This document shows positions 1-32,000 of a stretch of DNA of 32,000 nucleotides, piece by piece. Each line of letters begins with the position of its first letter. Position 1 is the first letter of the stretch. The notes beneath the pieces are model-generated. The model searched no databases and had not been told where the DNA came from. It worked only from the letters and a program-made list of their open reading frames with translations. Location of the stretch: the NCBI GenBank assembly GCA_021650915.1, contig CP091279.1, positions 2,400,001-2,432,000 on the forward strand. The letters are read 5' to 3'. The stretch comes from Candidatus Brocadia sp. GTDB taxonomy: Bacteria; Planctomycetota; Brocadiia; Brocadiales; Brocadiaceae. The position numbers were made by a program, and so were the translations under genes.

Positions 1-978
1 GAACAGAGTTACGGTTTTCGGCCAGGACGAGGATGTAAAGATGCGCTGAGGCGAGTGGAAGAACTCTTGAAGAATGGATACCCATGGGTAGTAGATGCAG
101 ACATCAAGAGTTATTAATCGTCTCATAATAGAACACACATTAAGCTGTCCGTTTAGCGCTTCAATATTGGAGAAGGAAAGCATACGACGAATCAATACAA
201 TTATGAGACCCTTAATACTTTGACAGTATTCCCCATGACAAGGTGATGGAAGAGGTGAAGGAACAGATAGCAGACGGAAGGATACTGGAGATGATAGAAG
301 GGTATCTGAAGCAGGGGACAATGGACGGACTCAAAGAATGGGAAGCAGAGAAGGGGACACCACAGGGGGCGGTAATAAGTCCATTATTGGCGAACCTATA
401 TCTAAGTAAGATAGACCACGAAATGGCAAGGCTGGGGCATGAGATGGTCAGGTATGCAGATGATAGCGTTATTCTGTGCAGAAATGAAGAAGAAGCAAAG
501 AGGGCATTGGAAGAAATGAAAGGAATGCTCGAAGCAAGAGGGCTGACACTGCATCCAGAGAAGACCAAAATAGTAGATGCAACCCAAGAGGGAGGATTTG
601 ACTTTCTGGGGTACCACTTTGAACGAGAGATGAGATGGCCACGCAAAAAAGAGTATGAATAAGTTCAAAGAGACTATCCGCCACAAGACAAGACGAACAT
701 CAGGAGAGAGCATGAAATGTATAACAGGAGAACTCAACCAAAGTCTCAGAGGCTGGTATGAATACTTTAAACACAGCCACAAAACGACATTTCCAAGAAT
801 AGACCGTTGGATACGAATGAGACTGAGGAGCATCCTGAGAAAGCGTCGGGGAGGGAAAGGAAGAGGCCGAGGTGCAGACCATCAGAGATGGCCAAATGCG
901 TACTTTGCTAATCTTGGGTTGTTCACATTAACCGCAGCCCATGCATTAGCCTGTCAACCCCGAAGGGGTAACCACTGA
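1..978 (+). pseudogene. Intron-encoded reverse transcriptase/maturase, disrupted by an insertion and a frameshift; no HNH endonuclease domain
   Basis: 1-113 translates EQSYGFRPGRGCKDALRRVEELLKNGYPWVVDADIKSY and resumes at 218 as FDSIPHDKVMEE. RT active-site motif RYADDSVILC is present. Maturase-like tail SLRGWYEYFKHS...WIRMRLRSILRKR. The frame is broken by a 102-bp insert (114-215) and by a frame change in the A run 645-650 (RWPRKK / SMNKFKETIR). The ORF stops 6 nt before domain V. Confidence 0.85.
114..215. mobile_element. MITE-like 102-bp insertion with TA target-site duplication
   Basis: Deleting 114-215 plus one TA restores AAG AGT TAC TTT GAC (KSYFD) of the conserved RT motif and restores the frame. 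The ends are imperfect inverted repeats: TTAATCGTCTCATAAT (114-129) against the reverse complement of 200-215, TTAAGGGTCTCATAAT (14/16). TA occurs at 112-113 and 216-217. There is no ORF inside. Confidence 0.65.
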
Positions 979-983
979 CTGGA

Positions 984-1052
984 GAGCCGTATGCGGGAGA
1001 CCCGCCTGTACGGTTCGGAGGGAGGAGAGGCGAAAGCCTTTCCTACCCCTAT
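984..1052 (+). ncRNA. Group II intron ribozyme domains V and VI
   Basis: GAGCCGTATGCGGGAGACCCGCCTGTACGGTTC carries the AGC triad, and the arms GAGCCGTAT / GTACGGTTC pair. It is followed by the helix GGAGGAGAGGC-GAAA-GCCTTTCCT(A)CC with a GAAA tetraloop and a bulged A1045 as branch-point candidate. Confidence 0.8.
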
Positions 1053-1078
1053 CGCCGACGTAGCAGGCTGATTATGAT

Positions 1079-1414
1079 ATGAAAACAGCCGAAATTATGT
1101 TCAACAATAAAAGATATTTTTACGCCGTCTTTATGTGCCATCTGTCAATAGAGAAGGCTCTGAAGGGGCTTCATCAGGAGAGATTGAAAGAAATACCCCC
1201 AAAAGTTCATAATCTTATTTACTTGCTCAATAAAATTGGTATTAAACCTTCAGAACCTATTGGAAAATTTCTTGTAAAACTTAACGAAGACAGTATTGTT
1301 ACAAGATACCCAGAGGAACTGGACAAACTACAAAAGGATTTTACACAGTCCGTTGTAAAGGATATACTTTTGAGGAGCAAGGAGGCATTGGAATGGATAA
1401 AAAAGCAGTTTTAG
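1079..1414 (+). CDS. HEPN domain protein (partner of the downstream minimal nucleotidyltransferase)
   Basis: 111 aa, all-helical HEPN-like pattern: YFYAVFMCHLSIEKALKGL, KVHNLIYLL, IVTRYPEE. It overlaps the next gene by 22 nt, as is typical of HEPN/MNT pairs. The N-terminus looks short, and the frame is open upstream only to 1064. Confidence 0.7.
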   Translation: MKTAEIMFNNKRYFYAVFMCHLSIEKALKGLHQERLKEIPPKVHNLIYLLNKIGIKPSEPIGKFLVKLNEDSIVTRYPEELDKLQKDFTQSVVKDILLRSKEALEWIKKQF

Positions 1415-1709
1415 GGATTTTGTCCCATTTTAGAAAAGCCCTGGAATCGAAAGGCACGAAGATAGACAAGCTGATACTGTACGGCTCTTATGCCACCGGT
1501 GCATACAAGGAAGGAAGCGATATTGATGTGATTGTTATCGCCAAAAACTTTTCAGGCAAGGATTATTGGGAGAGAATAGACATCCTCTCTGCTACCATTT
1601 ATGAGGTTTTCGAACCAATAGAAGCTGTTGCTATGACCCCGGAAGAATGGGAAAAAAAGAATCGCCAGTTGCAGATTACGTCAAAGGCGGCGAAGTTATC
1701 TATGGCTAA
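1393..1709 (+). pseudogene. MNT-type minimal nucleotidyltransferase with an apparent 1-nt frameshift in an A7 tract
   Basis: LILYGSYATGAYKEGSDIDVIVI is the GS...DxD nucleotidyltransferase motif. After the A run 1652-1658 the current frame continues without a stop into the transporter ORF. The frame reached by adding one A reads EKKESPVADYVKGGEVIYG-stop (TAA 1707-1709), which is a typical MNT C-terminus. Confidence 0.6.
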
Positions 1710-2628
1710 CGCAGCTATGCCTCAGACTGAAGAAAAACACTCAAAACCACAGATTCCACCGATGATGCAGACTTTCCGGTTCGCTCAAAATTTTGCAACA
1801 ATACTTCTTCGTGGTATCAGCCAGGTATTTTTGCTGAATAATGTAATAACAGGCGTCTTTTTTCTGTCCGGAGTTTTTTATGCCTCCTGGCATATGGGGG
1901 TTGGGACGGTTATCGGGGCGCTGACGGGCACGCTTACTGCACTGATCCTGAAATATTCCAGGAACGAGATCAATCAGGGGCTCTATGGATACAATAGCAC
2001 GCTGGTATGTTTGGCGATTTTCTCTTTCTTCGGATTCACGGCGCCATCCATAATTGCTGCCCTCCTGGGATCCGTTCTTTCTACACTTATTACGAAGGTA
2101 ATGCGGCAGAGATGGAAACTACCCACCTATACGGCGCCGTTCATTCTTTCAACCTGGATCGTAATGTTCTTCATTATTACTTTCAAGATCATTCCGTTGC
2201 AAACGGCACAATTTTCCCATGCAGACGGCCTGGAGATCATTCCCGCGGTAAGCAAAGGCATTGGGCAGGTCATGTTCCTGGAAGGTGTGATTTCCGGCAT
2301 GCTATTGTTTATTGGAATACTGGTGAGTTCGAGGATAGCGGCGTTCTATACGCTGCTGGGGGCTGTCATTGGGGCTGTTCTGGCCTTCCTGTTTTCATTT
2401 CCCCTCAATATGATTAACCTAGGGCTCTTTGGTTTTAATGGAGTTTTGTGTGGAATAGCGCTTTCAAGAGAAATGTGGTGGAAGGTAATTCCGGCAATAG
2501 CCGCTATTGCCGTTTCTGTCTTTATGACCTGTGGAATTATGAATCTCGGCATCATTGCCTTGACCTCGCCGTTTGTGCTATCCACGTGGCTCGTTTTGTG
2601 GATTGGCGGAAAAATTAAGAATAAATGA
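1702..2628 (+). CDS. Urea transporter family membrane protein
   Basis: About 300 aa and strongly hydrophobic with multiple TM segments. The N-terminal region LLRGISQVFLLNNVITGVFFLSG matches the urea-transporter (UT) signature. Candidate starts are ATG 1702 or 1717. The stop overlaps the truD start (ATGA at 2625-2628). Confidence 0.7.
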   Translation: MANAAMPQTEEKHSKPQIPPMMQTFRFAQNFATILLRGISQVFLLNNVITGVFFLSGVFYASWHMGVGTVIGALTGTLTALILKYSRNEINQGLYGYNSTLVCLAIFSFFGFTAPSIIAALLGSVLSTLITKVMRQRWKLPTYTAPFILSTWIVMFFIITFKIIPLQTAQFSHADGLEIIPAVSKGIGQVMFLEGVISGMLLFIGILVSSRIAAFYTLLGAVIGAVLAFLFSFPLNMINLGLFGFNGVLCGIALSREMWWKVIPAIAAIAVSVFMTCGIMNLGIIALTSPFVLSTWLVLWIGGKIKNK

Positions 2629-3911
2629 TTAAAGTAAAGGCCAGGCCGGAAGATTTTATTGTTGAAGAGGTGGCGGATCTCCCGTTTCAAAGAGACGGCA
2701 ATTTCTGCGTCTATCTCCTCAAAAAGAGGGGATGGAATACCGTAGACATTTTGAAGATGCTTTCCCGGAAGCTCAATATCCCCTACGCATCTTTTTCGTA
2801 TGGCGGCAAAAAAGATAAATATGCCCTCACATCGCAATACATAACGATCGCACGGCAAATTCCCTCCACCTCTCAAGGAAAGGACTTCGTCGTGGGCGTT
2901 CAGCCGAACGACAAAGGGGGGATGAAAAGACCATGGATAAAATCACCCAATTCAACGTTAACGCACGCATATTCCGTCCCGTCGAAGATAGACGAGGAAA
3001 ACTACTCCACGAGTCTTGTTGGGTGTATGGACAGACCCATGGGGCCTGACCTCATAACGGGGAACAGATTTCAGATTGCCGTCAGGAATCTTACCGACGA
3101 TGATTTAGCGTCAGCGTTAGGTGAAATTGACCTTGTAAAACAGGATGGTTACCCGAATTATTTCGATGACCAGAGGTTCGGGAGTTTTGATGCCCGGCAG
3201 GGATTTATCGCAGAAAAGATTCTTAAGAAACACTACAGCGGGGCATTAAAGATATACTTTTCCGGCATTCACCCGGAGGACAGTAAAGAAGAAAAGGAAC
3301 ACAGGAAATTCTTTTATGAAAACTGGGGCAACTGGCGCGTGTGTCTTACCAGGGCCACGAGCAAGTTTGAAAGAGAAACGTTCAGATACCTGGAAAAGCA
3401 TCCGAAGGGATTCATTCCCATCCTTCAAAGGATATCGCACGAAAAGATGGTGCTCTTTTTTTCCGCATATCAGTCGCACCTGTGGAACGAGGTTTTGAGG
3501 AAGATTCTTCGCCATTCCGAGCAGGGCGAAGAATCTTGTTTGAAAATTTCTCGGGGAATTGCAGGCGATTACATATTGTATACGCAATTAGACGACAGGA
3601 ACAAGGCGTATTTAAGCGGACTCATCATTCCCATGCCCGCATCCAATATCAGGATGCCCGATGCCTTTACCAAAAATCTTTATGCAGAGGTTTTAAAGGA
3701 AAATAATTTAAAGTCCTCTCTGTTTAATATAAGAAAGATACGACAGGCATTTTTCAAGGGTATTGAAAGAAGGGCAATCGTTACCCCGGAAGACTTGTCG
3801 GTTGATTCTGCTGAGGATGAGATTTACCAGGGCAGGAAAAAGCTGGCACTGAAGTTCTTTCTCCCGCGGGGATGCTACGGCACCATGTTCATCAAGAGGT
3901 TGTTCTGCTGA
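2625..3911 (+). CDS. truD: tRNA pseudouridine synthase D
   Basis: N-terminus MIKVKARPEDFIVEEV, catalytic-Asp motif GGKKDKYA, and the NYFDDQRFG motif. At 428 aa it is somewhat longer than typical TruD. Confidence 0.85.
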   Translation: MIKVKARPEDFIVEEVADLPFQRDGNFCVYLLKKRGWNTVDILKMLSRKLNIPYASFSYGGKKDKYALTSQYITIARQIPSTSQGKDFVVGVQPNDKGGMKRPWIKSPNSTLTHAYSVPSKIDEENYSTSLVGCMDRPMGPDLITGNRFQIAVRNLTDDDLASALGEIDLVKQDGYPNYFDDQRFGSFDARQGFIAEKILKKHYSGALKIYFSGIHPEDSKEEKEHRKFFYENWGNWRVCLTRATSKFERETFRYLEKHPKGFIPILQRISHEKMVLFFSAYQSHLWNEVLRKILRHSEQGEESCLKISRGIAGDYILYTQLDDRNKAYLSGLIIPMPASNIRMPDAFTKNLYAEVLKENNLKSSLFNIRKIRQAFFKGIERRAIVTPEDLSVDSAEDEIYQGRKKLALKFFLPRGCYGTMFIKRLFC

Positions 3912-4526
3912 GGTTTCGTAGCCGGGGGTACCTTATGTGTTCATGTCTTAGGAATCGTGCGGATTTTTTGCCGTTTGCAGGTGGCCACCCGAAAGAAACA
4001 GATAGCGCCAGGTATTCGTATTTTTCGGTAATTTGACATACGCATCCCTTTTTTATCCCCGTAATTTTTATGAAGCAGATTGGGCTTGCCCCACCACCCC
4101 AAACGACTACGCATGAACCTCCCGCACCCTTGCAGCTATCATAATCCGTGCAAGGAAAACCGTCCTCATTTACCACGTGGTTTTTTGCAAATCTTTTCAT
4201 CAAGGCATTTCCGGCATGGCAACAGGAACTCTTATTTTACTGCATCTATTTGCAGTGCGGTAAGGGACGGTTTTGCTTCAATGCTACCGGTATAACAATG
4301 CGGTATTTCGTTGCAGCCGCGCTGCACGGGATACATCAATGCCAGGTATATAATTTGACTTAGGATAAGACTTTTGTTAAAATTTGCCTTCCATAGTGAC
4401 ACAGAGCGACAAATCGCAGAAAGCATCTTGCCATAATTTTCTAAAAATAGAGAAAGATGATTAACCAGTAAATGCTGGAGTGTTTTCATCAACAGCGCGC
4501 TTTTTTCCGGAATAGGGTTTATATCA

Positions 4527-5486
4527 TTGAGTAATTGTATTGTTGGCATTGACCTGGGTGGGACAAATTTAAAAGCAGGTATTGTTGATACAGGTGGAAG
4601 AATCCTCCATCGCCTTTCCATAAAAACCAATTCGAGCGCAGACCCGCAGACCATTTCGAATCAAATACTCGAACTCATCGCAGAAACGATACGGAGCGCT
4701 CAGATAAAAGAATCTGACGTTGCCGGCATCGGGCTGGGATCGCCCGGCCTTGTTGATAAAACGGGTGAAACGATCCTCTTTTCTCCCAACCTGCCCCGCT
4801 GGCGTAATATTCCTATTAAACGCATTGTATCGGAACGGTTTTCAAAACCCTGCGTCCTGGAAAACGATGCCAATGCCGCTGCCTGGGGTGAGAAGTGGGT
4901 GGGGGCGGGGAAGGAGGCGAAATCGCTGGTCATGCTGACTCTGGGAACAGGGGTTGGCGGCGGTATCGTTATTGATAACAAGTTGTGGCGGGGCGCTAAT
5001 AACGTGGCTGCCGAGATCGGGCACATGGTGATCCAGACGGATGGGCCTCCGTGCAAATGCGGTAACCGTGGATGCGTTGAGGTGTATGCATCGGCAACGG
5101 GTATGGTACGGCGCTTTAAAGAATTATTCGACAGCGGCGCGCCATCCTCACTGAAAAATTCTGGTGAAATTACGGCAAGGATGATTAACGATGCTGCCAT
5201 CCAGGGCGACAAGGTGTCGTTGGATGTTATTGAGGAGACCGGTCGGTACCTCGGTATTGCCCTTATCAATATCATGCATGTATTAAATCCGGAGATGATT
5301 GTACTGGCCGGGGGTATGATCGGTTCCGGAGAATTATTAATGAATCCTATCAGGCGTGTTACCACGCAAAGGGCATTTGAGGCATCATATCAGGATACGA
5401 AGATTGTGTTTTCGCAGCTTGGGAACGATGCGGGGATTATAGGAGCGGCTGGATGTCTACTGAAAGCATTAGAAATTTCTGCATAA
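4527..5486 (+). CDS. glk: ROK-family sugar kinase, probable glucokinase
   Basis: TTG start. GIDLGGTN phosphate-binding N-terminus and ROK zinc motif [14 protein letters not shown]. There is no N-terminal HTH, so a kinase rather than a repressor. Confidence 0.8.
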
Positions 5487-7249
5487 TTGCACACATTGAT
5501 CACGGGAAATCTACCCTGGCAGACCGCTTGCTGGAAAAGACCCATACCATCACCTCGCGGGAGTTTCGCAATCAGATGCTGGACGATATGGACCTGGAGC
5601 GTGAACGCGGTATTACGATCAAGGCCAGCGCAGTTGCATTGAAGCTGGTGCGGGATGGCAAGGAGTATAACCTCAATTTAATCGATACGCCCGGTCATGT
5701 GGACTTCAGTTACGAGGTCTCCCGCAGTCTTGGCGCCTGCGAAGGGGCCCTGTTGCTGGTGGACGCATCGCAGGGTGTTGAGGCGCAGACCGTTGCCAAC
5801 GTCTTTCTTGCCATGGAGCATAATTTGGCGATTATTCCGGTCATCAGCAAGATCGACCTGCCGCAGTCCCGCCCCGATGATGTGCTTACCGAAATGGAAA
5901 AAACGCTGGGCATTGATCCTGCAGAGGCATTAATGGCCAGCGCAAAGACCGGGGAGGGCATAGATGAAATCTTTGGGGCTGTTATCGAACGCGTCCCTCC
6001 GCCCAAAGGAAGCCCGGATGCGCCGTTAAAATCCCTGATCTTCGATTCCGTGTACGATGAGTATCGGGGTGTTGTTGTGTACCTGCGTATCTTTGACGGT
6101 TCGGTGAAAGTGGGCGACGAGATATACATGATGAAGACAAACCGTTCGTTCAAAGTGGAAGAGGTCGGTGTTTTCAAACCCAAGATGGCCGCCAAAGATT
6201 GCCTCTCGGCGGGAGAGGTGGGGTACTGCATTGCCAATATCAAATCCATTCATGACGTCAAGGTGGGGGATACGGTTACCCACTACAGAGAAAGGGCTGC
6301 CGAGGCGTTGCCGGGATATCGCCCGCCCATGCCTATGGTATACTGCGGCGTGTATCCGGCAGATAACGCAGATTTCCACGTACTGCGGGAGGCATTGGAA
6401 CGGCTGAGTCTGAATGATTCGTCGTTCACCTTTGAACCGGAGACTTCACAGGCGCTGGGATTTGGGTTCCGGTGCGGATTCCTTGGCCTTTTGCATATGG
6501 AAATCGTGCAGGAACGGCTGGAGCGCGAGAGCAACATCAATATTGTGCAAACCGCTCCGAATGTGACCTATGAGATATTAAAAACCAACAAGGAGATAGT
6601 TAAGGTCGATAACCCGGAAAAGGTGCCGCCGGTGAATGAAATTGAGGAATTCAGAGAACCCATCGTGCGCGCCAGTTTTGTTCTGCCGACAGAATATGTG
6701 GGGACGATTATGCAATTTGCCGAAGGACGCAGGGGGAGATACAAAAGCACCGAGTATCTCAGTGAACGGCGTGCGATCCTTGTCTATGAGCTGCCGTTAG
6801 CCGAAATTATCTTTGATTTTTTTGATAAACTGAAATCCGCCACGCGGGGCTACGGCACACTGGATTATGATTTCCTGGGATATGAGCCTGCCGATCTGGT
6901 AAAACTGGACATTTTAGTGTCGGGCAAGCGTGTGGATGCCCTTTCTACCATTGTTCACCGGAAAGATGCGGAGATGAAAGGGCGAAGGCTGGTGAAAAAA
7001 CTCAAGAATGAAATTTCACGACACCTCTTTGAAGTGGTTTTACAGGCAGCAATCGGAAGCAGGGTTATTGCGCGGGAATCCATACGCCCAATTGCAAAAA
7101 ATGTGACGGCAAAATGTTATGGAGGAGATATTACCCGGAAACGAAAACTTCTGGAAAAGCAGAAAGAAGGCAAAAAGAGGATGAAGTCTGTCGGGAACGT
7201 GGAGATTCCGCAAAAGGCATTCTTGTCGGTATTATCTGTTGATGAATGA
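5453..7249 (+). CDS. lepA: Elongation factor 4 (LepA)
   Basis: [22 protein letters not shown] (G1) and DTPGHVDF (G3). 598 aa with a LepA-type C-terminal region. It shows the classical lepA-lepB adjacency and overlaps glk by 34 nt. Confidence 0.95.
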
Positions 7250-8763
7250 GGTGCAATGTGACTGATCTAAAAGAGAAACAAGCTATTACGCGCAACAAAG
7301 AGAAGACGAAAAAGAGGAAGGGTAAGTTACGTGAGAATATCGAGTCGATAGCGATTGCCGTCGCCATAGCCTTTGCGATCCGTTATTTTGTGGTAGAGGC
7401 GTTTAAAATACCTACGGGCTCGATGGCGACAACCTTATTGGGTGAACACAAGAACGTACATTGCCCGAATTGCGACTGGTTTTTTTATGCTGACCGCCAA
7501 AGTGACGACGCACTCTGTCCCAATTGTCAGTTCAAGATAAATCTGTCCGATTTCTGCGACGCTTGTGGTAACAGGATCCGGCATAACTGGCCTGCGTGGT
7601 TATGGAGGAAGGGGCATTGTCCCCGATGCCAGACTGCAGTTGCCTGGTCAGACTTGTCGAATCGGTTGATTCATGGTGGGAACAGGATTGTAGTGAACAA
7701 ATTCTGGTATAAATTTAAAGATCCGCAGCGATGGGATGTTATGGTCTTTATTTATCCATTGTACGATCTGACGTGCAAGAATTGCTCTGCGCAATTTCCC
7801 GATACGGAATGGCGGGACGGATTCCGCTGCCACCGGTGCGGGTCGACAAAATTTTCGAAGAAGAAAAAAAATTATATCAAACGGCTTGTTGGTTTGCCTG
7901 GCGAAAAGCTCCAGATCGTCAATGGTGATATTTATATTAATGACAAGATACAAAGGAAGCCGGATTCCGTGCAGAAAACGCTATGGATGCCGGTATACAA
8001 CAGTAATTATTTAGCAAAGAAGACGGATACTCCGGTATGGGTAACCAACGGTAATGCCTGGAAGATTCATGATACCTCGATTACCCTTGACACCCTGTCC
8101 CAGGAAGATTCCGATACATCCCTGGTAACGTTTGGCCGGAGTGTTTCAGATCAAAATGGTTACAATAGCCACTCGGGCCACAATGAAATGGGTGACGTCA
8201 AGATCAGCTTTGATGTTACCCTCCTGAAAGGTTCTCAGTCTCTGACGCTGGTTCTGGAAAAAAATAATGATATCTTTACCGCCCTTATTCCTGCGGACAG
8301 CATTGATGGAAAAACTCGTCTGCTGAAGAACGGGATGAGTGTGCTGGAAAAGGATTTCCGCTTACAAACCAGCCAGCAGCATAAGATCGAGTTTTCAAAT
8401 GCAGACCGTATGGTATGCCTGTCGATAAATGGCAATAAGGTTTTTTCCTTTGATGATGATGATGGGGTGATACCCGACCTGCGTTCCTCTGATACGAGTA
8501 AGATTCGTTTTGGCGGTACCCGCGTCCACGCAACCTTTGGGAATATTAACATATTTCATGATATTTATTATACCAGCCTCTCTGCCGGTTCATGGGGCAC
8601 AACGAAACCGGTACAGTTGGGAGAAAAAGACTATTTTATGCTTGGGGATAATAGCAGAAACAGCAATGACAGCCGGGTATGGAAATTTGTTCCGGAAAAG
8701 AATATTGTCGGCAAGGCATTTTTTGTCTTCTGGCCGCCAAACACCATGAAATTTATCAAATAA
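7246..8763 (+). CDS. lepB: Signal peptidase I with Cys-rich insertions
   Basis: One N-terminal TM segment ([16 protein letters not shown]). SPase I boxes: [10 protein letters not shown] (Ser), [44 protein letters not shown] (Lys), [17 protein letters not shown]. The ATGA overlap with the lepA stop suggests translational coupling. 505 aa with six CxxC motifs in two insertions. Confidence 0.9.
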
Positions 8764-8768
8764 GGTTT

Positions 8769-9590
8769 ATGAATTTACTGAGAGCAGAGGGATTAACCAA
8801 GTCATACGGCAAACGCACCGTTGTGAATCACGTCAGTTTTGAGGTGAATGACGGAGAGATCGTGGGGATCCTCGGCCAAAATGGGGCAGGGAAAAGCACG
8901 TCCTTTAATATGATCATTGGGGTTGTTCGTCCTGACAGCGGTTGTGTGATCTTCCAGAATGAGGATATTACGAACTTTCCCATTTACCAGCGCGCACGGA
9001 AGGGGATGGGGTACTTGTGCCAGGAGCCATCCGTCTTTCAGCGGCTGACGGTCGAGGAAAACATCCTCGCCATCCTGGAGACGCACCGGTACGCTGCCGA
9101 TGAGAAATACGCACAACTGAGCAAGTTGCTGAACGAATTTAATCTGGCGTCATTGGCAAAAAACAAGGCTTTTACCCTGTCGGGCGGAGAAAGACGGCGA
9201 CTCGAAATCGCGCGGGCGCTTGCCAGTTCTCCCACCATGATCCTCCTCGACGAACCCTTTACCGGCGTCGACCCCATTGCAGTGAGTGAGGTGCAGGATA
9301 TCCTCCTGAAACTGAAGAACAAGGGGATCGGCCTTCTCATTACCGACCATAATGTCCGTGAGGCGCTGAGTATTACGAATCACTCCTACATCATTAGTGA
9401 AGGCACGGTCGTTGCCAAAGGCACTACCCAGGAAATTCTGAGCAATCCTATTGCACGCCAATCCTATCTGGGGGATAATTTTCCTACCAGCGAACACCGG
9501 TTAGCCGATTTCAAAGATATCCATAGCAAAAAGCCGAAAGACGCCGACCGAAAGCCTATCGTTCGCAAAGACACTGATATCCGGCAGTAG
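8769..9590 (+). CDS. lptB: LPS export ABC transporter ATP-binding protein LptB
   Basis: Start taken at ATG 8769, because the ORF-track start 8679 lies inside lepB. Walker A GQNGAGKST, signature LSGGERRRLEIARAL, Walker B ILLDEPFTGVDP, H-loop ITDHNVRE. The LptB-type end YLGDNF is followed by a charged tail of about 35 aa. Confidence 0.85.
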   Translation: MNLLRAEGLTKSYGKRTVVNHVSFEVNDGEIVGILGQNGAGKSTSFNMIIGVVRPDSGCVIFQNEDITNFPIYQRARKGMGYLCQEPSVFQRLTVEENILAILETHRYAADEKYAQLSKLLNEFNLASLAKNKAFTLSGGERRRLEIARALASSPTMILLDEPFTGVDPIAVSEVQDILLKLKNKGIGLLITDHNVREALSITNHSYIISEGTVVAKGTTQEILSNPIARQSYLGDNFPTSEHRLADFKDIHSKKPKDADRKPIVRKDTDIRQ

Positions 9591-9674
9591 TTGCCGTTCT
9601 TCATCATTAAGAACGAGGGGCTCCCCGAAAAATGAAAAGTAAGGTTCAGCATTTCTGCCATTTCCGTTTATCGT

Positions 9675-11477
9675 ATGGATAGAGAAGAATTTTTCACGGA
9701 AGACGTTTTGGCTGACAAAATATATGACAGGGCGGTTATCAGAAAACTGCTGTCGTATGTATTGCGGTATAAGGCCTCAGCTTTCTTGTCGGTCTTTATC
9801 GTGCTGATTACTACCGTTTTGTTCCTGCTGTGTCCATACCTCTTTGGATATGCAATTGATCATGGCATCAGCAAGGGCGATAAGACATTGGTATACCGGA
9901 CGGCATTGGCCATACTTGGGATCCAAACCCTACGGCTCATATTAGTCGTAGTTCAAAGTTACAATATTCAGGCCATTGGGCAGAAGGTCATGCTGGATGT
10001 GCGCATGGAGCTTTTTCGCCACGTTCAGTCACTCCCCGTTTCCTTTTTCGATAAAAATCCCGTTGGGAGGGTTGTCACACGCCTGACCAATGATATTGCA
10101 GCCATTGGGGAGCTCTTTTCAGCCGGTGTTATTGTCGTAATCGGAGACGTCTTCATCATCATCGGGATCTTTGTGGCGATGGTGATGCTCAACGGGAAAC
10201 TTGCCCTCATTACCCTTTCCGTCTTCCCCATTATTGTGATAATTGCCCTCTGGTTCGGGAAACACATGAAGAATTCCTTCCGGGAGATACGGCGCAAGCT
10301 GGCGCGTATCAACGCCTATCTCAATGAAAATATCACCGGAATGAAGGTTGTCCAGCTCTTCAATCGCGAGAAAAAGAACTATAAGAAATTTGACGAGATC
10401 AATGATGACTATTTAAAAGAGCAGGTGAGATATATCCGCTATTTTGCCGTGTTCCAGCCGGCAATAAATATGGTAAGCGCATTAGCAGTTGGCCTGGTGC
10501 TCTGGTATGGAGCCAGGAGATACATGCACGGTTTTCTTACCCTCGGCGTCCTCGTGTCATTCCTGGCGTACATTCACGATTTATTCGATCCCATCCGTGA
10601 CATTGTGGAAAAATACAATATTTTTCAGGGCGCTATGGCCTCGTCCGAGCGGGTGTTCGGTCTCATGCAGGAACCGGCTGAAGTGGATTATGTTATTCCC
10701 CATCCCTCCCGCGAGGTCTCCAGGAAAGATTTTAAGGGAGATATTGAATTTCAAAATATCTGGTTTGCTTATAACGGAAACGATTATGTGTTGAAGGATA
10801 TATCGTTTCGTATAAAGCCGGGGCAGTCCGTTGCGCTGGTGGGGGTAACTGGCAGTGGAAAGACATCGATTGCAAGCATCCTGACGCGACTCTATGAAAT
10901 CCAAAAGGGAACGATCCTGTTGGATCAGATAGATATCCGGAAGATTGAAAAGGTGGGGCTGCGGTACGTTGTTGGACTGGTGAGCCAGGACGTCTTTCTG
11001 TTTGCAGGTACCCTGCGTGATAACATTACCCTGTTCAATCCCATACCCACGGCAACCGTGTTAGAGACCATCGGGGCATTAGGGTTGATGCCCTTTATCG
11101 ACCGCATGTCCGGCGGGCTGGATATGGAAATTGCCGAGCGTGGCGCAAATCTCTCGGTAGGTGAGCGCCAGTTTATCTCACTCTCCCGCATCATTCTCTA
11201 CGACCCGCGGGTGATCATCCTTGATGAGGCGACGTCCAGCATGGATCCCCTCTCAGAGGTCCTGATCCAGAATGCCATGCAAAAGGTCACCCAGGCCAGG
11301 ACGTCCATCTTCATTGCCCACCGGTTATCCACCATCCTGCATTGTGACAAGATTATCGTATTAAACAAGGGCAAGAAGGTGGAAGAGGGCAGTCACGAAG
11401 AACTCCTCCGGCTGGGCGGCCTTTACAGTCAGCTATACAGGGTATATATGAAGGAGGAGTTGATAGGGCATGGGTAA
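9675..11477 (+). CDS. ABC exporter, fused permease/ATPase (MsbA/MdlB-like half transporter)
   Basis: N-terminal six-TM exporter domain, then an NBD with Walker A GVTGSGKTS, signature LSVGERQ and Walker B IILDEATSSMD. 600 aa. Confidence 0.85.
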   Translation: MDREEFFTEDVLADKIYDRAVIRKLLSYVLRYKASAFLSVFIVLITTVLFLLCPYLFGYAIDHGISKGDKTLVYRTALAILGIQTLRLILVVVQSYNIQAIGQKVMLDVRMELFRHVQSLPVSFFDKNPVGRVVTRLTNDIAAIGELFSAGVIVVIGDVFIIIGIFVAMVMLNGKLALITLSVFPIIVIIALWFGKHMKNSFREIRRKLARINAYLNENITGMKVVQLFNREKKNYKKFDEINDDYLKEQVRYIRYFAVFQPAINMVSALAVGLVLWYGARRYMHGFLTLGVLVSFLAYIHDLFDPIRDIVEKYNIFQGAMASSERVFGLMQEPAEVDYVIPHPSREVSRKDFKGDIEFQNIWFAYNGNDYVLKDISFRIKPGQSVALVGVTGSGKTSIASILTRLYEIQKGTILLDQIDIRKIEKVGLRYVVGLVSQDVFLFAGTLRDNITLFNPIPTATVLETIGALGLMPFIDRMSGGLDMEIAERGANLSVGERQFISLSRIILYDPRVIILDEATSSMDPLSEVLIQNAMQKVTQARTSIFIAHRLSTILHCDKIIVLNKGKKVEEGSHEELLRLGGLYSQLYRVYMKEELIGHG

Positions 11478-11683
11478 TCATGCAAAATTATGGAGAGTTT
11501 AAACAAGGAAAAGGATAAAATTACCGTCGATACCTACGTCCTGCTCGTGGGAAATTGCTTATACATCAAAAGAGTATGGAAGCAGTTATGAATTCCGCCC
11601 GCACTTTATAACTAACGAAGAAAATAAAAACCTGCAGGAAAGATTCAGGGCGCTCTTTAAAAATACCAGATTTATTGATGATT

Positions 11684-12699
11684 TAATCAAAGCCTAGTAT
11701 TACAACAAATTAATTACGAAACATAGTGCCTTGACAGCTTTTGATCAGCATCTTGCCGTGTAAACTTCCAATCTATTGTTGATTTGGCCTGGTTGCGTCG
11801 GTCAGTCCACGCAGCGACTTCCGACCGAAGGGTTTGTTCGTTTGGTATTCGGCACCCAGTACACTGCCGATCCATGATGCCGATTTCAATTTCAGCCATA
11901 TTAAGCCAACTGGCATGCTTGGGAGTATAATGAAATTCTACTCGTTCCAACATTTGGGTTGCTTCTTCAACACCCAATATTTCTTCAAAACTACTGCGAA
12001 AATGAGTATTAAGATTGTCCAACACCAGATGAATCTTGAGCGCCCTTACATAGACTTTTTTTACCAAATGGCCGATGAACTGGACAAAATCTCTCTTGGT
12101 ACGACGGGTTGTCACTTCAACCTGTCTACAACCACCCTTAGGTTCAACTGCCATGAAAATATTACGGGTGCCGGCACGTTTATACTCGCAGTCCTCTTTG
12201 ACAGGATTGCCCGGACTGGCAGGAATTGGGGGGCGCGGTTGTTCCAAAAGCTGCTTACTCTTCTCGTCTACGCAAATCACTGGCTCGTCCTCACAATAAG
12301 ACCTCGTGTAGAGTTCCAGCAAGTCATACATCCTTTGGCGGTATTCCTCAGTCAATTTACCAATACACCACATCAATTTCCGCCACGGCTTACAGTCGTT
12401 TTTTTTAGAAAGAGACGGATACTTTCACGACTAATCTTTCTAAGTTTTAGCTGTTGCCTTATTGCTTCAGTCAACAAGGCGATTGTCCAGCGCCTGGCAC
12501 CCTTCGGTGGTGCACTACATGCCAAAGCTACGACTTCGGCTTGTTGGTTGGTTCCGTATTTTACCGGCTGACCGGGTCTGACAACATCGTGAAGTGCATA
12601 ATCCAAGCCCTTCTCAAGATATGCAGAGCGTGTCCGCCAAATGGCAGTGCGGCCAACACCCAGAACAGACAGAATATGTTTTTCAGGCACATTTTGGTC
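11684..12699 (-). mobile_element. IS630-family element lacking its 5' end (left boundary uncertain)
   Basis: Contains the two-frame transposase below. The right side ends where the inverted repeat of the neighbouring IS begins (12700). No matching terminal repeat could be found, so the left limit is only approximate. Confidence 0.5.
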
Positions 12700-12732
12700 T
12701 AACCCGACTTTCGCAATTCGAGGGGTATACAA
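11714..12732 (-). CDS. IS630-family transposase, OrfA+OrfB joined by a -1 slip on A8; N-terminally truncated
   Basis: OrfA reads ...AEVVALACSAPPKGARRWTIALLTEAI...RLFLKK. OrfB reads WCIGKLTEEYRQRMYDLLELY...DEKS...LDNLNTH...HYTPKHASWLNMAEIE, a DDE region. On the minus strand, CTA AAA AAA ACG (T8 at 12399-12406 on plus) shifted by -1 gives KKNDCKPWRKLMWCIGK, the family-typical KPW junction. Codons from 12732 to about 12700 lie inside the neighbouring IS repeat and are probably not native. Confidence 0.8.
12700..12720. repeat. Left terminal inverted repeat of the IS1634-like element
   Basis: TAACCCGACTTTCGCAATTCG. Its reverse complement occurs at 14692-14712 (20/21). Confidence 0.7.
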
Positions 12733-12777
12733 CCCGCTAAGCCAGTAAAATCAAGGGGTCATGTAAAAAGGTCGGCA

Positions 12778-14559
12778 CTACAGGCCGACCTGTCCGAATG
12801 CGTAAACCTTGGGCGGCGGTTGTTCAGGAAGCGTTAATCCCAATTGTGCCAAAAGGAGAGCGACGTCCTTCTCCGGCTGGGTATAACGGCTCATGACAAT
12901 ATGACGGCCATCCGTGGTCGGTAAATGAACGTCTATCATTTGAATGCCCGACAGTTTTTCCAAAATCGCTTCAGACGTCAGCCCTCCGGCCCTCCCCCGC
13001 GCAAGATTGCGCAGTGTCGTGTGGAGACAAAAAGCCAAAAAGGAAACAAAGATATGGGCTTCAATTCTCCGTTCCAATTGATGCCATAGGGGGCGGACGG
13101 AAAGAGACCCCTTCAAGTCCTTAAATGCCTGTACTATCCGTGTCAACAGCAAATAATTTTCCCAGACGGTTTCTGGCGCGGTGGCCTGCATGTTGGAACG
13201 AAGCAAATAACGCCCCTCGCGCCGATACGCCTGCCTCAGGCGTTCCCGATCCAAACTGAACCGGAACGTATTCTCATTGACCGGTTCCTGCGGTTTGGGA
13301 ATGGAGATCGTGACCAGCCTGTAGTCTCGTCCGGCTTCTTTCTTTAACGCGCCAATATGCATGAGCAGGTCATCGCGCGTGAGCGCCTTTCGATTGCGAA
13401 GTTCGCGCAGACCCATCCACAAACGTCTGAGTCTGCGCCTACGCATGGCACGCTCCTTAGACACCCGGTCATGGCTTTCCACGTAAACGTAAAACTCCGA
13501 TTCCTGCCGAAGAACTTTCACGCGGACGCTCTCCCCTCGCCCGCATCCAGGTTTGTTCGAGTAGCGGTTTTTCTACTCTCGTCAAATGCCCCTTCGGAGT
13601 CCCAACCAAATAATCAATCCCGCGCTCACGCATCTTTTCCAACATCTCCTCCGTTGGAATACCGCGATCCATAAGCCAGGTGCGCCGGAATTTCCCATAC
13701 TGCTTTTCAATCCGATCCAGAAATTCCTCCAGCGTTGCGGTGTCTCTGGTATTGCCCGGATACACTTCGTAGGCAACGGGAAATCCTTCCGGCGTTAACA
13801 CCAATGCCACTACCACCTGCACGCAATCCGAACGTTTGTCCCGGCTATATCCAAACCGTTTCTTACTCCCCGATCCAGTCGGAGGTGGGTCACTTTCAAA
13901 ATACGTACTCGTCAAATCATACAGCAGTACATCGTACTTCGCCCCAAAGAGCTTGCCCCACTTCTCCTTTAAATAGGCAAACAGCTCGTCCCGATGCTCA
14001 AGCAACAAATCCAAACAACGATACGCCTTGTCCTTCTGCGCCAGGGAATAATCCTCTCCCAGCAGATCGCCTATTGCGCTGCGCACGTACCACTCACGGT
14101 GAAAACGAAATTCGCTTCCCGGATCGATCAGCCGGTAACAGACAAGCGCCTTCAGCATATTCAACCAGCTTGTCCCCTTCCGGCTTGACGGCAGACGCAT
14201 CCTCCAGAATGTGTCCAGTCCAGCATATTCCATACATACAATCCCAACCAGCTTGCTCCCCACTCCCGTGGATGGCGCAGCTCTATTTTGTCCAACCTCA
14301 CCCGAACTGTCTCACCATCCGGTATCGGCATGGCTTCCCGGTCATCCGGAAACAATGCCAGTTGTCTTGGCTTGGGTTCTTTACCCGACATCGTCTCTAT
14401 CGTCCGAATCCACCCAGCCCGTTGATTGTCATTGAGTTCTCCCAAATAGAGAACCTGCCGCTGCACCACCCTTCTTCCGGTAACCCGGCGGTTCTCTACC
14501 ACACTCCAATACCGGTGGGTTTTCCCATCTTTCGTTCATGTCTTTTCCCGGAGAAACAT
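12778..14559 (-). pseudogene. IS1634-family DDE transposase, inactivated by one in-frame stop and two frameshifts
   Basis: From ATG 14559 the minus strand reads MFLREKT-TGA-TKDGKTHRYWSVVENRRVTGRRVVQRQVLYLGELND. The protein continues in three ORF-track pieces: 14502-14161, 14263-13469 and 13521-12778. The frame changes lie near 14215 (..VWNML / GLDTFW..) and near 13525 (..RARGE / VKVLRQESEF..). C-terminal signature SVRPLWH...RIEAHIFVSFLAF. Confidence 0.7.
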
Positions 14560-14691
14560 GCGAGCATTTTCGCACTTCCTCCTGCATGCGTCAAGAGGGT
14601 AGGTCGGCACTACAAGCCATTTTGAAAATTCACCCCTTGAATATCACGGGTTTCCTGGCGACTCTTGCCCAAAAATAAACTTTTTTGGGCG

Positions 14692-14712
14692 CGAATTGCG
14701 AAAGTCGGGCTA
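14692..14712. repeat. Right terminal inverted repeat of the IS1634-like element
   Basis: CGAATTGCGAAAGTCGGGCTA is the reverse complement of 12700-12720 with one mismatch. Confidence 0.7.
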
Positions 14713-14938
14713 ACTACCAATATATTAAATACTTACGTGTTTTGCTTGGGGTGAACATCCGTTATATGAGACAGCATCACTGGATAAGGCTGATGGTGAA
14801 GGGAACGCGGGCGTTTGGCCAGCTCATGCCGCGGTCTCGGCCAAACGGGGGATGAAGAGAGGGTGGCGTATTGTTATGACCTTTTGCGCGCCTTTGGTTT
14901 ATGATAGTTTCCCTGGCAGAGATTGTGGCGCAGCATGG

Positions 14939-16882
14939 TTACAAAATCTTATAGTTCTCGATCTTTTCATAGAGCACCTTCCGGCTGATCCCCAGCAGTG
15001 CAGCGGCCTTAGATTTATTACCCTCTGTTGATTTTAGTGCATCCACAATCATCTCAACTTCCAATTGTTTTTGGGCTTCATAGAGAGTTCCTGCGGATTT
15101 ATATTTTTGCAACCGCACCGCGGGCCGGTTACATACTTCGTGAGGGAGCATCTCTACCCCAACGACGCTATCGGCCGGCGCAATGGTAACAATCCTCTCC
15201 ATGACATTCCTTAACTCCCGCACATTGCCCGGCCATGTATAATTTAACAGATTGGTCTTTGCTTCGTCAGTAAATCCCTTGATACGCTTGCCAACATCGG
15301 CACAACTTGACGCTAAAAAATGGGTTATCAGCAAAGGGATGTCTTCTTTCCGTTCACGCAGCGGCGGAACATGTATCGGCACAACGTTCAACCGGTAAAA
15401 AAGGTCTTCCCGAAACTCCCCGCTACTGATGGCTGCCTTTAAATCCTTGTTGGTGGCGGCAAGGATACGCACATCGATCTTCATGATCCTGGTTCCGCCT
15501 AATCGTTGCAGCTCCTTTTCCTGCAATACCCGCAGGAGTTTTGCCTGCGTATGAACAGACATTTCCCCGATTTCATCAAGGAAGATTGTTCCCTTGTCCG
15601 CCACTTCGAAGAGCCCCTGCTTTGTCTCTGATGCCCCTGTAAATGCGCCTTTTTCATGGCCGAAGAGTTCGCTTTCAAGCAAATCCCGCGGAATCGCAGC
15701 GCAGTTTAAAACCACGAAAGGCTGACCTGCCCTTGAACCATCATAATGGATGGCCTTGGCAATCAGTTCTTTGCCCGTGCCGCTTTCCCCGGTAATAAGC
15801 ACGCTGTAAGGAGAGATGCTGACTTTTTTGACAAACTCCAGCATTTCATTCATCTTTGCGCTGACACCAATGATATCGCTGAGGGAGGAGCGAACCTTCT
15901 GTTGTTTCTTGAGATTTTTATTCTCATGCTCGACGCGTTCCTTCGCCAGTTTGAGACCATCAAGAAGTTCAGCGTTATAGATTAACAACGCCACCTGTGA
16001 AGCAATACCGGTAAAGAGATCCAGATCCGTCCGGGAAAATTCGCCGGTAGTGTTCCTGCTCTCGATCTGTAATATGCCCAGCGTTCTTTGAGGACACAAA
16101 AGAGGGGCGCACAGGATGGAACTTGCACCGCTGATCTTGACACTCACACTCACCTGGGAATCCATGCGGGTATTCATGATGAGCAATGACCGCCGCTCCT
16201 CAATGGCACGACGGGCAAGCGTTTGGCTCAGAACGCATTCCTCCCCCGCAAGAGACGGCTCCCTTGTCTGAACCATCCGGACCGCCAGGGCATTCTCTCC
16301 GCGGCCTTGTAAGGCGACAAAGCACCGTTCAGCCTGAGGAAATATGGCAAAAACGATCTTTATAATCTCTTTGAGCAATGCATCAATATCAAAAATACTG
16401 CCAACCGCCCTTGCAATTTCCTGAAAGACTTTGAGGTTTTTCTGTAGCCTCTCAAACGCCTCTTTACCGGCGGTATCGCCGGTATTGTCCTCGGCAGTTC
16501 CCGCCGGGACATGATCTTTTGCAGCTACGATAATTTGGGTGTACTCGCTGGATGGTGGCGTGATGTTTGCCGGATGTGGCGATTCAGCGCTTCGGAAGAT
16601 CAGGGTATGGGGGCCGATACAGATTTTACTGCTGTCAGAAAGCGGCTGGGGGGAGGTTATCCGCGCATCATTCAAAAAGACTCCGTTGAGACTGCCCAGA
16701 TCCTCGACAACATATCCTTCATTCCACCTGCTGACCCTGGCGTGGTGCCGGGAAACCATAAGATCATCAAGTTTAATATCGGTCGTGGACGCCCGGCCAA
16801 TAATGGTGATGTCTTTTAACGGGTAACTTTTTTTCTGCCCAGGAATGGTAACATCAATGAGTTCTGCCATACGCACAGACAA
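14939..16882 (-). CDS. Sigma54-dependent transcriptional activator with N-terminal FHA and central GAF domains
   Basis: FHA-like N-terminus ([26 protein letters not shown]...[13 protein letters not shown]). A GAF-sized region follows. AAA+ core with Walker A GESGTGKE and [16 protein letters not shown]-terminal Fis-type [23 protein letters not shown]. Confidence 0.9.
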
Positions 16883-16904
16883 CGACAGATTCCAAGGTTG
16901 CGAA

Positions 16905-18716
16905 TTAAAGCGTTAACAATCGCATGATGTCATTCCGTGTGGCATAAATGACGAGGGTAATGATAAGACCAAAACCGATATACTGGGCGATCGAGAGCGT
17001 CCGCTGGCTCACCGGAGAACCCTTGATTCGTTCAATCGCAAGAAACAGGAGATGGCCGCCATCCAGCACGGGAACGGGCAAAATGTTTAAGAGCGCAAGC
17101 TGGAGGCTCAGGATACCCAAAAAATATACCAACTTGCCAAAACCCACCTTTGCCGATTCGTAAGAAGCCTGAGCAATAAGAATAAACCCGCCAACGTTCT
17201 TTGTTGAAAGCCGCTGTGAGAAAAACCCCTTGATCGTCAGATATAATCGCTGGACATTAATGATTGCCTTTTTCGTGCCCACGACGCACGAACCAAAAAG
17301 GCCGTATTGTTTTACAACGGTTTTTTCTCTGAATTTCACCCCGATATTTCCCACCGCAGTCTTTTCATCCTTCTGCGGCTCGATGGGAGAGACAAACCGC
17401 TCATCACCCCGCATCCACTCAATTACCATGGGTTTTCCCTGACTCAACACTACCTGCTGCAGGAGAGAATTCCAATCCTTGAGTTCCTTCTCATTCAAAG
17501 AGATTATCGTATCTCCGGGTCGCAATCCAACCTTTTCTGCGGGATACCCATTCACCAGAGAATCTACCTTCAATCCATAGAAAGGGCTCAGTCCATCCAG
17601 AAATTCATCTTTCACCCTTTCATCACCAAGGAGCGCGGAAATCAGGGTTACCGCTTGATTCCTTTTCACCGTAAAAACCACTGTTTCTTCTTCCGAGTCC
17701 ATAATCCGCTTCCTGATATCGGTAAAACCCGTCACGGGTTTTGAATTTACTTCGACAATCTCGTCGCCTTTCCGGAAACCAGCCTTGCTCGCAAGGCTGT
17801 TATTTTTCACGCCATCCAATATTGCCGTTGCGCAGGAGAGGCCAAGCATCCACCGGGTGGACTGAAAAGGAATCACCTTTAGCTCCAATTCCTTATTGTC
17901 CCGCAATACCGTAAACGCAATCTCTTTTCCGGGATGTGATGTTTCAACCTCGCGAAATTCATCCTCGTTGGAAATCCGTTTGCCATTTACGGCAACGATA
18001 ACGTCATTCACCTGAATCCCCGCATCTCTGGCCGGAGAGTGCTTATTTTCAAAGGCAAATATCTTATCGATCTCCAGACTGGTAGCCGGCATAATGCCTA
18101 TGCGCTGGATACCATGCTCGGCATCGTACTTTGGCGTGACCCTGACATCAAAAGTCTTATCTTTCCGTTCAATTTTAAGGTTTACCCCCCTGGACGGATC
18201 GCTCAGGGCAACGATCGTAAAAAGGTCTTCAAAATCAGGGTCTTTGTCTCCGTCAACCTCAACAATCTTGTCCCCACGCTGTATTCCGGCATCCCAGGCT
18301 GGCCAACCCGGCGCGACCTGACCGATCTCAGGAGTAATAAAAGGCACGCCAATCTGGAAGGCAACAATGAAGGCTATAAAGGCTAAAACGGCGTTTAGAG
18401 CGACCCCCGCCACAAGCACAGAGGCGCGCTGTCCGACACTCTTCGCCGAAAACTCCCAGTGAGAACCGGTCTTTTCTTCCTCAGGCCCTTCACCGGCAAG
18501 CTTGACATAACCGCCCAGCGGGAAGAGTGAAAGACGGTATTCCGTTTCTCCCCACTGCTTTTTCAGGAGTGCAGGGCCGAAGCCCAATGAAAAGGCAAGC
18601 ACCCTGACCCCGATCTTTTTTGCCATAAGAAAGTGGCCCAGTTCATGGACAAAGATAAGCAGGCCGATACCCACGATAACAAGAATAATATTGGTTGATA
18701 CATTTAGATAAGGCAT
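16905..18716 (-). CDS. rseP: RIP (site-2) zinc metalloprotease RseP with four PDZ-like repeats
   Basis: HELGHF lies in the first TM segment. Four repeats of the PDZ carboxylate-loop-distal motif: GIQRGDKIVEVDG, GIQVNDVIVAVNG, GFRKGDEIVEVNS, GLRPGDTIISLNE. C-terminal LNILPVPVLDGGHL motif. 603 aa. Confidence 0.9.
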   Translation of the reverse strand: MPYLNVSTNIILVIVGIGLLIFVHELGHFLMAKKIGVRVLAFSLGFGPALLKKQWGETEYRLSLFPLGGYVKLAGEGPEEEKTGSHWEFSAKSVGQRASVLVAGVALNAVLAFIAFIVAFQIGVPFITPEIGQVAPGWPAWDAGIQRGDKIVEVDGDKDPDFEDLFTIVALSDPSRGVNLKIERKDKTFDVRVTPKYDAEHGIQRIGIMPATSLEIDKIFAFENKHSPARDAGIQVNDVIVAVNGKRISNEDEFREVETSHPGKEIAFTVLRDNKELELKVIPFQSTRWMLGLSCATAILDGVKNNSLASKAGFRKGDEIVEVNSKPVTGFTDIRKRIMDSEEETVVFTVKRNQAVTLISALLGDERVKDEFLDGLSPFYGLKVDSLVNGYPAEKVGLRPGDTIISLNEKELKDWNSLLQQVVLSQGKPMVIEWMRGDERFVSPIEPQKDEKTAVGNIGVKFREKTVVKQYGLFGSCVVGTKKAIINVQRLYLTIKGFFSQRLSTKNVGGFILIAQASYESAKVGFGKLVYFLGILSLQLALLNILPVPVLDGGHLLFLAIERIKGSPVSQRTLSIAQYIGFGLIITLVIYATRNDIMRLLTL

Positions 18717-19846
18717 TTTTTCATCTCCTGTCTTGCCCAGGCGTCCGCCGCCAGTATATCCTCAAGGCAAGGATTTTTTATAAAGTGATGATGGCTTATC
18801 ACCTTTTCCACATACATGGCAATCTCGGTGAATTTAATCTGACCATCGAGGAACGCTTGCACCGCCACCTCATTAGCAGCATTGAGTGTCGCCCCCGTCG
18901 TACCACCTTCCCGCGCAACCTGATAACCAAGACGCAAGGCCGGGAATTTTTCAGCATCAGGCTTCTTAAAAGTCAGGCTTCCCAGGGCCGGCAAATCGAA
19001 CCCTTTTACTCTGAGAGGGCTTCGTTCTGGATATGTCAAGGCATACTGGATGGGCACCTTCATATCCGGCGATCCCATCTGGGCAATAACTGACCCGTCA
19101 CAAAATTCCACCATGGAATGAATAATTGACTGCGGGTGAATAACAACATCGATCTGCTCTGCCGTGAGGCCAAACAGCCATTTCGCTTCAATGATCTCCA
19201 ATGCCTTGTTCATTAAGGTAGCTGAATCGATGGTGATCTTCTGTCCCATTTGCCACGTGGGATGCTTCAGGGCCTGTGCAGGCTTTACATCGGGAAGTTT
19301 ATCGGCAGGGTAATCACAAAATGGCCCGCCGGACGCAGTAATAATGACCCGCTTGACTTCGCATGACTTGCCTGAACGGAGAGACTGAAATATTGCACTG
19401 TGCTCACTGTCTACGGGTAATATCTGATCCTTTTTGGCCAGCGACATCACGATGTGTCCGGCCATAACCAGAGACTCTTTATTCGCCAGGGCAAGGGTCT
19501 TTCCCCGCTCTATAGCGGCAATGGCCGCAGGCAACCCTACCGCGCCCACAACGGCGGAAACCACAATGTCCGCATTACAGTTTAAAACCATTTCCTGCAA
19601 GCAGTTATTTCCGGCAAGCATTTCCGGATGCGTGCCCTGAAAACGCTGCTGTAACTTCTTGGCTAATTCGCCATCACATAAGGCAACATATCGGGGCTTG
19701 AATTCTTCGACCTGCTCGGCAAGCAATTCCCACCGGGAATTTGAAGACAGGCCAACTACCTGAAATTTATCCTTGAGATTTCGGGCAACTTCTAAAGTAT
19801 TTTTTCCAATCGAGCCTGTAGAACCAAGAACGACAATCTTTTTCAT
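18704..19846 (-). CDS. dxr: 1-deoxy-D-xylulose 5-phosphate reductoisomerase
   Basis: MKKIVVLGSTGSIGKNTL NADPH-binding N-terminus. 380 aa and full-length Dxr-like (..LPVDSEHSAIFQ..). It overlaps the rseP start by 13 nt. Confidence 0.92.
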   Translation of the reverse strand: MKKIVVLGSTGSIGKNTLEVARNLKDKFQVVGLSSNSRWELLAEQVEEFKPRYVALCDGELAKKLQQRFQGTHPEMLAGNNCLQEMVLNCNADIVVSAVVGAVGLPAAIAAIERGKTLALANKESLVMAGHIVMSLAKKDQILPVDSEHSAIFQSLRSGKSCEVKRVIITASGGPFCDYPADKLPDVKPAQALKHPTWQMGQKITIDSATLMNKALEIIEAKWLFGLTAEQIDVVIHPQSIIHSMVEFCDGSVIAQMGSPDMKVPIQYALTYPERSPLRVKGFDLPALGSLTFKKPDAEKFPALRLGYQVAREGGTTGATLNAANEVAVQAFLDGQIKFTEIAMYVEKVISHHHFIKNPCLEDILAADAWARQEMKKCLI

Positions 19847-19848
19847 GG

Positions 19849-20901
19849 TTATGTCATGTGGGCTATTTCTTCCAAAAGTTCGTCTACCATGCGGTCTTCC
19901 GGTATCTTTCTGACCTTTTCACCCTTTTTAAAAAGGAATCCGAACCCCTTGCCTCCGGCAATGCCGATATCAACCTCACGCGCTTCGCCAGGACCGTTCA
20001 CCACACATCCCATGATAGCGATTTGCAAGTGCTTTTTATCGCCCGGCAGACGTTGCCGCACCTTTTCTACAATGTCCACCAAATCTATTTCACACCGTCC
20101 GCACGTCGGACAGGAAATGAGCTCTGCTTCATGACGCCTGTGAAGACCCAGCGCCTCGAGAATATCATACCCAGCCTTGATCTCCAATTCTGACGCACCG
20201 GTATAAGAAACCCTTAAGGTATCACCGATGCCTTCGGAGAGCAAACCGCCGATACCAATAGCAGACTTTATTGTCGCCAGGCTCGGTGGGCCTGCAGCGG
20301 TAACCCCTAAATGCAGCGGATAATCACACTGAGTCGCTATAGATCGGTAGGCCGCCAGCGTGGAAGGGACATCAGAGGCCTTGAGTGACAGAACGATATC
20401 TTTAAACCCCAGTGACTCGAAATGATCGCAATACCGCAAAACCGTTTTCACCATCAGCGTGGTTAACTCTTCCGCCTCGTCACCTTCGCTGCGCACAGAA
20501 CCTGAATTCACGCCGATACGAATAGGAATACCACGATTTTTAGCCGCGAGAACCACTTCCTCCAGCTTTTTTTTATCCTTCATGTTTCCAGGATTAATCC
20601 GTATCTTGTCAACCCCCTGGGCAATGGCTTCCAGTGCAAGGTGATGCCCAAAATGAATATCGGCAACCAACGGAATCTGTATCTGCCTCTTAATAGCGCC
20701 GAGACACTTAGCGGTAACGATCGTTGGAACCGCCACTCGAACAATATTGCATCCGATCGTTTCCAAATCCTTGATCTGTTTAACCGTGGCATCGATATCC
20801 TCGGTGTGAGTCTTGGTCATGGTCTGCACAGAAACAGGATTATCCCCCCCTATCAGTACGCCGCCAGCATTGACCACCCGCGTTTTTCTTCTTTGGATCA
20901 T
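19849..20901 (-). CDS. ispG: 4-hydroxy-3-methylbut-2-en-1-yl diphosphate synthase
   Basis: 350 aa GcpE-type. TIM-barrel part (..RVAVP..ADIHF..IRINPGN..) and a C-terminal Fe-S domain with SCPTCGRC and MGCVVNGPGE. Confidence 0.92.
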   Translation of the reverse strand: MIQRRKTRVVNAGGVLIGGDNPVSVQTMTKTHTEDIDATVKQIKDLETIGCNIVRVAVPTIVTAKCLGAIKRQIQIPLVADIHFGHHLALEAIAQGVDKIRINPGNMKDKKKLEEVVLAAKNRGIPIRIGVNSGSVRSEGDEAEELTTLMVKTVLRYCDHFESLGFKDIVLSLKASDVPSTLAAYRSIATQCDYPLHLGVTAAGPPSLATIKSAIGIGGLLSEGIGDTLRVSYTGASELEIKAGYDILEALGLHRRHEAELISCPTCGRCEIDLVDIVEKVRQRLPGDKKHLQIAIMGCVVNGPGEAREVDIGIAGGKGFGFLFKKGEKVRKIPEDRMVDELLEEIAHMT

Positions 20902-20987
20902 GTCCTAGAAAACATTCTCAAAAATCTGCATTAGTTACAAAAACCGGAACTATTAGCCCGGCAACCCTCATTTTTATAAGGCATTTA

Positions 20988-21016
20988 ATTATATTGGTAT
21001 CCATCTCATTTTTCAA
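20988..21016 (-). promoter_or_regulatory. Candidate sigma70-type promoter of the ispG-dxr-rseP-activator operon
   Basis: The minus strand reads TTGAAA (21016-21011), a 17-nt spacer, then TATAAT (20993-20988). This lies roughly 85-90 nt upstream of the ispG ATG (20901). Confidence 0.45.
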
Positions 21017-21091
21017 ATATTAATTTCAGGGCAAACGCTCATCGCCGTTATTATCCTTGAAGTGGTTATTGTCCTGCCGGTTTCTCAACAT

Positions 21092-21130
21092 AAAAAAATT
21101 CCAGTGAGATGTTGTCACCTCACTGGAATT
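21092..21130 (-). terminator. Rho-independent terminator ending the nxr operon
   Basis: Perfect 12-bp stem AATTCCAGTGAG / CTCACTGGAATT (21097-21108 / 21119-21130) with a 10-nt loop. On the minus strand it is followed by a T run (A run 21092-21098 on plus). It lies 49 nt after the cupredoxin stop. Confidence 0.75.
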
Positions 21131-21178
21131 CTCAATGCACAACCTGGCTTATGAGTACGGTAGTTTTTTAAACTGTGG

Positions 21179-21907
21179 TTATCTTCTTCTCTTCAAATCA
21201 AAATCAACCTTCGTAGCCTTTCCTGCCTCTACGGTAACTTCCTGTGATAGTTCCTTCAGTTTTTCGTGCCAGGTCTTCACGGTATATTTTCCCGGCGGAA
21301 CACCTTCAATCGTATAGTTTCCGTCTTTATCAGTAATAGCAAAATACGGATTTTCAAAGGTTACGGCAAATCCTGCCATTTCGCTGTGAACGTTGCAAAG
21401 GAGCGGCGTCTCGCCAACAACATCAAAAAGCACCTCTTTTACCACACCCGTTGGATACGTTCCCAGGTTAAATTGTAATGCCGCGGTGGGCGGAGAAAAC
21501 ACGTTGTGACGAACCGCATCGCTATTCGGAAAGTCCACCGTTGTACCCTTCTGCATAGCAACAACGCGTGGTACATAGGTAAGATTAAGCTGATCAACAA
21601 CGGCATGTTCTGTGGGCGGAGCAAACTTGTTATCTCCTACTTTTTCAATGAATACGATCGCATCAGCACTGTTCCTCATTTTCTGGCAAGTTACAACGCC
21701 GGTGATAGAGCCTGCATTATCCACGCTCGGCACATTTTTAACCACCTTCTTCAACTTCTGCTGGGCCTCTTCCAGTTTCTTCGCCGCCTCGGCCATCTCT
21801 TCAGGTGTCAACACCTTCTTTTCCTCCGCCTGAGCCCAAACAATTGAATGAGAAAAAAATACTACAGACGAAATCGCAAGCAGACCAGAAATAAGATATT
21901 TTTTCAT
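21179..21907 (-). CDS. Secreted cupredoxin-like (type-1 Cu ligand set) protein with a C-terminal carboxypeptidase-regulatory-like beta-sandwich
   Basis: Start taken at ATG 21907, 12 nt after GGAGGG. Signal peptide MKKYLISGLLAISSVVFFSHSIVWA, then a Lys/Glu-rich helix. The candidate Cu ligands are His in VRHNVFS and Cys, His, Met in LLCNVHSEM. The tail YFAITDKDGNYTIEGVPPGKYTVKTW...VDFDL is typical of CarboxypepD_reg-like domains. Confidence 0.6.
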   Translation of the reverse strand: MKKYLISGLLAISSVVFFSHSIVWAQAEEKKVLTPEEMAEAAKKLEEAQQKLKKVVKNVPSVDNAGSITGVVTCQKMRNSADAIVFIEKVGDNKFAPPTEHAVVDQLNLTYVPRVVAMQKGTTVDFPNSDAVRHNVFSPPTAALQFNLGTYPTGVVKEVLFDVVGETPLLCNVHSEMAGFAVTFENPYFAITDKDGNYTIEGVPPGKYTVKTWHEKLKELSQEVTVEAGKATKVDFDLKRRR

Positions 21908-21942
21908 AAACTCTTTATTCCCTCCTATCCTCAAAAATTTCT

Positions 21943-21991
21943 AAAAACAAGTGAGCTAACAAATGCCTTTAATACACCTGTTAGCTCACTT
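21943..21991 (-). terminator. Intra-operon stem-loop between nxrA and the cupredoxin gene (possible partial terminator or mRNA-stabilising hairpin)
   Basis: Perfect 12-bp stem AAGTGAGCTAAC / GTTAGCTCACTT (21949-21960 / 21980-21991) with a 19-nt loop. On the minus strand it is followed by G then TTTTT. Confidence 0.5.
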
Positions 21992-22003
21992 TTAGTACAC
22001 GTA

Positions 22004-25000
22004 TTACGCCTTTTCCACTTTTATCAACTCACCGCCCAGATACTTCTTCATGAAATCATTTTCGTTGCCGGTTGTATATCCGGTTTTTGCCGGATCCCAC
22101 AATCCTTTACCCCCAATCCCACCATCCTCAGCCTTGCAAACCTTCACCAGGGTCTCCTTGGGAACCGTATTGATACCGTGGTTATCGGCCTCGAAACCAA
22201 AGACGAACTTCATGCCAATCTTAGCCTTGTGGAACAGGCTGTCAAGCTGATGCATGGGCATAGACCAGTCCCTGGTAAGACTCTGTTGAGAACCGTAACG
22301 GAAGCTTGATTGATATCCGGTACCAGCCGACAATGCCCTGCCATCAGGTCTTGTCTCATGGGCCTTTACTGTTTTCTCCGTAGATATCCACGAAGAGTGC
22401 TTAATCATTGTTACCTCATAAGGATAGGAAGAATTATACTTTGCCCTGAGCATAAGTCTTGACACCTTATAGAAGGGGTCATTTGGCTTCCATCCTTCGT
22501 AGGGTCTATCTGCCGGGTTGGCATCGACGTATACATAATCGCCGTCATTAATACCCAAGTCTTTCGCTGCCTGTGGGTTGATATTAATCTGATGCTCACC
22601 AACACCGGGCATTCTCTTATCCATTCTGTATGGATCACCAAAATTGTTGTTCCAGATGAAGTTCCAGTCGGTCACGGCCCACTGAGAGTGCACCGTATGC
22701 CTTGATTTTGGCGTTACACAGAAGAACTTATACCCTTTCTCCCACAGGAAGTTCTTTGTTTGCTTCGTCTCTGCCCATGATTTCTTGATGTTCCTTACGG
22801 TTCTTTCGTCCCAGTGCTCTGCACTCTCCGGAATTCCATAATCGTCCGGACGGATGTAAGGATTGGTGCTTACAATTACGTTTGGCAGGTACTGCGTTGC
22901 CTCAGGACCTTCACGATGTACGATGAAATTCTCGCCGTACTCAATGATTTCTGATTCATCATTATAAGCCTGCAGTCTCCCCGTTGGCGTGTAGAATGGC
23001 AAACTTTCATGCACCTGCTCCCAGAATGGCTGTCTGGGATACGTCCTGTAATTTAACAAGGCCACGCCAGGCTCGCCGTATTTACCAGCCACAATATCAT
23101 CAAAAGTGTATCCCTTCGAGGTAGTACTGCCATCCAATAGCCTCTGGATGTAGACTTCAGGCCTTCCCTCCAGGGCAAACTTCCAGAAGTCCCTGAATCT
23201 CATATCCCTGAGCAATTCACCCAGCTTTGCCGCCATACCTGCAAGTACCATCACATCATCCTTGGAGTCGTTTACCGGCCTTATACCACCCTTCCAAATC
23301 TGGAAGAACGGATTGGAACATGAACTGGTAATCTCGTGGGTCTCGAACTCCATCCAGCTATTTGCCGGGAATGCGAAATCCGCATATTCTATCGAACCCG
23401 TCATTTCAATATCCGTAGACATGATCTGCTCAATATTGGGGTTCACATTCTTCAGCATCTGATACACATGCTTTGCATTGTTGACCAAGTTTACATTGGT
23501 AAACCACATGACCTTGGTCGGCGTTGGCATGTGCGTCTTGCCGGTGAAGCATTTACGCCCGTACTTTGGCGTATTCACAATTAAAGGCCTGTCATTGTGG
23601 TTCCAGTATGCAACTTCTTCATCATAGGCACGGCCCTTTACCTTTAAATCCATTGCCGGCGCGGTCGGATCAAGGTTTGGATTAAATACGTCTTCCGCCA
23701 CCCAACCGTAGAATCCAGGACCGCACCACTTTGCTGCCTGGAAATTGCCTGCCTTATAATTTCCTGCCCAGGTATGAGAACCAGATCCTTTATATCCTAC
23801 GTTTCCGGTTAGCATAAGCGGCAAATAGGTCGACCGGTTCATGAGTGTTGCATGGAAATAGTGATTGATACCCTCTCCATAATGGATTGCCACAGGTTTT
23901 ATGGTCGCAATATCGTGCGCCAATCTTACGATTAACTCTTTTGGAGAATTAGTCATTTCAACGACACTGTCAACATCATAATCTTTGAGGTGTATCTTAT
24001 ACATCTCAAAGAGAGGCATTACCTCAATCTCTTTACCATCAACTGTTTTTACTTTAAATGTGCCATCGAGAGCGGGGTCAATGCCTTTGGCCGTTAGTTT
24101 ATCACCAACATCGTCCCTCGTGATCGGCTTTGGACCCTTTGTCTTTGCATCCCACACAACAAAATCCCCGATAATTTCTCTCTGGTCATCGTGGAGGCCA
24201 TGCAGCTTGTAACTAGGACCATGCGTAATATCTTCTAATTTGTAATCGGGGAAGATGTCTTTCGCTTGCAACCTCTTCAAGGTATCTGTCCTGACAAGTA
24301 ATGGGAAATCGGTAAACTTCTTTACATAGTCAGCATCGTAGAGATTCTCATCCATCAGTATTTTTGTCAAGCCCAGAAAGAGCGCCGTGTCGGTGTTACA
24401 CTTGATCGGGATCCAGTAGTCGGCCTTTTGAGCAGACGGACTATACTCAGGCGTAATAACAACGAGTTTTCCGCCTCTCTCCATAACCTGGGTCAGCCAG
24501 TGCGCCTCAGGCATCTTATTTTCAATCAGATTCTTTCCCGTTTGGATGACCAGCTTCGAAAACCGAATATCATTCATATCGACATCTGAGGTCTGCAAAC
24601 CATGAGAGAAAGGATGCCCTGGGGCCTGATCACCATGCCATGTATAGTTCGACCAGTTCCTTCCGCCCAGCGCTTTATCAGGTCCTACGCCTCTGTTATG
24701 ACTATCAACCAGGGAAAGCATGTTGTTAAACCGGTACATACCATACTTTCCGATAACACCGAGGAGACCCATACCCCCACGTCCCTTGAACGTTCTCGTG
24801 CCTGCACCCTTCATGGCATCCACCATTTCTTTCGGATACCCTTGCTCTATAAGCTTCTTGGCACCCTCTTCACCGCTGTATTTCTTGGTAATGTGAATAA
24901 TCCCTTTTGCAGCATACGTCCAGGCATCATCCCACGATGCCTTTAAGAGCTCATCTTGTCCTCTGGCATCAAACATATACTTTGACTTATTTTCCGGTGT

Positions 25001-25453
25001 CAATTCAGGAAACCCATCATCTGCCCACTGTTTCCACCCTTTTCTGATAAGCGGATACCGTAACCTATATGGACCATAAACCCTGCGGTGGAAGGTGTAG
25101 CCTTTCAGACACATCCTGGGATTCCAGTTCCTGGTCGCCTTATTCCCGTAAAGGTCTGCGTAATTCTGATGGTCGTAATTCTGCTCAACCCTCATAACCA
25201 CTTCATTCCTCACAAACGCCCTCACCCTGCAGGCATGGGTGTCATTCGGCGAACACGTAAAGGTGAATGTCCGGTCATACCGATACTGGTCACGATAGAC
25301 ACTCTCCCATGAGCGATCGGGATAAGCATCCAGGGGGTTTCCTACCTCTACGGCAGGTTTTAAGAGCCTGAATGCCATTGCCTTATTGGCAACGGTAAAG
25401 GTCGCTCCTGTTGCACCTGCCACTTGTAGGAAAGTTCTTCTGGTAAGTTTCAT
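22004..25453 (-). CDS. nxrA: Nitrite oxidoreductase alpha subunit, periplasmic type (type II DMSO reductase family molybdoenzyme)
   Basis: Twin-arginine signal MKLTRRTFLQVAGATGATFTVANKAMA. 1149 aa with an N-terminal Cys/His cluster FTCSPNDTHAC. AAGGAG lies upstream of the ATG. The gene is embedded with nxrB-like, haem-b gamma-like and TorD-like genes. Confidence 0.8.
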   Translation of the reverse strand: MKLTRRTFLQVAGATGATFTVANKAMAFRLLKPAVEVGNPLDAYPDRSWESVYRDQYRYDRTFTFTCSPNDTHACRVRAFVRNEVVMRVEQNYDHQNYADLYGNKATRNWNPRMCLKGYTFHRRVYGPYRLRYPLIRKGWKQWADDGFPELTPENKSKYMFDARGQDELLKASWDDAWTYAAKGIIHITKKYSGEEGAKKLIEQGYPKEMVDAMKGAGTRTFKGRGGMGLLGVIGKYGMYRFNNMLSLVDSHNRGVGPDKALGGRNWSNYTWHGDQAPGHPFSHGLQTSDVDMNDIRFSKLVIQTGKNLIENKMPEAHWLTQVMERGGKLVVITPEYSPSAQKADYWIPIKCNTDTALFLGLTKILMDENLYDADYVKKFTDFPLLVRTDTLKRLQAKDIFPDYKLEDITHGPSYKLHGLHDDQREIIGDFVVWDAKTKGPKPITRDDVGDKLTAKGIDPALDGTFKVKTVDGKEIEVMPLFEMYKIHLKDYDVDSVVEMTNSPKELIVRLAHDIATIKPVAIHYGEGINHYFHATLMNRSTYLPLMLTGNVGYKGSGSHTWAGNYKAGNFQAAKWCGPGFYGWVAEDVFNPNLDPTAPAMDLKVKGRAYDEEVAYWNHNDRPLIVNTPKYGRKCFTGKTHMPTPTKVMWFTNVNLVNNAKHVYQMLKNVNPNIEQIMSTDIEMTGSIEYADFAFPANSWMEFETHEITSSCSNPFFQIWKGGIRPVNDSKDDVMVLAGMAAKLGELLRDMRFRDFWKFALEGRPEVYIQRLLDGSTTSKGYTFDDIVAGKYGEPGVALLNYRTYPRQPFWEQVHESLPFYTPTGRLQAYNDESEIIEYGENFIVHREGPEATQYLPNVIVSTNPYIRPDDYGIPESAEHWDERTVRNIKKSWAETKQTKNFLWEKGYKFFCVTPKSRHTVHSQWAVTDWNFIWNNNFGDPYRMDKRMPGVGEHQININPQAAKDLGINDGDYVYVDANPADRPYEGWKPNDPFYKVSRLMLRAKYNSSYPYEVTMIKHSSWISTEKTVKAHETRPDGRALSAGTGYQSSFRYGSQQSLTRDWSMPMHQLDSLFHKAKIGMKFVFGFEADNHGINTVPKETLVKVCKAEDGGIGGKGLWDPAKTGYTTGNENDFMKKYLGGELIKVEKA

Positions 25454-25520
25454 ATTTCCTACTCCTTTCTCAACGTAAAACCATGTATATAAAAGTTTTT
25501 ACCTAAATTATTCTGAAAAA

Positions 25521-26480
25521 TCAACAAACTGTCTTTCTTACTTTATAAGCCTCTGCACATTGCCCGCATACGCCATCTTCCGGCTCCCAGTCAGGAAAAT
25601 CTTTTTTTATTTCATTCACAAGATACTCATCTTGCTCAATGCCTTCCATCCATTGATATGTCCGAAATTGGCATAGAGGACATTGGGTTCCCGGTAAAAT
25701 GGTCTTTTTCTTCTTAAGAGTATGCTTTATCGGCAACCCGTCAGAAATTTTTATTACCTCATTCACATCCCTTGCCATCCTCAGTATCTTTTCATGCGTC
25801 AACTTCTCATCTTGCCACAGGACATCAAAGATAGCCATTTTCACTTCATCAGGAATTTTTTTATAGAGAGCAGAGAACTCATTATACCGGATGTCTTTAT
25901 CGGAGAGCGTCTCTTTCCCTTTCCTGATCAATCTGCTATCTACATAGATGTCCCAGAAAACACAATACCGCTCCTTGACAATGCTTTCTTCCATGGGATT
26001 GCCGCCGAGGCGTTCATCACGATAGCCGTACGAATCACTGAGCATATCAGAGGCATGCGTCAATTCATGCCTGACCAATTTTTTCAGATAAGGAATATCA
26101 AGAAAACGCTCCGGGAGCAATTTAACAACAATCCTTTTTTGACCAGACTCCTGATTCATACCCTTAGTAAGATACGAGCCCTCGTCAAAATTATTTACCG
26201 CCTTGGCGATCACTCCGCCGGCAGATTTTTCTTCAAGCTCAGGAAATTCGCTGAAAACCTCTTTTATGAGCTTCGGATACTCAAGTTTTTTAAAGAAATC
26301 CCACTCAATCTTTTTAAACTGCGATGGTCTTTCATCTAAGGGAAAATTTTCGTAAACCGGATCAATGGAGGAATGATATTCGAGAGTCAGAGTAAAATCC
26401 CCCTTTTCCTCCCTCGCCTTCAACTCCCCAAAGATTACCTCTTCAATCAAACTCGGATCAAATTCCAGATTCATAATCAT
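25521..26480 (-). CDS. Uncharacterised HExxH / C-terminal CxxC...CxxC protein encoded inside the nxr operon
   Basis: 319-aa ORF with no signal peptide. HExxH in LVRHELTHASD. CPLCQF and CGQCAEAY are separated by 34 residues. The start overlaps the stop of the chaperone gene (ATGA, 26477-26480). Confidence 0.8.
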   Translation of the reverse strand: MIMNLEFDPSLIEEVIFGELKAREEKGDFTLTLEYHSSIDPVYENFPLDERPSQFKKIEWDFFKKLEYPKLIKEVFSEFPELEEKSAGGVIAKAVNNFDEGSYLTKGMNQESGQKRIVVKLLPERFLDIPYLKKLVRHELTHASDMLSDSYGYRDERLGGNPMEESIVKERYCVFWDIYVDSRLIRKGKETLSDKDIRYNEFSALYKKIPDEVKMAIFDVLWQDEKLTHEKILRMARDVNEVIKISDGLPIKHTLKKKKTILPGTQCPLCQFRTYQWMEGIEQDEYLVNEIKKDFPDWEPEDGVCGQCAEAYKVRKTVC

Positions 26481-27271
26481 TCCTCACTGAAATCTTCAGA
26501 AGATGCGCAGGATAAGCATTCATCTGAAGCCCCAGCTACCGCCTCCTGATTGAGATCGGATTCCTTATATATCTCCGTTTTTACACCCATTAATTTTATT
26601 TCCAATCTCAGAAACTCTTTTGTCAGAGCAGATACTGCACGGTAAAAACCTTCCCCCGCTTTTCTGGCAAAGAGAACCGAGAAGAGCGGCACCCATTTGC
26701 CTATATGCTCTTTCAGGAACTTCTTTTGTGCATCCACGCATATCTGCGTCTTTTCATCGCCATGGTTTTCCATGGCGTAGGCTTGCTTGTAAAGCAAAAA
26801 GTGCATAAATTCCAATTCTACACTTACGTGGTCGCATCGTTCCTTCTCTATTTCCGAAGTATCAAGCCCAAATGCCCGGTAAAAACCCTGAATATCCCCT
26901 AATTCCTGCACTTGCTGAAACACCTGGGATGCGCCGTACTGCGTTTCGTAGAGAGGGCACTCCTTTGACATCGTGTGCCCAACAATGCGCTGGTATTCAG
27001 ACTGCAAGATCTCAATGGATGTAGCTGCGAATGCCTCCTGAATCTCTCCAAAACACCTGTTTAACTCAACGCCATCGTCTATACTTTCATAACACAACAC
27101 TAACGCTTTCTGATATTCCTGAATTTCAGGAGTTTTCAGCACTGACAAATTTTTCTCCGTTGGATAGAGAAAACAGGCAGACAAAACCTGATACATGGAG
27201 CTTCGCGTAAGCAAGCTATCGACTCTGGATGCAACTTCCTGATCTAAAAGACTATTCCTGTCGGCTTCCAT
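26477..27271 (-). CDS. TorD/NarJ-family redox-enzyme maturation chaperone
   Basis: 264 aa, cytoplasmic. TorD-like pattern MYQVLSACFLYP...SEYQRIVG...CPLYETQY...IQGFYRAFGL...DHVSVELEFMHFLL. GAGG lies upstream of the ATG. Confidence 0.75.
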   Translation of the reverse strand: MEADRNSLLDQEVASRVDSLLTRSSMYQVLSACFLYPTEKNLSVLKTPEIQEYQKALVLCYESIDDGVELNRCFGEIQEAFAATSIEILQSEYQRIVGHTMSKECPLYETQYGASQVFQQVQELGDIQGFYRAFGLDTSEIEKERCDHVSVELEFMHFLLYKQAYAMENHGDEKTQICVDAQKKFLKEHIGKWVPLFSVLFARKAGEGFYRAVSALTKEFLRLEIKLMGVKTEIYKESDLNQEAVAGASDECLSCASSEDFSEE

Positions 27272-27286
27272 AAATAAACCTCAATT

Positions 27287-28498
27287 CTAAATTGAATTGT
27301 AATGTTTTGGGTCCCTGATGTAAACGGGCTCTTCGACTGTAGTCCTAACAACCTCTTGCCCATCCTCACCATACCCAATAACGGTATCGTTGTACAACTC
27401 AAACTTCTTGCCGTGAATCGTTGTCTCAAACACTTTTGGCCCTTCCTCAATCTTGTACTCATAAATAATGGTTTGAGTCATTCTGAACAACGACATCACC
27501 GCCAACCTCTCCCGGGAAGGCACCATAAACTTCTCAATTGCCTCATCGACACCAGGACCAAACATCTGCCTCAGATAAGCCCTTGGCGCCCATCGCGGTG
27601 GTATATAGTATATGTTCGGCTCCGTTCCAAACTGTGGGTACAGAGGCAATGCTAACTTATCGTGTCTGATCAACCACGTAACCGGGTTCTTCGGGTTATC
27701 ATCCAGGAATCCCTGCAACCGAATCTGCCCTACGCACGCAGCCATACATCGCGTCTCCATCGGGCGCCCCTTCGTCAAGGGATCTCTTCCTTCAATTCTG
27801 GGATAACAGGCAATGCACTTTTCGCTTACTCTCGTTAGCCCCCGGTACATGGGTTTTTTGTAAGGGCACTGCTCAACACATTTCCGGTACCCTCTGCACC
27901 GTTTCTGGTCAATAAGAACAATTCCATCCTCTTTTCTTTTGTAAATAGCCTTTCGAGGACAGGCTGCCAGACATCCGGGATAGGTGCAATGGTTGCACAG
28001 TCGTTGAATGTAAAAAAACCACCTGCTATGCTCCGGCAATGAAGAATATTCATCCGGCTTATTGCTCTTTGCCACATCTTCTCCAAAATTCGGTGCGCGC
28101 CATTCCTTGTCTTCGGGAATATAACCGACTGCCCACTGGTTGATATTCTTCTTTGCTGCAGCCTCAAAGATCGTATCACCCTCATAAACTCCGTAAGGCG
28201 ACAACTTCTCATCTTTCTCATCGGTATACCAGGTATTTTCACCGTTATCAATCAGCTTCAGCGTTTTTACATCCCACGACTGCGGATAACCACCATATGG
28301 CTTGGTCTCCACGTTGTTCCACCACATGTACTCCTGCCCTTTGTTGTATGTCCAGGCACTTTTGCAAGCCATGGTACAGGTCTGACAGGCAATACACCTA
28401 TTGGTATTGAAGATAGCCGCAAACTGATGTTTTGGTCTGGACTCAAAATAGGGATACTCCATCCTTCTCCCTAAGTGCCAGTTGTGTACTAATGTCAT
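27287..28498 (-). CDS. nxrB: Nitrite oxidoreductase beta subunit (four Fe-S cluster ferredoxin subunit)
   Basis: Cys groups CIACQTCTMAC, CNHCTYPGCLAACP, CRGYRKCVEQCP and CIACYPRIE. 403 aa with no signal peptide, so export would be by hitch-hiking on NxrA. AGGAGG lies upstream. Confidence 0.85.
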   Translation of the reverse strand: MTLVHNWHLGRRMEYPYFESRPKHQFAAIFNTNRCIACQTCTMACKSAWTYNKGQEYMWWNNVETKPYGGYPQSWDVKTLKLIDNGENTWYTDEKDEKLSPYGVYEGDTIFEAAAKKNINQWAVGYIPEDKEWRAPNFGEDVAKSNKPDEYSSLPEHSRWFFYIQRLCNHCTYPGCLAACPRKAIYKRKEDGIVLIDQKRCRGYRKCVEQCPYKKPMYRGLTRVSEKCIACYPRIEGRDPLTKGRPMETRCMAACVGQIRLQGFLDDNPKNPVTWLIRHDKLALPLYPQFGTEPNIYYIPPRWAPRAYLRQMFGPGVDEAIEKFMVPSRERLAVMSLFRMTQTIIYEYKIEEGPKVFETTIHGKKFELYNDTVIGYGEDGQEVVRTTVEEPVYIRDPKHYNSI

Positions 28499-28538
28499 TT
28501 TTCAATCCTCCTCTTAACCTTGATTCTAACCGATTAAA

Positions 28539-29510
28539 TTATTGCCAGGCCACTCTTTCCAGTGTTACAGGATGCCACTGAATAGAGATATTCTTTTGCC
28601 CATTCCTATCTTGTTCTCCGCCATTCCATACTGCAATATTGAAATAGCTCGTCCCGCCAGGCACAAACTGCACGTCATGTGGATCATTGGTAATTAAAGG
28701 ACGATAGAAAATCACCGTCCATGCCCCGTCTTCGTACTTGCTGCATCCATTTACGTCCTGGTGATCCTGGGTGGTCAACGTACCAAAACCCTCTGCATTT
28801 AAATCCTCTACCGACCTTCCCCTCCACGGCTGAGAAAGCAAATTATTCGCAGCCCTTCCACCCGACAAAACCTCAACGCTTGTTATGAGCTCCCGGTGAT
28901 AATATGCACTGTAGGGATTCAGGTTAAAGTCATCATGCATATTGGGATACTGCGCCTCTACGTCTTCCAACTCGCCCTTTACCAGCAAATCCGCTTCCCA
29001 GTCTGCCTTCCAATGCCAAAGGTTTGTTGGCTTTTCCCGGTCGCCCATTCTTGGACTGAAATGTTCTGCCGGCGTTATCTCAACTGCTCCCAAGGGAAAC
29101 ATCAGCGCCACTGCATCCCTGAATTCCTGAACTGCAATTGCCCGGGCATTCTTTGTCGGATCGCTCCAGGAAACCTTGAAATACACCGTAAGACCATCAT
29201 GAATGGCTCTCACCTCCGCATTTGCTATTGATCCACCGCCATTCGGAAAAGCCTTGTCTTGCTTTTGAAACGGTACGGTTACACCCTTTGCATCATTGAA
29301 AAAAGCGTGTAACGTTTCAACATCCAAATGATACGGCTTACCCACATCCACATATTTTATATTCAACACTTCTTTTGCCGGAATAAATTCCTCATCGCTT
29401 GGCCCTTTTACCCCTGGCGTTTCATCAGCAGCAAATAATACCGTGCTGAGAAAAGCACAACTCAAGAGGGCCACACCATATCTCTTTAAAAACGAATATG
29501 TTTTTTTCAT
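28539..29510 (-). CDS. nxrC: Nitrite oxidoreductase gamma subunit (ethylbenzene-dehydrogenase gamma-like, haem b-binding family)
   Basis: Start taken at ATG 29510, directly after GGAGGGGGGAGA; the ORF-track start 29582 has no RBS. Sec signal MKKTYSFLKRYGVALLSCAFLSTVLFA. EB_dh-like core ..AIHDGLTVYFKVSWSDPTKN...ALMFPLG... Confidence 0.75.
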   Translation of the reverse strand: MKKTYSFLKRYGVALLSCAFLSTVLFAADETPGVKGPSDEEFIPAKEVLNIKYVDVGKPYHLDVETLHAFFNDAKGVTVPFQKQDKAFPNGGGSIANAEVRAIHDGLTVYFKVSWSDPTKNARAIAVQEFRDAVALMFPLGAVEITPAEHFSPRMGDREKPTNLWHWKADWEADLLVKGELEDVEAQYPNMHDDFNLNPYSAYYHRELITSVEVLSGGRAANNLLSQPWRGRSVEDLNAEGFGTLTTQDHQDVNGCSKYEDGAWTVIFYRPLITNDPHDVQFVPGGTSYFNIAVWNGGEQDRNGQKNISIQWHPVTLERVAWQ

Positions 29511-30000
29511 TCTCCCCCCTCCTTCATTATTTCTTAATATAAAAGACGATAAACATATTTTTTGATTATACGATAAATACAAGCAAACCGCTATCTAAAA
29601 ATCCAAGACCTCCTTCCTATCAACCACAGAGATATTATATCCCAATAATCAAATCCCTCCACGACACCTTCAGAAACAATTGCCGAGCTCTATACTTTTG
29701 TAGGCTTCAGATCAAACACTGGCAAACGATATTCCACAAACCAAGGGTTAATATTTGCCAACATGCTTTACCTATTTTTATTCTTTGCAGTATATTACAA
29801 CATTTAGTCTTTTTTGGTGTACGAGGTTGCAGAGCACGCGCATTTCTTTTTTGAAATAGGCGGTGCATGATTGAAACAACCGGAATACCGGGATAAGAAG
29901 GTTGCGAACAGGCAATAATCTCTGATCGTAAACGGCGGGTACCAGGACATTTTGGCTTGAGGGAGAGACTGAGATGTCCATCCAGTTCATAAACCACTTT

Positions 30001-31338
30001 TCAAACACTATGAATCGAGCTGTCACCCATGAATAACGCCTTTGCCTCATCTACAATCTGAGTAGTTATTTCCTGATAACCCTTCTCTTGCGCAAACTCT
30101 TCAATTTTTTTCTTCACTACGCCTCTAACAAAAGAAGGAATCCTCTCGGTTTGTATTTGTGCTTCCTGCGTCCAAACAGGAATTTGTCTTTTTATCTGAT
30201 GCTTGTCGGAAATTTTTTGATCGCTTTTCACTACCCTTGCGAAACCATCTGCGCTATGCGGAGACTCAAGGGTATTCGTTACCGACGCATATTTTTTTTC
30301 GTTTAATGGTCTGTGGAACTCCAAGAATCCATTTGGTTCATTTACCTCAGCCTCTGCATTTCCACCGGTCAGCAGCACATTACATGGCGCCAATCTCAGG
30401 AGATTTTCTGTTGTGCTGCCAAGATCTAAGCCATTGGTATTATGAATCCCGGTACGTCCCACGATCACGGTAGAAGGGTTTTCTTTTTGAAGAAACCGCA
30501 GTATTTTGTCATAAGGTTTGCCCTCCATGAGGACCGTGTCAAGCTCAACGCCAGCATCACTGGCCATTCTGGCTGCCCGATCAAGGTGGTTCTGGTATAT
30601 TTTGGCCAATCCTTTATCAATAATCTCCTCATGAAGCGTTTCCTGCTCCTTAAACCGGAAAATCTGACCCGCTTCCTGAGAAAGCACATTTGCAATACTT
30701 TCAAAAGCAACACGGTGATAATGGGGATCAAATACAGAAACCGCGACAAGTTTTACATTGAACGACTTCGCAAACTGGATAGCGGAAGCAAACCCGGCAA
30801 AGGAAGCTAAACTACCATCTACCGCGACCACCACCTTCCCATCAAAACCGTTATTCTTTACGACAAGAACATCGGTTTTAATACGCCGGACAACCCGTTC
30901 GCAAACACTTCCAATCATTTGTTCATTAACGGCAGCCAAACCAAGCACTCCTAAAATCACCAGATCGTACCGGTTTCTCTGGACTTCGTTTATGATTTCA
31001 TGATAATTTTTTCCCTCTAACAGGAGCTGCTCATGAGGAACTGCCATTTCCATGCATTTTTGTTTAAATACGTTCAGATACGATTCCGAAATCAACTTGA
31101 GCCCCAAATTGATCAGCGAACTATGAAGATCTCGCTGGTGTTGCAAAACATTCTCGTCCTGGTACTGAGGCGGCAATCCCTTTTCCATATCGCGGAAACG
31201 CCGTTGGTGCAAGGCGGCGTCATAGACATGGCACCCCACTAGCAGGGAACCATATTTTTGAGAAAGGGCAACCCCTGCATCGATGCAAAAATTGGAGTAA
31301 CAAGAATTGTCAACGGCAACAAATATTTTTTTATACAT
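30001..31338 (-). CDS. Tandem universal stress protein domains fused to a small ChlB/BchB C-terminal-like (PCP_red-like) domain
   Basis: USP 1: MYKKIFVAVDNS...DLVILGVLG...TDVLVVK. USP 2: KVVVAVDGS...TVIVGRTG...CNVLLT. The C-terminal segment IPVWTQEAQIQTERIPSFVRGVVKKKIEEFAQEKGYQEITTQIVDEAKALF resembles the helical domain at the end of protochlorophyllide reductase subunit B. Confidence 0.75.
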   Translation of the reverse strand: MYKKIFVAVDNSCYSNFCIDAGVALSQKYGSLLVGCHVYDAALHQRRFRDMEKGLPPQYQDENVLQHQRDLHSSLINLGLKLISESYLNVFKQKCMEMAVPHEQLLLEGKNYHEIINEVQRNRYDLVILGVLGLAAVNEQMIGSVCERVVRRIKTDVLVVKNNGFDGKVVVAVDGSLASFAGFASAIQFAKSFNVKLVAVSVFDPHYHRVAFESIANVLSQEAGQIFRFKEQETLHEEIIDKGLAKIYQNHLDRAARMASDAGVELDTVLMEGKPYDKILRFLQKENPSTVIVGRTGIHNTNGLDLGSTTENLLRLAPCNVLLTGGNAEAEVNEPNGFLEFHRPLNEKKYASVTNTLESPHSADGFARVVKSDQKISDKHQIKRQIPVWTQEAQIQTERIPSFVRGVVKKKIEEFAQEKGYQEITTQIVDEAKALFMGDSSIHSV

Positions 31339-31360
31339 AGAAACCTTTTGTTAAAAAAAC

Positions 31361-31930
31361 TTACCCCTTTGGTGATTCATTTCTCAATTTCTTCCATTCG
31401 CTGATCGCACCGCTGGCCAGTGCAATGGTGATTACAGCGATGAAGCCCCAGCGCATCACAGCTTTAACCGGGCTTTCTTTTTCATCGACCGATACGGGTC
31501 CTTTTGCCACAGCAACCGGAGCCGCAGATTCCTGTGTTGCAAGTCCTCGTATATACGCAACCAGCTCCTTGATCTTTTTATCCGTGAGCGTCTTCCCCCA
31601 TGGTGGGCAAAGATTTGACTTATCAACAGACTTCGAACCATCGGTGATAGACTTTATCAGCTGATCATCAGTCCTTTTTTTCATATAGTCGAGATCGGTA
31701 AAGTTTCTCGGTTTTGGTTTCAGATCAATGGTAAAAAACGTTCCATCCCCTTTTCCCTTTAAACCATGACATGGGGAGCAATAATAGTCAAAGGTTTTTT
31801 TCGGTGACAGTAAAAATATCTGATCTCGCGGGGAAACTTCAGCACCGTTTGCCGTTGCAAACCAACCAATTACCCCAAACACAAGAGCTGTGTTTACAGC
31901 AAATTTTTTCCAGCACATAAAATATCCCAT
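31361..31930 (-). CDS. Monohaem c-type cytochrome with a C-terminal membrane anchor
   Basis: N-terminal signal/hydrophobic segment. A single CxxCH (YYCSPCHG). C-terminal TM helix WGFIAVITIALASGAISEW. 189 aa. Confidence 0.75.
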   Translation of the reverse strand: MGYFMCWKKFAVNTALVFGVIGWFATANGAEVSPRDQIFLLSPKKTFDYYCSPCHGLKGKGDGTFFTIDLKPKPRNFTDLDYMKKRTDDQLIKSITDGSKSVDKSNLCPPWGKTLTDKKIKELVAYIRGLATQESAAPVAVAKGPVSVDEKESPVKAVMRWGFIAVITIALASGAISEWKKLRNESPKG

Positions 31931-32000
31931 TATGTTCCCTCTTTCTTCTTCACATGATCCACCAAGAAACCTACCAACTGCTTTAATTCCTCATCTGACA
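31930..32000 (-). CDS. 3' end of an upstream gene (partial); the tail resembles the C-terminus of a c-type cytochrome
   Basis: The minus strand reads ..SDEELKQLVGFLVDHVKKKEGT-TAA. The stop overlaps the next ATG (TAATG at 31928-31932). Only 23 codons are visible, so the function is tentative. Confidence 0.35.
   Translation of the reverse strand, partial: SDEELKQLVGFLVDHVKKKEGT

What the first reader, a model, noticed from the sequence alone, without database searches (positions are those of the whole stretch)
25521..26480. Uncharacterised HExxH plus zinc-ribbon-like protein translationally coupled to the NXR chaperone
This 319-aa protein has no export signal. Its start overlaps the stop of the TorD/NarJ-like chaperone gene (ATGA at 26477-26480), and it lies directly upstream of nxrA. 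It has one HExxH motif (LVRHELTHASD) and a C-terminal CPLC...CGQC pair 34 residues apart, but I cannot assign it to a named family by eye. A metalloprotease-like or zinc-binding protein placed between the maturation chaperone and the catalytic subunit suggests a dedicated NXR assembly or processing factor, possibly acting on apo-NxrA or its TAT leader before export. No such function is described for this enzyme as far as I know.
Basis: partly seen in the sequence, partly recalled or inferred. Interest (0 to 1): 0.7.

Follow-up and report, generated by a model that had tools for sequence, protein, structure and literature searches.

The report
Uncharacterised accessory protein of nitrite oxidoreductase
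This gene encodes a real, conserved cytoplasmic protein that almost always sits next to the assembly chaperone of nitrite oxidoreductase, in anammox bacteria and many other bacteria, so it is probably a helper for building that enzyme; its protease-like motif is not conserved well enough to call it a protease.

Summary
A 319-aa ORF (more likely 317 aa, from the second ATG) lies between the TorD-like chaperone gene and nxrA in a Candidatus Brocadia nxr cluster. It has HELTH at residues 138-142 and a CPLC...CGQC ribbon.

It is the orthologue of Kuenenia kustd1701, annotated "unknown protein". That gene is transcribed, but the protein was not detected in the proteome and is not part of purified NXR.

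The family has no Pfam or NCBIfam model and no solved homologue. It is much wider than anammox: 961 clusters at 50% identity.

- All 39 genome loci, anammox-type, show chaperone-X-nxrA.
- In 87 other loci, a TorD-like gene lies directly upstream in 51 of 63.
- The gene directly downstream is nxrA-like in 16 of 62 and a MOSC-domain gene in 28 of 69. One locus has an X-MOSC fusion.
- mobA, moaA, moeA, Mrp-type and NapF-like genes are often nearby.

Only 92 of 138 members keep both histidines. Glu139, Asp145, Trp176 and the four cysteines are nearly invariant. A variant without the second histidine keeps the same context.

Best reading: a co-factor of the chaperone in cytoplasmic maturation of NxrA, probably at molybdenum cofactor loading. 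Proteolysis is possible but not required. Cutting the Tat leader before export is unlikely.

The parts
25521..26480 (-). ORF X, orthologue of Kuenenia kustd1701. It is 319 aa from the first ATG and most likely 317 aa from the ATG at 26472-26474.
   Evidence: Searches show the ORF. One search gives 84 homologues, with a 100% match to a Ca. Brocadia sp. protein of 317 aa. One search shows the conserved start and Shine-Dalgarno. One search gives an AlphaFold model with pLDDT 87.
26046..26069 (-). Codons for H138-E139-L-T-H142-A-S-D145 (HExxHxxD) on a predicted helix spanning residues 129-147.
   Evidence: Across the family, E139 and D145 are kept in 136/138 members and both histidines in only 92/138.
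25938..25940 (-). Codon for D181 on the next long helix (residues 162-186). It is a candidate third metal ligand in members that have HExxH.
   Evidence: Asp here in 77/92 members with both histidines against 14/46 without. This is the strongest association of any column, but it is not corrected for phylogeny.
25557..25682 (-). C-terminal zinc-ribbon-like module, C267-P-L-C270 ... C305-G-Q-C308, with conserved F272, W277, F295-P296-x-W298 and Y312.
   Evidence: All four cysteines are kept in 134/138 family members. A stand-alone copy of this module occurs in Scalindua-type loci.
26477..26485 (-). Junction with the chaperone gene: GAGGA Shine-Dalgarno (26481-26485), the ATG/TGA overlap (26477-26480), then the conserved ATG at 26472-26474.
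26477..27271 (-). TorD/NarJ-family chaperone (NxrD, orthologue of kustd1702). It is the conserved partner gene.
   Evidence: Nitrate_red_del 2.9e-21; TIGR03482 7.9e-28, score below that model's cut-off. A TorD-like gene lies directly upstream of X in 39/39 anammox loci and 51/63 other loci.
22004..25453 (-). nxrA, the molybdopterin catalytic subunit with a Tat signal. It is the presumed client.
   Evidence: (7B04 NXR-A aligned over residues 1-1147).
27287..28498 (-). nxrB, the Fe-S subunit.
   Evidence: Fer4_11 5.2e-23; synteny.
28539..29582 (-). nxrC, the haem b subunit (EB_dh family).
   Evidence: EB_dh 2.3e-34; synteny.

Best explanation
X is a cytoplasmic accessory protein of the periplasmic or anammoxosomal type of nitrite oxidoreductase, and not a subunit of the enzyme. 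It is made at low level together with the TorD-like chaperone NxrD. It most likely acts with NxrD on unfolded or cofactor-free NxrA before Tat export, at or near the step where the molybdenum cofactor (Mo-bis-MGD), and possibly the FS0 iron-sulfur cluster, is loaded.

Proposed mechanism (inferred, not shown): X is a binding or adaptor protein built from three parts. These are an N-terminal helical domain, a small zincin-like alpha/beta core, and a C-terminal zinc ribbon on a lysine-rich linker. The core carries the invariant Glu139/Asp145/Arg171/Trp176/Arg183 cluster. In about two thirds of members, including this one, it also carries a likely metal site formed by His138, His142 and Asp181. 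X would bridge the chaperone-NxrA complex and the cofactor-supplying proteins (MOSC, MobA, MoeA). Peptidase activity is possible in members with HExxH, but it is not the function conserved across the family.

Shown: the gene, its conservation, its synteny, its residue pattern, and its absence from purified NXR.
Inferred: the partner, the client, the step, and the non-proteolytic mode of action.
For: - Synteny in genomes: all 39 genome loci from Brocadia, Wunengus, Loosdrechtia, Jettenia, Kuenenia and Scalindua have the order nxrC-nxrB-torD-X-nxrA.
- Family size: a profile search found 961 clusters at E<=1e-3 and 314 at E<=1e-30, mostly full length.
- Synteny elsewhere: in 87 loci from metagenomes and other assemblies, a TorD-like gene lies directly upstream in 51/63. 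46/53 loci with at least 2.5 kb of flank on one side hold an NXR component.
- Independent annotation: nine Pfam-annotated contexts show X beside TorD-like, Fer4_11, Molybdopterin or EB_dh genes.
- Same enzyme clade: neighbouring NxrA-like proteins are 60-94% identical to the window NxrA. That range matches the Nitrospira/Nitrospina/anammox NXR clade according to PMC8387239.
- Cofactor link: a MOSC-domain gene directly follows X in 28/69 loci. L045 encodes an in-frame X-MOSC fusion (MOSC 8.1e-6, above the Pfam cut-off). mobA is in 14 loci, moaA in 8 and moeA in 5.
- Variants keep the context: a member with HEFSR sits torD-X-moaA, and a member without the ribbon sits torD-X.
- Rate of change: X and TorD diverge at the same rate, far faster than NxrA and NxrB.
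- Not a subunit: purified Kuenenia NXR holds only kustd1700, 1703 and 1704, plus 1705 in tubules (PMC8387239). kustd1701 is transcribed at a lower listed value than nxrA (168 against 1296), and neither it nor the chaperone was detected as protein (PMC6423088).
- Precedent (established knowledge): NarJ-dependent docking of the cofactor-synthesis proteins MogA, MoeA, MobA and MobB onto apo-NarG in E. coli.
Against: - No direct evidence of any interaction or activity exists.
- The window protein itself has an intact HExxH plus Asp181, so a catalytic role in anammox bacteria cannot be excluded.
- The MOSC and Mob neighbours are absent from anammox loci.
- The metagenome loci were found partly through a HELMH pattern, so that sample is biased towards members with HExxH.
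- Neighbour calls rest on tblastn and a simple ORF caller.
- Model coordinates could not be inspected, so the geometry of the proposed site is untested.
- Presence in cultured Nitrospira and Nitrospina was not verified by sequence.
Confidence: 0.55

Rival explanations
1. X is a genuine zinc metallopeptidase of the zincin type (HExxH plus Asp181). It processes NxrA or a partner during maturation, or degrades misassembled apo-NxrA as quality control. This would resemble hydrogenase maturation endopeptidases, or the protease-chaperone Atp23.
For: - HExxH is invariant in the 15 anammox-clade orthologues aligned.
- The motif sits on a helix that follows three beta strands, as in minimal zincins.
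- Asp181 on the next helix tracks the presence of both histidines (77/92 against 14/46).
- The top Foldseek hit for the core domain is the protease SPRTN, though not significant (E 0.53, TM 0.31).
- Weak Pfam hits to Peptidase_M76 (Atp23) in 3 of 15 members, best E 0.0053.
- A database name, 'SprT-like domain-containing protein', is attached to the identical Brocadia protein.
Against: - One third of the family lacks a histidine of the motif (42 members keep one, 4 keep none, of 138). Glu139 and Asp145 are kept in 136, which points to a role for them other than catalysis.
- A variant lacking a histidine keeps the same gene context.
- No peptidase family reaches significance by profile, profile-profile or fold search.
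- No cleavable extension of NxrA is known.
- Cytoplasmic removal of the Tat leader would prevent export.
Confidence: 0.2
2. X helps to insert the unusual FS0 [4Fe-4S] cluster into NxrA, or iron-sulfur clusters in general, working with Mrp/NUBPL-type carriers and NapF-like ferredoxins.
For: - In one group of loci (L040, L041, L101, L116) X is directly followed by an Mrp/NUBPL-type P-loop ATPase (ParA family 5.2e-89) and a NapF-like ferredoxin.
- A NapF-like gene directly follows X in 4 further loci and is present in 12.
- Four conserved cysteines could bind iron, as in the rubredoxin-like FdhE (established knowledge).
- FS0 of Kuenenia NXR-A has an unusual Asp ligand (PMC8387239).
Against: - These neighbours are a minority. 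MOSC, MobA, MoaA and MoeA are more frequent.
- A member without the ribbon keeps the torD-X context.
- There is no similarity to FdhE (hhalign probability 3.9%).
Confidence: 0.1
3. X is a regulator that tunes nxr expression or translation, with the zinc ribbon and lysine-rich linker binding nucleic acid.
For: - The ribbon follows a KKKK-containing, low-confidence linker.
- The listed transcript value for nxrA in Kuenenia is much higher than for kustd1701 and kustd1702.
- A weak promoter-like match spans the end of X (25507-25535, 9 of 12 matches, no better than chance).
Against: - No DNA- or RNA-binding domain is detected.
- The conserved neighbours are a chaperone and cofactor-synthesis genes, not regulators.
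- The fusion partner is a MOSC domain.
Confidence: 0.05
4. X is itself the client of the TorD-like protein, as the zinc enzyme YcdX is of the TorD-family chaperone YcdY in E. coli. It would have an activity unrelated to NxrA maturation.
For: - The torD-X pairing (51/63, and 39/39 in anammox) is tighter than the X-nxrA pairing (16/62).
- X probably binds metal.
Against: - The chaperone matches the type II DMSO reductase chaperone model (TIGR03482). Members of that group serve the molybdenum subunit (established knowledge).
- The pair is embedded in NXR clusters in nearly all loci.
Confidence: 0.05

Closest known systems
Kuenenia stuttgartiensis kustd1701 (KsCSTR_07990), listed as 'unknown protein' of the nxr cluster kustd1699-1713
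   Same: Orthologue: 55% identity over 99% of the length (P0075). It holds the same position between the chaperone (kustd1702) and nxrA (kustd1700). It is probably the 'putative zinc finger' protein listed as conserved among Kuenenia, Nitrospira and Nitrospina (PMC3578206).
   Different: There is no functional difference to report, because neither protein has been characterised. The link to the 2013 'zinc finger' remark is inferred, since that paper gives no gene id.
System-specific redox-enzyme maturation proteins of the TorD/NarJ/DmsD family
   Same: They share the cytoplasmic location, low expression, encoding inside the operon of a Tat-exported molybdoenzyme, and a presumed action on the apo catalytic subunit.
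   Different: There is no sequence or fold relationship. X has no Nitrate_red_del match, whereas the neighbouring gene does. X comes in addition to such a chaperone, not in place of one.
FdhE, the cysteine-rich accessory protein needed for Tat-dependent formate dehydrogenases in E. coli
   Same: Similar size (309 aa), cytoplasmic, CxxC pairs near the C-terminus, and needed for a periplasmic molybdoenzyme without being a subunit (established knowledge).
   Different: Not homologous: hhalign probability is 3.9%. FdhE has no HExxH core, and X has a single ribbon rather than two rubredoxin-like centres.
SprT-like / SPRTN / Wss1 minimal zincin proteases (E. coli SprT/YggI: HExxH core plus C-terminal zinc ribbon)
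   Same: The order of elements matches: beta strands, an HExxH helix, then a C-terminal CxxC...CxxC ribbon. SPRTN is the top, non-significant, fold hit. A source database names the identical Brocadia protein 'SprT-like domain-containing'.
   Different: - No Pfam SprT-like hit for the window protein or its anammox orthologues. One distant member scores E 0.16.
- hhalign against E. coli SprT gives probability 2-3% over 21-28 columns.
- The histidines are not conserved across the family.
- X has an extra 85-residue N-terminal helical domain and a 60-residue helical insert.
Atp23 (peptidase M76), the mitochondrial protease that doubles as an assembly chaperone of ATP synthase
   Same: It shows how a protein with HExxH can serve enzyme assembly independently of its proteolytic activity (established knowledge). 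Weak Pfam hits to M76 occur in 3 of 15 anammox-clade members (best E 0.0053).
   Different: The scores are far below the Pfam cut-off, and only 1 of 56 wider family members gives even a weak hit. The resemblance is a lead, not membership.

Membership tests
Orthologous group of kustd1701 (conserved protein of NXR clusters) | Full-length sequence similarity to Kuenenia kustd1701 / KsCSTR_07990 | tested here: met
   P0075: E 1.6e-113, 55% identity, 99% coverage.
Orthologous group of kustd1701 (conserved protein of NXR clusters) | Position between the TorD-like chaperone gene and nxrA | tested here: met
   All 39 genome loci, wherever the contig reaches that far. The gene order of Kuenenia is given in PMC6423088.
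Zincin metallopeptidases (HExxH) | Both histidines and the glutamate of HExxH conserved throughout the family | tested here: not met
   Both histidines are kept in 92/138 members, one in 42 and none in 4. Glu139 is kept in 137/138. The window protein itself has the full motif.
Zincin metallopeptidases (HExxH) | Significant profile match to a curated peptidase family | tested here: not met
   Best hits are Peptidase_M76 at E 0.0053 (3 of 15 members), M90 at 0.032 and M91 at 0.15. All are below the cut-offs. No match to any PDB sequence.
Zincin metallopeptidases (HExxH) | Zincin fold: mixed sheet, active-site helix, and a third ligand on a following element | tested here: inconclusive
Zincin metallopeptidases (HExxH) | Zinc binding and peptide-bond hydrolysis | not testable with these tools
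   Needs metal analysis and activity assays.
SprT-like family (PF10263 plus zinc ribbon) | Match to the SprT-like profile or to E. coli SprT | tested here: not met
   No PF10263 hit at E<=10 for the window protein or the A1 members. hhalign against E. coli YggI/SprT gives probability 2.3-3.1%.
SprT-like family (PF10263 plus zinc ribbon) | Architecture: HExxH core followed by a C-terminal CxxC...CxxC ribbon | tested here: met
   This is a resemblance of layout only.
TorD/NarJ/DmsD chaperone family | Nitrate_red_del (PF02613) domain | tested here: not met
   No hit for X. The neighbouring ORF at 26477-27271 has one (2.9e-21).
FdhE family | Sequence or profile similarity to E. coli FdhE | tested here: not met
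   hhalign probability 3.9%.
Zinc-ribbon / treble-clef modules | Two CxxC pairs conserved across the family | tested here: met
   All four cysteines are kept in 134/138 members. Only weak hits to the FmdE treble clef (3 of 15, E 0.15). Metal binding was not tested.

The most novel reading that the evidence does not exclude
X defines a new family of molybdoenzyme maturation factors, in effect an 'NxrE'. It would be a zincin-derived scaffold, with or without a live metal site, that partners the TorD-like chaperone. It would couple the last steps of molybdenum cofactor supply (MOSC, MobA, MoeA) to cofactor insertion into the Tat-exported catalytic subunit of Nitrospira/Nitrospina/anammox-type nitrite oxidoreductases. 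Its conserved Glu/Asp/Arg/Trp pocket might bind the cofactor, a nucleotide or the Tat leader.
Probability: 0.35. Interest if true: 0.7.

Novelty: new variant of a known kind. Interest (0 to 1): 0.5.

Why it matters
Nitrite oxidoreductase produces almost all nitrate on Earth, yet how the periplasmic or anammoxosomal form is assembled is not known beyond a presumed TorD-like chaperone. X is a second dedicated factor. It is conserved from anammox bacteria to Nitrospirota-, Acidobacteriota- and Phycisphaerales-labelled genomes, paired with the chaperone in about four of five loci, and linked by neighbourhood and one fusion to molybdenum cofactor genes. That makes it a concrete candidate to test. 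It may also be a missing ingredient for producing active NXR in a laboratory host. The family, about 960 clusters at 50% identity, has no Pfam or NCBIfam model and no solved relative, so defining it would improve annotation of nitrogen-cycle genomes.

Tried and rejected
Searches that found no named relative for X:
- Pfam and NCBIfam scans of X: nothing significant.
- PDB sequence searches with the narrow profile (A1) and the wide profile (A2): nothing.
- Foldseek against the PDB with the full model and with a core-domain model (residues 80-250): no hit below E 0.5.
- hhalign against E. coli SprT/YggI and FdhE: probabilities of 2-4%.

Libraries that were not available:

Searches that were less useful than hoped:
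- The word-indexed search with the 56-sequence alignment returned only 22 hits.
It was redone with a narrower alignment, which biases the sample towards HELMH members.
- The search from P0250 did not return named Nitrospira or Nitrospina proteins, so their membership remains unverified.
- Cluster look-ups gave few organism names.

Analyses discarded or found to be artefacts:
- A regex-based motif-by-context table picked spurious matches and was discarded.
- Long 'TorD' ORFs in GC-rich loci were artefacts of my ORF caller, not fusions.
- Extensions on P0095, P0112, P0178, P0183 and P0270 have no Pfam domain.

Idea rejected:
- X removing the Tat leader in the cytoplasm, because that would stop export.
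Full report
**Observation**

The window holds an nxr cluster on the minus strand. In order, the genes are:
- a cytochrome c gene (31361-31930);
- a Usp/PCP_red gene (30001-31338);
- nxrC (28539-29582, EB_dh);
- nxrB (27287-28498);
- a TorD/NarJ-family chaperone gene (26477-27271);
- the ORF in question, here called X (25521-26480, 319 aa);
- nxrA with a Tat signal (22004-25453).

NxrA aligns end to end with the solved Kuenenia NXR-A, 7B04.

X contains LVRHELTHASD (H138, E139, H142, D145). It also contains CPLC (267-270) and CGQC (305-308), with 34 residues between them. The ATGA overlap with the chaperone stop codon is present. However, related Brocadia loci conserve only the second ATG (26472-26474, giving MNLEFD). 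That ATG has a GAGGA Shine-Dalgarno 6 nt upstream, and database homologues are 317 aa. The real gene therefore probably starts 2 nt after the chaperone stop. This is still tight coupling.

An identical protein is recorded from Candidatus Brocadia sp..

**Identity**

A word-indexed search returned 84 homologues. All that carry an organism name are from anammox-type or Planctomycetota-labelled bacteria: Brocadia, Wunengus, Loosdrechtia, Kuenenia, and one distant 'Planctomycetes bacterium' at 38% identity; Scalindua-type copies turned up in later searches. The list includes Kuenenia KsCSTR_07990 at 55% identity.

By position this is kustd1701, listed as "unknown protein" between kustd1700 (NxrA) and kustd1702 (PMC6423088). 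In that study the transcript was listed and the protein was not detected. The same was true of the chaperone kustd1702.

Purified Kuenenia NXR contains only kustd1700, 1703 and 1704, with kustd1705 added in tubules (PMC8387239). X is therefore not a structural subunit.

The Nitrospina genome paper lists "one putative zinc finger" protein among the genes conserved in the NXR clusters of Kuenenia, Nitrospira and Nitrospina (PMC3578206). This is probably the same family, but the paper gives no gene id.

No paper that I could search assigns a function to this gene.

**No named family**

- Pfam and NCBIfam give nothing significant for X or its relatives. The only hints are Peptidase_M76 in 3 of 15 members (best E 0.0053), isolated M90 and M91 hits, and an FmdE treble-clef hit.
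- Profiles of the family find no solved structure by sequence.
- AlphaFold gives a confident model (pLDDT 87, pTM 0.72). It shows an N-terminal helical domain, three strands followed by the HExxH helix (129-147) and a long helix (162-186), more helices, a low-confidence lysine-rich linker, and the ribbon.
- Foldseek against the PDB finds nothing below E 0.5, for either the whole model or the core domain modelled alone. The top core hit is the protease SPRTN (E 0.53, TM 0.31).
- hhalign against E. coli SprT/YggI aligns only the strand-plus-HExxH segment (probability 2-3%). hhalign against FdhE gives 3.9%.
- The source-database name "SprT-like domain-containing" is therefore a layout resemblance that I could not confirm as membership.

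**The family is large and tied to NXR clusters**

An exhaustive profile search found 961 clusters (50% identity) at E<=1e-3 and 314 at E<=1e-30, mostly full length. The few organism names include Acidobacteriota, Phycisphaerales, a groundwater 'Nitrospirae' and 'Deltaproteobacteria'.

All 39 genome loci found by the first scan are anammox-type and have the order nxrC-nxrB-torD-X-nxrA.

In 87 further loci:
- A TorD-like gene lies directly upstream of X in 51 of 63 loci with enough flank.
- An NxrA-like gene lies directly downstream in 16 of 62.
- 46 of 53 loci with at least 2.5 kb of flank on one side hold an NXR component.

Several of the exceptions are loci of one type. In these, X is followed by an Mrp/NUBPL ATPase, a NapF-like ferredoxin, a cytochrome bd-like protein and a cytochrome c/EB_dh protein. 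This resembles the conserved NXR-associated cluster described for Nitrospira and Nitrospina.

The neighbouring NxrA-like proteins are 60-94% identical to the window NxrA. According to PMC8387239, that range corresponds to the Nitrospira/Nitrospina/anammox clade and not to Nitrobacter-type enzymes, nitrate reductases or EbdA.

Pfam-annotated contexts from an independent gene catalogue agree.

**Link to the molybdenum cofactor**

Outside anammox bacteria, the commonest arrangement is nxrC-nxrA-(small ORF)-nxrB-torD-X.
- In 28 of 69 loci X is then followed directly by a MOSC-domain gene of about 154 aa (Pfam 1.5e-10).
- In L045, X and MOSC form one reading frame (MOSC 8.1e-6, above the Pfam cut-off).
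- mobA occurs in 14 loci, moaA in 8 and moeA in 5.

These genes make or carry Mo-bis-MGD. Together with the constant TorD partner, they place X in the cofactor-insertion part of the operon.

X and the TorD-like protein also diverge at the same rate (36-88% and 36-91% identity among anammox loci). NxrA and NxrB stay at 65-99%. This pattern is typical of accessory proteins.

**The HExxH motif**

Among 138 full-length members:
- Glu139 and Asp145 are kept together in 136.
- Trp176 is kept in all.
- Arg171, Arg183, Tyr43, Arg51, Phe55, Phe63 and Glu100 are kept in about 90% or more of members.
- All four cysteines are kept in 134.
- Both histidines are kept in only 92. One is kept in 42, most often as RExxH or HExxR, and none in 4.

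One such variant (P0212, HEFSR) lies in the order torD-X-moaA, with X's end overlapping the start of moaA. A member without the ribbon still follows torD. The function conserved across the family therefore does not depend on an intact zinc-peptidase site.

On the other hand, Asp181 on the next helix is the column most strongly associated with having both histidines (77/92 against 14/46). This test is not corrected for phylogeny. It does fit a His-His-Asp metal site in the majority subfamily, which includes this protein. I could not inspect model coordinates.

**Conclusion**

The specific ideas fare less well. The metalloprotease reading is possible for this protein but not established, and it is not the conserved function of the family. 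Processing of the Tat leader before export is unlikely on first principles.

I rate the co-chaperone or cofactor-insertion adaptor model at about 0.55, a true maturation protease at 0.2, an Fe-S insertion helper at 0.1, and a regulator or a chaperone client at 0.05 each.

The gene itself is already on record as a conserved unknown. What is new here is:
- the size of the family;
- the rule that the chaperone is its constant partner;
- the MOSC, MobA, MoaA and MoeA neighbourhood and the one fusion;
- the incomplete conservation of HExxH.

Noticed in passing
L034:4480-5230 (also L035-L038, L108, L110, L114, L120, L121): Scalindua-type nxr clusters carry an extra ORF of about 207 aa between nxrB and the TorD-like gene. 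It has an N-terminal hydrophobic segment and a C-terminal CPLC...CxxC ribbon that is 39-41% identical to the ribbon of X. The ribbon is therefore a separable module, here apparently tethered to a membrane.
   Followed up: partly
L045:902-2365: A family member is fused in frame to a MOSC domain. In 28 of 69 non-anammox loci a separate MOSC gene of about 154 aa directly follows X, often followed in turn by mobA.
   Followed up: partly
L065:4796-5326; L125:12308-12562; L126:4593-4880; L129:6078-6362: Non-anammox NXR-like clusters have a small conserved ORF (78-180 aa, no Pfam match) between nxrA and nxrB. It was seen in 19 loci.
   Followed up: no
L039 (JAZFSN010000183.1): A contig binned as Thermodesulfovibrionia carries a Scalindua-like nxr cluster with X (NxrA 65% and X 36% identical to the window proteins). 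This is either horizontal transfer or a binning error.
   Followed up: no
L040:2759-4290; L123:12558-16352: Other recurrent neighbours of X-containing clusters are an Mrp/NUBPL-type Fe-S carrier ATPase, a NapF-like ferredoxin with an RR motif near its N-terminus, a B12-binding radical SAM protein of about 600 aa, and MoeA.
   Followed up: partly
window 25507-25535 (-): A weak sigma-70-like match (AAGACA-17-AATAAT, 9 of 12) spans the end of X just upstream of nxrA. In Kuenenia the listed transcript value for nxrA is several-fold higher than for kustd1701 and kustd1702. An internal promoter is possible, but the match is no better than chance.
   Followed up: partly
window 21179-21934 (-): Directly after nxrA lies a 251-aa protein with a CarboxypepD_reg-like domain, at the position of Kuenenia kustd1699. 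It is followed by ispG, dxr, an RseP-type M50 protease and an FHA-GAF sigma-54 activator.
   Followed up: no
window 30001-31338 (-): A 445-aa protein combines two universal-stress-protein domains with a C-terminal PCP_red domain (the 57-kD subunit domain of protochlorophyllide reductase). It is conserved in the anammox nxr clusters at the position of kustd1706.
   Followed up: no
window 11714-12376 (-) and 7246-8763 (+): A DDE_3 transposase fragment, and an unusually long (505 aa) S26 signal peptidase with an N-terminal double zinc ribbon.
   Followed up: no
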